Positions 1-52,092 of a DNA stretch of 52,092 bases are shown here, piece after piece (within the stretch, counting starts at the first letter, position 1; every line of letters starts with the position of its first letter). Where the stretch lies: assembly GCA_009691505.1 (NCBI GenBank), contig SICJ01000001.1, forward strand, positions 1 through 52,092, written 5' to 3'. The notes beneath the pieces are model-generated. The model ran no database searches and was not told where the DNA came from. It saw only the letters and a list, made by a program, of their open reading frames with translations. Position numbers and translations under genes: made by a program. This DNA is from Candidatus Parcubacteria bacterium. GTDB lineage: Bacteria > Patescibacteriota > Minisyncoccia > Phycocordibacterales > CALRHW01.

Positions 1-3000
1 ACGTTTCGCATTTCTTCCACTATTCCGCCGACCACCACTTCCACACCTTCTTTCGCTTCCTCGCGGATTTTTTTGATATTAGTATTTTTGCCGGCAAGTT
101 TTTCTTGGTATTTATCTAGTGGGTGACCAGAAATGTATAGGCCCAGCAACTCTTTTTCCCAAGTGAGCATGTCTGCGTTTGTGGCGGGCGGAGCGGGTTC
201 TAGCTTTAGTGTGGGAATAGTAGACGTGTCTGTCATCAGTCCAAAAAGAGAATCTTGGTTTTCTCCAGTTTTATTTTTTTCTTTATTATAAGTCAAAATA
301 TTTTCAAGGTTTGCAAGCATCGCTCCGCGTTCGCCGAGCTCGTCCATCGCCCCAGTTTTTATTAGTGCCTCAAGAGATTTTTTGTTTAGATTTTTATCTT
401 TTATCCTATCTAGAAAATCTGCCAGTGATTTAAATTTTCCTCCACGTTTACGTTCAGCGATAATATAAGCACCGATACCTTCGCCAAAATTTTTAATTGT
501 GTAAAGTCCAAAGCGTATTTTATCAGGACCTTCTGTAACACCTTTACCTATACCGCCACGATTACTTATCACAGCAAAACCTCCAAAACTTTCGTTTATA
601 TTTGGTGCAAGGACGGGAATGTCCATACGTTTGCATTCGGCAATAATTTCTGCAATTTTTTCCACATCACCAGATTCTGCGGTGAGCACCGCAGACATAT
701 ATATCGCAGGAAAGTTGGCTTTCATGTAAGCAGTCTGGTATGAAACTTTTCCATAGCTCGCGGCGTGTGCCTTGTTGAAGCCATAACCCTTGAAAGGATC
801 AAATAAATCCCAAATTTTTTCCGCTTTTTCCGGCGGAATATTTGAAAACTTGGCGCAACCCTCCACGAAAACCTTGTGCTGTTCCTCCATTTCTTTTGGG
901 ATTTTTTTTCCTATCGCCTTACGGATTTTATCCACAGTTTTCCATGTGTAACCTGCGAGCTCAAGTGCTGTAAACATAATGTCTTCCTGATAAACCAAAA
1001 TTCCGTATGATTCTTTTAGATAACTTTCCATTTTTGGATGCAAATATGTGATAGGTTTTTTACCATGCTTTCTGTCTATGTAGTCTGGAATGTTGCGCAT
1101 GGGGCCAGGACGATAAAGTGCAATCATTACGTTTATGTCGTTTATGTTGGTCGGCTTTAGGTCTTTCAAAAACTTTGTCATCGCTTCGCCGTTTAGCTGA
1201 AAAAGGCCGACAGTTGCTCCGCGCGCAAGCATCGCAAAAGTTTTTGGATTATCTAGTGGAATATTTTCAATGTCTATATCTTTTTCTTCAATTGTTTTAA
1301 CGAGTTCTACTGCGTCCGCGAGGATTGAAAGATTTTTTATTCCAAGAAAATCAAATTTAAGTAGACCTGCTTCTTCAATAGAATACATGTCGTATTGAGT
1401 GATGATTTTGTTTTCTCCTTTTGTGTCATATTGTAGTGGAGTAAATTCTATTAGAGGAGTAGGGGAAATAACAACTCCAGCCGCGTGCACGGAAATATGT
1501 CGCGCCGCGCCCTCAATTTTTTTTGCCATGTCTATGATTTCCGTAACGTCTTTTTCGGTTTTATACATTTCCTTGAGCTCGGGAGTTTCTTTTAACGCGC
1601 GGTCTATTGTCATCGGAAAACCCTGCGCGCCCATCGGAATGAGTTTTGCGATTTTGTCACCAACGCCGTAGCCAAGATTGAGTGCACGAGTTACATCACG
1701 CACAGAGCCACGAGCCGCCATCGTACCAAAAGTACCTATTTGTGCTACCTTGTCTGCACCATATTTTTTTTTCGCATATTCAATGACTTCGTCACGACGG
1801 TTGTCGGCATAATCCATATCAATATCGGGCGGACTCGGTCGTTCTGGATTTAAAAATCTTTCAAATGGAAGCTTGTATGCGAGTGGATCTACGTTTGTGA
1901 TACGCGCCAAATATGTCGTAAGTGAGCCAGCCACCGAACCTCTAATTGTCGTCAGTATTTTATTTTTGTGCGCAAACTTGAGCAAATCTTCTACTACAAG
2001 AAAATACGGCGCGTAACCTTTGTCTTTTATAACCCCGAGCTCGTATTCAAGACGCGCGATAGCTTCAGGTGTTCTTTCCATTTTACGAATCGCAAAACCT
2101 TCGTAAGCAATTCTTTTTAATTCTTCGTCGTGTGAAAGTCCATTTTCTACGATAAAATTTGGAAAAACCCATTTACCAAGTTCAAGCTCCAGATTGCACA
2201 TGTCTGCAATTTTGCGCGTGTTTTCAATCGCGTCTGGTAAGTTTTTGAAATATTTTAACGCCTGTTTTTCGCTGATAAAAGAAAAATCTTCCTGCGAGTC
2301 ATCTAAAATTCTTTCACTAAAATCACTGTTTGTCTGGATTGACATCAAAGTCTTGCGAGCGAGCCTGTCTTTTTCATGAATATAATAAACGTCGTGAGTA
2401 GCCACTATTTGTGTGTTGGTTTCTCTAGCGAGCGCCACGAGTGCCGTCATTTTTTCTTCGTGTCCGAGTATTTCTGGGTGATGTGATATTTCTATAAAGA
2501 AGTTATCAAGTCCATATATTTTTTTATACCAATTTATGAGCTCGCGAGCTTTATCTGTGTCGCGATTTTTGAGCGCAACAGCAATATCGCCAGAAAATGA
2601 TGGCGAAATACACACCAGTCCTTCGCGGTGAAGTTCCAAAAGTTCTTTATCTACTCTCGGCTTGTAATAGAATCCTTCGAGATATGCTTTTGTGACGAGT
2701 TGAATTAAATTTTTATAACCCGATGTGTCTTTTGCCAGCAAAACTAGCCGAAAACGAGAATTGTCTATTCCTGTTTGTTTATCATTTCTTGAGCGCACCG
2801 CAAGATACGCATCTACACCGATAATTGGTTTTATTCCTGCTTCTTTGCATTCTTTATAAAAAGAAATCACTCCGTAAAGATTGCTGTTGTCGGTAAGTGC
2901 GAGCGCATCCATTCCGTTTTTTTTAGCGGCCTCTACTAGCTCGTCAATTTTCGGTAAAGCGTTTAGAAGGCTGTAATGGCTGTGTGTGTGAAGATGGATA

Positions 3001-3011
3001 AATTTACTCAT
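1..3011 (-). CDS. dnaE: DNA polymerase III alpha subunit, N-terminal ~1003 codons; C-terminus runs off the window
   Basis: Absent from the ORF track because no stop lies in the window. The reverse complement from ATG 3011..3009 reads MSKFIHLHTHSHYSLLNALPKIDELVEAAKKNGMDALALTDN, a PHP-domain N-terminus typical of DnaE. The same frame at the window edge reads EAKEGVEVVVGGIVEEMRN (OB-fold-like). The frame was checked only at both ends. Confidence 0.88.
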   Translation of the reverse strand, partial: MSKFIHLHTHSHYSLLNALPKIDELVEAAKKNGMDALALTDNSNLYGVISFYKECKEAGIKPIIGVDAYLAVRSRNDKQTGIDNSRFRLVLLAKDTSGYKNLIQLVTKAYLEGFYYKPRVDKELLELHREGLVCISPSFSGDIAVALKNRDTDKARELINWYKKIYGLDNFFIEISHHPEILGHEEKMTALVALARETNTQIVATHDVYYIHEKDRLARKTLMSIQTNSDFSERILDDSQEDFSFISEKQALKYFKNLPDAIENTRKIADMCNLELELGKWVFPNFIVENGLSHDEELKRIAYEGFAIRKMERTPEAIARLEYELGVIKDKGYAPYFLVVEDLLKFAHKNKILTTIRGSVAGSLTTYLARITNVDPLAYKLPFERFLNPERPSPPDIDMDYADNRRDEVIEYAKKKYGADKVAQIGTFGTMAARGSVRDVTRALNLGYGVGDKIAKLIPMGAQGFPMTIDRALKETPELKEMYKTEKDVTEIIDMAKKIEGAARHISVHAAGVVISPTPLIEFTPLQYDTKGENKIITQYDMYSIEEAGLLKFDFLGIKNLSILADAVELVKTIEEKDIDIENIPLDNPKTFAMLARGATVGLFQLNGEAMTKFLKDLKPTNINDINVMIALYRPGPMRNIPDYIDRKHGKKPITYLHPKMESYLKESYGILVYQEDIMFTALELAGYTWKTVDKIRKAIGKKIPKEMEEQHKVFVEGCAKFSNIPPEKAEKIWDLFDPFKGYGFNKAHAASYGKVSYQTAYMKANFPAIYMSAVLTAESGDVEKIAEIIAECKRMDIPVLAPNINESFGGFAVISNRGGIGKGVTEGPDKIRFGLYTIKNFGEGIGAYIIAERKRGGKFKSLADFLDRIKDKNLNKKSLEALIKTGAMDELGERGAMLANLENILTYNKEKNKTGENQDSLFGLMTDTSTIPTLKLEPAPPATNADMLTWEKELLGLYISGHPLDKYQEKLAGKNTNIKKIREEAKEGVEVVVGGIVEEMRN

Positions 3012-3050
3012 TTTTTAGGGGAATTATGATAGAATTATAGCAAAATAGAG

Positions 3051-3677
3051 ATGAAATATCGATATATTGTTGGTATTGACGAAGTGGGGCGTGGACCGCT
3101 TGCTGGCCCAGTATCTGTGGGCGCGGTGTGTATAAATAAATTTTTTGACATGTCTTTTTTTGCGGGCATCCGCGACTCAAAAAAACTTTCCGCACAAAAA
3201 CGCAGAGAGTGGGCTGGAAAGGTAAAAAAGCTCGGACGGTCTGCGAGCGGTGTCCGTAAAAATAGCTCTCAAAAATTAAATTATTCCATCGCGTCTGTGA
3301 GTTCGTCTGTGATTGATAAAATTGGAATAAATAAGGCAATCGCGCTCGCTATCCTGCGAGCACTCAATCGTCTAAAAATAAACCCCAAAGAGTGTATGGT
3401 TTTTCTAGACGGCGGTTTACACGCACCACCTGAATATAAAAAACAACGGACGATTATTCGCGGTGATGAAAAGATTGCAGTGATAAGTCTAGCTTCAGTT
3501 ATTGCCAAGCAACATCGCGACGCGAAAATGGAAAAATATGCCGAAAAATACGTCGGCTATGGTTTTGAAGAGCATAAGGGATACGGAACGTTCGAGCATT
3601 TGAAAAAAATCCGCATGCTCGGAATGTGCGATATCCACCGTAGAAGTTTTTTGAAAAAGTTTTTTGCACGCAGTTAG
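3051..3677 (+). CDS. rnhB: Ribonuclease HII
   Basis: N-terminal IVGIDEVGRGPLAGPVSVGAV catalytic motif and C-terminal HRRSF; 208 aa. Confidence 0.9.
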   Translation: MKYRYIVGIDEVGRGPLAGPVSVGAVCINKFFDMSFFAGIRDSKKLSAQKRREWAGKVKKLGRSASGVRKNSSQKLNYSIASVSSSVIDKIGINKAIALAILRALNRLKINPKECMVFLDGGLHAPPEYKKQRTIIRGDEKIAVISLASVIAKQHRDAKMEKYAEKYVGYGFEEHKGYGTFEHLKKIRMLGMCDIHRRSFLKKFFARS

Positions 3678-3728
3678 AGACCTAGTAGACATTGTCTTTT
3701 TTTTATAATTGTATATAATCTTCAATAT

Positions 3729-3950
3729 ATGGTTGTAAGAATGCGACACACACGGGCTCATACGGGCAACAGACGTTCTCATCACGCACTAAAGATGAGG
3801 TCTCTTTCCAAGTGTCCAAAATGCAACGCTCCAAAAATGAGTCATAGAGTATGTGCAAAATGTGGTACTTATAAAGACAAAGTAGTAGTGGATACGATGG
3901 CTAAAATCACTAAACGGCAAAAAGCTAAAGAGAAAGCGGGGAAAAAGTAA
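3729..3950 (+). CDS. rpmF: 50S ribosomal protein L32
   Basis: RHTRAHTGNRRSHHAL plus CPKC...CAKCG zinc-ribbon pattern; the start could be the ATG at 3741. Confidence 0.85.
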   Translation: MVVRMRHTRAHTGNRRSHHALKMRSLSKCPKCNAPKMSHRVCAKCGTYKDKVVVDTMAKITKRQKAKEKAGKK

Positions 3951-4052
3951 AAGTGCGGAGGTGAGTAGGAGATGGGCAGAAAGTTTAAGAAAGTGAAGTT
4001 AATGTGAAAAAAGTGCGGTGCGAGTTTCAAAAGTTCTTAAAACAAAAAAATA

Positions 4053-4967
4053 ATGGCAAACAGGCATTTATCAAGATCAATAGTCACACAATCACTTTTT
4101 GAATGGGATTTCAATAAAAAAAGTGCTAAGGAGGCTATGGATATTTTTTCGCGCAACGCTAGCGAATTTGCGACTGGGACAGGTGATTTGGCATTTATGG
4201 AAAACTTGATGAAGAATGTCGTTGCAAAGAAAAAGGATTTGGACGTGATTATAGAAAAAGCCGCGCCAGATTGGCCAATTGATAAAATTTCTATTATTGA
4301 CCGCAACATTTTGCGCATTGGACTTTACGAGCTTCTTTTTGCTGACAGAAAAGAAGTGCCCCCAAAAGTGGCTATAAACGAGGCAATTGAGCTTGCAAAG
4401 ACTTTTGGTGGGGATACGAGTGGAAAGTTTGTAAACGGCGTCCTCGGTGCGGTATATAAAGAAATGGGCGAGCCGGGCAAAGACGAGACTTCAAAAAGAA
4501 AGCGTCACCCAAACATTCCAGACGACCAAGCCCCGATAGAAAAACTCGGAGGAGCTGTCGTTTTTGGAAAAGATGGCGATGACATTTATCTCGCTCTGGT
4601 GCACGATGTTTTCGGACATTGGACACTTTCAAAAGGTCATTTTGAAGAAGGGGAGGAAGATATAGCTGGAATAAAACGTGTTATAAAAGATGAGCTCGGA
4701 CTCAATATAAACGTAAAAGAAGAACTCGGTAATAATGCATATATCGCTTTTTATCCAGAGAAAGGAAAGATAAAAAAACAGGTGCACTACTACCTTGCTG
4801 AGTCAAAATTTGAAGAAATGAAATTAAAAGAAAGTGGTGGACTAGATGACGTGCGTTGGTTCAAACTCGCCGACATCCTTGACCTTAATTTTTATAATGA
4901 TATTCTGCCGACTATAACCAAGGCTATAAACATACTACTTGGGGACACCGCAAAGGGGACAAAGTAG
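4053..4967 (+). CDS. nusB: Transcription antitermination factor NusB fused to a C-terminal Nudix-fold domain
   Basis: The N-terminal ~140 aa is NusB-like (DRNILRIGLYELLF, PPKVAINEAIELAKTFGG, KFVNGVLG). The C-terminal ~140 aa is Nudix-like (WTLSKGHFEEGEEDIAGIKRVIKDELGL). Confidence 0.8.
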   Translation: MANRHLSRSIVTQSLFEWDFNKKSAKEAMDIFSRNASEFATGTGDLAFMENLMKNVVAKKKDLDVIIEKAAPDWPIDKISIIDRNILRIGLYELLFADRKEVPPKVAINEAIELAKTFGGDTSGKFVNGVLGAVYKEMGEPGKDETSKRKRHPNIPDDQAPIEKLGGAVVFGKDGDDIYLALVHDVFGHWTLSKGHFEEGEEDIAGIKRVIKDELGLNINVKEELGNNAYIAFYPEKGKIKKQVHYYLAESKFEEMKLKESGGLDDVRWFKLADILDLNFYNDILPTITKAINILLGDTAKGTK

Positions 4968-4968
4968 A

Positions 4969-4990
4969 GGCGCGCGCCTGCGGGCGCGCC
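4969..4990 (+). repeat. GC-rich hairpin 2 nt after the nusB stop (GGCGCGC-N8-GCGCGCC); shares CGCGCCTGCG with the repeat-family core
   Basis: ggcgcgcgcctgcgggcgcgcc forms a 7-bp G/C stem. No T-run follows, so it is not a canonical intrinsic terminator. Confidence 0.5.
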
Positions 4991-5027
4991 GAAAGCCCAA
5001 ACAAACATCTCAACTAAATCACCGACC

Positions 5028-5720
5028 ATGAACATAGACTTTTCAAAATTTGAAGAAAAATCCGGATTAAAATTCCGCGACAAAACGCTACTGAAACAAG
5101 CGTTTGTTCATCGTTCATATATAAACGAAAACAAAGACTCTGGTCTGGAACACAACGAACGCTTGGAATTTTTAGGTGACGCTGTACTTGAGCTTGTCAT
5201 TACAGATTATTTATACAAAGAGTATCCTGGATCAAATGAAGGTCAGATGACGAGCTTTCGTAGTGCGCTTGTGAATGCAACAACTTGCGCGCGCGTTGCC
5301 ACATCTCTTTTTGTAAATGACTTTTTACTTTTATCTCGCGGAGAAATGAAAGACACTGGTCGCGCACGACAATACATTTTGGCCAACACACTTGAAGCGA
5401 TTATAGGTGCGATTTATGTAGATCAAGGATACGAAGTTGTAAAAGAATTTATTTACAAAAATATTTCACCACTTATCGGAGATATTATTTCAAAGGGCAC
5501 ATGGATAGATTCAAAAAGTTTATTTCAGGAAAAAGCGCAGGAAATGGAAAGCACCACTCCTGCCTATAAAACAACAAAAGAAACTGGGCCTGATCACGAT
5601 AAAAGATTTACGGTGGGCGTGTATCTTGGTAAGAATCTTGTAGCTTCTGGCGAAGGGGAATCAAAACAAGATGCAGAACAAGAGGCTGCACGAAAAGGAC
5701 TTGAAAAGAAGGGGTGGTAA
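5028..5720 (+). CDS. rnc: Ribonuclease III
   Basis: ERLEFLGDAVLELVITDYLY signature and a C-terminal dsRBD (GPDHDKRFTVGVYL...GEGESKQDAEQEAA). Confidence 0.92.
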   Translation: MNIDFSKFEEKSGLKFRDKTLLKQAFVHRSYINENKDSGLEHNERLEFLGDAVLELVITDYLYKEYPGSNEGQMTSFRSALVNATTCARVATSLFVNDFLLLSRGEMKDTGRARQYILANTLEAIIGAIYVDQGYEVVKEFIYKNISPLIGDIISKGTWIDSKSLFQEKAQEMESTTPAYKTTKETGPDHDKRFTVGVYLGKNLVASGEGESKQDAEQEAARKGLEKKGW

Positions 5721-5786
5721 AAAAACAAAGTTAGTTAGAAGTCAAGCATTTTATACGGCTCAAAATAATGCTAATCTTAAGCACAT

Positions 5787-8189
5787 ATGTATCTGAAAGG
5801 TCTGGAAATTAACGGCTTTAAATCATTCGCCAAAAAAAGTAATCTAGAGTTTACATCGGCAATTTCTGCTATCGTTGGCCCAAACGGTTCTGGAAAATCA
5901 AACATCGCCGAGGCGTTTCGTTTTGTGCTTGGCGAACAATCTATAAAATCTTTACGCGGAAAAAAGGGCGAAGATCTGATTTTTAACGGTAGCGCAGACA
6001 CAGGTCGCTCAAATCGTGCTTCTGTAAAAGTAATTTTTGATAATAGAAAAAGATTTTTGAATATTGATTTTGATGAAGTTTCTTTGGAACGTGTCGTGCA
6101 TCGCGATTCTGTAAACGAGTATTTTATAAACGGTAGTCAGGCGCGTCTCAAAGATATCATTGAGCTTCTTTCTGGTGCACACATCGGCTCATCTGGTCAT
6201 CATATTATTTCGCAAGGTGAAGCCGACAAAATTTTAAATGCAAATCTAAAAGATCGTCGCGCGATGATTGAAGATGCGCTTGGTCTAAAAATTTATCAAT
6301 ACAAGCGTCAAGAAAGTGAACGCAAGCTCGGAAAAACGCAGGACAATATTGCATCTGTGGAATCTTTACGAAAAGAAGTTGCGCCACACTTGCGATTTCT
6401 CAAAAAGCAGATGGAGAAAGTGGAAAAAACTTTGCAGATGAAAGATGAGCTTTTAGGGCTTTATTTAGAATATTTGAAGCGTGAAGATGATTATATAAAA
6501 TTTACTCATGCTAGTAATGTAGCGGAACGTGCGCCTTTACAAAAAGAATTACACAAGCTTGAAGCCGAGCTAGCAAGTGCGAAAAAAATCTTGGAGGGCT
6601 CAACGGGAAAAGATAAAAAAAGTATTGAACTTATTTTGCTTGAAGAAAAAATCCGTGGCGTGCGTGTAGAAAAAGATTTTTTAATGCGCGACCTCGGCAG
6701 AATAGAAGGCGAAGTGTCTTCAGAAGAACGTATAATAAAAAAACAAAAAGAAATCGCGCAATCTGAAGAGGGGAAAATGGTGAGTTTGAAAGAAGTTGAA
6801 GGTTTTGTAGATGAAGTTGTCCGAAGCGCCGAAAGCGCGGAGAGTTTGAGCGACATCGGTGCATTAAAAAAACTTTTTGATAATATAAAAAAGATTGTCG
6901 TGGGTTTTGTGGTGAAAAATCGCTCAGGTGGAAATGACGCGCTCGTAAGAGAGTCCGAAGAATATTTGGCTGAGCTTTTTCTACAGAAAAAAGATTTGGA
7001 GGGGAAAGTGGTTTCGCTTGAAAAAAAAGAGGTAGCTTTTCAGGCAGAATACAACGAACTCCGCGCGGAAATTGAGCGAGAAAAAGATACAAACAGAGAA
7101 GCGGAGCGAGCGATGTTTAGCTTGATGACACGACAAAATGAGGTCATTGTGGCGCTCACAAACGTAAAAAATGCTGAAGATAAAATAAAACTTGATGAAG
7201 AAAATTTTAAGCGCGAGCTTGGCGAAGCTCGCGTACTTGTGGGAAGAGCGGTGCTAGATTTTGCGTCGCACACCCTCGCGCCTGCGGGCTCGGGTTCAAC
7301 TACTGGCTCGGACGAAAACGCGAGCGAAAACGCTTTTGGTCACGGTGCCAATATTGTTGCACATACGGGCGAACACACAAACATGAACACAAACGCCGAC
7401 GACTCAAACAAAAACGAACCCCGCGCAGTTCAAGAAGATCGTCACCATGCGATAGAAAAAATTAAAATTCGCATAGAAGACGCGGGCGGAGGAGGAAGCG
7501 ACGAAATAATGAAAGAATTTAAAGAGGTGAGTGAGCGTGATTCTTTTTTGGAGCGAGAGCTTGGCGATTTGCAAAAATCAGCCGAGTCGCTAGAGATTCT
7601 CATCACAGAGCTTGATGAAAAGCTCACAACGGAATTTAAAAACGGTGTGGAAAAAATCAATGTTCAGTTTCAGGAATTTTTCTCACTAATGTTTGGTGGC
7701 GGAAATGCATCGCTACTTGTAGTGAAAGAAAAAAAGAAAAATCGCGCTCGCGACTCTCGCGACGATAGTGACACAGATTTATCTGCCGTGCTTGAAATGG
7801 AAGACGGACAAATTCCAGAAGAGGAAGACGAGCTGGAAGGCTTGGATATTACTGTGAGTCTGCCTCGCAAAAAAATCAAAGGCCTCGTAATGCTTTCTGG
7901 TGGCGAGCGAGCGCTTACCTCTATCGCACTTCTTTTTGCAGTATCTCAGGTAAATCCGCCACCATTTATTATTCTTGATGAAACTGATGCCGCGCTAGAT
8001 GAAGCCAACTCAAGAAAATACGGAGATATGATAGAGAACTTATCAAAATATTCTCAACTTATTTTAATTACACACAATCGCGAGACGATGTCGCGCGCGG
8101 GAATTCTTTACGGCGTAACTATGGGTTCAGGCGGTATTTCAAAATTACTTTCTATTGAGTTTGAGGAGGCTGTGGACGTGGCTAAATAA
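5787..8189 (+). CDS. smc: SMC-family chromosome segregation ATPase, unusually short (800 aa), no recognisable hinge
   Basis: SMC head N-lobe (INGFKSFA...GPNGSGKSNIAEAFRFVLGEQS) and C-lobe (LSGGERALTSIALLFA, ILDETDAALD). The middle is coiled-coil plus a low-complexity linker. Confidence 0.8.
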   Translation: MYLKGLEINGFKSFAKKSNLEFTSAISAIVGPNGSGKSNIAEAFRFVLGEQSIKSLRGKKGEDLIFNGSADTGRSNRASVKVIFDNRKRFLNIDFDEVSLERVVHRDSVNEYFINGSQARLKDIIELLSGAHIGSSGHHIISQGEADKILNANLKDRRAMIEDALGLKIYQYKRQESERKLGKTQDNIASVESLRKEVAPHLRFLKKQMEKVEKTLQMKDELLGLYLEYLKREDDYIKFTHASNVAERAPLQKELHKLEAELASAKKILEGSTGKDKKSIELILLEEKIRGVRVEKDFLMRDLGRIEGEVSSEERIIKKQKEIAQSEEGKMVSLKEVEGFVDEVVRSAESAESLSDIGALKKLFDNIKKIVVGFVVKNRSGGNDALVRESEEYLAELFLQKKDLEGKVVSLEKKEVAFQAEYNELRAEIEREKDTNREAERAMFSLMTRQNEVIVALTNVKNAEDKIKLDEENFKRELGEARVLVGRAVLDFASHTLAPAGSGSTTGSDENASENAFGHGANIVAHTGEHTNMNTNADDSNKNEPRAVQEDRHHAIEKIKIRIEDAGGGGSDEIMKEFKEVSERDSFLERELGDLQKSAESLEILITELDEKLTTEFKNGVEKINVQFQEFFSLMFGGGNASLLVVKEKKKNRARDSRDDSDTDLSAVLEMEDGQIPEEEDELEGLDITVSLPRKKIKGLVMLSGGERALTSIALLFAVSQVNPPPFIILDETDAALDEANSRKYGDMIENLSKYSQLILITHNRETMSRAGILYGVTMGSGGISKLLSIEFEEAVDVAK

Positions 8190-8217
8190 AAATCGTCTCT
8201 CGCCAGTTTTTTTTATA

Positions 8218-8634
8218 TCATATTTTCAAGCCAATTTTTTTAGTAACGACAATCATTTTGTCCTCCAAAATTTCTATCCTTTTTGTGTTGCCTAATGTGT
8301 ACATTTCAAGCTTATCAAATCTATAATCAAATCTTTTTTCCGTTTTTTCAAATCTTTCGTCCACCAAATCAAATTTTTGGTGCATTTCTTCAAATCCTTT
8401 TGCAACCGCTAAAGCTAAATTATCAATCTTACTGTTCGTTGCTATTTCTAAATTATCAATCTTCTTGATTAAAGACGACTTTACTCCATCAATATTCTCA
8501 TTTACTTCTAAAAATCCCTCGTCTACTTTTAAAGACAACTTTCCCACCGTGGAAGACAACTTACCCATTTTTAAAGACAACTTATTCACCGATACAGCCA
8601 ACTTTCCGATTTGTTTCTCAATTGTTTTGCTCAT
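8218..8634 (-). CDS. Hypothetical coiled-coil protein with internal GKLxxxV repeats
   Basis: 138-aa ORF in an otherwise empty gap, with IGKLAVSVNKLSLKMGKLSSTVGKLSLKV repeats and FDxxxERFEK heptads. I recognise no family. It is the only called CDS ending in TGA. Confidence 0.55.
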   Translation of the reverse strand: MSKTIEKQIGKLAVSVNKLSLKMGKLSSTVGKLSLKVDEGFLEVNENIDGVKSSLIKKIDNLEIATNSKIDNLALAVAKGFEEMHQKFDLVDERFEKTEKRFDYRFDKLEMYTLGNTKRIEILEDKMIVVTKKIGLKI

Positions 8635-8770
8635 ATAGTTTTTTTATTAATAATAATTATACACCCGCGATCAAGGGGCAAACAATTATTTTACCAACTA
8701 CACTATGAAATATATATAAAGAAAAGATAAAGTCACAAAGCGCGCCTAAAAATATGCTTAAAATAGGAGG

Positions 8771-10720
8771 TTAAACCATAGCAAAATCCAATATCTTTTT
8801 ATTTAAATCCGCATTCAACACCTTAAATTTTATTTTATCGCCAAGAGAATATTTTTTACCAGTACGCACGCCAATAATAGCGTAATTTTTTTCATCAAGC
8901 TCATACATATCATCTTTCATATCACGGAGTTTTATCATTCCTTCACTTTTTGAAGTAACCTCTTCTACATAAATACCCCATTCTGTAACTCCAGAAATCG
9001 TGCCCTCAAATTCTTGACCAACTCGTTTGCTCATATATTCTACTTGCTTGTATTTTATAGACGCACGCTCGGCTTCTGCAGCAGAAATTTCTTTTTCGCT
9101 CGCGTCCATAGAAATTTTTTCATATTTTACGAATTCATCTTGCGCTACCTTTCCTTCGACAAGCTGACGTTGCAAAAGTCTGTGCACGATAAGATCTGGA
9201 TAACGACGAATTGGGGAAGTGAAATGTGTGTAAAATTCAAAACCCAAACCAAAGTGCCCAACATTTTTTGTAGAATAAATAGCTTTTGCCATTGAGCGAA
9301 TAGTTGCAGTTTTAATTAAAGATTCTGCGGGCGAGCCAGATATTTTTTGTAACATTGCATTTATATCTTTTGAAGTTATGTTGCCGTTTTTGCTCTTGAG
9401 CTCAAAACCCAGTGCTTTTAAAAATATAGACAAGTTTTCTATTTTTTCTACGTTTGGTTCAGGATGAATTCTGTAAATAAATGCTCGGCCGTCTTTACTT
9501 TTTTCATTTACTTTAAAAACCACTTCAGCTACTTCGCGGTTGGCGAGAAGCATAAATTCTTCGACGAGCTTGTGAGTATCAAGTCGCTCTTTTCTGTAAA
9601 CACTTATCGGCACACCTTCCGCATCCAGCTGAAATTTTACTTCGTCTGTCTCAAATTCAATCGCGCCGTTTATTCGTCTTTCTTCTTGATAAATTTTTGC
9701 GATTTTATTTAAAATATTTAACTCTTTTGAAAATTCGCCCGCACCACTCACGCCATCTTTCACAGTATTTATACTTTCCATCGCATTTTCATAAGTAAAT
9801 CTTTTGTTTGAGTTGATGACAGTTTTTCCAAACCATTTTTCTTTTACAGCACCTTTTGCAGTCATCACAAAAACCGCCGAAAAAGCCAGCTTGTCTTCGC
9901 GCGGATTTAGACTACACATGTCATTTGAAAGCTCTTCTGGAAGCATAGGAATTGTGCGGTCTACGAGATACACAGAAAAGCCACGCTTGCGTGCTTCTTT
10001 ATCTAGCACAGTGCCTTCAGTCACAAAATGTGATACGTCCGCGATATGCACACCTATTTCATAATCGCCGTGAGTGAGTTCTTTAAAAGATATTGCATCA
10101 TCAAAATCTTTTGCGTCCACAGGGTCAATAGTGAAAGTCGTTGTCCCACGAAAATCTTTTCGGCTGGCGACTTCTTGTGCAAAATTTTCTCGCGCCGTGC
10201 TCGCAGCTTTTCTTGCGTCTTCTTCTACCTCTGGCGTAAAATCTGTATCAAAACCTTTTTCCAAAACGATAGATTGCATTTCCACATCATGCACACCTTT
10301 TTTCCCAAGCACGCGAAGCACTTCGCCACGAGGCCTGCTTTCCATATCTTTCCATTCTGTAATGTGGACGAAAACTTTGTCGCCGTCCTGCGCGTTGCCA
10401 GCACTTGAAGCAGGCACCAAAATATCGCGATAAAACTTTTTATCATCAGGCACGAGGAAAAAATCGCCACTTGCTTTGTCATCCACTTTTTCCATCGTTC
10501 CCACAAATTCCATTCGTGCACGCTTTATGATTTTTGTCACCTCACCTTGCTGGCGAATACCTTTTACAAGAGGAAGAAGCGCGACTTCCACCTCGTCGTC
10601 GTTGAGCGCTGTCTTGATCCCGCTTGTTTGTATTTCAATATCCTCTAGCACGCCCTCTACTGGCAGATAGCCGATGACCTTTGAAGTAATTTTAATGTGA
10701 CCGGAAACCTTTTTTGGCAT
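8771..10720 (-). CDS. rnr: Ribonuclease R / RNase II-family 3'-5' exoribonuclease
   Basis: RNB motifs (DPVDAKDFDDAIS, HIADVSHFV, PMLPEELSNDMCSL) and a C-terminal S1 domain (FEGTISGVTEWGIYVEE). Confidence 0.9.
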   Translation of the reverse strand: MPKKVSGHIKITSKVIGYLPVEGVLEDIEIQTSGIKTALNDDEVEVALLPLVKGIRQQGEVTKIIKRARMEFVGTMEKVDDKASGDFFLVPDDKKFYRDILVPASSAGNAQDGDKVFVHITEWKDMESRPRGEVLRVLGKKGVHDVEMQSIVLEKGFDTDFTPEVEEDARKAASTARENFAQEVASRKDFRGTTTFTIDPVDAKDFDDAISFKELTHGDYEIGVHIADVSHFVTEGTVLDKEARKRGFSVYLVDRTIPMLPEELSNDMCSLNPREDKLAFSAVFVMTAKGAVKEKWFGKTVINSNKRFTYENAMESINTVKDGVSGAGEFSKELNILNKIAKIYQEERRINGAIEFETDEVKFQLDAEGVPISVYRKERLDTHKLVEEFMLLANREVAEVVFKVNEKSKDGRAFIYRIHPEPNVEKIENLSIFLKALGFELKSKNGNITSKDINAMLQKISGSPAESLIKTATIRSMAKAIYSTKNVGHFGLGFEFYTHFTSPIRRYPDLIVHRLLQRQLVEGKVAQDEFVKYEKISMDASEKEISAAEAERASIKYKQVEYMSKRVGQEFEGTISGVTEWGIYVEEVTSKSEGMIKLRDMKDDMYELDEKNYAIIGVRTGKKYSLGDKIKFKVLNADLNKKILDFAMV

Positions 10721-10785
10721 TTGTAAAAACTATATCAGAAGCTGGGCAAAACTGGAAATCTCGGCACGTCCAGTTTTTTGAGCGT

Positions 10786-10814
10786 TTGACCAAATCATTC
10801 GCTTCTGTTAAGAT
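10786..10814 (+). promoter_or_regulatory. Candidate sigma70-type promoter for rpsP (TTGACC-17-TAAGAT)
   Basis: -35 at 10786..10791, 17-nt spacer, -10 at 10809..10814. Only 7 nt separate the -10 from the rpsP ATG. Confidence 0.35.
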
Positions 10815-10821
10815 AATCGCC

Positions 10822-11358
10822 ATGTTAAAAATTAGATTACAAAGAGTAGGCAGAAAGCACGAACCGACATTTCGGCTCGTTTTGTCTGATTCTAAAAATG
10901 GTCCAAAAAGTGGAAAAACTTTGGAGACTTTGGGCGCGTACGATTCTCGTCGTGGCGAAAAAGCGGAGTTTAAAAACGACCGAATAAAGCACTGGATTTC
11001 TGTTGGCGCACAACTTTCTGGAACAGTTCACAACCTACTTATTTCTAGGAAAATTATTGAAGGAAAAAAGGTAAACGTCTTACCAAAGAAAAAGCCAATC
11101 GCGAAAGAGGCGAGTGAAGCGCCGGCTGGTGCACCCGTTGTGACTGCGACTAGTGAGGCGGTAGTTGCACCTGCATCTGCAGAAGTTGTTGCTCCATCCG
11201 CTGACGTGACCGCTCCAGTTTCTACGGAACCTGCACCTGCACCTGCACCGACTCCAGACGCCGAAGCAACTCCTGAAGCAACACCAGCTATTGAAGTAGC
11301 TCCTACCCCTGAACCAAAAGTGAAAGCGGAAACTCCCGCTGAAGCTCCACAAGCCTAA
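10822..11358 (+). CDS. rpsP: 30S ribosomal protein S16 with an Ala/Pro/Glu/Thr-rich C-terminal extension
   Basis: MLKIRLQRVGRKHEPTFRLV is a canonical S16 N-terminus. The ORF-track start at 10714 adds 36 non-conserved residues and overlaps the rnr start. Confidence 0.85.
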   Translation: MLKIRLQRVGRKHEPTFRLVLSDSKNGPKSGKTLETLGAYDSRRGEKAEFKNDRIKHWISVGAQLSGTVHNLLISRKIIEGKKVNVLPKKKPIAKEASEAPAGAPVVTATSEAVVAPASAEVVAPSADVTAPVSTEPAPAPAPTPDAEATPEATPAIEVAPTPEPKVKAETPAEAPQA

Positions 11359-11374
11359 ATTTTAAAAACGAAAG

Positions 11375-11399
11375 AACATCCGAAGGGGTGTTTTGTGTT
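11375..11399 (+). terminator. Candidate intrinsic terminator after rpsP
   Basis: AACATCC-GAAG-GGGTGTT forms a 7-bp stem with one G-U pair, followed by the T-rich TTGTGTT. Confidence 0.45.
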
Positions 11400-11499
11400 G
11401 ACTATGTTTTTAAATATTATAAAATTAAAGAAGCAGTAAAAAAGTCGCACACTGCACGAAAGTAATTCTTATTATCAGATTAGTTTAGTAAATTTAAAT

Positions 11500-11811
11500 A
11501 TGGAACAAGACGCACAGTTTTTAGAATACGTAGTGAAAGCTTTGGTAGACAATCCAAACGATGTAAAGATTAAAAGAACAGTAGACGAAATGGGCGTGCT
11601 CATGAGCCTCGACGTCAACTCCGCAGACATGGGAAAAATAATTGGCCGAGAAGGCAACACAGCAAAAGCAATCCGAACTTTGCTCCGCGTAGTGGGGATG
11701 AAAAACAATGCTCGTGTAAATCTTAAAATCAACGAGCCAGAAGGCTCAGTGAGAGGCGAACCCAAAGCTTCAAAGACGGTAGATGAGGCGATGGAGGATC
11801 TTAAAATCTAG
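11500..11811 (+). CDS. KH-domain RNA-binding protein (YlqC/UPF0109-like)
   Basis: DMGKIIGREGNTAKAIRTLLRVVG contains the KH GxxG motif; conserved position after rpsP. Confidence 0.8.
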   Translation: MEQDAQFLEYVVKALVDNPNDVKIKRTVDEMGVLMSLDVNSADMGKIIGREGNTAKAIRTLLRVVGMKNNARVNLKINEPEGSVRGEPKASKTVDEAMEDLKI

Positions 11812-11816
11812 ATAAA

Positions 11817-11943
11817 AAGGTAAATAAAATAAAAAGAGTATCTCGAAAAGCACGCGTAAAAGCCTGCTGGCTTTTCTGCTCCGCTCAGCGCTGTTGCGCC
11901 TGCGTGAGTCTTTTCTCAATACTTTTTTTATTTTATTTACCTT
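11817..11943 (+). repeat. Palindromic intergenic element, copy A (core 11850..11908)
   Basis: The ~34-nt AT-rich arms are mutually complementary and flank the core GCACGCGTAAAAGCCTGCTGGCTTTTCTGCTCCGCTCAGCGCTGTTGCGCCTGCGTGAG. It begins 5 nt after the KH-gene stop. Confidence 0.85.
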
Positions 11944-11976
11944 GCATTTTATCAGATTTTATCGTTTAATAGTCTT

Positions 11977-12633
11977 ATGACATTCCACATAATCACATTA
12001 TTTGAGGACGCTTTTAGCTCGTATCTAGGCGAGTCTATTATTAAGCGTGCGATTGAAGACAAAAAGATCCGCATTAAATTTTACAATCCGCGCGACTTCA
12101 GTGACGACAAATGGCGACGTGTAGATCAAAAACCATACGGAGGAGGTCCGGGAATGGTTATTCAAGCATTACCTGTGGTGAAAGCGATAGCGAAAGCAAC
12201 ATCTAAAATCAGCGCGCGCGACAAAAAATTTACAAAAATTATTTTCCTATCGCCGAGCGGAAAACAATTTACAAACGAATACGCAAAAATTTCCGCGAAA
12301 AAATATAAAAACATTATCATTATTTCAGGTCGTTATGAAGGCATTGACGCTCGCATAAAAAAAATTTTCAAAATGGAAGATGTGTCCGTCGGACCATTTG
12401 TGCTCACGGGCGGGGAATTGCCCGCGATGATTTTGATAGATTGTATCGCACGACAGGTAAAAGGCGTGCTTGGTTCTGCACAGTCGCTTGAAGAATCGCG
12501 CATCGCAAGCCCCGACGTTTACACTCGCCCAGAAGTTTTCACTTTCAAAAACAAAAAATATTGCGTCCCAAAAATTCTCCTTTCAGGCAATCACGCAAAA
12601 ATAGACGAGTGGAGGAAAGGGAGGAAGAAGTAG
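11977..12633 (+). CDS. trmD: tRNA (guanine37-N1)-methyltransferase
   Basis: FHIITLFEDAF..., KPYGGGPGMV, SGRYEGIDAR and LTGGELPAM motifs. Confidence 0.92.
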   Translation: MTFHIITLFEDAFSSYLGESIIKRAIEDKKIRIKFYNPRDFSDDKWRRVDQKPYGGGPGMVIQALPVVKAIAKATSKISARDKKFTKIIFLSPSGKQFTNEYAKISAKKYKNIIIISGRYEGIDARIKKIFKMEDVSVGPFVLTGGELPAMILIDCIARQVKGVLGSAQSLEESRIASPDVYTRPEVFTFKNKKYCVPKILLSGNHAKIDEWRKGRKK

Positions 12634-12894
12634 AAAATAATCGATTATTGTGATAATATGTAGTTACTAATATGCTTAATTTCCTAAAAAACAAAAAAAG
12701 CGATATAAAAAAGGTTGCAGAAAAGCAACTCAAAAAGAACATGTGTGTTATTGAGTCACTCCGCGATTATGACCAAGGGGAAAAAGACATTTCAACCAGT
12801 AAACTCGAACGAAGTTTGCCTCGTATAAGAGTTACTTCTTAAGAAAAATTTTGTTTCTTTCCCGCCAACTTCAGATGGTAGAAATAAAATTGAT

Positions 12895-12928
12895 CCTATA
12901 ATTTGATGGGGGGGGGTAGAATTATAGG
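12895..12928. other. Hairpin (CCTATAATT / AATTATAGG) whose loop carries a G9 homopolymer (12908..12916)
   Basis: Perfect 9-bp inverted repeat around tgatgggggggggtag, inside the 500-bp trmD-rpoB gap. Confidence 0.6.
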
Positions 12929-12977
12929 TAAGCCACCAAGACCAATAACGGCAAGCTGTTTTTCTTTCTATTTGTTG

Positions 12978-13006
12978 TTGACAAAAAATCACCCCGCCTC
13001 TATACT
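12978..13006 (+). promoter_or_regulatory. Consensus sigma70-type promoter upstream of rpoB (TTGACA-17-TATACT)
   Basis: ttgaca aaaaatcaccccgcctc tatact, about 155 nt upstream of the rpoB ATG. Confidence 0.6.
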
Positions 13007-13163
13007 ATCCTTAATTGCATAGATTGAGTTACGACCGTAGGTGCAAAGTTTAGTAGTTGTATTTCGCACACCTTGCCTACATACAATAGATAAATTAGTA
13101 ACCCAATTATAAAGACACCTTTACAAAAGGTGGTTTTTGGCTTTCCGCCATTTCTTCATTTAT

Positions 13164-16100
13164 ATGACACCACAAATAAATACCGGGGCACATACACCCC
13201 GAGAGAAAAAGTTTTTCGGTCGTTTTAAAAAGCCACTTGCACCAATACCAAATCTTGTGGAGTCACAAATGATTTCATTTACTTGGCTGATTGAAAAAGG
13301 ACTCAAAGAAATTTTTGATGAGTTTTCTTCAATAAAAGATTATTCAGAAAAAAAGTTTCAACTAGATTTTACTGGTTTTGAATTGAGCGCTCCAAAATAC
13401 GACGAGTATTATGCAAAAGACAACAAAATGTCTTACGAAGCTCCGCTCAAAGTAAAAGTAAAACTCACAAATCATATTTTAAAAACTGTAAAAGAGCAGG
13501 AAATTTTTCTTGCAGATTTTCCACTCATGACTGCTCACGGTACTTTTATCGTTTCTGGAATTGAGCGCGTTATCGTGCCTCAGCTCGCTCGTTCATTTGG
13601 AGTTTTCTTTACATCTCAAGAAGTAAAAGGACGTATACTTTTTGGTGCAAAAATAATTCCATCGCGTGGTGCTTGGATTGAAATAGAAACTGATGCGGAA
13701 AATGTGCTTTATGTGCGTGTAGATAAAAAGCGAAAATTTCCGATCACGTCCCTTCTCCGTGTCCTTGGCGCGACTACAGATAAGGATATTTTGGCGCTTT
13801 GCAAAGATAATGAATTTGCAAAAACTTACCTTGAAAAGTCGCTTGCAAAAGATCATGCAAAAACTCTAGACGAATCTTATGTAGAGATTTACAAAAAACT
13901 TCGTGACGGCGACCTAGCTGCGGTAGAAAACGCAAAAGAATTTGTCCTTTCTATTTTCAGCAAAGACCGATACGACCTTTCTCCAGTCGGACGTTTTAGA
14001 TTTAATCAGCGATTTGGAAAACCACTTGATGAAAAATCTCGTGTTCAAAAAACTATTTCTCTGGACGATATAAAAACTATCGTTTCAAATATTGTAACCT
14101 TAAACAACACAGAAGATGCGCACGAAGACGATATTGATCATCTTGGTTCACGGCGCGTGCGATATGTCGGTGAGCTTTTTCAGCAAAAAATCCGAATAGG
14201 TATGGCGCAAATAAAGCGAAATATTCAAAACAGAATGTCTACTGTGGATACAGATGTGACACTTCCTGTTCAATTTATTAGCCCAAAACCTCTGCAAGCT
14301 CGCATCAAAGAATTCTTCACAACAAATCAACTTTCACAATTTATGCAACAGACAAATGCTCTAGAAGAACTAGAACATTTACGAACTCTTTCAGCTCTCG
14401 GGCCGGGAGGACTCAATCGTTCACGTGCAGGCTTTGAAGTGCGCGATGTGCACACGTCTCATTACGGCAGACTTTGTCCTATCCACACACCCGAAGGTCC
14501 AAACATCGGTCTTATTTTACGTCTTGCGCTTTATGCTCGTATAAATGAGTTTGGAATGATTGAAACTCCTTATGCAAAAGTAAAAAATGGAAAAGTGACT
14601 GACGAGATTATTTATATGAATGCTCTTGAAGAAGAACTTTACAAAATTGCACACGCTGCAACGACGACTGACGAGAGCGGAAAAATAATAGAAGAAGATG
14701 TAGAAGTGCGGATCAAAGGCAAACCAGGACTTGTGTCAAAAGATCAGGTGGATTTTATAGATGTTGCAACCAATCAGGCATTTTCTGTCGCGACTTCAAT
14801 GATTCCATTTTTAAACCACGACGATGCCAATCGCGCACTTATGGGATCAAACATGCAAAAACAAGCCACTCCTTGTATCGTTCCTGAAGCGCCACTCGTA
14901 GCAACAGGTATAGAAGACCGAGCAGTAATGGACACAGGACGACTCCTTATCGCAGGCGAAGCGGGGACAGTTACTCATTCAGACGCAAAAAAAATCATTA
15001 TCAAAAATGAAAAAGGAAAGGTGCGTGAATACAAACTTGTAAACTTTTCACGAACAAACGGCTTCACCGCTTTCTATCAGCGACCAGCGGTAAATGTCGG
15101 CGACAAAGTGAAAAAAGGGCAGGTGATAGTAGACAATTCATCTAGCGATCGCGGACAAATGGCACTCGGACAAAATATCTTGGTTGCCTTCATGTCTTGG
15201 TCCGGCTCAAATTACGAAGACGCGATTATCGTTTCAGAACGGCTTGTAAAAGAAAGTAAATTTAGCTCAATTCACATTGAAGAATTTGTTGTAAACGTGC
15301 GCGACACCAAGCTAGGTCCTGAAGTGACTACATGCGACATCCCAAACGTGGGCGAAGGAAAACTTAAAAATCTTGCAGAAGACGGCATCATACGCGTCGG
15401 AGCAGAAGTGCGATCTGGCGATATTCTCGTAGGAAAAATTACTCCAAAAGGCGAAACGCAACTTACTCCAGAAGAGCGACTACTTCGTTCACTTTTCGGT
15501 GAAAAAGCTCGCGATGTAAAAGATACATCAAAAAGAATGGAAGGAGGAAAGCGTGGACGTATTATAAATGTGCAAGTTTTCTCTCGTGAAAAAGGCGACA
15601 AGCTAGAGAGCGGAATTATAAAAAGAATTCATATTGAAGTCGCACAACTCCGTACAGTATCCGTCGGTGACAAGCTCGCTGGACGACACGGAAACAAAGG
15701 AGTTATTTCAAGAATTCTTCCAGAAGAAGATATGCCATACATGGCAGACGGTACTCCGATAGATATTATTTTGACTCCGCTAGGTGTGCCATCTCGTATG
15801 AATCTCGGGCAGATTTTAGAGCTTCATCTTGGACTTGCAGCACACACTCTCAACTATCAAGCTATTATTCCTCCATTTACAGGTGCGACTGATAAAGAAA
15901 TAAAAGAGGAACTCAAAAAAGCAGGCTTTAGTGAAAACGGCAAAATGAAACTCTTTGACGGACGCACAGGTGTGGCTTTCAACCAAGAAATCGCAGTGGG
16001 TTATATGTATATAATGAAACTCCATCACATGGTAGAAGATAAAATTCACATGCGTTCTATCGGACCTTATTCTCTTATCACTCAGCAACCACTCGGAGGA

Positions 16101-16379
16101 AAGGCACAAGGTGGAGGACAGAGATTTGGAGAAATGGAAGTGTGGGCGCTACTTGGTCACGGCGCGGCTTATACTTTGCGAGAAATGCTTACAATAAAAT
16201 CTGATGATATTATCGGACGTTCAGCTGCATTTGATGCAATAGTAAAAGGTGAAAGAATCGGTGAACCAAATACACCTGCCTCATTTAATGTGCTTCTTAA
16301 TAATCTTCGTGGAATCGGACTTGATATAGATCTAAAAGTGCCAAAAAGGTCGCAAGCAGATGAAGACGAGGGCGAATAA
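13164..16379 (+). CDS. rpoB: DNA-directed RNA polymerase beta subunit
   Basis: Conserved RpoB blocks throughout (GTFIVSGIERVIV, GPGGL, HYGRLCPIHTPEGPNIGL, NYEDAII, GRHGNKGV, GGQRFGEMEVWAL). The ORF extends to TTG 13137; the ATG at 13164 is preferred. Confidence 0.95.
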   Translation: MTPQINTGAHTPREKKFFGRFKKPLAPIPNLVESQMISFTWLIEKGLKEIFDEFSSIKDYSEKKFQLDFTGFELSAPKYDEYYAKDNKMSYEAPLKVKVKLTNHILKTVKEQEIFLADFPLMTAHGTFIVSGIERVIVPQLARSFGVFFTSQEVKGRILFGAKIIPSRGAWIEIETDAENVLYVRVDKKRKFPITSLLRVLGATTDKDILALCKDNEFAKTYLEKSLAKDHAKTLDESYVEIYKKLRDGDLAAVENAKEFVLSIFSKDRYDLSPVGRFRFNQRFGKPLDEKSRVQKTISLDDIKTIVSNIVTLNNTEDAHEDDIDHLGSRRVRYVGELFQQKIRIGMAQIKRNIQNRMSTVDTDVTLPVQFISPKPLQARIKEFFTTNQLSQFMQQTNALEELEHLRTLSALGPGGLNRSRAGFEVRDVHTSHYGRLCPIHTPEGPNIGLILRLALYARINEFGMIETPYAKVKNGKVTDEIIYMNALEEELYKIAHAATTTDESGKIIEEDVEVRIKGKPGLVSKDQVDFIDVATNQAFSVATSMIPFLNHDDANRALMGSNMQKQATPCIVPEAPLVATGIEDRAVMDTGRLLIAGEAGTVTHSDAKKIIIKNEKGKVREYKLVNFSRTNGFTAFYQRPAVNVGDKVKKGQVIVDNSSSDRGQMALGQNILVAFMSWSGSNYEDAIIVSERLVKESKFSSIHIEEFVVNVRDTKLGPEVTTCDIPNVGEGKLKNLAEDGIIRVGAEVRSGDILVGKITPKGETQLTPEERLLRSLFGEKARDVKDTSKRMEGGKRGRIINVQVFSREKGDKLESGIIKRIHIEVAQLRTVSVGDKLAGRHGNKGVISRILPEEDMPYMADGTPIDIILTPLGVPSRMNLGQILELHLGLAAHTLNYQAIIPPFTGATDKEIKEELKKAGFSENGKMKLFDGRTGVAFNQEIAVGYMYIMKLHHMVEDKIHMRSIGPYSLITQQPLGGKAQGGGQRFGEMEVWALLGHGAAYTLREMLTIKSDDIIGRSAAFDAIVKGERIGEPNTPASFNVLLNNLRGIGLDIDLKVPKRSQADEDEGE

Positions 16380-16406
16380 AATTACTCCACCAAATAAAAC
16401 AAAAAC

Positions 16407-19400
16407 ATGAACACAAAATATACAATAAAAAATAAAAATATGCGTTCTCCACAGGTGGATTTTGATATGATCACTTTAAAGCTTGCGTCTCCAGAAAAAA
16501 TAAAAGAGTGGTCTTTCGGCGAAGTGACAAAACCAGAAACTATCAATTACCGAACACAGCGTAGTGAACGAAGTGGTCTTTTTGATGAAAAGATTTTTGG
16601 TCCAGATAAAGACTATGAGTGTTACTGTGGAAAATATCGAGGAATTCGTTACAAGGGAGTAGTTTGTGAAAAATGTGGAGTGGAAATCACACGCTCTATC
16701 GTGCGTCGTGAAAGAATGGGACACATAGAGCTTGCGACACCAGTTTCACACATTTGGTTTTTGCGAAGTATGCCATCTCGTATCAGTATGATTTTAGGTA
16801 TTCCTACTTCAGATTTGGAAAAAGTTATTTATTTTGCTGGCTACATTATCACAAACGTGTCAGAGCCAGAGCGACTTTGCATTCTTAAAGATTTAGATTC
16901 TGAGTTTAAGTCAAAAATAAAATCTGTTCAAGACGACAAGACAAAAGAAGCGATAAAAGAAATGCTCGTCACTGCAAAAAAAGACATTGAAAGTGTGCAG
17001 AAAGGACGCGTGCTTGATGAAGTAGAGTATCACAATTTTTCTGTAAAATACGGAACGCTTTTTGAGGCGGGAATTGGTGCGGAGGCAATTTACAAAATTT
17101 TCAAAAGTGTTGACCTTCCAGCTCTTGAAAGTGCTCTTGTAAAAAGTCACGAAACGGCGGGCGCTATTGAAATAGAAAAACTAAACAAACGCCTTTCTCT
17201 TGTGCGTTCAATGATAAAAACTGGCGTGCGACCAGAGTGGATGTTTATGACTCGTATTCCTGTTATTCCACCAGCACTACGTCCGATGGTGCCACTTGAT
17301 GGAGGACGTTACGCTACTTCAGACGTAAATGACCTTTATAGGCGCGTTATCAACCGAAACAATCGTCTCAAAAAACTCAAAGAAATCGGTGCGCCAGAAG
17401 TTATTTTGCGAAACGAGAAAAGAATCTTACAAGAGGCAGTGGATTCTTTGATTGATAATTCTATTCGTCACGGTAATTCACCTTCTTCTGCCGTAAATCA
17501 GTCTCAGCGTCGTCCGTTAAAATCTCTCGCCGACAATTTAAAAGGTAAGCGAGGTCTTTTCCGCGCAAACCTTCTTGGAAAACGCGTAGATTATTCTGGA
17601 CGTTCTGTTATCGTCGTCGGACCTGAGCTAAAGCTCAATCAATGTGGTCTTCCAAAACACATGGCTCTTGAACTTTTCAAACCATTTATAATTTCAGAGC
17701 TTATCAAGCACGAGCTCGCATACAACATTCGCGGAGCAAGCCGACTTATAGAAGACGGTATTGCAGAAGTCTGGGCTATTCTTGAAGAAGTGATAAAAGA
17801 TAAATACGTGCTTCTAAACCGCGCTCCTACTTTGCATCGTCTCGGCATTCAGGCTTTCAAACCGATCTTGATTGAAGGAAATGCGATAAAAGTGCACCCA
17901 CTTGTATGTACAGCGTTCAACGCCGACTTTGACGGTGATCAGATGGCGGTGCACGTTCCTCTTTCTATTGAAGCGCAGGCAGAAGCTCGCGACATAATGG
18001 CTTCTGATAAAAATATTCTAAAACCAGGAAGTGGAAACCTCGTTGCTTCTATTGACAAGCTGGATATTGTGCTTGGTTGTTATTGGATGACAAAAATTAT
18101 TGACGGTGAAAATGGCGAAGGAAAACATTTTGAAAGTCCTACAAGTGCTATCCGAGCTTTCAGTTACGACGGTGCTGGTTTTAGAGCAAAAATAAAAGTA
18201 TTGCCAACAGAAGAAATAAAATACAAAGCATTTGAGGGAAAGATTTTTGAGTCATCCATTGGTCGCCTACTTTTCAACAGTGTTTTGCCTGCTGATTATC
18301 CTTACATCAACACTGAAATTGATCGTAAAAAAATGGGCGTGCTCATTGACGATCTCATTGAAAAATACGGAATTGAAAATATTCCTCCTATTTTGGACAA
18401 CATAAAGGCTTTTGGTTTTGAGTATGCCACATATTCTGGCGTAACATGGGGAATTGATGACGTGCTTGTGCCTGAAGGAAAAAACGCTGTAATAAGTGCC
18501 GCAAAAGCTAAATCAGATCAAATAGTGGATCAATATAATTCTGGTTTTATTTCTGAAGAAGAAAGACTGCGAAAAAATATTGAAATTTGGCACGGCGCAA
18601 AAAATGAAATTGAAAAACTCATTCCCGGAACTCTGGAAAAACATGGTTCTGTATACGATATGATAAATTCTGGAGCGAGAGGTTCTGTCGGTAACATTAC
18701 TCAAATGGTGGGAATGAAAGGTCTTATTCAAAATACCGCTGGAGATACTATTGAATTTCCAATTCTTTCTTGTAGTAAAGAGGGTCTAAGTCCACTTGAA
18801 TATTTCATCACAACTCACGGTTCTAGAAAAGGTCTTACTGACATAGCGCTCAACACTGCAAAAGCAGGGTACCTTACTCGTAGACTTTTTGATGTCGCTC
18901 AAGACGCTATCATTACCGAAGAAGATTGTGGTTCAAAAGAAGGCATCAAGCTTAATAAAGATAATGCATCAGGAATTGAAATTCCACTTTCTCGCAATTG
19001 CAAAGGACGCTTCCTCGCTGAAGACGTAGTAAACGCGAGCGGAAAAGTGCTTTTCACAAAAGGTGATTTTCTTACAAAAGAAAACGCGCTCATTATAGAC
19101 AAAGAAGGAATACAAGAAGTTATCGTGCGTTCACCACTTATTTGTAAAACTCCGACTGGCGTTTGTGTAAAATGTTACGGAGCAGATCTCGGAAAACACA
19201 AAATCATTGACCTTGGTGAAGCAGTGGGAACTGTCGCGGCACAAGCTATCGGTGAGCCGGGAACACAGCTGACAATGCGTACATTTCACGCTGGAGGTAC
19301 AGCGTCTGTCGGTGGAGATATTACTCAAGGTCTTCCCCGCGTGGAAGAAGTTTTTGAAAAACGAAAACCAAAAAATCCTGCTGTCATAAGTCATGTAGAT

Positions 19401-20078
19401 GGCGTTGTGGTAAAAGTAGAAAACACTGGCGCAGACAAAAAGATTGTAGTGCTTCCTGAAATTTCTGACAAATCAAAATTAAAAACAAAGGGTGAAATAG
19501 AATACCTAGTGAGTATTCAGCGTATGATTATGGTAAAAGTAGGCGACAAGGTGGTGAAAGGTGAAATGTTTACCGACGGTTCTGCAGACATAGACGAGCT
19601 CTTCAAATACGCTGGAAAAGAAAAAACAGAAAACTATATCATTCGTGAAATTAATAAACTTTATGAACTTCAAGGAGAAGCTGTTTCTAGAAAACACATT
19701 GAAGTCATAGTGCGACAAATGTTTGGACGACGTAAAATAAAAGAAAAGGGAAGTACAGGACTTTCTGTGGGCGATGTAGTGGAAATGTCTGAATATTCAG
19801 CTGAAAATAAAATCGCCCGCGCCGCTGGTTTGGAAGAAGCAAAATCAGAGCCTGTCGTGATGGGTATTACAGAAGTGTCACTTTCAAGAAAGAGTTTCCT
19901 TTCTGCCGCCTCATTTCAACACACTACAAAAGTGCTTATAAATGGCGCTATCCGAGGTAATACAGACAAACTTATAGGTCTAAAAGAAAATGTTATTATC
20001 GGTCGCTTGATTCCTGCGGGAACTGGCTTTCATGGAAGTCCAAAGCAAAAGATGATTGAAAAAATACAGAGTGAGTAG
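16407..20078 (+). CDS. rpoC: DNA-directed RNA polymerase beta' subunit
   Basis: Zinc motif [10 protein letters not shown]...CEKCGVE, catalytic [12 protein letters not shown], and a [13 protein letters not shown] trigger-loop region. Confidence 0.95.
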
Positions 20079-20119
20079 TGCGATAATGGTGCGTCGGATT
20101 GGCTAGTTTGAAAAAATTT

Positions 20120-21877
20120 ATGTCATCCTCTGTAGATCAAATAAAAGAAAAGCTTGATATCGCCGACATTGTCGCTTCGTATATTAAACTTGAAAAAGCA
20201 GGCGGAAATTTTAAGGGAAAGTGTCCGTTTCATAATGAAAAAACTCCGTCGTTTTTCATTTCACCAGACAGAGGCACTTATTATTGTTTTGGTTGTGGTG
20301 CAAAAGGCGATATTTTTACTTTTGTTCAGGAGTTTGAAGGACTAGATTTTCGTGGTGCTTTGAAAAATCTAGCTTTGCGTGCTGGAGTAGAGCTTGGACA
20401 CGAAAATGTCGCCGAGCGAAGTGAGAAAGATCGTTTGTATTCTGTGCTTGCGCAGGCAACTTTCTTTTTTCAGAAAAAACTCTCTGAAAATGCTGATGCA
20501 AAAAATTATTTACTCGGACGCGGACTCACAGAAGAAAGTATAAAAGAATGGTCTATCGGCTACGCACCGAATGCGTGGCAAGAGCTACACGATTTTCTGC
20601 TGGGAAAAGGTTTTACAAAACCAGAGCTTGAGCGTGTAGGCTTGATCAAAAAAAGCGACAAACGTCCGGGCGAATATTATGACGTATTTCGTGGACGAAT
20701 TGTTTTTCCTATCTTTGATGTCGCAGGTAAAGTAATTGCGTTTTCTGGAAGAATTCTCGTAGACGACGGTAAGTCGCCGAAATATTTAAACACTTCAGAA
20801 ACAATTCTTTTCAACAAATCGCAGACACTTTACGGCTTACACAAAGCAAAAGTAGATATTCGTCGGAAAGATTACTGCGTGCTCGTAGAGGGACAAATGG
20901 ATCTCGTAATGGTGCATCAAGCTGGGTTTGGTAACACTATCGCTTCTTCTGGCACAGCTTTTACTGCCGAGCATCTTGGTAAGCTGGGACGTCTCTCCAA
21001 TCGTATCGTGCTCGCTTTTGACGCCGACGGCGCGGGTTTTACTGCAGCAAATAAAAGTGCACAGCTTGCCTTGTCTCTCGGAATGGAAGTGAAAATTGCA
21101 CTTTTACCAAAAGGCACCGATCCAGCTGAACTCATAAAAAATGATCCAGATAAATGGAAAAGCGCGCTTCAAAATACTATGCACATTATTGATTTCTATA
21201 TGCAATCCTTGCTCGCGCAAAATTCTGACGCGGTGAAAAAAGATCCGCGAAAGCTCGGCAAAGAAATACAAAGTAAGGTTTTACCTTATGTAAATCAGCT
21301 TCCAAGTAGTATTGAACGAGCGCACTTTGTTTCAAAGATTGCCGAGCGAGCTGGGATTAAAGAAGAAGCTGTGTGGGAGGATTTAAAAAAAACTCCAGCA
21401 TTTACACAGAATGTGCATAGTACAAATGTAGCGGGTGGAGTTGTAAACGAGGCTTTGCGTACTAGGCAAGCCGATCCATCTTTTCGTAAAAATTCAATTG
21501 AAAAAAAGATACTCGGAATAAAAATGTGGCAAGAAAGTGTGTCTAGTCCGCACATAAAATCCACCGAACTTTTACAAAAATTAAAAGACATAGTGGGCGA
21601 AGAATCAGTCTCAAAACTTCTCGCCGAGCTTGAATCTACACAAAGTGAGCTGATTTTTGAGATTGAGTCGTATTATGATAATAGCGACACACTCACAGCG
21701 GAGATAGACGAACTTTTTATGAATCTGCAGGAAGAACGCTTAAAAGAGGAGTTTACAAGAGTGATGACAGAGCTAGGAATTGCGGAAAAAAGCAAAGACG
21801 CAGAAAAGGTAAAAGAATTGCTAGAAGTTTGCCAAGAATTATCAAAAAAAATAACAGCTTTACCAAAAAAACAATAA
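20120..21877 (+). CDS. dnaG: DNA primase
   Basis: Zinc finger CPFHNEKTPSFFISPDRGTYYCFGCGAKGD and TOPRIM VLVEGQMDLV...AFDADGAG. The ORF extends to TTG 20099. Confidence 0.9.
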   Translation: MSSSVDQIKEKLDIADIVASYIKLEKAGGNFKGKCPFHNEKTPSFFISPDRGTYYCFGCGAKGDIFTFVQEFEGLDFRGALKNLALRAGVELGHENVAERSEKDRLYSVLAQATFFFQKKLSENADAKNYLLGRGLTEESIKEWSIGYAPNAWQELHDFLLGKGFTKPELERVGLIKKSDKRPGEYYDVFRGRIVFPIFDVAGKVIAFSGRILVDDGKSPKYLNTSETILFNKSQTLYGLHKAKVDIRRKDYCVLVEGQMDLVMVHQAGFGNTIASSGTAFTAEHLGKLGRLSNRIVLAFDADGAGFTAANKSAQLALSLGMEVKIALLPKGTDPAELIKNDPDKWKSALQNTMHIIDFYMQSLLAQNSDAVKKDPRKLGKEIQSKVLPYVNQLPSSIERAHFVSKIAERAGIKEEAVWEDLKKTPAFTQNVHSTNVAGGVVNEALRTRQADPSFRKNSIEKKILGIKMWQESVSSPHIKSTELLQKLKDIVGEESVSKLLAELESTQSELIFEIESYYDNSDTLTAEIDELFMNLQEERLKEEFTRVMTELGIAEKSKDAEKVKELLEVCQELSKKITALPKKQ

Positions 21878-21898
21878 TTTAAACAAGAATATAAATAT

Positions 21899-23140
21899 AT
21901 GAAAAAAAATAAAAAAACAAAAAATAAAAAGCAAGCTGTGAAAAAAGTGAAAAAAACTGGTAAAAAAAAGGCAACATTTACAAAAAAAATAAAAGTAAAA
22001 AAGTCCGCAAAGAAAACTCCTGCACAAAAATCAAAAGCTAGAGTATCAGCAAAAAAATCTCAAAAATCAAATCATAGTGTAAAACAGCTTCTCGCTAAAG
22101 GTAAAGAGCGAGGTTTCATTACTTATGATGAAATTCTAAAAGAATTCCCAACGATTGAAGACAACATTCTTTTTCTAGAAGAGCTATATTCTCAGCTTTC
22201 TGTGGCAGGAATTGATATTCTTGAAGGGGGAGGACTTCTTGATTCAAAAGACCCCGCTGATGATCCTGCAGTTAAAAAATATACTTACAATAAAGGCGAG
22301 GGTTCTCCATACGATTCTATTCAAATGTATTTAAAAGAAATTGGTCAATATCCTCTCATTTCTGGCGCGACAGAAAAAGAACTCGCAAAGAGAATTGAAA
22401 AGGGAGATGACGAAGCAAAAAATCTGCTCGCTAGGTCCAATCTACGCCTCGTGGTTTCAATCGCTAAAAAATATGTTGGAAGAAGTCCAGACTTGACGCT
22501 TCTTGATTTAATTCAAGAAGGAAACCTCGGATTATTTAAAGCTGTAGATAAATTTGATTGGACAAAAGGATACAAATTTTCTACTTATGCGACTTGGTGG
22601 ATTCGTCAGGCTATTACTCGAGCACTAGCTGATCAGTCGCGGACTATTCGTGTGCCAGTGCATATGGTGGAAACGATTGCAAAATACAAGCAAGTGGTGC
22701 GCCGACTTTCTCAAGACCTCGGACGAGATCCTTTACCAGAAGAAGTCGCGATGGAAATGAATTTGGACGTGGATAAAATTTATAATATTGAAAAAATTGA
22801 TCAGAGTACGGTATCTCTTGAAAGTCCAGTGGGTGACGATGGTGATGACGGCAAATCAACTCTCGGGGATTTTATTCCTGATGATAAAATACTTTCGCCA
22901 GACCAAGATTCTTCACGACGGATTATTTCTGATCAAGTAAAAGAACTTTTAAATAATCTTCCACCAAAAGAGCGCAGGATATTGGAAATGCGACACGGGC
23001 TTGTAGACGGTATTACTCATACTCTTGAAGAGGTGGGAAAAGAGTTTGGGGTGACTCGCGAGCGTATTAGACAGATTGAGGCAAAGGCGCATGAAAAGAT
23101 ACGACAGCATGAGAATATTGATCGTTTGAGGAATTACTAG
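21899..23140 (+). CDS. rpoD: RNA polymerase primary sigma factor with a lysine-rich N-terminal tail
   Basis: Region 2 ([16 protein letters not shown]) and region 4.2 ([22 protein letters not shown]). The first ~60 aa are K-rich. Confidence 0.9.
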
Positions 23141-23143
23141 GCA

Positions 23144-23263
23144 ACAAAAAAATAAATAAGTTGTGTTTTCAGAGCACGCGTAAATCGTTGCTACGATTTC
23201 TGCTCCGCTCGGCGCCGTCGCGCCTGCGCGAGTCTCTTAAAACACAACTTATTTATTTTTTGT
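23144..23263 (+). repeat. Palindromic intergenic element, copy B (core 23174..23232)
   Basis: The arms acaaaaaaataaataagttgtgtttt / aaaacacaacttatttattttttgt flank the conserved core. It begins 3 nt after the rpoD stop. Confidence 0.9.
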
Positions 23264-23279
23264 GACCCAGACAATTTTC

Positions 23280-23308
23280 TTGACACAAAGTCACAATAGG
23301 TGTATAGT
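23280..23308 (+). promoter_or_regulatory. Consensus sigma70-type promoter (TTGACA-17-TATAGT) of the orphan cassette
   Basis: ttgaca caaagtcacaataggtg tatagt; same architecture as the rpoB and tRNA-Ala promoters. Confidence 0.6.
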
Positions 23309-23314
23309 AGCAAA

Positions 23315-23464
23315 AGATAGAACCTTGAAACAATTTGCAAACCTCGCCATAGCCTAAAGGGCCTTAAACATAGGGCTTTCTAGGCTATGGCGACATCGTG
23401 TCGCTTGTAGTATGTTTCGTAAACCCGCCACACCTACGCAAGTAGGCAGGCATTTCACTAAAGG
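23315..23464 (+). promoter_or_regulatory. About 150-nt structured 5' leader or small RNA with three hairpins
   Basis: H1 23345..23392 has an 11-bp outer stem (CGCCATAGCCT/AGGCTATGGCG). H2 23390..23404 (GCGACA-TCG-TGTCGC) shares 3 nt with H1. H3 23427..23451 has a CCTAC-GCAA-GTAGG GNRA tetraloop. Confidence 0.45.
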
Positions 23465-23986
23465 ATGATGACGATGGACACATCGATTACATCAATCAAT
23501 AACATCTCAGAATATTTGAGGTTGGTAAGCGGCGAGGAAACCCTCGTCGTCGGTCCGACAGACGGGAAGCGTACTATCGCAGGAGAGGATAATGTTTTTA
23601 CCGGCCACATTAACTCGGATTTCAAGAGTTGGGGTCTCGATGTGAAAGGTAATCCATGTGGTCCAACGAAGGTTGCCGTCCACGAGATAATCAAGGACGG
23701 AAACTTTCAGCAAATTTTCTCTGGCCTGAGTCCTGACCTCAACAGCTTATGCTTGGAACAGGATCAGGTACTGGAATTTGTAAAGCACCGCAGTAAGTGG
23801 CTTCGCACAGACAGATACGCGACATTTTTCCTTTGCAAGGCCGACGGCGAATTCTTTGTTGCGTCTGTCTTTTTTGACGGCTACAGTCGTCTCATTGTCT
23901 CTGCCCATCGATTGTCATTTGGCCATGTCTGGTTCGCCGGGTTTCGCCTTCGTGTCGTTGTCCCGCAACTGACACTTGCAAATTAG
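23465..23986 (+). CDS. Hypothetical protein, 173 aa, no family recognised; GC-shifted
   Basis: Longest ORF between the promoter and a strong terminator, preceded by AAGG. The ATGs at 23465, 23468 and 23474 are all possible starts. No motif recognised. Confidence 0.6.
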   Translation: MMTMDTSITSINNISEYLRLVSGEETLVVGPTDGKRTIAGEDNVFTGHINSDFKSWGLDVKGNPCGPTKVAVHEIIKDGNFQQIFSGLSPDLNSLCLEQDQVLEFVKHRSKWLRTDRYATFFLCKADGEFFVASVFFDGYSRLIVSAHRLSFGHVWFAGFRLRVVVPQLTLAN

Positions 23987-24007
23987 TTTGAGCCTTTGGC
24001 TCTTTAT

Positions 24008-24068
24008 CCCTCTGACCCTTCGCCAAATTTATTTTAATTTGGCAGGGTCGGGGGGATTTTTTATTTTT
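24008..24068 (+). terminator. Strong intrinsic terminator of the orphan cassette
   Basis: CCCTCTGACCCT..GCCAAATT-TATTTT-AATTTGGC-AGGGTCGGGGGG gives about 20 bp, with two G-U pairs valid only on the + strand RNA. ATTTTTTATTTTT follows. Confidence 0.7.
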
Positions 24069-24092
24069 CCGCGAGTGTGCGACCAGTGTCTA

Positions 24093-24887
24093 TTATTTCA
24101 AAATCAAATCCACGATCGCTTTCATCATTTCGTAAGGCATTGCACCACTCACAAATATTTTTCTATTATCTTTTGATATTCCTATAAAATCATCGGAGCC
24201 CGGATAGGATTTCATTATTTGAGCATTATTAGACTCTAAAAAATCTCTCAGCTCTTTACTTGGATCTGATTTTAAAATAAATATACTATAAGGTGTTCCA
24301 GTTCCGCCATTTTGTTGCGCCTCTTTTGTGTCCTCGTCTACTGCTGTTGCAAATTTACCACTAGCTAAACAGGTGTTGAAAGCTTTTACATCCAATCCTA
24401 CCGCAGCAGCGATTTTTGGAAGTTCCGCTGGGTCAAGATTATCATTTGATTTTGTAGTTTCGTAAAGTTTATTTGTATATTCCCAAAACTTACTATTGCC
24501 ACCAAGGTCAGCGGCACACTCAAAAGCCTCTGCTTCTTTTCTAGCTTTTTTATGAAGTGAGTCTAAAGGAAAATGTCGGTAAACCCAAGTAAAATTTCCA
24601 TCTTTCCCATATTCTGAAGCAAGTTTGTTTAAAGTTACATGGAAAATTTTACAAAAAGGACACTGTGTGTCTGAATATTCCACTAGTAAAACCTTTGAGT
24701 CTGGATTTCCAAGGATGTGATCAGACATATCAATGGGCCTTATTTTTATATCAATAGCCTCTTTTTTTGATGTTAAATCTGTCGTTGTCGCAACAGTTTT
24801 ATTTTTATTACTATAAACCAGTGCCCCAGCGATGATAGCTCCAGCGATAATTATTGCGAGCGGAATTGTAAGTGAACTTTTCTCCAT
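24093..24887 (-). CDS. DsbA-family thiol:disulfide oxidoreductase, membrane-anchored
   Basis: N-terminal TM helix and a thioredoxin-fold active site YSDTQCPFCKIFH. Confidence 0.8.
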   Translation of the reverse strand: MEKSSLTIPLAIIIAGAIIAGALVYSNKNKTVATTTDLTSKKEAIDIKIRPIDMSDHILGNPDSKVLLVEYSDTQCPFCKIFHVTLNKLASEYGKDGNFTWVYRHFPLDSLHKKARKEAEAFECAADLGGNSKFWEYTNKLYETTKSNDNLDPAELPKIAAAVGLDVKAFNTCLASGKFATAVDEDTKEAQQNGGTGTPYSIFILKSDPSKELRDFLESNNAQIMKSYPGSDDFIGISKDNRKIFVSGAMPYEMMKAIVDLILK

Positions 24888-24938
24888 ATTATTAAATTAC
24901 ATTATTAATTGTTTCTATTGTATCATATAATTAATATT

Positions 24939-25730
24939 ATGATAGAGGCGATTATTTTAGGTGCGATACAGGGAATTACTGAATTTTTACCCATTTCCTC
25001 GTCTGGGCACCTTATCATTATTAGAGAAGTTTTAGGTCTCAAAAACGTAGGCTCGCTTTCTTTTGATGCAGTGCTTCAGCTCGCAACGACTCTTGCTGTT
25101 ATTGTTTATTTTTGGAAAGACTTGATCGCTCTCGTGCGTGTACGTGATACAAAAAAAAAAATTTTAATTTGGGCGATTGTGGTCGGCACAATACCAGCGG
25201 CTATTTTAGGATTTATATTTGAGCAAAAGATAGACTCTGTTTTTAGAAACGCTCACACTGTCGCTTGGGCGCTTATTGCCGGAAGTGTTTTGTTTTTTAT
25301 CGCAGAAAGATATTCGGCTCAGAGAGCGTTAAAAAATATAGATGCGGGTCTTATCGGTCAGCAAAAAGAGCTTTCTGTTTTGCGCGGTTTTTGGGTAGGC
25401 TGTTTTCAGGTGCTCGCCTTAATTCCAGGAATGTCGCGTTCTGGTAGCACGATTTCTGGCGGTTTGCTCACAGGCATGAAAAGGGAAGAAGTAGTACGTT
25501 TTAGTTTTTTGCTTTCAGTGCCGATTCTTCTGGGTTCTGGTCTAAAAAAGCTTTTTGATCTCGGCGCGTCTGGCACGGTAGACACTTCTCTTGTTGTCGG
25601 CTCACTTGTCGCGTTTGTTGTCGGACTTGCTTCTATTCATTTTTTAATTAAATATCTACAAAAACATACACTTAATGTGTTTATTGTTTATAGGATTTTA
25701 CTTGCGGTGGTTGTGTTGCTGTTTTTATAG
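24939..25730 (+). CDS. uppP: Undecaprenyl-diphosphate phosphatase
   Basis: GITEFLPISSSGHL and PGMSRSGSTISGG motifs; polytopic membrane protein. The ORF extends to TTG 24909. Confidence 0.9.
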   Translation: MIEAIILGAIQGITEFLPISSSGHLIIIREVLGLKNVGSLSFDAVLQLATTLAVIVYFWKDLIALVRVRDTKKKILIWAIVVGTIPAAILGFIFEQKIDSVFRNAHTVAWALIAGSVLFFIAERYSAQRALKNIDAGLIGQQKELSVLRGFWVGCFQVLALIPGMSRSGSTISGGLLTGMKREEVVRFSFLLSVPILLGSGLKKLFDLGASGTVDTSLVVGSLVAFVVGLASIHFLIKYLQKHTLNVFIVYRILLAVVVLLFL

Positions 25731-25742
25731 GGCAAAGATGAG

Positions 25743-26321
25743 TTAAAACGGCAAGGTAAATGTCATCGCATCACCACTGTCTTTTTTCTCCCAGTTGGAA
25801 GTATCTAGTTTGATATCAATGATAGCATTTCCTTCTTTAAATTTTAACGCGTTGTTTTTTAGCGCGTATTCGTAAACGTCTTTTGTGATTTTTACGTCGT
25901 CCAGACAGTATTTTTTTACTTTTTCATATTCGCCTTTTGCCCACCACATCGTAGCTTCCAGTCCGTGTCCAGATTTTCTGACGCCGAGTGTGCCCTCGGC
26001 TATCTGGTCTAGTTTCATCCTTCGTCCAAAACTATTTTTTATTTCTTTTAAAATATCTACGTGACGGATTTTACCGAGGTCGCCTTGATAATATTTATTT
26101 AAAAGAGGTAAGTCAAAATGCTCGGAATTAAAACCGATAAGTAAATCCGCTTTTTCCAAAATAGGCCATAGCTTGCCGAGGTCTTTTTGTTCAAAGGCAG
26201 TATAAGAGTCGGTTTCAGAATCATAAATTCCCACCACAGAAATGTCCAAAAGAGAGGGGTCGTTTTTACCAACGTCAGAAAAAAGATTACTTGTTTCAAT
26301 ATCAAAGACTATTTTTCTCAT
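25743..26321 (-). CDS. Stand-alone DEDDy-type 3'-5' exonuclease domain protein
   Basis: ExoI VFDIETSN, ExoII GFNSEHFDLPLL and ExoIII YCLDDVKITKDVY. The ORF extends to GTG 26348. Confidence 0.65.
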   Translation of the reverse strand: MRKIVFDIETSNLFSDVGKNDPSLLDISVVGIYDSETDSYTAFEQKDLGKLWPILEKADLLIGFNSEHFDLPLLNKYYQGDLGKIRHVDILKEIKNSFGRRMKLDQIAEGTLGVRKSGHGLEATMWWAKGEYEKVKKYCLDDVKITKDVYEYALKNNALKFKEGNAIIDIKLDTSNWEKKDSGDAMTFTLPF

Positions 26322-26348
26322 TTTGATTAGATTAAATTTTTCAGACAC

Positions 26349-27635
26349 TTAAACCAACATCTTTGCAATTTTTTCTATTTCATCAAAACCAAATTCCAAT
26401 TCCTCGCGTGTGGCGAGATTTTTTATTTTAAGTTTTTTGCTATCAATTTCTTTTTTGCCGATAATCGCGAGAAAAGGAATGTGGTCGTTTGTAGCTTTTT
26501 TTATTTGGTCGCCCACATTTTTACCTGTGTAATCTACCGCCACGTTTACGCCGATAGCGCGTAAAGAATCTGCGAGAGTCTGTGCAGTAGGAAAAGCATC
26601 GTCAATGACGCCGAGATAAAGATTGGTCGTAGAAGTGTAAGCTGGCAAAAGTCCGTGAGTTTCAAGGAAATCTTTTATTGTGACATCTCCCGCACCAAAA
26701 CCCACAGCAGAGACTTTTTCGTTTCCAAAAATAGAAAGTAGGTCGTCGTAACGTCCACCACCAAAAAGTGCGCGTTTATTTTTTGGGTCTGTGTCAAAAA
26801 TTTCAAATACAATTCCTGTGTAATAATCCAAACCGCGCACAATAGTAGAATCAAAAAGCACATTTGTAACACCGACAGATGCTAGACCGTCTATGAGGTC
26901 CATTAGATTTTTCACAAGGGGATTGTCTTCGCCGAGAGTTTTTATAAGTTTTTGATTTGATTCAATCGTTTCTAAAAATTCTTCGACGTGTTTGTTTATT
27001 TTGAAAATACCCTCAAGTGTTGCTTTGAAAACTTCAATTGGATTTTTACTTTTTTTATCAAGAGCTTTGGAGACTTGTACGACCTCTTCTTCTGTGAGCT
27101 TATATTTTTCATATAAAGCATTCATTATTCGGCGGTCGTTTATCTTTATCACAAAATCACTTTCTTTTGCGCCAAAATTTTTCATCAAGCTGTGCGCGAG
27201 AGAAAGCATTTCTTTTTCCGCTTCATTACTTTCAACACCAAAAATATCTACGTTGAGTTGCCAATGTTCACGAAGTCGTCCACGTTGAGGTTGTTCATAG
27301 CGAAAAATATTTGGAATAGAATACCAACGCAAAGGAAAAGAGAGTTCGCGTTTTTTTCCTGCGACCATTCGTGCAAGAGTCGGCGTCATTTCTGGACGCA
27401 AAGTAACGTCGCGGTCGCCACGGTCTTTGAAAGAATACGTTTGTTCGCTCACGAGTTCCTCTCCAGATTTTGCTTGATAAAGTTCTGTCGGCTCTAAAAT
27501 AGATGCGCTGTATTCGCTATAACCAAAACTTTCTGCGGTCTCACGCATTTTTTTAAATATAAAGTTTTGCACGGACATATCTTCTGGATAAAAGTCGCGC
27601 ACGCCTTTGTATGATTCTGTGGAAATCTTTTTCAT
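26349..27635 (-). CDS. hisS: Histidine--tRNA ligase
   Basis: Class II motifs LRPEMTPTLARMV, FRYEQPQRGRLREHWQLNVDIFG, GGGRYDDL and GFGAGD. Confidence 0.95.
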   Translation of the reverse strand: MKKISTESYKGVRDFYPEDMSVQNFIFKKMRETAESFGYSEYSASILEPTELYQAKSGEELVSEQTYSFKDRGDRDVTLRPEMTPTLARMVAGKKRELSFPLRWYSIPNIFRYEQPQRGRLREHWQLNVDIFGVESNEAEKEMLSLAHSLMKNFGAKESDFVIKINDRRIMNALYEKYKLTEEEVVQVSKALDKKSKNPIEVFKATLEGIFKINKHVEEFLETIESNQKLIKTLGEDNPLVKNLMDLIDGLASVGVTNVLFDSTIVRGLDYYTGIVFEIFDTDPKNKRALFGGGRYDDLLSIFGNEKVSAVGFGAGDVTIKDFLETHGLLPAYTSTTNLYLGVIDDAFPTAQTLADSLRAIGVNVAVDYTGKNVGDQIKKATNDHIPFLAIIGKKEIDSKKLKIKNLATREELEFGFDEIEKIAKMLV

Positions 27636-27675
27636 AGGTAAATTGTAGCTAAATTTTGGCTATTCTACAAGATAA

Positions 27676-27793
27676 CCGCAAAACTCAAAAATACTTTTAA
27701 AATGCACGCGTAAATCGTTGCTACGATTTCTGCTCCGCTCGGCGCCGTCCTCGCCTGCGCGAGACATTTGAAAATCATTTATGAGTTTTACGG
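27676..27793 (+). repeat. Palindromic intergenic element, copy C (core 27704..27763), in the hisS/truB divergent region
   Basis: The arms ccgcaaaactcaaaaatacttttaaaatg / acatttgaaaatcatttatgagttttacgg flank the conserved core. The right arm overlaps the TTG-initiated 5' end of the truB ORF. Confidence 0.85.
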
Positions 27794-27806
27794 ATTGTTA
27801 TGTAGA

Positions 27807-28619
27807 ATGAGACCTATGCCCATATCTTTGTATAAAAAAATTGGTGAAACTCCGCTTGGACGCATTGAAAGGCTCCGCAACGAGTCTTTGGAGTATAAAG
27901 ACGCTACGCTGAGCTACGCGGGGCGTTTAGACCCTGTGGCAGAGGGTGTAATGCTCGTGCTCGTCGGCGAGGAAAACAAAAACCGCGAGAAATATCTCGG
28001 TTTAGAAAAAGAATATGAGTTTGATGTGTTGTGGGGAGTAGAGACAGATACTTATGATGTGCTCGGGAAAATCACTGCAAGTCACGACGTCACCAGCGAG
28101 CATAATTTTGAGCTTGATTCAGGACCAGATAAAGAAAAAATAAAGAAATTATTAGAAAAATATAAAGGGAAGATAAAGCAAAAATATCCGCCTTATTCCT
28201 CCCAGCCAGTAAAGGGTCGTCCGCTTTTTGAATGGGCGCGTGACGGAAAAATAGATCAGATTGAAATTCCAGAAAAGGAAATTGAAATAAAGGAAATTTC
28301 TCTGCTCGGGCAATCTGCGATTTCCGCAGTAGATTTAAAAAAGAAAATTTTAGAAAATATTTTTTTAGTGAAAGGAGATTTTCGGCAGGAAGAAATAGCA
28401 GCAGGTTGGAATACTTTTTTCATCAATTTTGCGAAACATTTAGCTCAAAATTCGACGGTAAAATTTTATATATCTACATTTCGCGCGGTTGTGACGAGTG
28501 GCGCATATATGCGAGGTCTCGCAGATTCATTTGGAAAAGAGCTCGGACTAGGCGCGCTTGCGTTGCGTATCGTGCGGACAAGGGTGGGGGAATACAAGAT
28601 TGAGGATTCAATACACTAA
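27807..28619 (+). CDS. truB: tRNA pseudouridine synthase, TruB family
   Basis: GRLDPVAEGVMLVLVGEENK catalytic-Asp motif and EYEFDVLWG. The ATG at 27807 or 27816 is preferred over TTG 27768, which lies inside the repeat arm. Confidence 0.8.
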   Translation: MRPMPISLYKKIGETPLGRIERLRNESLEYKDATLSYAGRLDPVAEGVMLVLVGEENKNREKYLGLEKEYEFDVLWGVETDTYDVLGKITASHDVTSEHNFELDSGPDKEKIKKLLEKYKGKIKQKYPPYSSQPVKGRPLFEWARDGKIDQIEIPEKEIEIKEISLLGQSAISAVDLKKKILENIFLVKGDFRQEEIAAGWNTFFINFAKHLAQNSTVKFYISTFRAVVTSGAYMRGLADSFGKELGLGALALRIVRTRVGEYKIEDSIH

Positions 28620-28624
28620 CACAG

Positions 28625-28721
28625 CAAAATAGCTTTTGAAAAGACTCGCACAGGCGCGTCGGCGCCGAGCGGAGCAGAAATCCCAGCGGGGATTTACGCG
28701 TGCTTTTCAAAAGCTATTTTG
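28625..28721 (-). repeat. Palindromic intergenic element, copy D, inverted orientation (core 28645..28703)
   Basis: The 19-nt arms caaaatagcttttgaaaag / cttttcaaaagctattttg flank the reverse-complemented core. It lies between the convergent truB and typA stops. Confidence 0.9.
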
Positions 28722-28729
28722 AGTAGTTT

Positions 28730-30487
28730 CTATTTCTCCTTCCAATCTTTTTTACGGAGTCTCACACTTCCCGGAGTAATTTCAATAAAATCATCCTCAG
28801 CCATTATTTCCATCGCGCGTTCTATCGTGAGTTTAAAAGGTGGCACAAGGAAAATTCCTTCGTCAGAACCAGACGCGCGCATATTTGTGAGCTGTTTACC
28901 TTTTGTAGGATTTACATACATATTTTCGCCCTTGGTCACGTTTCCTACAATCATTCCTTCGTACACCTCAGCAGTCGGTGCGATATATAGAACGCCACGA
29001 TCTTGTAAATTCCAAAGTGAAAAGGCGAGTGCTTTTCCACCAGTCATTGAAACCATAGAACCATAAGCCTGCTTTTTTATTTCTCCAACGTGCGGTTTAA
29101 ATTCTGTAAATCTGCTAGAAATAATTCCTTCACCTTTTGTATCAATCACAAATTGTCCGCGATAACCGAGCAGTCCGCGTGTAGGTATTTCAAAAACAAT
29201 TCTCTGATGACCATGCGCATCTTTCATATTTGTAATGATACCTTTTCGTTCACCGAGTCTTGCGATAACGGCTCCAGAAGATTCCGCAGGCACGTCTACA
29301 ATCACTTCTTCAAACGGCTCAAAAGTTTCTCCGCCAACTTCTTTCAAAATTACGTTTGGTTGCGACACCTGTAATTCAAATCCTTCGCGTCGCATATTTT
29401 CTAGCAAAATCGCAATGTGAAGCTCGCCACGTCCATACACTTCAAACTTGTCGCCTTTATCAAAATTTATTTTTAGCCCGACGTTTATTTCAAGCTCTTT
29501 TTCTAAACGTTCGCGAATCTGGCGGCCAGTTACAAATTTTCCTTCGCGTCCAGCAAACGGCGAATCATTTACAAAAAAGTTTAGGGAAATAGTTGGCTCG
29601 TCAATTTTAATAGCAGGCAAAGCTTCTTGCTCTACGGAAACGCAAATAGTTTCGCCGATATAAATCTGAGGCAACCCAGCAATCATCACAATATCACCTG
29701 CGACAGCCTCTGTAATTTCTTTTTTCGTCACACCTTCAAATGTAAAAATTTTAATAAGTTTTCCAACATAGCTCGTGCCGTCTACGCGTTTTACGATGAG
29801 TGGATCGCCCACTTTTACTTTCCCTTCATATACACGACACACAGCGAGACGTCCTAGAAAATTGTCATAACCTAGGTTAAAAGTTTGCATACGAAGTGGC
29901 GCTGACACGTCGTTCTTCGCTGGAGGCACTTCACGTAAAATAGTATCAAGAAGGGGAGTCAAATCTTTTGATTCATCTTCAAGTTTCATTTTTGCTATAC
30001 CTTCACGACCAATAGCGTATACGATAGTAAAATCCATTTGCTCGTCATTTGCGCCGAGGTCAAAAAATAGTTCCAGCACTTCGTCGGCCACTTCTTTGCA
30101 TCTAGACGCAGGTTTGTCTATTTTATTGATAACGACTATCGGTTTTAGTCCAAGTTCTAGGGATTTTTTTAGCACAAAACGGGTTTGGGGCATTGGGCCT
30201 TCTTGCGCGTCCACTACGAGAAGCACTGTATCTATGGAGCGAAGCACGCGTTCCACTTCTGAGCCGAAGTCGCTATGACCTGGTGTGTCCACGATGTTGA
30301 TTTTTGTATCTTTGAAAAAAATAGATGTATTTTTTGCATAGATAGTAATGCCACGTTCTAGCTCTAGCGCGTTTGAGTCCATAGTAGCCCCCTCCTCAGA
30401 AACACCAGTTTGCTTCATTAGAGCGTCTGTAAGCGTCGTTTTTCCATGGTCCACGTGGGCGATGATTGCGATGTTTCGGATTTCCAT
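28730..30487 (-). CDS. typA: Translational GTPase TypA/BipA
   Basis: IAIIAHVDHGKTTLTDALM, DTPGHSDFG and NKIDK; EF-G-like domain order; 585 aa. Confidence 0.95.
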   Translation of the reverse strand: MEIRNIAIIAHVDHGKTTLTDALMKQTGVSEEGATMDSNALELERGITIYAKNTSIFFKDTKINIVDTPGHSDFGSEVERVLRSIDTVLLVVDAQEGPMPQTRFVLKKSLELGLKPIVVINKIDKPASRCKEVADEVLELFFDLGANDEQMDFTIVYAIGREGIAKMKLEDESKDLTPLLDTILREVPPAKNDVSAPLRMQTFNLGYDNFLGRLAVCRVYEGKVKVGDPLIVKRVDGTSYVGKLIKIFTFEGVTKKEITEAVAGDIVMIAGLPQIYIGETICVSVEQEALPAIKIDEPTISLNFFVNDSPFAGREGKFVTGRQIRERLEKELEINVGLKINFDKGDKFEVYGRGELHIAILLENMRREGFELQVSQPNVILKEVGGETFEPFEEVIVDVPAESSGAVIARLGERKGIITNMKDAHGHQRIVFEIPTRGLLGYRGQFVIDTKGEGIISSRFTEFKPHVGEIKKQAYGSMVSMTGGKALAFSLWNLQDRGVLYIAPTAEVYEGMIVGNVTKGENMYVNPTKGKQLTNMRASGSDEGIFLVPPFKLTIERAMEIMAEDDFIEITPGSVRLRKKDWKEK

Positions 30488-30517
30488 TTTTTTATATAAG
30501 GTTAAAATTTAAGTTGA

Positions 30518-30874
30518 ATGTCTAGTAAAGCAGGAAAATTTAAAAGAGTCAATATGCATGCCATGCACAGGCGACGCGATAGGTTTGTTTTAAGCGACAG
30601 GAGTTGGTATAATAACACCAACATGAATGATTCCATCGGTTTAAACTTTTTACCTGTAATACTCGCGTATGTCAATCGAGGTGCAATTTGGTGGATTTTT
30701 GTTGCTGTCTGCGTGGTTTTTGTCGTCTTTACTTCCGTTCTCGTTTTCCATTGGGAAAGATACGGAAGAAATAATCTAATAATTATTCTTGCAGAAGTTG
30801 TTTATCTTGTTGTATCTGTTCAGATTGTTTCGCTCGCTTATTCTTCAATTATATCTTTTTTAAACCATGCTTAA
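30518..30874 (+). CDS. Small hypothetical membrane protein
   Basis: Two predicted TM helices (WWIFVAVCVVFVVFTSVLVF, IIILAEVVYLVVSVQIV). It overlaps the next gene by 8 nt; the start is uncertain. Confidence 0.4.
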   Translation: MSSKAGKFKRVNMHAMHRRRDRFVLSDRSWYNNTNMNDSIGLNFLPVILAYVNRGAIWWIFVAVCVVFVVFTSVLVFHWERYGRNNLIIILAEVVYLVVSVQIVSLAYSSIISFLNHA

Positions 30875-31400
30875 TCTAGATTTAGAGCACGGAGAGTCAA
30901 TAATTTTGGAAGTACGCAAACACTGGTTTGTGCTTTTAGGTATAATCTTTGCTGTTGTGTTTGGTGTTCTTATTCCAATTGTACTGAAGTTTGTTGTTTT
31001 CAAATACAATTTTTTACCACTCCAAGATATTTTTATGGAGTATGAGTTTCTTTTAAAATTTTTTTATTATGTGTGGGTTTTGTTTTTGTGGGTATTTTTC
31101 TTTATTCAGTGGACCAAATATTTTTTAGACGTTTGGTATGTGACGCAAAAAAGAATTATTGATGTAGATCAAAAAGCTATTTTTCGTAGGGAAGTTTCAA
31201 ATCTTCGTTTTGATAAAATTCAAGACATAAGTATTGAAGTGAGCGGAGTGATCGCGACGATGTTGAATTTTGGTGATATACGTGTGCAAACAGCAGCCGA
31301 AGATAGTAGTGAATTTTTTATGAAAGGTGTAAGAAATCCAGAACACGTAAGAAAAATAATTTTTAGTCAGCACAATTTTGAAGTAAAAACAGAACTTTAA
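30867..31400 (+). CDS. Bacterial PH-domain (bPH_2/YdbS-YdbT-like) membrane protein
   Basis: Two N-terminal TM helices followed by FRREVSNLRFDKIQDISIEVSGVIATMLNFGDIRVQTA. Confidence 0.6.
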   Translation: MLNLDLEHGESIILEVRKHWFVLLGIIFAVVFGVLIPIVLKFVVFKYNFLPLQDIFMEYEFLLKFFYYVWVLFLWVFFFIQWTKYFLDVWYVTQKRIIDVDQKAIFRREVSNLRFDKIQDISIEVSGVIATMLNFGDIRVQTAAEDSSEFFMKGVRNPEHVRKIIFSQHNFEVKTEL

Positions 31401-31416
31401 TTTTTTAATTTATTTT

Positions 31417-32049
31417 TTGATTGTGAAAAAAGAAAATCCTAAAAAAGATGATGGAGATTTGCAAAGCGACAAGCTCGGCGCTTTTGAATTTAAATCAAAA
31501 ACGCTTTCTTATGATCAAAACAAACCCCGCAACCGTGCGGATTATTTAAAATGGCTTACAGACGAAGAAGTGAAAAAATATCTTACCGAACAAAAGTTAA
31601 ATTATGGCGTGCTTATTATGAATCTTTTGTATGACAATAATGCAGGAAACATCGTGCGTAGTGCAAACGCATTCGGTGCAAGTGAAATTATTTTATATGG
31701 ACACAAAACTTTTGACCGTAGAGCGAGTGTAGGCTCAGAATTTTATGAATATTTTAGACATATTAAATTTACAGAGGACATAGATGCGATTTTTGCAGAA
31801 TATGAGGTTGTGGTGGCGGTGGAAAATAACTCAGGTGCTATGCCACTTGCAGATTTTAAATGGAATCCTACGCAAAAAACTTTAATGATTTTTGGCCAAG
31901 AAAGCGGTGGAATTCCGAAAGAAATTTTAAATAAATGCGACCATGTTGTGGAGATTTCACAGTTTGGAAGTGTCCGTTCATTAAATGTCGCTGTCGCAGC
32001 TGGAATTATAATGAATGATTATTGCACAAAAACCCGCGGGAATATATAA
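31417..32049 (+). CDS. SpoU/TrmH-family RNA 2'-O-methyltransferase
   Basis: NAGNIVRSANAFGA, IFGQESGGIP and SLNVAVAAGIIMNDY motifs. Confidence 0.8.
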   Translation: MIVKKENPKKDDGDLQSDKLGAFEFKSKTLSYDQNKPRNRADYLKWLTDEEVKKYLTEQKLNYGVLIMNLLYDNNAGNIVRSANAFGASEIILYGHKTFDRRASVGSEFYEYFRHIKFTEDIDAIFAEYEVVVAVENNSGAMPLADFKWNPTQKTLMIFGQESGGIPKEILNKCDHVVEISQFGSVRSLNVAVAAGIIMNDYCTKTRGNI

Positions 32050-32084
32050 TTGGTGAACTGTACTACTTTGTAACACTCATTTGA

Positions 32085-33308
32085 GTGTTTGTGAAAAATT
32101 TAAAAATTGAGCGCGAGCTAAAAATCACCCGTGAACTTGCTCGTGCGCCAGACGTTTTTGTTATTGATTTTGTAAATGCAATTTTAGAAGATGCGTTTTT
32201 TTTGCGTGCTTCAGATATTCATTTACACCCAAGCGAGGAGTCTATAATAATTCGTTTTCGCGTTGATGGAATTTTGTGTGACGTATCTACTTTTTCCCAT
32301 CATATTTTTTCTAAGGTTGTTTTGCGTTTAAAAATTATTTCAAATCTACGTACTGATGAGCATAAAACTCCACAAGACGGACGTTTTCGTTATTCTTTAG
32401 AAAACACGTCTTTTGATGTGCGGATTTCTTTTGTGCCGACACATTATGGAGAAAGTGTTGTTTTGCGTTTACTCACAAACACTTTAGGGGACAACACACT
32501 TTCTGGTCTAGGTTTTTTGGCGAGTGATGAAGAAAATATTTTGCGTGAAATAAAAAGACAAAACGGAATGATACTGATGACTGGTCCGACAGGCTCGGGG
32601 AAAACGACGACTCTGTACACTCTTGTTAGACTTTTAAATCGTAAAGAAAATTCAATAATCACGATTGAAGATCCTATAGAATATGCTCTTGCTGGGATAA
32701 AACAAATTCAAACACAGCCACGTGTCGGTCTCACTTTTGCAAATGGGCTACGTTCTATTTTACGCCAAGATCCAGACATCATTATGGTCGGAGAAATACG
32801 CGACAACGAAACCGCTCAAATCGCAATCAACACGGCTTTGACTGGACATTTATTACTCTCTACTTTGCATACGGTGGATTGTGCTACTACTATTCCACGT
32901 TTTCTTGATATGGGAATAGAGCCGTTTTTAGTCGCGTCTACTTTACGTCTTGTGATTGCGCAACGTTTGGTTAGGAAAATTTGCGTGCATTGTAAAGTGG
33001 CGCGTCCGATGTCTATGGCAGAAAAAGAAACATTACACAATATTTATGGTCATGATTTACAGAATGCTTTTTATGGAATTGGTTGCAAAAATTGTGCGCA
33101 TAGTGGTTATAACGGTAGGGTTGTGGTAAACGAAATACTCGTTGTTGATGATCTTATTCGTGATGCGATAATCGCGCGACTTTCTGCGGTGCAAATAAAA
33201 AATATTGCGATGAAGCACGGAATGGTATCGCTCGTCGTTGACGGTTTGCGAAAAGTAGAGATGGGTCTGACTACAATAGAAGAAATTTTTAGATGTCTCC
33301 ATGATTAA
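32085..33308 (+). CDS. Type II/IV secretion-family assembly ATPase (PilB/GspE/ComGA-like)
   Basis: Walker A GPTGSGKTTTLY, Asp box, Walker B IIMVGEIRD, His box LLSTLHT, and tetracysteine CVHCKV...CKNCAHSGYNGR. Confidence 0.88.
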   Translation: MFVKNLKIERELKITRELARAPDVFVIDFVNAILEDAFFLRASDIHLHPSEESIIIRFRVDGILCDVSTFSHHIFSKVVLRLKIISNLRTDEHKTPQDGRFRYSLENTSFDVRISFVPTHYGESVVLRLLTNTLGDNTLSGLGFLASDEENILREIKRQNGMILMTGPTGSGKTTTLYTLVRLLNRKENSIITIEDPIEYALAGIKQIQTQPRVGLTFANGLRSILRQDPDIIMVGEIRDNETAQIAINTALTGHLLLSTLHTVDCATTIPRFLDMGIEPFLVASTLRLVIAQRLVRKICVHCKVARPMSMAEKETLHNIYGHDLQNAFYGIGCKNCAHSGYNGRVVVNEILVVDDLIRDAIIARLSAVQIKNIAMKHGMVSLVVDGLRKVEMGLTTIEEIFRCLHD

Positions 33309-34413
33309 AAAATTATTAAAAATAAAAAAAATATTTCGCAAACTGTGGGGATTTGGTTTTTTTGGTGCCCAGCTTTCGTTTCGTGAACAAGCGTATTTTA
33401 CTTCGCGTCTTTCTTTTTTAATTGGTGCAGAGATTTCGCTCACTCGTAGTTTAGAAATGCTTCTTGCTCAATCACGGAAAGAAAAGGAGAAAAAAATGCT
33501 TCGCAATATTATTTCAGATGTTTTCAAGGGGGATTTTCTTTCTACAAGTTTAGCTCATTCTCGACCAAAGTTTAACAAGCTCGCTGTGCAAATCATTAAG
33601 ACTGGAGAGATGACGGGGACACTCTGTGCAAATTTACAGCATGTTTCAAACGAACTTAAAAAAAGGCAGTTACTTTGGCAAAAAATAATTGGTGCATTAT
33701 TTTATCCGCTCTGTATTGGTGTGGCTACTATTGGAGTAACTGGAATGATTACTCTATATATACTACCCAAAATCACACCGATTTTTTCTAGCTTAAATGC
33801 AAAACTACCGCTTAGTACGAGAATTCTTTTAGGATTTCACGCGACGATTGTGGAGTATGGAATTTATCTAGTGATAATGTTTCTGATTATTGTTTTTACG
33901 ACAATTTTCTGTTTCAAAAAATACGATAAATTTAGAATACAATTTGAATTACTTTATCTAAAAATCCCACTGTTTGGAGCGATGTTGCAATATTATGAAG
34001 TTGCGCAAACATTTAGAACACTTGGACTTTTATTAAAAAGTAATGTACCACTTAAAGACGCACTACAAAATATTTCTTTTGGCTGTTTAGGTGCTGTGTA
34101 TAAAAAAGAATATCTGACGCTTTCAGAATTTGTCACCCAAGGAATGCCTATGTCGCGTTTTCTTGCGACAAAACCTGCACTCTTTCCGCTCATGGTCAGC
34201 CAAATGCTTTCAGTCGGCGAATCTTCAGGCAATCTCGTAGAAGTGTCCATTTATATTTCCGAATATTTTGAGCGAGAGCTTGATGAAATTATTAAAAAAC
34301 TCGGAAGCTCGCTTGAGCCGATACTGATGGTCGTGATGGGTGTGATTGTGGGATTTGTTGCTATTTCTGTGATTACTCCGATATATGAGATTACTCAAAA
34401 TATTAAAAAATAG
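33301..34413 (+). CDS. Type IV pilus / T2SS platform protein (PilC/GspF/ComGB-like)
   Basis: Two GspF-like repeats with TM segments. The start overlaps the ATPase stop (ATGATTAA). Confidence 0.85.
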   Translation: MIKKLLKIKKIFRKLWGFGFFGAQLSFREQAYFTSRLSFLIGAEISLTRSLEMLLAQSRKEKEKKMLRNIISDVFKGDFLSTSLAHSRPKFNKLAVQIIKTGEMTGTLCANLQHVSNELKKRQLLWQKIIGALFYPLCIGVATIGVTGMITLYILPKITPIFSSLNAKLPLSTRILLGFHATIVEYGIYLVIMFLIIVFTTIFCFKKYDKFRIQFELLYLKIPLFGAMLQYYEVAQTFRTLGLLLKSNVPLKDALQNISFGCLGAVYKKEYLTLSEFVTQGMPMSRFLATKPALFPLMVSQMLSVGESSGNLVEVSIYISEYFERELDEIIKKLGSSLEPILMVVMGVIVGFVAISVITPIYEITQNIKK

Positions 34414-35881
34414 AGCTACGTTGTCGCGCGGATTTTCCACTCTTGAAATACTTATTGCTTTTGCAATTGTAACTTTAGCGTTGTCTGCGGCGGCGAGCGT
34501 TTCTTTTGGCGCTCAGTCACTCGTGCTCGACGGAGAGTTATATTTAGGCTCAATCTTGCGTGCAGAGGAAGTATTTGAAAAAACTTTTATCATGTCTTCG
34601 GAAAATGCTGATGAAACGCAAACAGCAATAAATTTTAATCAGATTGTGAGTGCCAAAAACAAAATAGATGATTTTTACAATGAGAAAATTGAAGTTCTTG
34701 ATATTACGCCATGTATTAAAAAGATGTTGGTCTTTGAAAAGTGGTTGCAGGAAAACACTCCGCACTCTACCTTTTTTTCTCAAGTTTTCTCTTATCCAGC
34801 TTTTGTAGAAAAAAACGGCGAAGCGTGTAGTGACAGAGAACTTTTTCCACAAGATTGGGAAAATTATGAAAATAGTTCATTTTCCGCTGAGCTAGAAAAT
34901 ATTACCGACATTGATGTTGTAGATGATACAGTTTTTATTTCAGCTGATATTCTTGATACTGTGAATGTTGCGGACGGTTCTGTTATTACGCACCCCGACC
35001 TTGTTATTTTTGATATAAAAACCTCTAATTTAAAAATATCCGAGCTAGATGTAGGTGCAGGAATTTTAGCTTTTGATTTTGCAGATGGTTATGTTTTTGC
35101 TGTTGCAGACGCCACCACGAGTCAGTTTGTGGTGATTGATGTACGCGACACAGCACAGCCTGCTTTGATCGCGAAGAGAAGCTTGGTGCTCGTAAATTCA
35201 GAAGGCTCTTATCCGCAAGGTAGAAGTATTAAATATTTTGATTCAAAAGTTTATATTGGAACAAAAGAAACAGCAGGACCAGAATTTCATATTTTTGACG
35301 TCACATATCCTGCAAATCCTATTGAGATTGGTTTTTTGGAAATTACTCACAACATAAACAGTATCGCTGTCCGTGATGACATTGCATATCTTGCAACTTC
35401 CGCCAACAGTAAGGAGTTGATTATCTTAGATGTAAAAAACCCACTTGCAATATCTGAAATGGGTTCATTTAATGCAGGCAACAGCTCACCAAATGACAAA
35501 GATGCGACTAGTATTTATTTGCTTGGAAACACCATTTATCTCGGACGAAAAAGAGGAACGGTGACAAATCCAGAGTTTTACATGATTGATGTCTTTATGC
35601 CTTCGTCGCCATCGCTTTTAGGCACGAGTTTTTTAGGACTCACAGGAACTGCATCAAATATTAGCGAAATAATAGTCAGTAGTAATATCGCTTTTCTGGC
35701 GACCACCGACTCTATAAAAGGTTGGTTTGTCTTGGATGTTTCTGTTCCAGAAAATATTAAAAAAATTTCTACCGGGACTTTTGCGCATCCATTATCGGCG
35801 TTTGATATGAAAAACGGAGTGATTTATAGTGTGAGCTCTTCAGATGTATTGTCAGAAAATAAAATTTATGAAATATTTTAA
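34385..35881 (+). CDS. Prepilin-type N-terminal domain fused to an LVIVD-repeat beta-propeller
   Basis: Class III signal LSRG/FSTLEILIAFAIV with Glu at +5. At least 6 LVIVD-like repeats follow (LVIFDIKTSN, FVVIDVRDTAQP, FHIFDVTYPANP, LIILDVKNPL, FYMIDVFMPSSP, WFVLDVSVPENI). Confidence 0.7.
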   Translation: MRLLKILKNRATLSRGFSTLEILIAFAIVTLALSAAASVSFGAQSLVLDGELYLGSILRAEEVFEKTFIMSSENADETQTAINFNQIVSAKNKIDDFYNEKIEVLDITPCIKKMLVFEKWLQENTPHSTFFSQVFSYPAFVEKNGEACSDRELFPQDWENYENSSFSAELENITDIDVVDDTVFISADILDTVNVADGSVITHPDLVIFDIKTSNLKISELDVGAGILAFDFADGYVFAVADATTSQFVVIDVRDTAQPALIAKRSLVLVNSEGSYPQGRSIKYFDSKVYIGTKETAGPEFHIFDVTYPANPIEIGFLEITHNINSIAVRDDIAYLATSANSKELIILDVKNPLAISEMGSFNAGNSSPNDKDATSIYLLGNTIYLGRKRGTVTNPEFYMIDVFMPSSPSLLGTSFLGLTGTASNISEIIVSSNIAFLATTDSIKGWFVLDVSVPENIKKISTGTFAHPLSAFDMKNGVIYSVSSSDVLSENKIYEIF

Positions 35882-36317
35882 AAAGCAAGGGGGCGCCCGC
35901 GCGTACGCGCGGGCGCAAGGCTTTACCTTAATAGAGGTAATTATTTATATTGGTCTTTCGTCACTTCTTCTAACAGGAGTTATGGTTTCAACATTTCAGC
36001 TAATAGATGGAAACAAATGGTTTTCCAAACATGTAAATGCACTAGTGGAGGGAAATTTTGTCTTGCAAAAAATGGCACCGCTTACACGAGATCTTTCTCA
36101 AGACGACATTTTAAATTTTGAAATTTATTTAAAAAACAGTCGTCTTTGGCTTGTGACAGATAAAAACACATCCACACCACAGGCACTTACAACTATAGAT
36201 GTGGTTGTAGAAAATCTAGAGTTTACACGGATAATAGAGGAGAATGCCATGCAAAGTATCCATTTTATTTTTTTGATTAATGATATGAAGTTTAAAAAAA
36301 TAATATGGTTGAAATAA
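35868..36317 (+). CDS. Type IV pilin-like / pseudopilin protein
   Basis: MKYFKKQGGARAYARAQG/FTLIEVIIYIGLSSLLL is a prepilin cleavage and methylation motif with Glu at +5. Confidence 0.7.
   Translation: MKYFKKQGGARAYARAQGFTLIEVIIYIGLSSLLLTGVMVSTFQLIDGNKWFSKHVNALVEGNFVLQKMAPLTRDLSQDDILNFEIYLKNSRLWLVTDKNTSTPQALTTIDVVVENLEFTRIIEENAMQSIHFIFLINDMKFKKIIWLK
35893..35916. repeat. Perfect 24-bp GC-rich palindrome (GCGCCCGCGCGT/ACGCGCGGGCGC) inside the pilin leader-peptide codons
   Basis: The two 12-nt halves are exact reverse complements, with 22 of 24 positions G/C. It begins 12 nt after the stop of the LVIVD gene. Confidence 0.9.
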
Positions 36318-36745
36318 AATTACTACAAAAAAACACAAATAGTCGCAACGAAAAAAAGCAAAAAGGATACATAACAATCGTTTCTTCGGTTATTATTTCC
36401 ATGACGCTTATGATGATTCTGTTGGATCAAAGTAAAGCTGGGTTTTATGCAAGATTAGCAATACTTGATCACGAAAGAAAAACAATAAGTGAAAGATTTG
36501 CTTTTTCATGCGCGGAAATTGCTCGCCTAAGAATATCTGAAAACGTAAATTATGAAGGCAATGAAACAATTACGATGCATGATGGGAACAGCTTATCTCA
36601 GAGTGAGTGTTTTATAAAAGACATCATACATTTTAGCGAAACAATTACTTTTTACACAAGCGCTACCTTTCAAAACGTCGAGACAGACTTACAAGTAGAA
36701 ATCCACCCTACCGATTTCCGCGTTCTTAAATTTCTGTTACAATAA
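36305..36745 (+). CDS. Putative minor pseudopilin (ComGG/GspK-like, no Glu+5)
   Basis: Basic N-terminus followed by a KGYITIVSSVIISMTLMMILL hydrophobic helix. It overlaps the preceding pilin gene by 13 nt. Confidence 0.4.
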   Translation: MVEIKLLQKNTNSRNEKKQKGYITIVSSVIISMTLMMILLDQSKAGFYARLAILDHERKTISERFAFSCAEIARLRISENVNYEGNETITMHDGNSLSQSECFIKDIIHFSETITFYTSATFQNVETDLQVEIHPTDFRVLKFLLQ

Positions 36746-36753
36746 ACCATATT

Positions 36754-37998
36754 ATGAAGAAGAAACAGAGAATAGTTATTTTAGGTGCGGGTTTTGCTGG
36801 TATCAACACTTACCTCTCACTTATTAAAAGAGTTCACGAGAAAGACGTGGAAATTATTTTTATTAATAAAACCAACTATTTTCTTTTTACACCAATGCTA
36901 CACGAGGTAGCGACTGGAAGCCTCGGTCCGCGACATGTAGTGGAATCTGTGCGAAATATTATTTACAAAACTCCTGCTGATCTAATAGTTGCTGAAGTAG
37001 AAAAAGTAGATTTAGAAAAAAAAATAGTTTTTACAGATAAAGGGCGAGTGGAGTTTGATTATATTGTTATTGGGCTTGGTGCGACGACCAATTTTTGTGA
37101 TGTCGCTGGTGCACAAGAAAACTCTTTTGTTCTAAAAGATTTGGCTGATGCAATAAAGCTCCGCAATCATTTTATTTCAATTTTTGAAGAAGCGTCTACC
37201 ATTCCATTTGAAGAAGAACGTAAAAAGATGCTCAGTTTTGCTGTTATTGGTGGAGGTCCGACTGGAGTGGAGCTTGCTGCTGAAATGGCTGATTTCTTTT
37301 TTGATACTTTTAGAAAATATTATAAAGGGCACATTTGTACGGGGGACGTTTCTCTTTATCTTATAAACAGTGGAAAAGAACTTTTGACGATGTTTAGCTC
37401 CGGTATTAGGCAGAAATCTTTAGAAGTTTTGCGTGGAAAAGGGATAAAAGTACTTTTGGATAAAATGGTCACAAATGTTTCAAAAGAAAAAATCATTTTT
37501 ACCGACGGTTCAAGTGTAGACGTTTTTAATACTGTGTGGGTTGCTGGAGTAAAACCGATCCCAATAGAAATTTTACCGGAAGTTGAAAAAGATAAAGCTG
37601 GTAGAATCATTACAGATGAATTTTTACGCGTTAAAAATTTCAAACATGTTTTTGCACTAGGTGACATTTCAGCTTTTATAACAAAAGACGGAAAGTCACT
37701 GCCAATGCTCGCACAGGTCGCAGCAAGACAAGGAAAAGCTACAGGAAAAAATATTTCGGCGTCTATATATGAGAAAAAACTTAGTAAATTTAGATATATA
37801 TCTAAAGGAAATCTTGTTTCGCTCGGTACATGGAAGGCTGTGGGGGGAATAGCCGGAATTACTTGGAGCGGAGTGTTTGCGTGGTGGTTGTGGCGTACAG
37901 TTTACCTTTACAATTTTGCTTCTTGGTCAAACAGAATAAAAATTGTGATTGATTGGACAGTAAATATGTTTTCTCCGAGAGATATTACGAAAGCTTAG
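36754..37998 (+). CDS. ndh: Type II NADH dehydrogenase (NDH-2) family flavoprotein
   Basis: Two Rossmann motifs (IVILGAGFAG and VIGGGPTGVELAAE) and GDIS. Confidence 0.85.
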   Translation: MKKKQRIVILGAGFAGINTYLSLIKRVHEKDVEIIFINKTNYFLFTPMLHEVATGSLGPRHVVESVRNIIYKTPADLIVAEVEKVDLEKKIVFTDKGRVEFDYIVIGLGATTNFCDVAGAQENSFVLKDLADAIKLRNHFISIFEEASTIPFEEERKKMLSFAVIGGGPTGVELAAEMADFFFDTFRKYYKGHICTGDVSLYLINSGKELLTMFSSGIRQKSLEVLRGKGIKVLLDKMVTNVSKEKIIFTDGSSVDVFNTVWVAGVKPIPIEILPEVEKDKAGRIITDEFLRVKNFKHVFALGDISAFITKDGKSLPMLAQVAARQGKATGKNISASIYEKKLSKFRYISKGNLVSLGTWKAVGGIAGITWSGVFAWWLWRTVYLYNFASWSNRIKIVIDWTVNMFSPRDITKA

Positions 37999-38023
37999 TT
38001 TTATTAAATAATTTTCCTGTTTT

Positions 38024-38470
38024 TTAATTAATTCTGTGTTTAATGGGATGCAAATGCGCCGCTATACCTATTGCTGTGGCAATAATCATTAGATTTTTTA
38101 TTATGTACTGACCCTCAAGTGTTGGCACAAAAGCCTGAGTCCACATGATAGAGGGTAGAAGAAACAAAGGCATAAAAGTAGTAAACATGTGAAAGGCGAG
38201 TAGGGGAATTACCTCGCGTTCAAGACCTTTTACAAGAAACATTATTCCAATAAGCATTTCAAAAAGTCCAAAACAGATCATAAACGTTGCAGGCTCTATA
38301 AAAGGCATTGTTGTTTGCAACAAACTTTCTACTAAACCCTCCGCTGGACTAAAGCCAATAACTTTTAGTAAACCAAACCAAAAAAATATCACAAAAATTG
38401 CCAAGCGACTCACGGGCATCGCTATTTTTTGAAGAAAATTTATTATCGCAACATCAATGTCGTAAATCAT
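38024..38470 (-). CDS. Hypothetical polytopic membrane protein (DUF417/DoxX-like?)
   Basis: Four hydrophobic helices; the family assignment is tentative. Confidence 0.45.
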   Translation of the reverse strand: MIYDIDVAIINFLQKIAMPVSRLAIFVIFFWFGLLKVIGFSPAEGLVESLLQTTMPFIEPATFMICFGLFEMLIGIMFLVKGLEREVIPLLAFHMFTTFMPLFLLPSIMWTQAFVPTLEGQYIIKNLMIIATAIGIAAHLHPIKHRIN

Positions 38471-38500
38471 AAATATATTATATCAGATTAAATGGCGTAA

Positions 38501-38854
38501 TTAATCTACTCTGTTTAGTTCATCAATTTTGCTGGCAAGAATAAAATCGTTTTCAGAAAGTCCGCCGATAGAGTGTGTTGAAAGCGTTAAAGTCACTTTA
38601 TTCCAATCGTGGATTTTTATATCTGGGTGATGATTATCATTTTCTGCAATTTCTCCAACTTTATTTACAAAAACCAACGCCTCTCCAAAATCTTTAAATT
38701 TTAAAGTTTTTTCTAGATGTGTATCTTCCACAAGATTCCACTGATTTATTTTTTCTTTTAAATCCGTGAGTTTTCCATGAGCAAGCGCACTCGTCTTGTC
38801 TTCACAGGGCTTACATTTCTTTTTTACTAAGTTTTCTTCCATATTTTTCTGCAT
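38501..38854 (-). CDS. Pterin-4-alpha-carbinolamine dehydratase
   Basis: FGEALVFVNKVGEIAENDNHHPDI...TLSTHSIGGLSENDF is typical of PCD/DCoH. Confidence 0.85.
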   Translation of the reverse strand: MQKNMEENLVKKKCKPCEDKTSALAHGKLTDLKEKINQWNLVEDTHLEKTLKFKDFGEALVFVNKVGEIAENDNHHPDIKIHDWNKVTLTLSTHSIGGLSENDFILASKIDELNRVD

Positions 38855-38866
38855 TTTTCCGCGCCT

Positions 38867-39565
38867 TTAGTTTTCATTTCTAATCGTCGCGTTTTTTATA
38901 ATTTCTAAAATCTCATTTTCATCATCTGACATTATGTAAAGATTTAAGTCAGAATTATCCACGGTTCCAATATCTAGAAGATGACGAATCATAAACTCCT
39001 CTAGTCCTTTCCAGTATTCAACCCCGACCAAAATTATTGGCACATCTTTTATTTTTTTGGTTTGCACAAGTGTGATAATCTCAAAAAATTCATCAAGAGT
39101 TCCAAATCCTCCCGGGAAAAAAACGAAAGCCTCGGCAGAAAAAGACAAACACACCTTTCTTGTAAAAAAATAATATAAATCCAAATGATCTGTCAAAAAA
39201 ATATTAGTTTTTTGTTCGTCTGGCAGTTTGATAGTGATTCCTAAAGAATTTCCTCCAGCTTCAAGCGCACCTTGATTTGCCGCTCCCATTATTCCTGGAC
39301 CTCCGCCAGTAAGTACAGAATATCCTAGCTCGCGAACAATTTTTCCCGCGAGCTCGCGTGCTTTTTCATAATAAGGGTGTCCTTCAGCAAAACGCGCTGA
39401 ACCAAAAAAAGTTACCGATCTGTCGTATTTCATAAGAAAATTAAAACCAGAGGTTAATTCTTGAGAGATACGAGCGACCCTTTCTGCGCCCAATTCTGTC
39501 AAATCCCGCAACCCCATTGGCTTTTCTGGGAGTATTTTTTTGGAAAAATGAGATATGTCTTTCAT
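38867..39565 (-). CDS. LOG-family (TIGR00730) nucleotide phosphoribohydrolase
   Basis: VTFFGSAR, GGGPGIMGAANQGA and PGGFGTLDEFFE motifs. The ATG at 39565 is preferred over 39616. Confidence 0.85.
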   Translation of the reverse strand: MKDISHFSKKILPEKPMGLRDLTELGAERVARISQELTSGFNFLMKYDRSVTFFGSARFAEGHPYYEKARELAGKIVRELGYSVLTGGGPGIMGAANQGALEAGGNSLGITIKLPDEQKTNIFLTDHLDLYYFFTRKVCLSFSAEAFVFFPGGFGTLDEFFEIITLVQTKKIKDVPIILVGVEYWKGLEEFMIRHLLDIGTVDNSDLNLYIMSDDENEILEIIKNATIRNEN

Positions 39566-39629
39566 GTTTACATATAGTTTACAAAATATTATACTAATAT
39601 TGTTACTATTTATCATTTATTATATCACA

Positions 39630-40154
39630 ATGAAGAAACTTTCTTTAAATCAATGGGTGGGAGTTGTGCTTGCGATAGTTATTGTGTCTTGGTTTTTTGC
39701 TTCAAACAACATGTCTATGTTTTCATTTAATAAGAATCCTAACGATACGATAAATAATAATAAAAATATGATGACAGAAGAAAACACAAATGGTGCGGGC
39801 GTAAACATGGGTGCAGACAATTCTTTGGTTATGCAAGATACTTTAGTGGGCGGAGGTGAAATGGCGGTAAACGGTAAATCAATCACTGCAAATTACACAG
39901 GAATGCTTCAAGATGGTACCGTGTTTGATAGTTCTGTGGGAAGAGCGCCTTTTACTTTTACGCTCGGAGCGGGAATGGTGATAAGGGGTTGGGATAAAGG
40001 AATTGAAGGTATGAAAGTAGGTGGAAAACGACGACTTATAATTGCTCCAGATATGGCTTATGGTTCAGCTGGCATCACAGCTCCAGACGGTAAAGTAATA
40101 ATTCCTGAAAACGCGACACTTGTATTTGACGTTGAGCTTTTGGGAGTAAAATAA
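39630..40154 (+). CDS. FKBP-type peptidyl-prolyl cis-trans isomerase, membrane-anchored
   Basis: YTGMLQDGTVFDSS...FTLGAGMVIRGWDKGIEGMKVGGKRRLIIAPDMAYG. The ATG at 39630 is preferred over 39555. Confidence 0.85.
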   Translation: MKKLSLNQWVGVVLAIVIVSWFFASNNMSMFSFNKNPNDTINNNKNMMTEENTNGAGVNMGADNSLVMQDTLVGGGEMAVNGKSITANYTGMLQDGTVFDSSVGRAPFTFTLGAGMVIRGWDKGIEGMKVGGKRRLIIAPDMAYGSAGITAPDGKVIIPENATLVFDVELLGVK

Positions 40155-40155
40155 G

Positions 40156-41385
40156 TTGAGCAACCCAATAACTTTTACAATTAAAAAAAAACTAGACGGC
40201 ACTCTCGGAAGAGCGGGGCTTCTAGAAACACCGCATGGCACTATTGAAACGCCTGCGTTTGTTGCTGTGGGAACAAAAGCGACGGTAAAAGCAATGACGC
40301 CAGAAATGCTCACAGGTGTCGGCGCACAAGTCGTGCTTGCAAATACTTATCATCTTTTTCTCCAGCCGGGAGATGAAATCATCGCACGTGCTGGTGGGTT
40401 GCATTCTTTTATGAATTGGCAAGGACCGACGATGACGGATTCTGGTGGTTTTCAGGTATTCTCGCTCGGTGCTGCGTATGGAAAAGATATTAGTAAAATT
40501 ACAAAAGAAACAGACCCGCAATTTTTACTTTCTGAAGTTATTAACGATCCAGACAATCCAAAAATCGCGACGATAGATGCTGACGGTGTTACTTTTAAAT
40601 CACATTTAGATGGCACTTCGTATTACATTACTCCAGAAAAATCTATAGATATTCAGCACAATCTCGGCGCAGATATTATTTTTGCTTTTGATGAATGCAC
40701 CTCGCCGATGGAGCCGATACATTATCAACGCGAGGCACTGGACCGCACACATCGTTGGGCAAAAAGAAGTCTCGCGCATCATAAGTCAAAAGAAAACGCG
40801 AGTCGGCAGGCGCTTTTTGGAATAGTGCAGGGTGGACGCTTTGAAAATTTACGAAAAGAAAGTGCGGAGGTTTTGTGCGGTATGGACTTTGATGGTTACG
40901 GAATCGGTGGCTCGTTTGCAAAAGAAGATATGACGACTGCTGTCGCGTGGGTAAACGCAATTTTGCCAGAAGATAAACCCCGACACTTGCTCGGAATAGG
41001 AGAGCCAGAAGATTTATTTGCTGGAGTAGAAAATGGCGTAGATCTTTTTGATTGCGTCGCACCTACGCGCGCCGCACGCAACGGAACTCTGTATACAAAA
41101 ATCGGAAAATTAAATTTAATGAATGCAAAATTTGTGGATGATTTTACGCCCGTAGACGAAGGATGCGCTTGCTATACTTGTAAAAATTACACGAAAGCAT
41201 ATTTGTCACATCTTTTTAGAGCAAAAGAAATGCTTGCAGGAACTCTTTCATCAATTCACAACCTGTATTTTATAATCAACCTTGTGCACAGTATGCGACT
41301 GGCGATTTTAGATGGCGGTTTTGCAGAGTTTAAAATAGCGTTTCTAGAGAAATACAATTCCGCGCCAAAAACCACTGCGAAATAA
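40156..41385 (+). CDS. tgt: Queuine tRNA-ribosyltransferase
   Basis: TPAFVAVGTKATVK, DSGGFQVFSL and zinc site CACYTCKNYTKAYLSHL; TTG start. Confidence 0.9.
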   Translation: MSNPITFTIKKKLDGTLGRAGLLETPHGTIETPAFVAVGTKATVKAMTPEMLTGVGAQVVLANTYHLFLQPGDEIIARAGGLHSFMNWQGPTMTDSGGFQVFSLGAAYGKDISKITKETDPQFLLSEVINDPDNPKIATIDADGVTFKSHLDGTSYYITPEKSIDIQHNLGADIIFAFDECTSPMEPIHYQREALDRTHRWAKRSLAHHKSKENASRQALFGIVQGGRFENLRKESAEVLCGMDFDGYGIGGSFAKEDMTTAVAWVNAILPEDKPRHLLGIGEPEDLFAGVENGVDLFDCVAPTRAARNGTLYTKIGKLNLMNAKFVDDFTPVDEGCACYTCKNYTKAYLSHLFRAKEMLAGTLSSIHNLYFIINLVHSMRLAILDGGFAEFKIAFLEKYNSAPKTTAK

Positions 41386-41388
41386 TTT

Positions 41389-43407
41389 ATGAAAAAATCA
41401 CTATTTAAATTAAAAAGTGAATTTGCACCAGCGGGCGATCAACCGAAAGCTATTTCTCTACTCATCGCTGGAATAGAAGACGGTCTGAAAAATCAGACGC
41501 TTTTAGGTGTTACAGGTTCCGGAAAAACATTTACCATGGCAAATGTTATTGCTCAAATAGGAAAAGCAACACTCGTCATCGCGCACAATAAAACTCTCGC
41601 CGCTCAACTCGCTCAAGAATATAAAGAATTTTTCCCCGAAAACGCCGTGCATTATTTCGTTTCTTACTACGATTATTATCAACCTGAAGCATATATGCCA
41701 GTGACGGACACATATATAGAGAAGGAAGCGATGATAAATGAAGAAATAGATCGGCTTCGTCATGCTTCTACGCAAGCATTGCTTACGCGCAAGGATGTCA
41801 TCATTGTTGCATCGGTGTCTTGCATTTACAATCTTGGAAGTCCTGTAGAGTACGAAAGAGTAAATATGAAAGTGGCGGTCGGCGGAAAAACTTCGCGTGC
41901 AGATTTTATGCGAAAACTTATTGAAATTCATTTTGAACGAACGACGGCAGATTTAAAGCCAGCACAGTTTAGAGCGATTGGTAATTCTATAGAAGTAATG
42001 CCTGTTTCTGAAAAAGTAATTTATAAAATTGATTTTGACGCGGGCGCGATTTATTTGATTCAAAAAATAGATGCGATTTCACGCACAATCATAGAAACAG
42101 TAGGCAACTTTTTTCTTTTCCCAGCAAAACATTTCGTGACTGAAGAGCCACAAATAAAACGCGCCTTTAATGCGATAAAAGCAGAGCTTGATTTACGTCT
42201 TGCTGAGCTCGGAAAAAACGGAAAGATTTTGGAAGTGGAGCGTCTTAAACGTCGCACTTCTTATGACCTCGCGATGATTCGCGAAATCGGTTATTGCAAC
42301 GGAATTGAAAATTATTCTAGACATTTTGCGGGAAAATCCGAAGGAGAACCGCCAGAAACTCTTCTTTCATATTTTCCACACAAAGCCGACGGCACACCAG
42401 ATTTTTTGACTATTATTGATGAATCACACGTGACGATTCCGCAGATACGCGGAATGTATGCTGGTGACAGATCAAGAAAAGAAACACTCGTGGAGCACGG
42501 TTTTCGTTTACCTTCCGCAAAAGACAATCGCCCGCTCCAATTTAATGAATTTGAAGAGCGGGTCGGTCAGATGATTTTTACATCGGCAACACCGAGCGTT
42601 TATGAAAAAGAAAATAGTAAAAAAGTGGTGGAGCAAGTGATTCGACCGACAGGACTTATAGATCCAATAGTAGAAGTGCGACCGATAATAGAAAAAGGAA
42701 AATACAAAGGTCAGATTCATGATTTTATTTCTAATGCAGAAAAAGTAATAAAAGTGGGTCAGCGTGCGATTGCCACAACTCTTACAAAAAAAATGGCGGA
42801 AGATTTGAGCGAATATTTAAAAGAAAAGGGAATAAAAGCGCAATATCTTCACAGCGACATAAAAACTCTTGAGCGAATAGAAATTTTAACCGAGTTTAGA
42901 AGAGGGAAGTTTGATGTTTTGGTTGGGGTAAACTTGTTGCGAGAAGGTTTAGATTTACCAGAGGTTTCTTTTATAGGAATTTTAGATGCAGATAAGTCTG
43001 GATTTTTGCGAAGCGAGACATCGCTGATTCAAATTATAGGACGTGCCGCGCGCAACGTAGACGGAAAAGTCATTCTCTACGCAGATTTTTTTACTCCTGC
43101 TATGGAATATGCGATCAGTGAAACCAATCGTCGCCGTGTTATCCAAATCGCTTACAATACAAAGCACGGCATTACTCCAAAAACGATTATCAAAAAAATC
43201 GCAGATATTACCGAACAACTTCGTAGCGAACATCAGAAAACCGTCGCGACACTCATTGAGCTGGATAGAAAATCATTTGAAAAAGACCCGAAAAAACTTA
43301 TTAAAGCAAAAGAACGACAAATGAATGACGCTGTAAAGGTTTTGGATTTTGAAACAGCCGCTATTTTGCGTGACGAGCTTTTAGAACTCACAAAGCGTGT
43401 GCTATAA
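41389..43407 (+). CDS. uvrB: Excinuclease ABC subunit B
   Basis: GVTGSGKTFTMANVI, YFVSYYDYYQPEAY, helicase motifs, and a C-terminal UVR motif (FETAAILRDEL). Confidence 0.95.
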   Translation: MKKSLFKLKSEFAPAGDQPKAISLLIAGIEDGLKNQTLLGVTGSGKTFTMANVIAQIGKATLVIAHNKTLAAQLAQEYKEFFPENAVHYFVSYYDYYQPEAYMPVTDTYIEKEAMINEEIDRLRHASTQALLTRKDVIIVASVSCIYNLGSPVEYERVNMKVAVGGKTSRADFMRKLIEIHFERTTADLKPAQFRAIGNSIEVMPVSEKVIYKIDFDAGAIYLIQKIDAISRTIIETVGNFFLFPAKHFVTEEPQIKRAFNAIKAELDLRLAELGKNGKILEVERLKRRTSYDLAMIREIGYCNGIENYSRHFAGKSEGEPPETLLSYFPHKADGTPDFLTIIDESHVTIPQIRGMYAGDRSRKETLVEHGFRLPSAKDNRPLQFNEFEERVGQMIFTSATPSVYEKENSKKVVEQVIRPTGLIDPIVEVRPIIEKGKYKGQIHDFISNAEKVIKVGQRAIATTLTKKMAEDLSEYLKEKGIKAQYLHSDIKTLERIEILTEFRRGKFDVLVGVNLLREGLDLPEVSFIGILDADKSGFLRSETSLIQIIGRAARNVDGKVILYADFFTPAMEYAISETNRRRVIQIAYNTKHGITPKTIIKKIADITEQLRSEHQKTVATLIELDRKSFEKDPKKLIKAKERQMNDAVKVLDFETAAILRDELLELTKRVL

Positions 43408-43449
43408 TTTAGTTTGAATTAATAAAAATTAACCCGAACAATATTTACC

Positions 43450-44877
43450 GTGGTAATGAGACTGAGACATAATAATAAATTTGAAGCAAACAAGTGGCTC
43501 ATTACTGCGCGCTGGTTTTATGCTCCTGCGATTTTTGTGATGGGACTTTTATCTCGGCTTGACCCTCTCGGTAACAATTATTTCCCCGTCACGACGATGG
43601 TGTTTTTGTTTTTCTCTTTTGTTTTGGTCAATTTGTGGTTTTGGTGGAGGGTTAAGAAAATTGAACTTCAAAACGATTCCATATCTATCAATCATCTCGC
43701 TGTGAGTCAGATTTTATCTGAGCTGGTTTTCTTTTTAGTTATTTTGCATCTCACAGGTGGAGTGAAAAGTGTCGCGCCGATTTTCTTTTTTATCCCAATA
43801 GTTTCATCTATCGTACTTTTTGATGTCCTAGGTTCACTTGTCATAGCTTTTGTCGCGTCTATTTTTGTAAACGGTATTCTTTTTCTAGATTATTTTGGAT
43901 ATTTAAAAAAAATCTACGGTTATACTGGTAGTCCTTTTGATTTCGGTGAATTGATTGTGCGTTTGATGACTATTATTATATATACAGCTGTATATTTTAT
44001 TGTGGGCGCTCTAGCAGGATACCTTTCTTCTATTATAAAACGCAGAGAAGGCCTACTCGTAGAAGATAAACGAAAAGCACAACTCCAATCTGAGCGTCTA
44101 CGTTTGCTCAACAATGAATACAATGATTATGCACGCACACTTGTGAGACGTGATCTAGAGCTTCGCGAAGAAAATCAAAAAATTACAGTGCTGGATAAAG
44201 AAAAATCAGAATTCGTTTCCACTGTTGCTCATCAGCTTCGCACGCCACTTTCCGCCATTAAGTGGACGCTAGATATTTTATTAAAAGAGGGCGAAGATTC
44301 ACTTTCAAGTGATCAAAAAGCACTTGTGATGAAAGCTTATGAAAGTAACGAACGCATTATTAATCTTATAAAAGACATGCTCGGTGTGGATCGTATTGAG
44401 TCTGGCGGTAGTGGCTTTTCATTTTTTGAAATTAATTTGCTTGATTTAATTAACAATATTCTTGCAGAGTTTAAGTCGCAGATTGAGCTTAAAGGAATAA
44501 AACTTCAAGTAAATGAGCAAACAGGAATGCCAAAAGTCTCCATGGATCCGCAAAAAATGCGCGCGGTTTTACAAAACCTTATTGAAAATGCCATCAAATA
44601 CACCACAAAATCAATCACGATTGATATAAAAATAGAAGGTCGTTTTGCAAAAATAGTTGTCTCTGATGACGGAATAGGAGTACCAAAAGAACAGCATGGT
44701 GACATTTTTAAACGCTTTTTTCGAGCCGAAAACGCAATGAGACGTGACCCTGATGGTTCTGGACTTGGGTTATTTATTGTACGTTCTATTATTCAGCGTC
44801 ACGGAGGAACTATTACTTTTGAGAGTATAGAGGGTCAAAAGACCAAATTTATCTTTACACTCCCATTGCAGAGATAG
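43450..44877 (+). CDS. Sensor histidine kinase (multi-TM N-terminus, HisKA + HATPase_c)
   Basis: H-box EFVSTVAHQLRTPLSAI, N-box LIENAIKYT, and G-boxes DDGIGV and GSGLGL. Confidence 0.85.
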   Translation: MVMRLRHNNKFEANKWLITARWFYAPAIFVMGLLSRLDPLGNNYFPVTTMVFLFFSFVLVNLWFWWRVKKIELQNDSISINHLAVSQILSELVFFLVILHLTGGVKSVAPIFFFIPIVSSIVLFDVLGSLVIAFVASIFVNGILFLDYFGYLKKIYGYTGSPFDFGELIVRLMTIIIYTAVYFIVGALAGYLSSIIKRREGLLVEDKRKAQLQSERLRLLNNEYNDYARTLVRRDLELREENQKITVLDKEKSEFVSTVAHQLRTPLSAIKWTLDILLKEGEDSLSSDQKALVMKAYESNERIINLIKDMLGVDRIESGGSGFSFFEINLLDLINNILAEFKSQIELKGIKLQVNEQTGMPKVSMDPQKMRAVLQNLIENAIKYTTKSITIDIKIEGRFAKIVVSDDGIGVPKEQHGDIFKRFFRAENAMRRDPDGSGLGLFIVRSIIQRHGGTITFESIEGQKTKFIFTLPLQR

Positions 44878-44906
44878 TCTAATTGTTATACAATTTAACC
44901 ACCATA

Positions 44907-45686
44907 ATGTCTAAAATTCTTATTATAGAGCAAGATGTCTTTTTGGGAGACGTATTAAATCAGAGGATTAAAAAAGACGGATATCAAACACTAGTTATAA
45001 ATAACGGTGCGGTTGCGATTGAGCAAATAACTCTATATAAACCAGACTTGATTATTTTGGATATGGAAATAACCACAGCTGATGTTAATAAAATTTTGGA
45101 AAAAAAGGGTGATTTACCAACAATAGCAAAAATTCCACTCATTATGATTTCACCATCAGGTAATTTAGATGAAATAAAACTAGCAGTAGATTTAGGAGTA
45201 AAAGATTACATCATTAAATCACAGCTCAGCTTAGATGATTTGATGTTGAAAATAAAAACCAATCTTTTAAAACTCACAAAATCTGGTATGGAAGGTGGGC
45301 CTTTGGTTGGTAAAAAAATAATGTGGGTAGAAGACGATCAGTTTTTAAGTGACCTTATTTCACGTAAACTTTCAAAACAAGGTTGTAAATTACTTTATGC
45401 ACCAACAGGTGAAGAGGCACTAAAAGTTTTGGAAAAAGAAACGCCAGATATTTTACTGCTAGATATTTTGCTTCCAGGAATAAACGGTTTTGATATATAT
45501 GAAAAAATAAAAACAGTTGATCGGCTAAAAAATATACCAGTTATAGTTCTTTCTAATTTCTCACAACAAAGTCAGCTTAATCGTGGTAAACAGCTTGGTG
45601 CTGCACGCTTTATCGTAAAGGCTACTATCGTGCTAGACGATCTTGTAAAAGAAATCGCGGCGGTTTTGGAAGAAACCAAGAAATAG
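44907..45686 (+). CDS. Response regulator with two tandem receiver domains and no output domain
   Basis: REC1 has ILIIEQD...LIILDMEI...YIIKS. REC2 has IMWVEDD...ILLLDILLPGINGF...FIVKA. Confidence 0.8.
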   Translation: MSKILIIEQDVFLGDVLNQRIKKDGYQTLVINNGAVAIEQITLYKPDLIILDMEITTADVNKILEKKGDLPTIAKIPLIMISPSGNLDEIKLAVDLGVKDYIIKSQLSLDDLMLKIKTNLLKLTKSGMEGGPLVGKKIMWVEDDQFLSDLISRKLSKQGCKLLYAPTGEEALKVLEKETPDILLLDILLPGINGFDIYEKIKTVDRLKNIPVIVLSNFSQQSQLNRGKQLGAARFIVKATIVLDDLVKEIAAVLEETKK

Positions 45687-45826
45687 AAATAAAAAATAAA
45701 ATAAGACTTGTATTTATAAATGCACGCGTAAATCGTTGCTACGATTTATGCTCCGCTCGGCGCCGTCGCGCCTGTGCGAGGCATTTTTAAACACAAGTCT
45801 TATTTTATTTTTATTTTTTTGTTTCT
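45687..45826 (+). repeat. Palindromic intergenic element, copy E (core 45722..45780)
   Basis: The ~35-nt arms aaataaaaaataaaataagacttgtatttataaatg / gcatttttaaacacaagtcttattttatttttattt flank the core. It starts immediately after the response-regulator stop. Confidence 0.9.
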
Positions 45827-45898
45827 TTCAAAAACAGACCTTTACTGATACACTTTACCCGTAACCCAGTGGCTTGTCCTTGGGCTATAAACCTATAT

Positions 45899-48541
45899 AT
45901 GGAGACAAAAGAGAAAAACAAAAAAGATTTAATAATCGTGCGTGGAGCGCGAACCCACAATCTAAAAGACGTTACAGTAGAAATACCGCGCAACACAATG
46001 ACGGTTTTTACTGGCTTGTCTGGTTCAGGAAAATCTTCGCTTGCTTTTGACACTATTTTTGCCGAAGGTCAGCGACGATATGTGGAGTCACTTTCTTCAT
46101 ACGCGCGACAATTTTTGCGACAAATGCAAAAGCCAGACGTGGATGAAATAGTCGGACTTTCACCTGCTATTTCTATAGATCAAAAATCCCGCTCTTCCAA
46201 CCCACGTTCTACTGTCGCAACAATTACCGAAATCTATGATTATTTGCGAATTTTATATTCTCGTATCGGTCAGCCACATTGTCTCGTCTGTGGTAGTGAA
46301 ATTAAACGCCTTTCAAATGAAGAAATAAAAAACTTTATTCTAAAAAAAATTGAGGCGAAACAGAAAGAAATCGCTAAAGAAAGTAAAGACAGCACAGGAA
46401 AGGGTGGCGAAAAAGTCGTCGGTAAAAAGCTCGGTCTGCCAGTTTACGCAGAAATTTTTTCTCCGCTCGTACGTGGAAGAAAAGGCGAATATTATCAGCT
46501 TCTCTATGATTTACTCGGCAAAGGATATTCTGAAGTGCTCGTGGACGGCGTGCGTAAAAAACTCCGCGACCAAATCATTCTCACAAAAACCAAAAAACAC
46601 AACATTGACGTAATGGTAGACCAAATAAATGTTTTGGATTTTAAAGATAATCCAAAAGACGCACTTGAACGCCTCAGCGAGTCGCTTGAAAAAGCGTTGG
46701 AAGAATCCGACGGCCTCGTAAAAGTATCATTTTATGATGTTGCAAAAAAGGAGTCTACGGAAGAATTTTTAATGTCTTCAAAATTTGCTTGCCCAAAAGA
46801 CGGTTATTCATATCCAGAAATAGAGCCACGGCTTTTTTCTTTTAATTCTCCGTACGGTGCGTGTCCAGAATGTAACGGCCTCGGCACACGGCATTTTTTT
46901 GGCACAGAGCCTTGTCCAAAATGTAACGGCGCACGCCTCCGTGAAGAATCCCTGCACGTATTTATCGGCGGAAAAAGTATCGTGGATTTTACTTCGCTTT
47001 CAATCGCCGACGCCAATGAATTTTTTAATAAAGTAAAACTCACCGACCGCGAGAAAAATATTTCAAAAGTGGTGATAAAAGAAATAGAAGCACGCTTGCA
47101 GTTTATGATAAATGTCGGTATTGAATATCTCACCTTGAGTCGGCGCGCCCACACTCTTTCTGGTGGCGAGGCTCAGCGTATTCGTCTAGCTTCTCAGCTT
47201 GGTTCTGGCCTTGTTGGTGCGCTTTATGTTCTTGACGAGCCGACTATTGGTTTGCATCCGCGCGACAATGACCGCCTCATAAAAACCCTTCTTCATCTAC
47301 GCGACCTCGGCAACACTATTATTGTAGTGGAACACGACGAAGACACTATTTATTCTTCTGATTATATTGTGGATATTGGTCCGGGTGCGGGAGTGCACGG
47401 TGGGGAAATTGTAGTGTCTGGATATCTTGAAGATTTACTCACTGCAAAAAAAAATATTTCTGGCTCTGTGACGCTAGATTATTTGCGCGGAGATAAAGTG
47501 ATAGAAACTCCTGCGGAGCGTCGCGATTCTCCAAAGGGCGAACTAAAAATTCGCGGAGGAAAAATATTTAATATTAAAAATCTAAATATAGATATACCGC
47601 TCGGACGACTTATTGCCGTGACAGGAGTTTCAGGTTCTGGAAAATCTACTTTTATGTATGAGATAGTGCATAAAAATCTACAAGCGCGTTTTGATAGACG
47701 TTATCGTTCTGCAGATATTTATAATTGCGGAAGTTTTACTGGCACAGAATATATTGGGCGTTCTATTCTTATAGATCAGTCGGCTATCGGTCGCACACCG
47801 CGTTCAAATCCAGCGACTTACACAGGCTCTTTTACTTTTATCCGTGAACTTTTTGCTGAAACAGCAGAAGCACGCGTGCGTGGCTGGAAAGCAAATAGAT
47901 TTTCTTTCAACGTAAAAGGTGGGCGTTGCGAAACTTGTCAGGGAAATGGTGTGATAGAAGTAGAAATGCATTTTTTGCCGACGGTTTATGTGCCGTGTGA
48001 TATTTGCTCCGGAAAACGTTTTACAAAAGAAACACTTGAAATAAAATACAAAAAGAAAAGTATTTATGACGTGCTTCGTATGACGGTGGAAGAAGCTCTC
48101 GCCTTTTTTGAGGATATTCCAGCGATTTATGATCGGCTGAAAACTATGTCTGAAGTGGGACTTGGATATTTGGCGCTGGGACAATCTGCAACGACGCTTT
48201 CTGGTGGCGAGGCTCAGCGTGTGAAAATTTCTTCAGAGCTTTATCGTCCGCATATTCAGAAAACTATTTATCTTTTAGATGAGCCGACTATTGGTCTACA
48301 TTATGAAGATGTGAAAAAGCTCATAGAGATTTTGCAAAAACTTGTGGATAAGGGTAACACAGTGATGGTGATTGAGCACAACATTGATATTGTAAAAAGT
48401 TCTGATTTTGTAATAGATATTGGTCCAAATGGCGGGCTCGGTGGAGGACAAATAGTGGCAAAAGGCACTCCTGAAGAAGTTGCAAACAATTCAAAATCTC
48501 ACACAGGCTCGTATCTTAAAAAAGCGCTAAAGAAAGGTTAA
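45899..48541 (+). CDS. uvrA: Excinuclease ABC subunit A
   Basis: [23 protein letters not shown], two ABC signatures (LSGGEAQR x2) and zinc modules. The ORF extends to GTG 45869. Confidence 0.95.
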
Positions 48542-48551
48542 AATTTGCGTA

Positions 48552-49877
48552 ATGAAATCTGCTCAAAAATTTTTATCAAAATTACCAGAAGCGCCGGGAG
48601 TGTATTTTTTTAAAGGTCCGCGAGGACGTGTGCTTTACGTAGGAAAAGCCACCTCACTTCGTGACAGAGTGCGAAGTTATTTTTCTGCGGATATTGTTCA
48701 CACCAGAAGTCCGCTTATTTTAAAGATGCTCGGTGAATTTGTGAAAGTAGATTTTACTCAGACAGACTCCGTGCTTGAAGCACTTATTCTTGAAGCCAAT
48801 TTAATTAGAAAATTAAATCCGCCGTACAACTCAAAAGAAAAAGATAACAAAAGTTTTAATTATGTGATTTTTACAAAGGAGGATTTTCCTAAAATAGTGG
48901 TCGCACGCGGAAGAAGTGTCTCATCAATTTTCCCTAAAGATTTGATAAAGTTTATGTTTGGGCCTTTTCCGCACGGAACACAGCTAAAAGAAGCGATGCG
49001 TATTATTCGCAAGATTTTTCCTTTCAGTGATCAAAAATGTGTACCGAGCGGAGTGCAAATAAAAAATCAAAAAAAAGAAAAACAAGGCAGACTTCCACGA
49101 GCGTGTTTCAATTATCAAATAGGACTATGTCCGGGAGTGTGCGTAGACGCTGTGACGAAAAAAGAATACGGTGAGATAATAAAAAATCTTCGCCTATTTT
49201 TTGAAGGAAAAAAGAAGGCAGTTTTGCGAAACCTTGAAAAACAAATGCGTGGTTTCGCGCGAGAAAAAAAGTTTGAAAAGGCGGGGGAAGTGAAGAAAAC
49301 GATTTTTGCTTTAAATCATATTCAAGATATTGCACTTTTGAAACATAGCACGGCAGACAAAAATGATATGAGTTCGTTTGGTGGAAAAGTCGCGAGCGGT
49401 ATGGAAAATTTTAATGACACCATCGCCCCTGACAAAAGTTTCCGCATAGAAGCATACGACGTCGCGCACTTAAATGGGACAAATGTTGTCGGCGTGATGA
49501 CCGTAGTAGAAGACGGTGAGCTAGCAAAATCGCAATATAGAAAGTTTAAAATAAAAATAAACCCGGGAATAAATGACATCGCCGCACTTAAAGAAATACT
49601 ACGTCGCAGACTCGAGCATTTGCAGTGGACTCTTCCAAACTTGATAGTATTAGATGGTGCACAAGCGCAGATAAATGCGGCACAAGGGGTACTAAAAGAA
49701 AGAGGATTTAACATAGACCTAGTATCCGTGGTAAAAGACGAACACCATAAAGCGCGCGAGATACTAGGAGAAAAAAGATTTATAGAAAAACACAGCCGTG
49801 CAATACTTCTTGCAAATGCCGAATCTCACCGTTTTGCTATAGGTTTTCATAGAAAACTTCGAAGAAAGATACGCTAA
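48552..49877 (+). CDS. uvrC: Excinuclease ABC subunit C, short form (441 aa) without the C-terminal HhH region
   Basis: GIY-YIG (GVYFFKG...VLYVGKATSLRDRVRSYF), a UVR motif (FEKAGEVKKTIFALNHI) and an endonuclease V-like domain. It ends at ...HRFAIGFHRKLRRKIR. Confidence 0.85.
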   Translation: MKSAQKFLSKLPEAPGVYFFKGPRGRVLYVGKATSLRDRVRSYFSADIVHTRSPLILKMLGEFVKVDFTQTDSVLEALILEANLIRKLNPPYNSKEKDNKSFNYVIFTKEDFPKIVVARGRSVSSIFPKDLIKFMFGPFPHGTQLKEAMRIIRKIFPFSDQKCVPSGVQIKNQKKEKQGRLPRACFNYQIGLCPGVCVDAVTKKEYGEIIKNLRLFFEGKKKAVLRNLEKQMRGFAREKKFEKAGEVKKTIFALNHIQDIALLKHSTADKNDMSSFGGKVASGMENFNDTIAPDKSFRIEAYDVAHLNGTNVVGVMTVVEDGELAKSQYRKFKIKINPGINDIAALKEILRRRLEHLQWTLPNLIVLDGAQAQINAAQGVLKERGFNIDLVSVVKDEHHKAREILGEKRFIEKHSRAILLANAESHRFAIGFHRKLRRKIR

Positions 49878-49994
49878 CAAACTTTTAAAACATCGTCTGA
49901 AAAGCACGCGTAAAAATCTGCTGATTTTTCTGCTCCGCTCGGCGCCGCCCTCGCCTGCGCGAGTCTTTTCATACAATGTTTTATAAAGTTTGTT
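49876..49994 (+). repeat. Palindromic intergenic element, copy F (core 49904..49963)
   Basis: The arms aacaaacttttaaaacatcgtctgaaaag / tcttttcatacaatgttttataaagtttgtt flank the core. The left arm overlaps the uvrC stop codon. Confidence 0.9.
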
Positions 49995-50006
49995 ATAATA
50001 ATCTGT

Positions 50007-50990
50007 ATGACTTCCTCAAAATCCAAAATAAAAGTTGGCGTTCTACGTGGTGGGCCTTCTGGTGAATACGAAGTGTCTCTAAAAACCGGAAGCAACGTGC
50101 TAAAAAATTTATCGCCAGAAAAATATTTACCCAAAGATATTTTTATTGACCGAGCAGGAGTCTGGCATATGGACGGCATCGCCCGCTCGCCAGAAAAAAT
50201 TCTCGCGCAGGTGGACGTCATTTTCAACGCACTTCACGGCGACTTTGGTGAAGACGGAAAAGTGCAACAGTTGCTAGACACGTTCAACGTTCCTTACACT
50301 GGCTCAGGCGCACTCGCATCTGCAATCGTAATGAATAAACATCTTTCAAAAAAAATTTTCAAAAAAAACGGTCTTAAAATTGCAAAGCACGAAGTCATTC
50401 GTCGCGATGACAAATCCGACTCGCGACTTTTCGGAGTTTTTTCACATTTAAAAAAACCACTCGTCGTAAAACCAAACACAGGTGGCTCATCACTCGGAGT
50501 TTCCATCGTAGACAACTGGGATAATTTTATAAAAGGTGTGGACAAAGCTTTTGAGCTCGCAGACTCTGTAATAATAGAAGAATTTATCGCTGGAAGGGAA
50601 GCGACTTGTGGCGTAGTGGATAGTGCAAAGACTCGCGGTGAAGTGTATGCACTTTCGCCGATTGAAATTATAAAACCACAAGAAAATGAATTTTTTGATT
50701 ACGACGCAAAATATAGCGGAAAGTCGCAGGAGATATGTCCGGGCAATTTTACGCCAGAAGAAACCACGTCACTCCAAGATTTTTCTGTTCGCGCTCACAA
50801 AGCTCTCGGATTAAAACATTATTCACGTTCAGATTTTATTATCGCTCCAAACGGAATTTATATTTTAGAAACCAACACCTTGCCAGGACTCACATCTGAG
50901 TCGCTTATTCCAAAATCACTAAAAGTAGGCGGGATTGATTTCCATGAATTTTTAGACCATGTGCTGACGCTTGCGATGAGGGAGAAATAG
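50007..50990 (+). CDS. ddl: D-alanine--D-alanine ligase
   Basis: VLRGGPSGEYEVSL, ALHGDFGEDGKVQQLLD and ETNTLPGLT; ATP-grasp fold. Confidence 0.92.
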   Translation: MTSSKSKIKVGVLRGGPSGEYEVSLKTGSNVLKNLSPEKYLPKDIFIDRAGVWHMDGIARSPEKILAQVDVIFNALHGDFGEDGKVQQLLDTFNVPYTGSGALASAIVMNKHLSKKIFKKNGLKIAKHEVIRRDDKSDSRLFGVFSHLKKPLVVKPNTGGSSLGVSIVDNWDNFIKGVDKAFELADSVIIEEFIAGREATCGVVDSAKTRGEVYALSPIEIIKPQENEFFDYDAKYSGKSQEICPGNFTPEETTSLQDFSVRAHKALGLKHYSRSDFIIAPNGIYILETNTLPGLTSESLIPKSLKVGGIDFHEFLDHVLTLAMREK

Positions 50991-51133
50991 GGGACGAGAA
51001 TCGTAAAATAAAAAAATTGACTTTATTCTCATATTCTATTACCGTATATACGCTGGACATACGTGTGTATATCCAATAAATAAAAAAAGTTCTTTCAAAA
51101 ACAGCCCACTTCCGTAGGGCAGAAAAGAGAATT

Positions 51134-51562
51134 ATGAAAACTAGGAAAACTAAGTATTTTAGTAAGTCTTTGTTGTCCTTTGTTATTACGTCATCGATTT
51201 TTGTGGTTTTGGCTTTGTGTCTCGTTTCTTTGTATTACAAAAAAGCCAATCTACAGGAGGAGGTTCATCGTTATCATGCGCAGGTTGCATCCAAAGACGC
51301 CGACATTGAGCTCATTTTAGAGCTTCTGAAAACATGTTCCGTTTGGTATGTTGTTGATGCACAACATGTGTGTTCTCAACCTGATCGCAAGGGTAGTTCT
51401 ATAGTTTTGAATGGTGATATATTGTTGCCTATCACCGACAAAAATTTGGGGGTTATGTATCCAGACTTTAATGCAAAGATATATTTTCTTCCAGCGAAGG
51501 TCAGCAACAGGAACACAGTTGCGCATGGGCGACTTACTTACCGGTATGACTACCAGAAATAA
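51134..51562 (+). CDS. Hypothetical membrane-anchored protein
   Basis: 142-aa ORF with one N-terminal TM helix (LLSFVITSSIFVVLALCLVSLY), followed by a hairpin and T-run. No family recognised. Confidence 0.5.
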   Translation: MKTRKTKYFSKSLLSFVITSSIFVVLALCLVSLYYKKANLQEEVHRYHAQVASKDADIELILELLKTCSVWYVVDAQHVCSQPDRKGSSIVLNGDILLPITDKNLGVMYPDFNAKIYFLPAKVSNRNTVAHGRLTYRYDYQK

Positions 51563-51601
51563 TTGACCATCAATCTGACGATCATGGACAGCATTCAAAA
51601 A

Positions 51602-51633
51602 AGTGGACCTCCAACGGTGCCACTTTTTCTTTT
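51602..51633 (+). terminator. Candidate intrinsic terminator
   Basis: AGTGGACC-TCCAAC-GGT(G)CCACT stem followed by TTTTCTTTT. Confidence 0.5.
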
Positions 51634-51680
51634 GTTAAAAATCGTACCTACTCTTTTCCAAACTTTTTTTTGACGCCACC

Positions 51681-51709
51681 TTGATTTTATAAAGCTTTTT
51701 CCATATAAT
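51681..51709 (+). promoter_or_regulatory. Consensus sigma70-type promoter for tRNA-Ala (TTGATT-17-TATAAT)
   Basis: ttgatt ttataaagctttttcca tataat, 35 nt upstream of the mature tRNA 5' end. Confidence 0.55.
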
Positions 51710-51744
51710 AAACCGCGTTACTCTTTAATTTGGTTGTTTTTAAA

Positions 51745-51820
51745 GGGCCCTTAGCTTAGTTGGTAGAGCGCCTCATTTGCAATGAGGAGGTCATCGGTTC
51801 GAATCCGATAGGGTCCACCA
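51745..51820 (+). tRNA. tRNA-Ala (anticodon UGC), CCA encoded
   Basis: The manual cloverleaf has acceptor GGGCCCT/AGGGTCC with the G3:U70 Ala identity pair, anticodon loop TTTGCAA and T-loop TTCGAAT; 76 nt. Confidence 0.92.
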
Positions 51821-52092
51821 AATTTGATTTGCCGAAGAAGTTGCCTCGGGGCTTCGCCCCTTATCCATGCATTATCATCTCGCGGGGGAATTCTTGGATT
51901 TTTGGAATGGGTGGCGGCGAGGGGTGTTATGATATATCATAACCACACGCGGGGGAACACTAGTGATTACCGATTTTGGAAATAGGTTCTAACTTGGTAC
52001 AATAAATACACCCGATTGAATTTGTTATGGGGGGTGTAAAATGTTATTATCCTCTACAAAATTTATTAATTAATAATATTGTTTATGCAAAA

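Follow-up and report, generated by a model that had tools for sequence, protein, structure and literature searches.

The ERIC/IRU elements (enterobacteria, Yersinia) are MITE-like imperfect palindromes of about 127 bp, the copies of which are conserved over their full length and insert at TA. In the Correia elements of Neisseria (CREE/NEMIS) the 26-bp terminal inverted repeats are conserved and the centre varies, and a TA duplication is present. REP sequences are 20–40 nt in length and contain a conserved imperfect palindrome with a conserved 5' tetranucleotide; in REPINs the arms are conserved and the loop varies. These repeats are mobilised by RAYTs (Y1 HUH transposases). The attC sites of integrons have conserved outer R''/R' boxes (RYYYAAC / GTTRRRY) and a variable tip, and are found with cassettes and IntI. 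Imperfect palindromes are also the subject of quasipalindrome template-switch mutagenesis, reportedly described by the Ripley model and by work in E. coli by Lovett and others. Genomes of CPR/Parcubacteria are approximately 1 Mb in size and are thought to be poor in repetitive or selfish DNA.

We analyzed a repeat found six times in a 52,092-nt stretch of DNA from a Candidatus Parcubacteria bacterium MAG, the whole of which is referred to here as the window. The element is approximately 97–140 bp in size, has no ORF inside, and folds in all six cases as a long hairpin with a conserved core at its tip. For detection of the core we used the pattern GCACGCGTAAA-N5-GCT-N4-TTTNTGCTCCGCTC, which gave exactly six matches in the window, starting at 11850 (+), 23174 (+), 27704 (+), 28703 (−), 45722 (+) and 49904 (+), compared to a chance expectation of 0 determined from dinucleotide shuffles of the window. 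In a search of the window for short-range inverted repeats, the six elements also ranked as the best six, with arms of 19–37 nt that are 83–100% complementary and lie 57–60 nt apart. Copy A is located at 11817–11943 (+), with arms at 11817–11850 and 11910–11943 and the core at 11850–11908. Copy B is located at 23144–23263 (+; arms 23147–23174 and 23234–23261, core 23174–23232) and copy C at 27676–27793 (+; arms 27676–27704 and 27765–27793, core 27704–27763, 60 nt). Copy D, at 28625–28721, is on the opposite strand (−), its core at 28645–28703 being flanked by arms that are 100% complementary (28625–28643 and 28703–28721). Copy E is located at 45687–45826 (+; arms 45687–45723 and 45781–45817, core 45722–45780) and has an additional, weaker outer pairing of 45664–45694 with 45803–45833 that enters the end of the response-regulator gene. 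Copy F is located at 49876–49994 (+; arms 49883–49904 and 49965–49986, core 49904–49963, 60 nt). These positions and the six core strings agree with those given in a first-pass annotation made from the sequence, as does the description of a repeat family with a conserved core on divergent, self-complementary arms: mean identity among the six window copies is 84% for the core and approximately 50% for the arms. Core identity is 95% over 17 aligned copies when eight covarying positions of the first core hairpin are excluded. The window was also correctly described as otherwise free of repeats, no other dispersed repeat of note being found in it.

One concern is whether such repeats could result from chance similarity, adapter sequence or assembly error. 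Contig ends often fall within the element (L006, L012, L015, L024 and L028), which indicates that the element disturbs assembly. Several observations argue against an artefact: the absence of chance copies in the shuffles, the presence of orthologous copies in several MAGs from different studies, and the covariation of pairing between copies described below. In addition, three independent assemblies contain copy A without a single base difference, so that this copy is not an assembly artefact. An artefactual origin of the repeats is refuted.

The core is a GC-rich, non-palindromic sequence of 59–60 nt that forms a three-way junction (Y/T shape) at the hairpin tip, consisting of a closing stem, a GC hairpin 2, and a hairpin 1 whose TGCT loop is fixed while its stem varies freely. 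In copy B, hairpin 1 is located at 23182–23199 (+; AAATCGT-TGCT-ACGATTT), and the second branch of the junction at 23204–23231 (+), where a lower stem TCCGC/GCG-C-GA bears hairpin 2 (23211–23224, +; GGCGC-CGTC-GCGCC). Copy A contains the hairpin-1 allele AAAGCC/GGCTTT. The four distal pairs of hairpin 1 covary freely between copies, with double changes in all four and 98.8% pairing, the constant parts being the TGCT loop and the AAA/TTT base. The covariation for which the first-pass annotation proposed a test is therefore present, and it extends beyond hairpin 1: 94.4% of the cells in the aligned copies are paired as compared to 74.6% in shuffles, and double changes occur at 27 of the 44 pairs of the alignment. 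Pairing is essentially Watson-Crick, with approximately 5 G·U cells in 748, and arm mismatches on the sense strand are more often C·A (16) than G·T (5); this chemistry looks like that of DNA rather than RNA. The diverged members V1 and V2 and a second family (family 2), the core plan of which is homologous to that of family 1, preserve the same junction topology by compensating changes. Copy D and its ortholog in L007 differ at 3 of 59 core positions (95% identical) while their neighbors are far more diverged, TruB being 56% and HisRS 78% identical. Such conservation of the core over a large divergence could mean a host function and counts against a mobile interpretation. An rRNA or tRNA origin of the core was rejected, as BLAST searches set for short queries gave no match in any of the fetched loci, among which was a 23S gene.

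The elements share features with each of the systems described above and differ from them in where the conservation lies. Like ERIC/IRU, they are intergenic sequences of approximately 100–140 bp with no coding capacity that form one long hairpin, are often found just downstream of ORFs, and are present or absent between relatives; they are set apart by description from ERIC, since here only the GC-rich non-palindromic tip is conserved, the arms are approximately 50% identical, no TA duplication is seen, and the host belongs to another phylum. Correia elements are likewise short palindromic repeats at gene ends that can carry or abut promoters, and in both cases a transcript hairpin would be an RNase III-type substrate, but the pattern of conservation is the opposite. 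REP and REPIN sequences are also extragenic hairpins, present in many copies with concerted evolution, and a trans-acting enzyme is believed to recognise them in the form of folded single-stranded DNA. In the present elements, by contrast, a 59-nt non-palindromic tip is conserved on arms that vary; no RAYT-like gene was seen at the fetched loci (approximately 260 kb around the matches). In attC sites, too, function is set by the fold of the single strand and not by stem sequence, and length varies, but the present elements have a conserved tip and variable A/T-rich outer ends, housekeeping neighbors, no cassettes and no integrase. Like MITEs, the repeats are short (97–140 bp), non-coding and multi-copy, with insertion polymorphism and empty orthologous sites (C and F; the element is also absent at B and E), the difference being that terminal inverted repeats are not conserved between copies and that no autonomous IS match was found. 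Outside bacteria, the parvoviral AAV ITR offers a structural analogy only, having a long stem, two small hairpins and a three-way junction, with an asymmetric tip in two orientations ('flip' and 'flop'), both of which are found here, and GCTC repeats that adjoin the junction (TGCTCCGCTCGG). The present elements differ from the ITR in being internal chromosomal sites rather than ends of linear replicons, no Rep/HUH gene is known here, and the flip is explicable by ordinary recombination between the arms.

We also examined the arms for evidence of their origin. The first-pass annotation considered that only short arm segments are shared and that arms are independent at each locus. The first of these statements holds insofar as arms are approximately 50% identical between copies, but they are not unrelated: most copies share the core-adjacent sequence ...TTTNGAAAAG-core-TCTTTTC..., and paralogs share arms, with closer relatives, arms included, found at other loci in other genomes (A with L009 and L011, B with L005, D with L002, and E with L006). 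The second statement is contradicted, because the inner 18–30 nt or so of both arms, together with a shared asymmetric internal mismatch, pass with the core between paralogous loci. Sharing of this mismatch also excludes snap-back regrowth of one arm at each transposition. The outer arms behave differently. In copies C, E and F they reach into sequence that outgroups show to be ancestral flank, and this sequence recurs in mirror image on the opposite side, the mirrored flank being TGTAGAAT for C, the end of the response-regulator gene for E, and the ddl promoter for F. The left outer arm of F overlaps the uvrC stop, and its right outer arm overlaps the ancestral ddl promoter (TGTTATAAT). The outer arms thus appear to mirror local flanks, as envisaged in the earlier suggestion that the element palindromises its flanks; this evidence is moderate, as the matches are short and AT-rich. 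Template switching would explain both the extension into flanks at C, E and F and the complementarity of the arms in the absence of selection; it is a mutational process rather than an element family, and explains neither spread nor core conservation. Element termini are fuzzy AT-rich sequences not conserved between copies, and neither a consistent target-site duplication nor a conserved terminal motif could be defined: site C fits a duplication of 0–3 nt (TCT), F shows none clearly, and the other flanks are too diverged. For copy D, we considered the L018 site as a pre-insertion state, from which the arms would have been copied from the flank. This was rejected since the D arm motif CAAAATAGC is also found in L007 (as CAAAACAGC) and in V2, which is another locus, and since L018 has remnants at B and C that are absent from outgroups.

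Comparison of orthologous intergenic regions, which the first-pass annotation had proposed as a check for empty sites, revealed gain and loss of the element and supports its mobile nature. The empty site at C is 35 nt long in the outgroups L020, L021 and L007, and that at F is approximately 20–25 nt long in L026 and L027. No element is present at site B in the outgroup L021 or at site E in L025 and L027, a family-2 element occupying site E in L026. Losses were observed in a relative with 97% TypA identity, where the core is deleted at B, C, D and E with arm remnants retained, and where the flanking housekeeping genes are intact, the exception being a hypothetical ORF beside B. At site B this relative (L018/L022) contains a truncated element with a 342-nt deletion, and at site D (L018/L019) only the left arm remains. 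In a family-2 copy, loss of the core between 7-nt direct repeats has reduced the element to a plain 28-bp hairpin. The core can also invert. At one locus in near-identical strains it is found in the forward orientation in L153, L154 and L014 and reverse-complemented in L005, with 11 differences over 2879 nt of left flank and 0 over 1365 nt of right flank; the evidence is from MAG/metagenome assemblies, one for one orientation and three for the other. Finally, copy F and its ortholog in L013 have the same arms and differ in both hairpin 2 and the hairpin-1 allele (four compensated pairs), indicating that cores are exchangeable between hairpins. Copies are thus gained, lost, flipped and overwritten among close relatives, and so behave as mobile DNA, not as a fixed regulatory RNA.

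These data raise the question of what moves. It could be the core alone, entering the tips of pre-existing hairpins such as terminators or palindromising its flanks, with the arms being local sequence. The exchange of cores within the same arms (F and L013) is what one would expect of the small mobile core suggested in the first-pass annotation, and the overlap of the outer arms of C, E and F with ancestral flank fits as well. In addition, C entered the centre of a small ancestral palindrome (ATTCT-TGT-AGAAT), a different long hairpin is found at the L005 site in the outgroup L029, and in the Vogelbacteria variant (L008/L010; JAPLZN01) a second AT-armed hairpin takes the place of hairpin 2. 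Several observations count against movement of the core alone. Paralogs at unrelated loci and in different genomes have homologous inner arms, asymmetric mismatch included, which are inherited with the core; at the empty sites of C and F there is no hairpin that corresponds to the new 20–35 nt arms; and the rest of the window shows no long AT hairpins without a core. We regard movement of the core alone as distinctly unlikely.

A different role for the core would be that of a site for site-specific recombination or attachment on a hairpin, comparable to attC or dif, with the mini-elements as unoccupied sites and insertion occurring between GCTCCGCTCG and GCGCC. Two independent junctions fall at this same nucleotide, one being that of the 342-nt deletion in L018 (also in L022), located between 23211 and 23212 of copy B, and the other the point at which the Vogelbacteria variant diverges from the core. 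Hairpin-1 and hairpin-2 alleles re-assort, all four combinations being found (B, C, F and L005), and in contig L017 the core connects flanking sequences that belong to two different loci. The junction is simply at the base of hairpin 2, and breaks at this point would also result from slippage or from variation in a peripheral hairpin; L017 may be an assembly chimera formed through the 59-nt repeat. Moreover, no integrase, recombinase or cargo was found at any copy, and a search for longer elements containing the left half of the core found none in genome, metagenome and viral scans except the Vogelbacteria variant. An attachment site is very improbable on this evidence. The hairpin inserted in the Vogelbacteria variant, if it is then followed by ...GCCTGCGCGAG, would be an expanded hairpin 2, the alternative being cargo.

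The position of the elements relative to genes was examined next to their possible role in RNA. The adjoining genes are housekeeping genes, and the copies are internal to long chromosomal contigs rather than at replicon ends. As reported earlier, five of the six window copies begin 0–8 nt past a stop codon in the sense orientation. Copy A begins 5 nt past the KhpA stop, in the sense of khpA (KH), and lies between khpA and trmD; copy B begins 3 nt past the rpoD stop (23140), in sense, and is followed by a strong promoter-like site at 23280–23308; copy D begins 8 nt past the typA stop, in the sense of typA, and lies between the convergent genes truB and typA; copy E begins 0 nt past the response-regulator stop, in sense, upstream of uvrA; and copy F overlaps the uvrC stop in the sense of uvrC. 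Copy C separates hisS from truB, which are divergently oriented and start on either side of it. Among copies in co-directional gene pairs 6 of 8 are in the sense orientation, a bias not predicted for purely selfish DNA and one that counts against that interpretation; L005 and V2 are antisense to the upstream gene. The position fits that of an intrinsic (rho-independent) terminator, which lies at the 3' end of a gene and has a G+C-rich stem with a U-run immediately after it. The stems beside T-runs are A/T-rich here, with the T-runs themselves paired, and a terminator consensus scan called none of these elements. Canonical terminators are scarce in the window, and outgroups have classical terminators at equivalent places (L021 after typA, L007 after truB).

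This placement would suit a host-functional RNA, in which the element forms the 3' end of the upstream mRNA, its AU-rich duplex serving as a terminator, stabiliser or RNase III substrate and its apical junction binding a CPR protein. Consistent with such a module are the sense orientation just past stops, the location of copy B between the rpoD stop and a promoter-like site, the scarcity of canonical terminators, and the several copies between convergent genes, where a bidirectional hairpin would be useful. The 95% conservation of the orthologous D/L007 core and the retention of junction topology in diverged members point in the same direction. The rnc gene is present in the window, as noted in the first-pass annotation, though its presence tests nothing. 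The proposed 3'-UTR or RNase III role at the RNA level nonetheless gained no positive support. There are hardly any G·U pairs, and sense-strand mismatches are more often C·A than G·T; both core orientations occur at one locus in near-identical strains; L005 and V2 are antisense; copy C and the main L003 copy lie between divergent gene starts; four of the six copies have lost the core in the 97% relative with flanking housekeeping genes intact, other than the hypothetical ORF by B; and no Rfam family matches. Conservation as a host RNA is, in our view, rather unlikely. A terminator or 3'-UTR role of the elements is possible, and the transcribed hairpin would probably act as a 3'-end structure or terminator because copies sit just past stops and before the next promoter, such activity being a by-product and not the reason for conservation.

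We searched for the family outside the window. Exact-pattern scans found the element only in a few related Parcubacteria/Paceibacteria MAGs, with at least 12 further loci in these. When the whole window was compared to Rfam 15, only a tRNA at 51745–51817 passed the gathering score; an E-value scan of copy B gave only sub-threshold chance matches, and scans of the Vogelbacteria and Rubrivivax loci gave no match. BLAST searches of phage and plasmid collections gave no match, and in IMG/VR there were 0 matches to the left-half core pattern and 0 to a 30-mer of family 2. A 14-mer had at least 120 matches in IMG/VR, all of them chance matches in GC-rich viruses, and a covariance model found the element absent in 80 IMG/VR loci among the 14-mer matches listed. 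A match in Rubrivivax (L001, 72% GC) was likewise due to chance, having neither hairpin 1 nor arms, with approximately 3 such matches expected in 596 Gb. Cross-phylum conservation was considered for a MAG labelled Saccharibacteria (CAYTVX01) and rejected. This MAG is syntenic with the window and as close to it as Paceibacterota outgroups (HisRS 78%), indicating that the family is clade-restricted and not cross-phylum. Literature searches on CPR palindromic repeats, a core 13-mer and Patescibacteria MITEs found nothing relevant. As judged from these searches, the family is previously undescribed, in agreement with the earlier failure to recognise it, and is confined to a Parcubacteria/Paceibacteria (CPR) clade.

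We propose that the element is a non-autonomous, MITE-like palindromic repeat with the folded tip as its predicted recognised module, an interpretation to which we assign a probability of roughly 0.55. The mobile unit would be the whole hairpin, comprising the 59–60 nt core and at least 18–30 nt of each arm. The core, when single-stranded or extruded, would fold into the three-way junction, and the folded tip would be the putative target of a trans-acting protein; recognition of this kind would account for a conserved tip on a stem that needs only to pair. After insertion into short intergenic spacers, the element would behave like other long DNA palindromes. It may grow outward by template switching, one flank being copied to the other side, and its core would be subject to inversion between the arms, to overwriting by other copies through gene conversion or recombination, and to loss through deletions beginning in or at the core, changes that were observed among the relatives. 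Counting against mobility, no autonomous partner of the repeat was found at the fetched loci, no transposase was detected beside the copies among called genes or in Pfam scans (approximately 260 kb around the matches), and there is no consistent target-site duplication.

An 'inside-out' mobile element would carry the role of the tip further, an enzyme recognising the folded three-way-junction tip rather than the termini. The hairpin would be nicked at or near the boundary of GCTCCGCTCG and GCGCC, followed by hairpin-transfer-like synthesis, and this single process could yield the flip and flop of the core, core replacement, and mirror-copied flanks as new arms. We consider this improbable.

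A repeat present in six of the short intergenic spacers among 52 kb of core housekeeping genes, with turnover between 97%-identical relatives, indicates active dynamics in such small genomes. Its fixed tip and free stem are the reverse of the organisation of classical MITEs and attC sites, a pattern which suggests that a putative protein recognises a folded DNA (or RNA) junction. Metagenome assemblies of these lineages are broken by the element and may contain chimeric contigs because of it; its presence or absence and flip state provide a strain-level marker. If it is merely another MITE-like repeat that doubles as a terminator, the finding is of moderate, specialist interest. If the inside-out interpretation were true, CPR bacteria would have on their chromosome an equivalent of the ITR chemistry of parvoviruses or, alternatively, a new, structure-specific system for transposition or recombination.

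We counted copies of the element in the window with a degenerate pattern spanning two thirds of the core (the 59-60 nt GC-rich tip) from its left end, using 100 shuffles as a control. The pattern matched exactly six times, always where the first-pass annotation had placed a copy, and never in the shuffles. The six elements are also the window's top six local inverted repeats, with arms of 19-37 nt that are 83-100% complementary at a spacing of 57-60 nt, which bears out the proposed six-copy palindrome family. Each folds as a single long hairpin with the core at its tip. The six core strings reported earlier agree with the sequence, and the gene identities and placements were likewise confirmed: copy A (11817-11943, plus strand) lies between KhpA and TrmD, B (23144-23263, plus) between RpoD and a hypothetical gene, C (27676-27793, plus) between the divergent starts of HisRS and TruB, D (28625-28721, minus) between the convergent TruB and TypA, E (45687-45826, plus) between a response regulator and UvrA, and F (49876-49994, plus) between UvrC and Ddl; the RNase III gene rnc is indeed present, at 5028-5720. 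The description of a conserved core on divergent yet self-complementary arms also holds, the mean core identity among A-F being 84% (95% over 17 aligned copies with eight covarying hairpin-1 positions excluded) and the arm identity between copies about 50%. The window has a G+C content of 39% and contains no further notable dispersed repeats. Copy A has the same sequence in three independent assemblies; an artefact was excluded. Apart from the elements, a 21-nt unit (TTTTAAAGACAACTT...) occurs five times in tandem at 8506-8610, within a minus-strand ORF of 138 aa (8218-8634) that has no Pfam match, and would encode a seven-residue protein repeat. A perfect 24-nt G+C-rich palindrome, GCGCCCGCGCGTACGCGCGGGCGC, is found in A+T-rich surroundings at 35893-35916, at the overlap of ORFs 34385-35881 and 35844-36317.

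A consensus structure was derived from an alignment of 17 copies. It consists of a long outer stem topped by a three-way junction, the closing stem of which is G-C / C-G with a bulge that is mostly T. Hairpin 1 is formed by GCG/TGC and AAA-N4-TGCT-N4-TTT, and the second branch is a TCCGC/GCG-C-GA stem bearing hairpin 2 (GGCGC-loop-GCGCC). Paired cells amounted to 94.4%, against controls of 74.6% (shuffled) and 40-57% (partners slid), and both sides had changed at 27 of 44 pairs; the pairing values of the real alignment were reached by none of 500 shuffles. In hairpin 1 the loop and base are invariant, and the distal four pairs occur in at least five different compensated forms. MAGs and metagenome contigs (designated by L numbers) served as comparative sequences throughout. 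The diverged members V1 and V2 of contig L003, and a second family with a homologous core plan (family 2; L026 and L005), keep the Y shape and have compensating changes in hairpin 2. These data indicate that the tip is constrained in both sequence and fold.

Pairing is almost all Watson-Crick: G·U occupies about 5 of 748 cells, in addition to one invariant G·T, and mismatches within the arms, scored along the sense strand, comprise 16 C·A, 5 G·T and 13 C·T. Based on this near-pure Watson-Crick pairing and these mismatch counts, we read the pairing profile as that of DNA inverted repeats, not of a selected RNA helix, and it argues against a function of the element in the host as RNA, which we consider unlikely. 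Such a function would be in keeping with the sense bias of the copies (6 of 8 co-directional cases) and with the conservation of the D core over a long divergence: the D ortholog in L007 lies immediately 3' of the typA stop, matches D in its hairpin-1 allele, has an arm homologous to that of D, and differs at 3 of 59 core positions despite identities of 56% for TruB and 78% for HisRS.

We also examined changes within the core. The β-CASP protein encoded by contigs L153 and L154 is 100% identical to that of L005, and between L153 and L005 there are 11 differences over 2879 nt of left flank and none over 1365 nt of right flank. L153, L154 and L014 have the core in forward orientation; in L005 it is reverse-complemented, this flipped orientation coming from a single assembly, though one bearing private substitutions. 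Copy F and its ortholog in L013 share their arms; hairpin 1 differs between them at four compensated pairs, and hairpin 2 differs as well. All four combinations of two hairpin-1 with two hairpin-2 alleles are present among B, C, F and L005. Contig ends frequently fall in the element. At 847-957 of L017 (Ga0208942_1030100), an L006/L012-type flank is joined to an L011/L016-type flank exactly at the core, either because two copies truly recombined or because assembly through the 59-nt repeat made the contig chimeric.

Orthologous loci were compared in outgroups with 87-88% TypA identity (L020/L026 and L021/L027) and in near relatives at 97% (L018, L019, L022, L023 and L025). Empty sites, proposed as a comparison by the first-pass annotation, were found at C, F, B and E: site C is a 35-nt spacer in the outgroups and in L007, site F is a spacer of about 20-25 nt in the outgroups, and the element is absent at B in L021 and at E in L027. 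In the 97% relatives, B retains its left arm and 38 nt of core, beyond which 342 nt (window 23212-23553) are deleted, D retains the left arm alone, and scraps remain of C and E. A family-2 copy upstream of ndk in a window-like strain (L028) lacks 56 nt of core, the deletion lying between two TCAAAAA repeats, and what remains is a clean hairpin of 28 bp with a loop of 8 nt. Taken with the orientations and allele combinations, these sequence comparisons indicate that the core inverts, is deleted and recombines with other copies.

Several neighboring features were noted at these loci. The 342-nt deletion removes the whole of a stretch (23280-23400) that contains a strong promoter-like site, TTGACA-17-TATAGT (23280-23308), and 3' of it a hairpin (23344-23393) with 23-bp arms and a 4-nt loop; a hypothetical ORF without a Pfam match (23465-23986) lies downstream. 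The stretch has no match in Rfam and may be a leader or small RNA. The typA-truB spacer of the outgroups is 350-580 nt long and in part G+C-rich (L020 11756-12338; L021 11756-12111), with no match to the covariance model or Rfam; that of L020 contains a 172-aa ORF lacking a Pfam match, and L021 has a classical terminator directly 3' of typA. Where L005 and L153 bear an element of family 1 (the family of A-F), the outgroup contig L029 has another long hairpin at 5395-5465, with arms of about 13-25 bp (AAAAAACACTTCC / GGAAGTGTTTTTT) and a 29-nt tip holding a small GC hairpin; candidate readings are a terminator, a decayed copy and a third type of element.

Analysis of the arms distinguished an inherited inner part from a mirrored outer part. 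The inner 18-30 nt travel with the core, and we regard as improbable an element in which the core alone moves into pre-existing hairpins. Copy A, L009 and L011, in unrelated contexts, agree over about 20 nt in both arms and have an internal mismatch of 3-5 nt in common; arms are also alike between E and L006, between B and L005, and among D, L002, L007 and V2. Inheritance of inner arms with the core at unrelated loci excludes arms made anew from each locus, and, together with the internal mismatch common to paralogs, excludes snap-back regeneration of one arm. The suggestion that the element palindromises its flanks fails for this inner part and has moderate support for the outermost 9-13 nt, where one side is the ancestral flank found in outgroups and the other a new mirror copy. 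The flank is the ancestral ddl promoter ATAAAGTTTGTTA(TAAT) at F, the response regulator's last codons at E and TGTAGAAT at C; the rating is moderate because the matches are short and AT-rich. This pattern is consistent with a palindrome that grows outward until halted by coding sequence, which would explain arm starts 0-8 nt past stop codons. These data indicate a non-coding DNA palindrome present in multiple copies, which relatives have gained or lost and which is inherited as a whole hairpin.

By its TypA, the window belongs to a Candidatus Parcubacteria MAG. A scan of 185,579 GTDB species representatives for the pattern GCACGCGTAAA-N10-20-TGCTCCGCTC matched 13 loci, 12 of which fall in four MAGs (CALRHW01, CAYTVX01, JAXLZT01 and JAPLZN01); the 13th, in Rubrivivax, was rejected as a chance match. 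A scan of JGI metagenomes returned four short contigs, each orthologous to a locus already identified here. Exact-pattern scans under-sample diverged members, and a covariance model search added such members. L007, from CAYTVX01, has the gene order of the window (hisS-truB ... typA), and its HisRS and TruB identities correspond to the distance of Paceibacterota outgroups; from this synteny and distance we judge the family to be limited to one Parcubacteria clade. CAYTVX01 (L002, L004, L007, L009) is titled 'uncultured Candidatus Saccharibacteria bacterium', a label that looks wrong or indicates a mixed bin. Family 2 (L005 44-130; L026 5827-5940; L153 1-45; L028 75-140) has a distinct but homologous core, GGGGTCGCGAGGCTGTCGAGCCGAGCGCTTCAGG-ATTTTTT-AAGCTTC-AAAAAAT-CCGTACC, and the architecture of family 1; the 30-mer TCGCGAGGCTGTCGAGCCGAGCGCTTCAGG from this core recurs unchanged in two genomes (L005 and L026), where the loci differ and the arms are unrelated. 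L003, from JAXLZT01, has three family members inside 4.3 kb, adjoining rplJ and rplL, with about 390 nt between V2 (4572-4678) and the 23S rRNA gene downstream of it (5066-7998). A Vogelbacteria variant (JAPLZN01; L008 2772-2945 and L010 7791-7920) retains the core only up to nt 38, hairpin 2 being replaced by a second AT-armed hairpin (CCAATCAAGAAAATAATCAAG ... CTTCTTGTTATTTTCTAATTGG) with a different GC-rich center of about 70 nt, at which both contigs terminate. Small REP-like hairpins (GTCATTCC...GGAATC, ATTGCGAGG...GCAATC) lie just 5' of this variant. The junction GCTCCGCTCG|GCGCC is common to the variant and the near relative L018, as might be expected of a recombination site presented on a hairpin, but it is the base of hairpin 2, where a break would be expected in any case from slippage or from a variable peripheral hairpin, and we consider such a site highly improbable.

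The family had no match in Rfam, IMG/VR, or phage and plasmid collections, and the literature searched held no description matching the element, in agreement with the first-pass annotation, which did not recognize it as REP/BIME, ERIC, a Correia element, BOX/RUP or an Rfam family. As a palindromic intergenic repeat of bacteria it behaves like ERIC/IRU, Correia and REPIN elements. It differs from MITEs and Correia elements in that the conserved termini, TA duplication and IS partner defining these were not found, from REP in having no REP-type conserved palindrome, and from attC in having no R/L boxes. Structurally it comes closest to the T-shaped flip/flop hairpin of parvoviral ITRs, an analogy only, since copies of the element are internal chromosomal sites.

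We favor, at a probability of roughly 0.55, a mobile palindromic DNA repeat whose tip is read by a trans-acting enzyme; the value is not higher because no partner enzyme, fixed target duplication or conserved termini were found among the loci examined. The repeat would spread by trans-mobilization, and recognition of the folded junction by the enzyme would account for a tip that is fixed while the stem is free to vary. Template switching within quasipalindromes is a known mutational process and could produce both arm complementarity and arm growth. A side effect would be that the transcribed hairpin acts as a 3'-end structure. We class the element as a CPR-specific palindromic repeat in which the logic of conservation is inverted.

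Follow-up and report, generated by a model that had tools for sequence, protein, structure and literature searches.

What is the function of the structured DNA that separates rpoD from the next gene in a genome of Candidatus Parcubacteria? In the stretch that we analysed (contig SICJ01000001.1, 52,092 nt; hereafter, the window), rpoD (21899-23140), which follows rpoC and dnaG, is separated by a gap of 324 nt from an open reading frame (ORF) of 173 codons (23465-23986), beyond which lie a convergent DsbA-like gene and uppP/bacA. A preliminary description of the gap had listed a TTGACA-17-TATAGT promoter, three hairpins named H1, H2 and H3 (the last with a GCAA loop), an AAGG ribosome-binding site and three ATGs, and each of these elements was found at the position given for it. 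The promoter (plus strand, 23280-23308; -35 at 23280-23285 and -10 at 23303-23308) is of the sigma-70 type, agrees with the consensus at 11 of 12 positions and is the sole site scoring above 9/12 in a promoter scan of 21000-26000. It is also conserved: among the related loci described below, the promoter matches the consensus at 11 or 12 of 12 positions in 25 of the 35 leader entries that were scored, and H1 always falls inside the transcript. From the position of the promoter, we infer that transcription starts near 23314-23316. The resulting RNA is predicted to fold with a minimum free energy of -54.3 kcal/mol, compared with -36.2 +/- 3.5 kcal/mol for 200 dinucleotide shuffles (z = -5.1), none of which folded as well. 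The Shine-Dalgarno region is likewise conserved in the family. The earlier reading of the gap, as the structured 5' leader that this promoter would place ahead of the ORF in the transcript, is supported. Our own reading is more specific: the region is probably a promoter followed by the ~160-nt 5' leader of a gene encoding a variable protein of a diversity-generating retroelement (DGR), an element that rewrites genes of this family in Patescibacteria, and this leader would act in cis as a default-off RNA controlling translation initiation and, probably, the fate of the mRNA.

The identity of the downstream gene bears directly on this reading. The protein collection contained 30 homologues of the ORF, most of them 210-240 residues long; these longer proteins have, behind residue 8, an additional block of about 65 residues that the window protein lacks. 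ATGs are found in the window at 23465, 23468 and 23474. The mechanical ORF call runs from 23465; since the nucleotides around 23474 are conserved and two homologues (P0001 and P0002) begin at MDPSITS, the equivalent of the window ATG 23474 (MDTSITS...), we take this third ATG as the likely start codon, which gives a product of 170 aa (plus strand, 23474-23986). The ORF has no match in Pfam, NCBIfam or PHROG. Its AlphaFold2 model is globular and confident (pLDDT 89), and Foldseek matched this model to no fold in either the PDB, where the best E was 0.33, or BFVD, where it was 0.17, so that the usual C-type lectin (or Ig-like) fold was not found. With a dN/dS of 0.25-0.35, the gene is under selection, and we rejected the idea that the ORF of the window is a pseudogene. 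A deletion was observed in a sister strain (L011). We also considered whether the leader might be a decayed N-terminal coding region and set this aside, as the window protein retains the first 8 codons of the family and lacks the internal block.

The relatives of the ORF reveal what kind of protein it encodes. In locus L008, a 3' segment of the gene of 119 nt, the variable region (VR), recurs downstream as a template repeat (TR) at 85% identity; of the 19 mismatches, 18 fall on adenines of the TR. Loci L014, L150 and L071 likewise contain TR/VR pairs. Of the 160 loci fetched, 71 have a reverse transcriptase (RT) gene, RVT_1, ~850 nt downstream; apart from a few evident mislabels, the loci are labelled as Patescibacteria-type MAGs. 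L014 also contains a bAvd-like ORF, with a score below the Pfam cut-off. Because relatives have TR/VR pairs and a downstream RT, sequence comparison identifies the ORF family as DGR variable proteins of Patescibacteria. Neither an RT nor a TR was found anywhere in the 52-kb window; the copy studied here would thus be an orphan or a remote DGR target. It still looks like a target, to judge from what it retains. The VR equivalent (plus strand, 23853-23971) differs from the L008 TR at 23 of 30 TR-adenine positions versus 20 of 89 other positions, and it ends in a conserved IMH-like GTTGTCCCGCAACTG (23957-23971), a VR end that is conserved in RT-linked loci. The stop codon is followed on the same strand (23990-24069) by a hairpin, GAGCC-TTT-GGCTC (23990-24002), and by a long GC-rich, terminator-like hairpin with a T-run (24008-24069); loci of the family, whether RT-linked or orphan, have nearly identical elements at this place.

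We then determined how far the leader extends among these loci. It is 93-95% identical in a close syntenic relative (L002-L005) whose flanks are ~93% identical; this comparison says little, since such identity does not exceed that of the neighbouring genes. A blastn search with the leader found the H1 region upstream of family genes whose proteins are 54% identical to that of the window (L018, L014), and the leader was found also before genes with 40-55% protein identity. A covariance model of H1 (R1) gave plus-strand matches in ~45 loci, and a covariance model of the whole leader (R2) gave plus-strand matches in ~50 of ~155 loci, in every case with 36-76 nt between the match and the start codon; the minus strand scored much lower at these sites. 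In the family, the elements follow one another in the order promoter, 5' element, H1, GAAGAGUCCAGCAAAC and an A/C-rich linker, an optional H3-like hairpin and GAAAGGAUGAUAACGAUG. In L104, a tandem paralogue has the leader in front of it as well. It is found in only about a third of the family loci, the others having different structured leaders, and it is present in loci that have no RT within 4 kb, the window included. H1-like hairpins also occur near a DGR or an orphan target in L150, L071 and L034, where they stand before other small ORFs or at the end of the locus. The ORFs of L150 and L071 were examined as possible family members and rejected (they have no detectable homology, and in L150 there is no match between the ORF and the local TR). 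Since H1-like hairpins precede these unrelated ORFs, the motif does not belong exclusively to a single protein family. The cassette seems to move horizontally, as it is found in varied genomic contexts and its GC content exceeds that of its flanks in the window; consequently, part of the sequence conservation could reflect recent transfer. Three exact 17-mer matches were found in viral contigs, none of which was recognised by the covariance model.

The core of the leader is H1 (plus strand, 23344-23393), whose arms (23344-23366 and 23371-23393) form 13 bp, a 1x1 internal loop and 9 bp closed by a 4-nt loop, with a pair probability of ~1.0 in the window ensemble. We aligned 37 sequences to the covariance model and compared them with 500 shuffles and with controls in which the partner was slid by 1-3 columns. 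In this alignment 94.1% of the H1 cells are paired, as against ~40% in the slid-partner controls; compensatory changes affect 17 of the 21 pairs (117 cells), and none of the 500 shuffles reached any of the observed measures. The same helix was recovered by RNAalifold from an independent MAFFT alignment. In L003, a C-to-U change in H1 retains a G-U pair. The check proposed in the preliminary description, namely conservation and covariation of the hairpins upstream of homologous ORFs, is therefore positive for H1. The leader is real: it is conserved with compensatory changes and is linked to the DGR variable-protein gene family.

Such a hairpin could in principle work as DNA, as a cruciform, as the terminus of a mobile element or as an operator to which a dimeric repressor binds. 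The outer arms of H1 do make an almost perfect inverted repeat whose sequence is conserved, and the cassette seems mobile. The pairing itself is that of an RNA, however: the H1 cells include 99 G-U as against 28 A-C combinations, the proportion paired drops to 84.9% on the minus strand, and two positions are G-U in most family sequences. The excess of G-U over A-C and the two mostly-G-U positions indicate that H1 is a plus-strand RNA helix and not a DNA dyad. Moreover, the variable apex covaries and stays paired despite insertions, and H1 always lies downstream of the promoter. We therefore consider a function at the DNA level very improbable.

As an RNA, H1 might be mainly an element of mRNA processing or stability, in which case RNase III cleavage, or protection of the 5' end, would set the half-life of the message with no dedicated regulator. 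H1 is a near-perfect helix of 22-25 bp (about two turns) interrupted by small internal loops, the shape expected of an RNase III site, and its apex is free to vary in sequence and length (with long insertions in L094, L019 and L009), suggesting that the helix itself matters. Its sequence, however, is conserved beyond the need of maintaining a helix: the lower stem has the consensus UUCGCCAYAGC / GCUGUGGCGAA in the family leaders, with three covarying pairs, and specific G-U wobbles are kept, as are two 1x1 internal loops that flank an A-U/G-U step. Because stem sequence, wobble pairs and internal loops are all preserved, H1 is best explained as a recognition site. In addition, some 30 nt separate the inferred 5' end from H1, more than one would expect of a classical 5' stabiliser, and processing would leave unexplained the separately conserved hairpin over the Shine-Dalgarno sequence and AUG that is described below. 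An H1 devoted mainly to processing or stability thus seems to us unlikely, if by no means far-fetched.

The two other hairpins do not belong to the core. H2 (GCGACA-TCG-TGTCGC; plus strand, 23390-23404) is a small lineage-specific hairpin outside the conserved motif. It is confined to the window, the close relative L002-L005 and, in altered form, L018, and most other family leaders carry GAAGAGUCCAGCAAAC in its place. Its pair probability in the window ensemble is at most 0.33, as H1 wins the three bases common to both. The mutually exclusive H1/H2 switch that had been envisaged is thus not borne out, either by the ensemble or as a feature of the family. H3 (plus strand, 23427-23451) had been described as a hairpin with a GNRA loop; in the window it is indeed present and stable (pair probability ~0.99), but it proved optional elsewhere: a hairpin occupies this position in about two thirds of the leaders, is missing in about ten, and has a GNRA loop in 7 of 31. 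We therefore treat H3 as an accessory hairpin within the A/C-rich linker and ruled it out as a core element. The family linker that follows H1 consists of GAAGAGUCCAGCAAAC and then of an A/C-rich stretch (median 41 nt, 67% A+C). Inspection of the alignment showed that additional helices flanking H1 (UUGC...GCAA) pair inconsistently across the sequences, and we make no claim for them.

A strong promoter followed by stable hairpins is also what one would expect of an independent small RNA, of an RNA antitoxin or guide, or of a transcription attenuator, all of which the preliminary description had put forward. No terminator-like site was found in a terminator scan of 23300-23470, and this interval holds no GC-rich hairpin followed by a U-tract; neither in the window nor in the family consensus does a U-tract follow H1, the consensus having GAAGAGUCCAGCAAAC there. 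The distance from the leader to the start codon is held within 36-76 nt, and the promoter scan detected no antisense promoter. A short frame that opens with GUG/AUG in the 3' arm of H1 was considered as a leader peptide and discarded: it has no Shine-Dalgarno sequence and no conserved stop, and its start is buried in the helix. The small RNA, antitoxin, guide and attenuator readings are hardly credible.

The part of the leader closest to the ORF supports its assignment as a translational control element. The Shine-Dalgarno sequence AAAGGA (plus strand, 23460-23465; consensus GAAAGGAUGAUAACGAUG) is conserved across the family. It overlaps a second covarying hairpin, GAUG.UGACGAUG[GACA]CAUCG.UUACAUC (plus strand, 23464-23493), which is predicted in nearly all family leaders. 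This initiation hairpin takes in the Shine-Dalgarno sequence at its 3' part and continues across the spacer and the start codon through codons 2-7; codons 3-7 provide the pairing partners of the AUG, of the spacer and of the Shine-Dalgarno sequence in its 3' half. In a 35-sequence alignment that included outliers, 81.9% of its cells are paired and 11 of its 12 pairs show compensatory change, whereas slid controls gave 21-39% and only 0-2 of 500 shuffles reached the observed values. Examples are UAA/UUA to CAA/UUG, CGAUG/CAUCG to CAAUG/CAUUG and CGA.../...UCG to CGG.../...CCG; in L051 and L061, the hairpin has a wholly different sequence and an identical shape. As the hairpin overlaps coding sequence, codon constraint contributes to its conservation. 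The AUG at 23474 is predicted to be unpaired with a probability of 0.01 in the window, and the family median is likewise 0.01. Conserved pairing over both the Shine-Dalgarno sequence and the start codon, the mark of a sequestering leader, is thus found at 23464-23493. Both this hairpin and the DGR identity of the ORF had been overlooked in the preliminary description.

The remaining part of the Shine-Dalgarno sequence may be held by the 5' end of the transcript. A 5'-proximal element, AGAACCUUGAA (plus strand, 23319-23329), resembles an anti-Shine-Dalgarno sequence; its family consensus is AG[U/A][U/A]C[U/C]UU[G/A]A, and in the form AGUUCUUUGA / AGAACCUU it is part of the plan of the leader in ~50 related loci. 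It lies within the first 10-15 nt of the transcript, and its AG..C.UU is nearly invariant in 37 leaders. The UCYUU:AAGGA pairing is the best of 154 registers tested (80.5% paired, compared with a median of 43%), and in the window CCUU:AAGG has a pair probability of ~0.65. The energy of the duplex is marginally better than that of shuffles (-4.5 versus -3.6 kcal/mol). As the bases involved hardly vary, the pairing lies beyond the reach of covariation, and since the gain in energy over shuffles is also small, we regard it as plausible.

Sequestration of a ribosome-binding site downstream of a conserved structured leader recalls a riboswitch, with H1, the linker and H3 as the aptamer and the initiation hairpin as the expression platform. 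Conservation of GAAGAGUCCAGCAAAC in the linker fits this reading, and the GNRA loops of some members could make tertiary contacts. In both the RNAalifold and the covariance-model alignments, however, one long hairpin is the sole well-conserved helix upstream of the initiation hairpin, H3 being optional, and conservation resides in stems and not in junctions or loops. In the family leaders we found no multi-helix junction or ligand-binding core and no pseudoknot, and their folds offer no anti-sequestering alternative to the hairpin at 23464-23493, and hence no mutually exclusive pairing of aptamer and platform. Furthermore, the gene encodes a hypervariable DGR protein and not a metabolic or transport function, and no riboswitch family of Rfam matches the leader. 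A riboswitch is, in our view, improbable.

We thus return to the default-off leader. Its near-consensus sigma-70 promoter would ensure strong transcription, and the ribosome-binding site of the transcript would be locked twice. The first lock would be the 5' CCUU/UCUUU element, pairing with the AAGG of the Shine-Dalgarno sequence; the second would be the hairpin at 23464-23493, closing what is left of the Shine-Dalgarno sequence together with the spacer and the first seven codons, the AUG included. With both locks in place, no part of the ribosome-binding site or of the AUG would be free. H1 would serve as the docking site of a putative factor acting in trans, for which a protein is the likeliest candidate and RNase III a possible one. 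The single-stranded A/C-rich linker is a candidate region for ribosome standby or loading. The factor bound at H1 and the linker would then set how often the locked initiation site opens. The default-off direction of the regulation, the existence and nature of the factor and the standby role of the linker are the parts of this scheme that we infer from the arrangement of the elements.

Could the leader instead serve the DGR itself, with an RT-Avd complex or the variable protein binding H1 and so coupling retrohoming, or its control, to the target transcript? The motif is linked almost exclusively to DGR variable-protein genes, the three exceptions (L150, L071 and L034) lying near a DGR or an orphan target, and the two ends of the target cassette, i.e., the leader and the 3' elements, are conserved as a unit. 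Known recognition of DGR targets, however, relies on elements that follow the VR on its 3' side. Loci that have no RT, including the window, retain the leader; covariance-model searches of the loci found no H1-like element near TRs; and no sequence complementary to the leader recurs in DGR cassettes, for which reason we also rejected the leader as an RNA that pairs in trans with the TR/RT region. These three observations disfavour a direct part in DGR function, which we judge to be quite improbable. A related proposal is that the leader is a riboregulatory module of DGR targets in which H1 is bound by a protein that the DGR encodes or diversifies (Avd-RT, or the variable protein through its N-terminal domain), gating or autoregulating expression of the rewritten protein; this is speculative and rather unlikely.

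A locked initiation site with a separate docking hairpin has partial counterparts in well-studied systems. The translational operators of MS2 replicase, ribosomal-protein and phage T4 genes are hairpins that enclose the Shine-Dalgarno sequence and start codon. Like them, the leader has a conserved hairpin containing the ribosome-binding site and AUG, whose opening would be required for initiation, and H1, with its fixed non-Watson-Crick features, resembles a protein-binding site. Unlike them, the leader of the window is in two parts, H1 and the initiation hairpin being ~40-70 nt apart, its binder is hypothetical, and it has neither sequence similarity to any described operator nor a match in Rfam. 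The mRNAs of tisB and of type I toxins such as aapA1 are inert structured molecules with 5' anti-Shine-Dalgarno pairing and an upstream standby site. The leader shares with these a CU-rich 5' element complementary to the Shine-Dalgarno sequence, a structured initiation region and an unstructured A/C-rich stretch upstream of it. It differs in its product, a DGR variable protein of 170-240 aa with a globular model and not a small membrane toxin, and neither an antisense RNA nor an antisense promoter was found, so that the locus does not have the makings of a type I toxin-antitoxin pair. The leaders of ompA, lambda N and adhE contain hairpins that stabilise the 5' UTR or are processed by RNase III; as in those mRNAs, a long stable 5' UTR helix lies upstream of a structured ribosome-binding site, whereas the conservation of the H1 stem sequence and wobbles across distant hosts, and the position of H1 away from the extreme 5' end, set the leader apart. 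Within DGRs, finally, other structured non-coding elements of the cassette are conserved: the IMH and its hairpin, with which the VR ends on the 3' side, and the RT-10 motif, next to the TR and RT, act in cDNA synthesis or homing. The RT-10 motif sits between TR and RT, proximal to the TR (PMC5737381). Unlike these, the leader lies in the 5' UTR of the target gene, occurs also in loci that have no RT and does not match the RT-motif families of Rfam.

The preliminary description had not been able to match the region to a known RNA family, and this still holds. When the whole window was compared with Rfam 15 at the gathering score, only tRNA passed; in E-value mode, a search of 23100-23600 gave three low-scoring matches, all within 23134-23290 and none over the hairpins. 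Ten other loci of the family yielded tRNAs only. Our literature searches found no leader of a DGR target and no Patescibacteria motif of this kind. The RNA motif is thus undescribed in Rfam and in the literature searched; what is well known is the general type, in which a leader sequestering both the Shine-Dalgarno sequence and the AUG is combined with a hairpin that probably binds a protein.

DGRs are the most extreme natural systems of protein diversification and are very common in Patescibacteria. To our knowledge, almost nothing has been established about how their variable proteins are expressed, and we know of very few characterised regulatory RNAs in Patescibacteria, to which this leader adds an undescribed motif. 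The ORF family also appears, from its structural model, to consist of DGR variable proteins with a predicted fold other than the usual C-type lectin. If H1 were indeed the site at which Avd-RT or the variable protein gates expression of the rewritten protein, the leader would represent the first known case of DGR targets controlled by an RNA element, placed before a protein whose confident model matches no known fold. On the evidence presented here, it is the first candidate for a conserved regulatory RNA attached to DGR target genes, and a covarying leader that locks the ribosome-binding site and travels with its target gene across genomes offers a testable handle on the expression of DGR variable proteins.

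The variable-protein ORF (23474-23986) was compared with its counterparts in L002 (5001-5513), from the syntenic close relative, and in the related locus L001. The middle part of the ORF is only 59-79% identical (dS about 1.2), whereas its flanks and the leader are about 93-100% identical between the same strains. L001 resembles the window over the first two thirds of the ORF, and L002 resembles it in the variable region (VR). Judged by sequence, the ORF is thus a recombination mosaic. Since the mid-ORF divergence lies outside the VR, it is not the product of mutagenesis by the diversity-generating retroelement (DGR). In the alignment of the window with L003, also from the close relative, the only other poorly aligned segment (54-74% identity, with indels) is the A-rich N-terminal region of rpoD (21945-22040), which encodes region 1.1 and its linker.

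Immediately 3' of the VR, a segment (23957-24069, with equivalents in about 20 loci) is kept in both RT-linked and orphan copies. It consists of GTTGTCCCGCAACTG, a hairpin (GAGCC-UUU-GGCUC) and then CAGUCCCUCUGACCC...GGGUCAGGGGGAUUUUU, and is probably the DGR target-recognition element together with a terminator. The variable protein's conserved C-terminal peptide, VVPQL, seems to owe its sequence to this DNA element. At another related locus, L014, a bAvd-like ORF (4926-5207, minus strand; a hit to PF22296 at E 2e-7 that falls short of the Pfam cut-off) sits between the template repeat and the RT, on the strand opposite to both target and RT.

Hairpins resembling H1, accompanied by a promoter and a Shine-Dalgarno sequence, were also found upstream of small ORFs unrelated to the variable-protein family (L150 1193-1801, L071 7652-8357 and L034/L117 8400-8468). 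These ORFs (155 aa; 197 aa or longer) gave no family match and have DGR cassettes within a few kb. This hints that the H1-type leader is common to a small set of genes. The leader is entirely missing from L011, a locus in a MAG that shares its population with L002; the two flanks are 100% and 99.9% identical to those of L002. Here a 342-bp deletion (L011 3930-4001, corresponding to window 23212-23555) removed half of an interspersed repeat, the promoter, the leader and the first ~27 codons. What is left of the gene has no promoter and is truncated at its 5' end.

This intergenic repeat occurs in six copies in the 52-kb window: 23147-23261, about 45691-45812, about 27704-27763, about 28635-28704 (minus strand), about 49903-49975 and about 11849-11914. 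Its conserved core of ~60 nt comprises GCACGCGUAAA, a small hairpin that covaries among copies (AUCG/CGAU, UCCC/GGGA, AAUC/GAUU, AGCC/GGCU) and UUCUGCUCCGCUCGGCGCCGUCGCGCCUGCGCGAG; in two copies, long A/T-rich inverted repeats lie on both sides of the core. Nothing in Rfam reached the gathering score. A match of 23134-23272 to MIR4208 (33.4 bits against a gathering score of 140) was rejected as homology, the score being due to the long inverted repeat there. Candidate identities for the repeat are a REP/MITE-like element, a terminator module and a small RNA.

The variable-protein family has no match in Pfam, NCBIfam or PHROG. An AlphaFold2 model (23474-23983) was confident (pLDDT 89, pTM 0.85), and a Foldseek search with it returned no match in the PDB or BFVD (lowest E values 0.33 and 0.17, respectively). 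As modeled, the variable protein may represent a DGR scaffold other than the C-type lectin or Ig-like folds.
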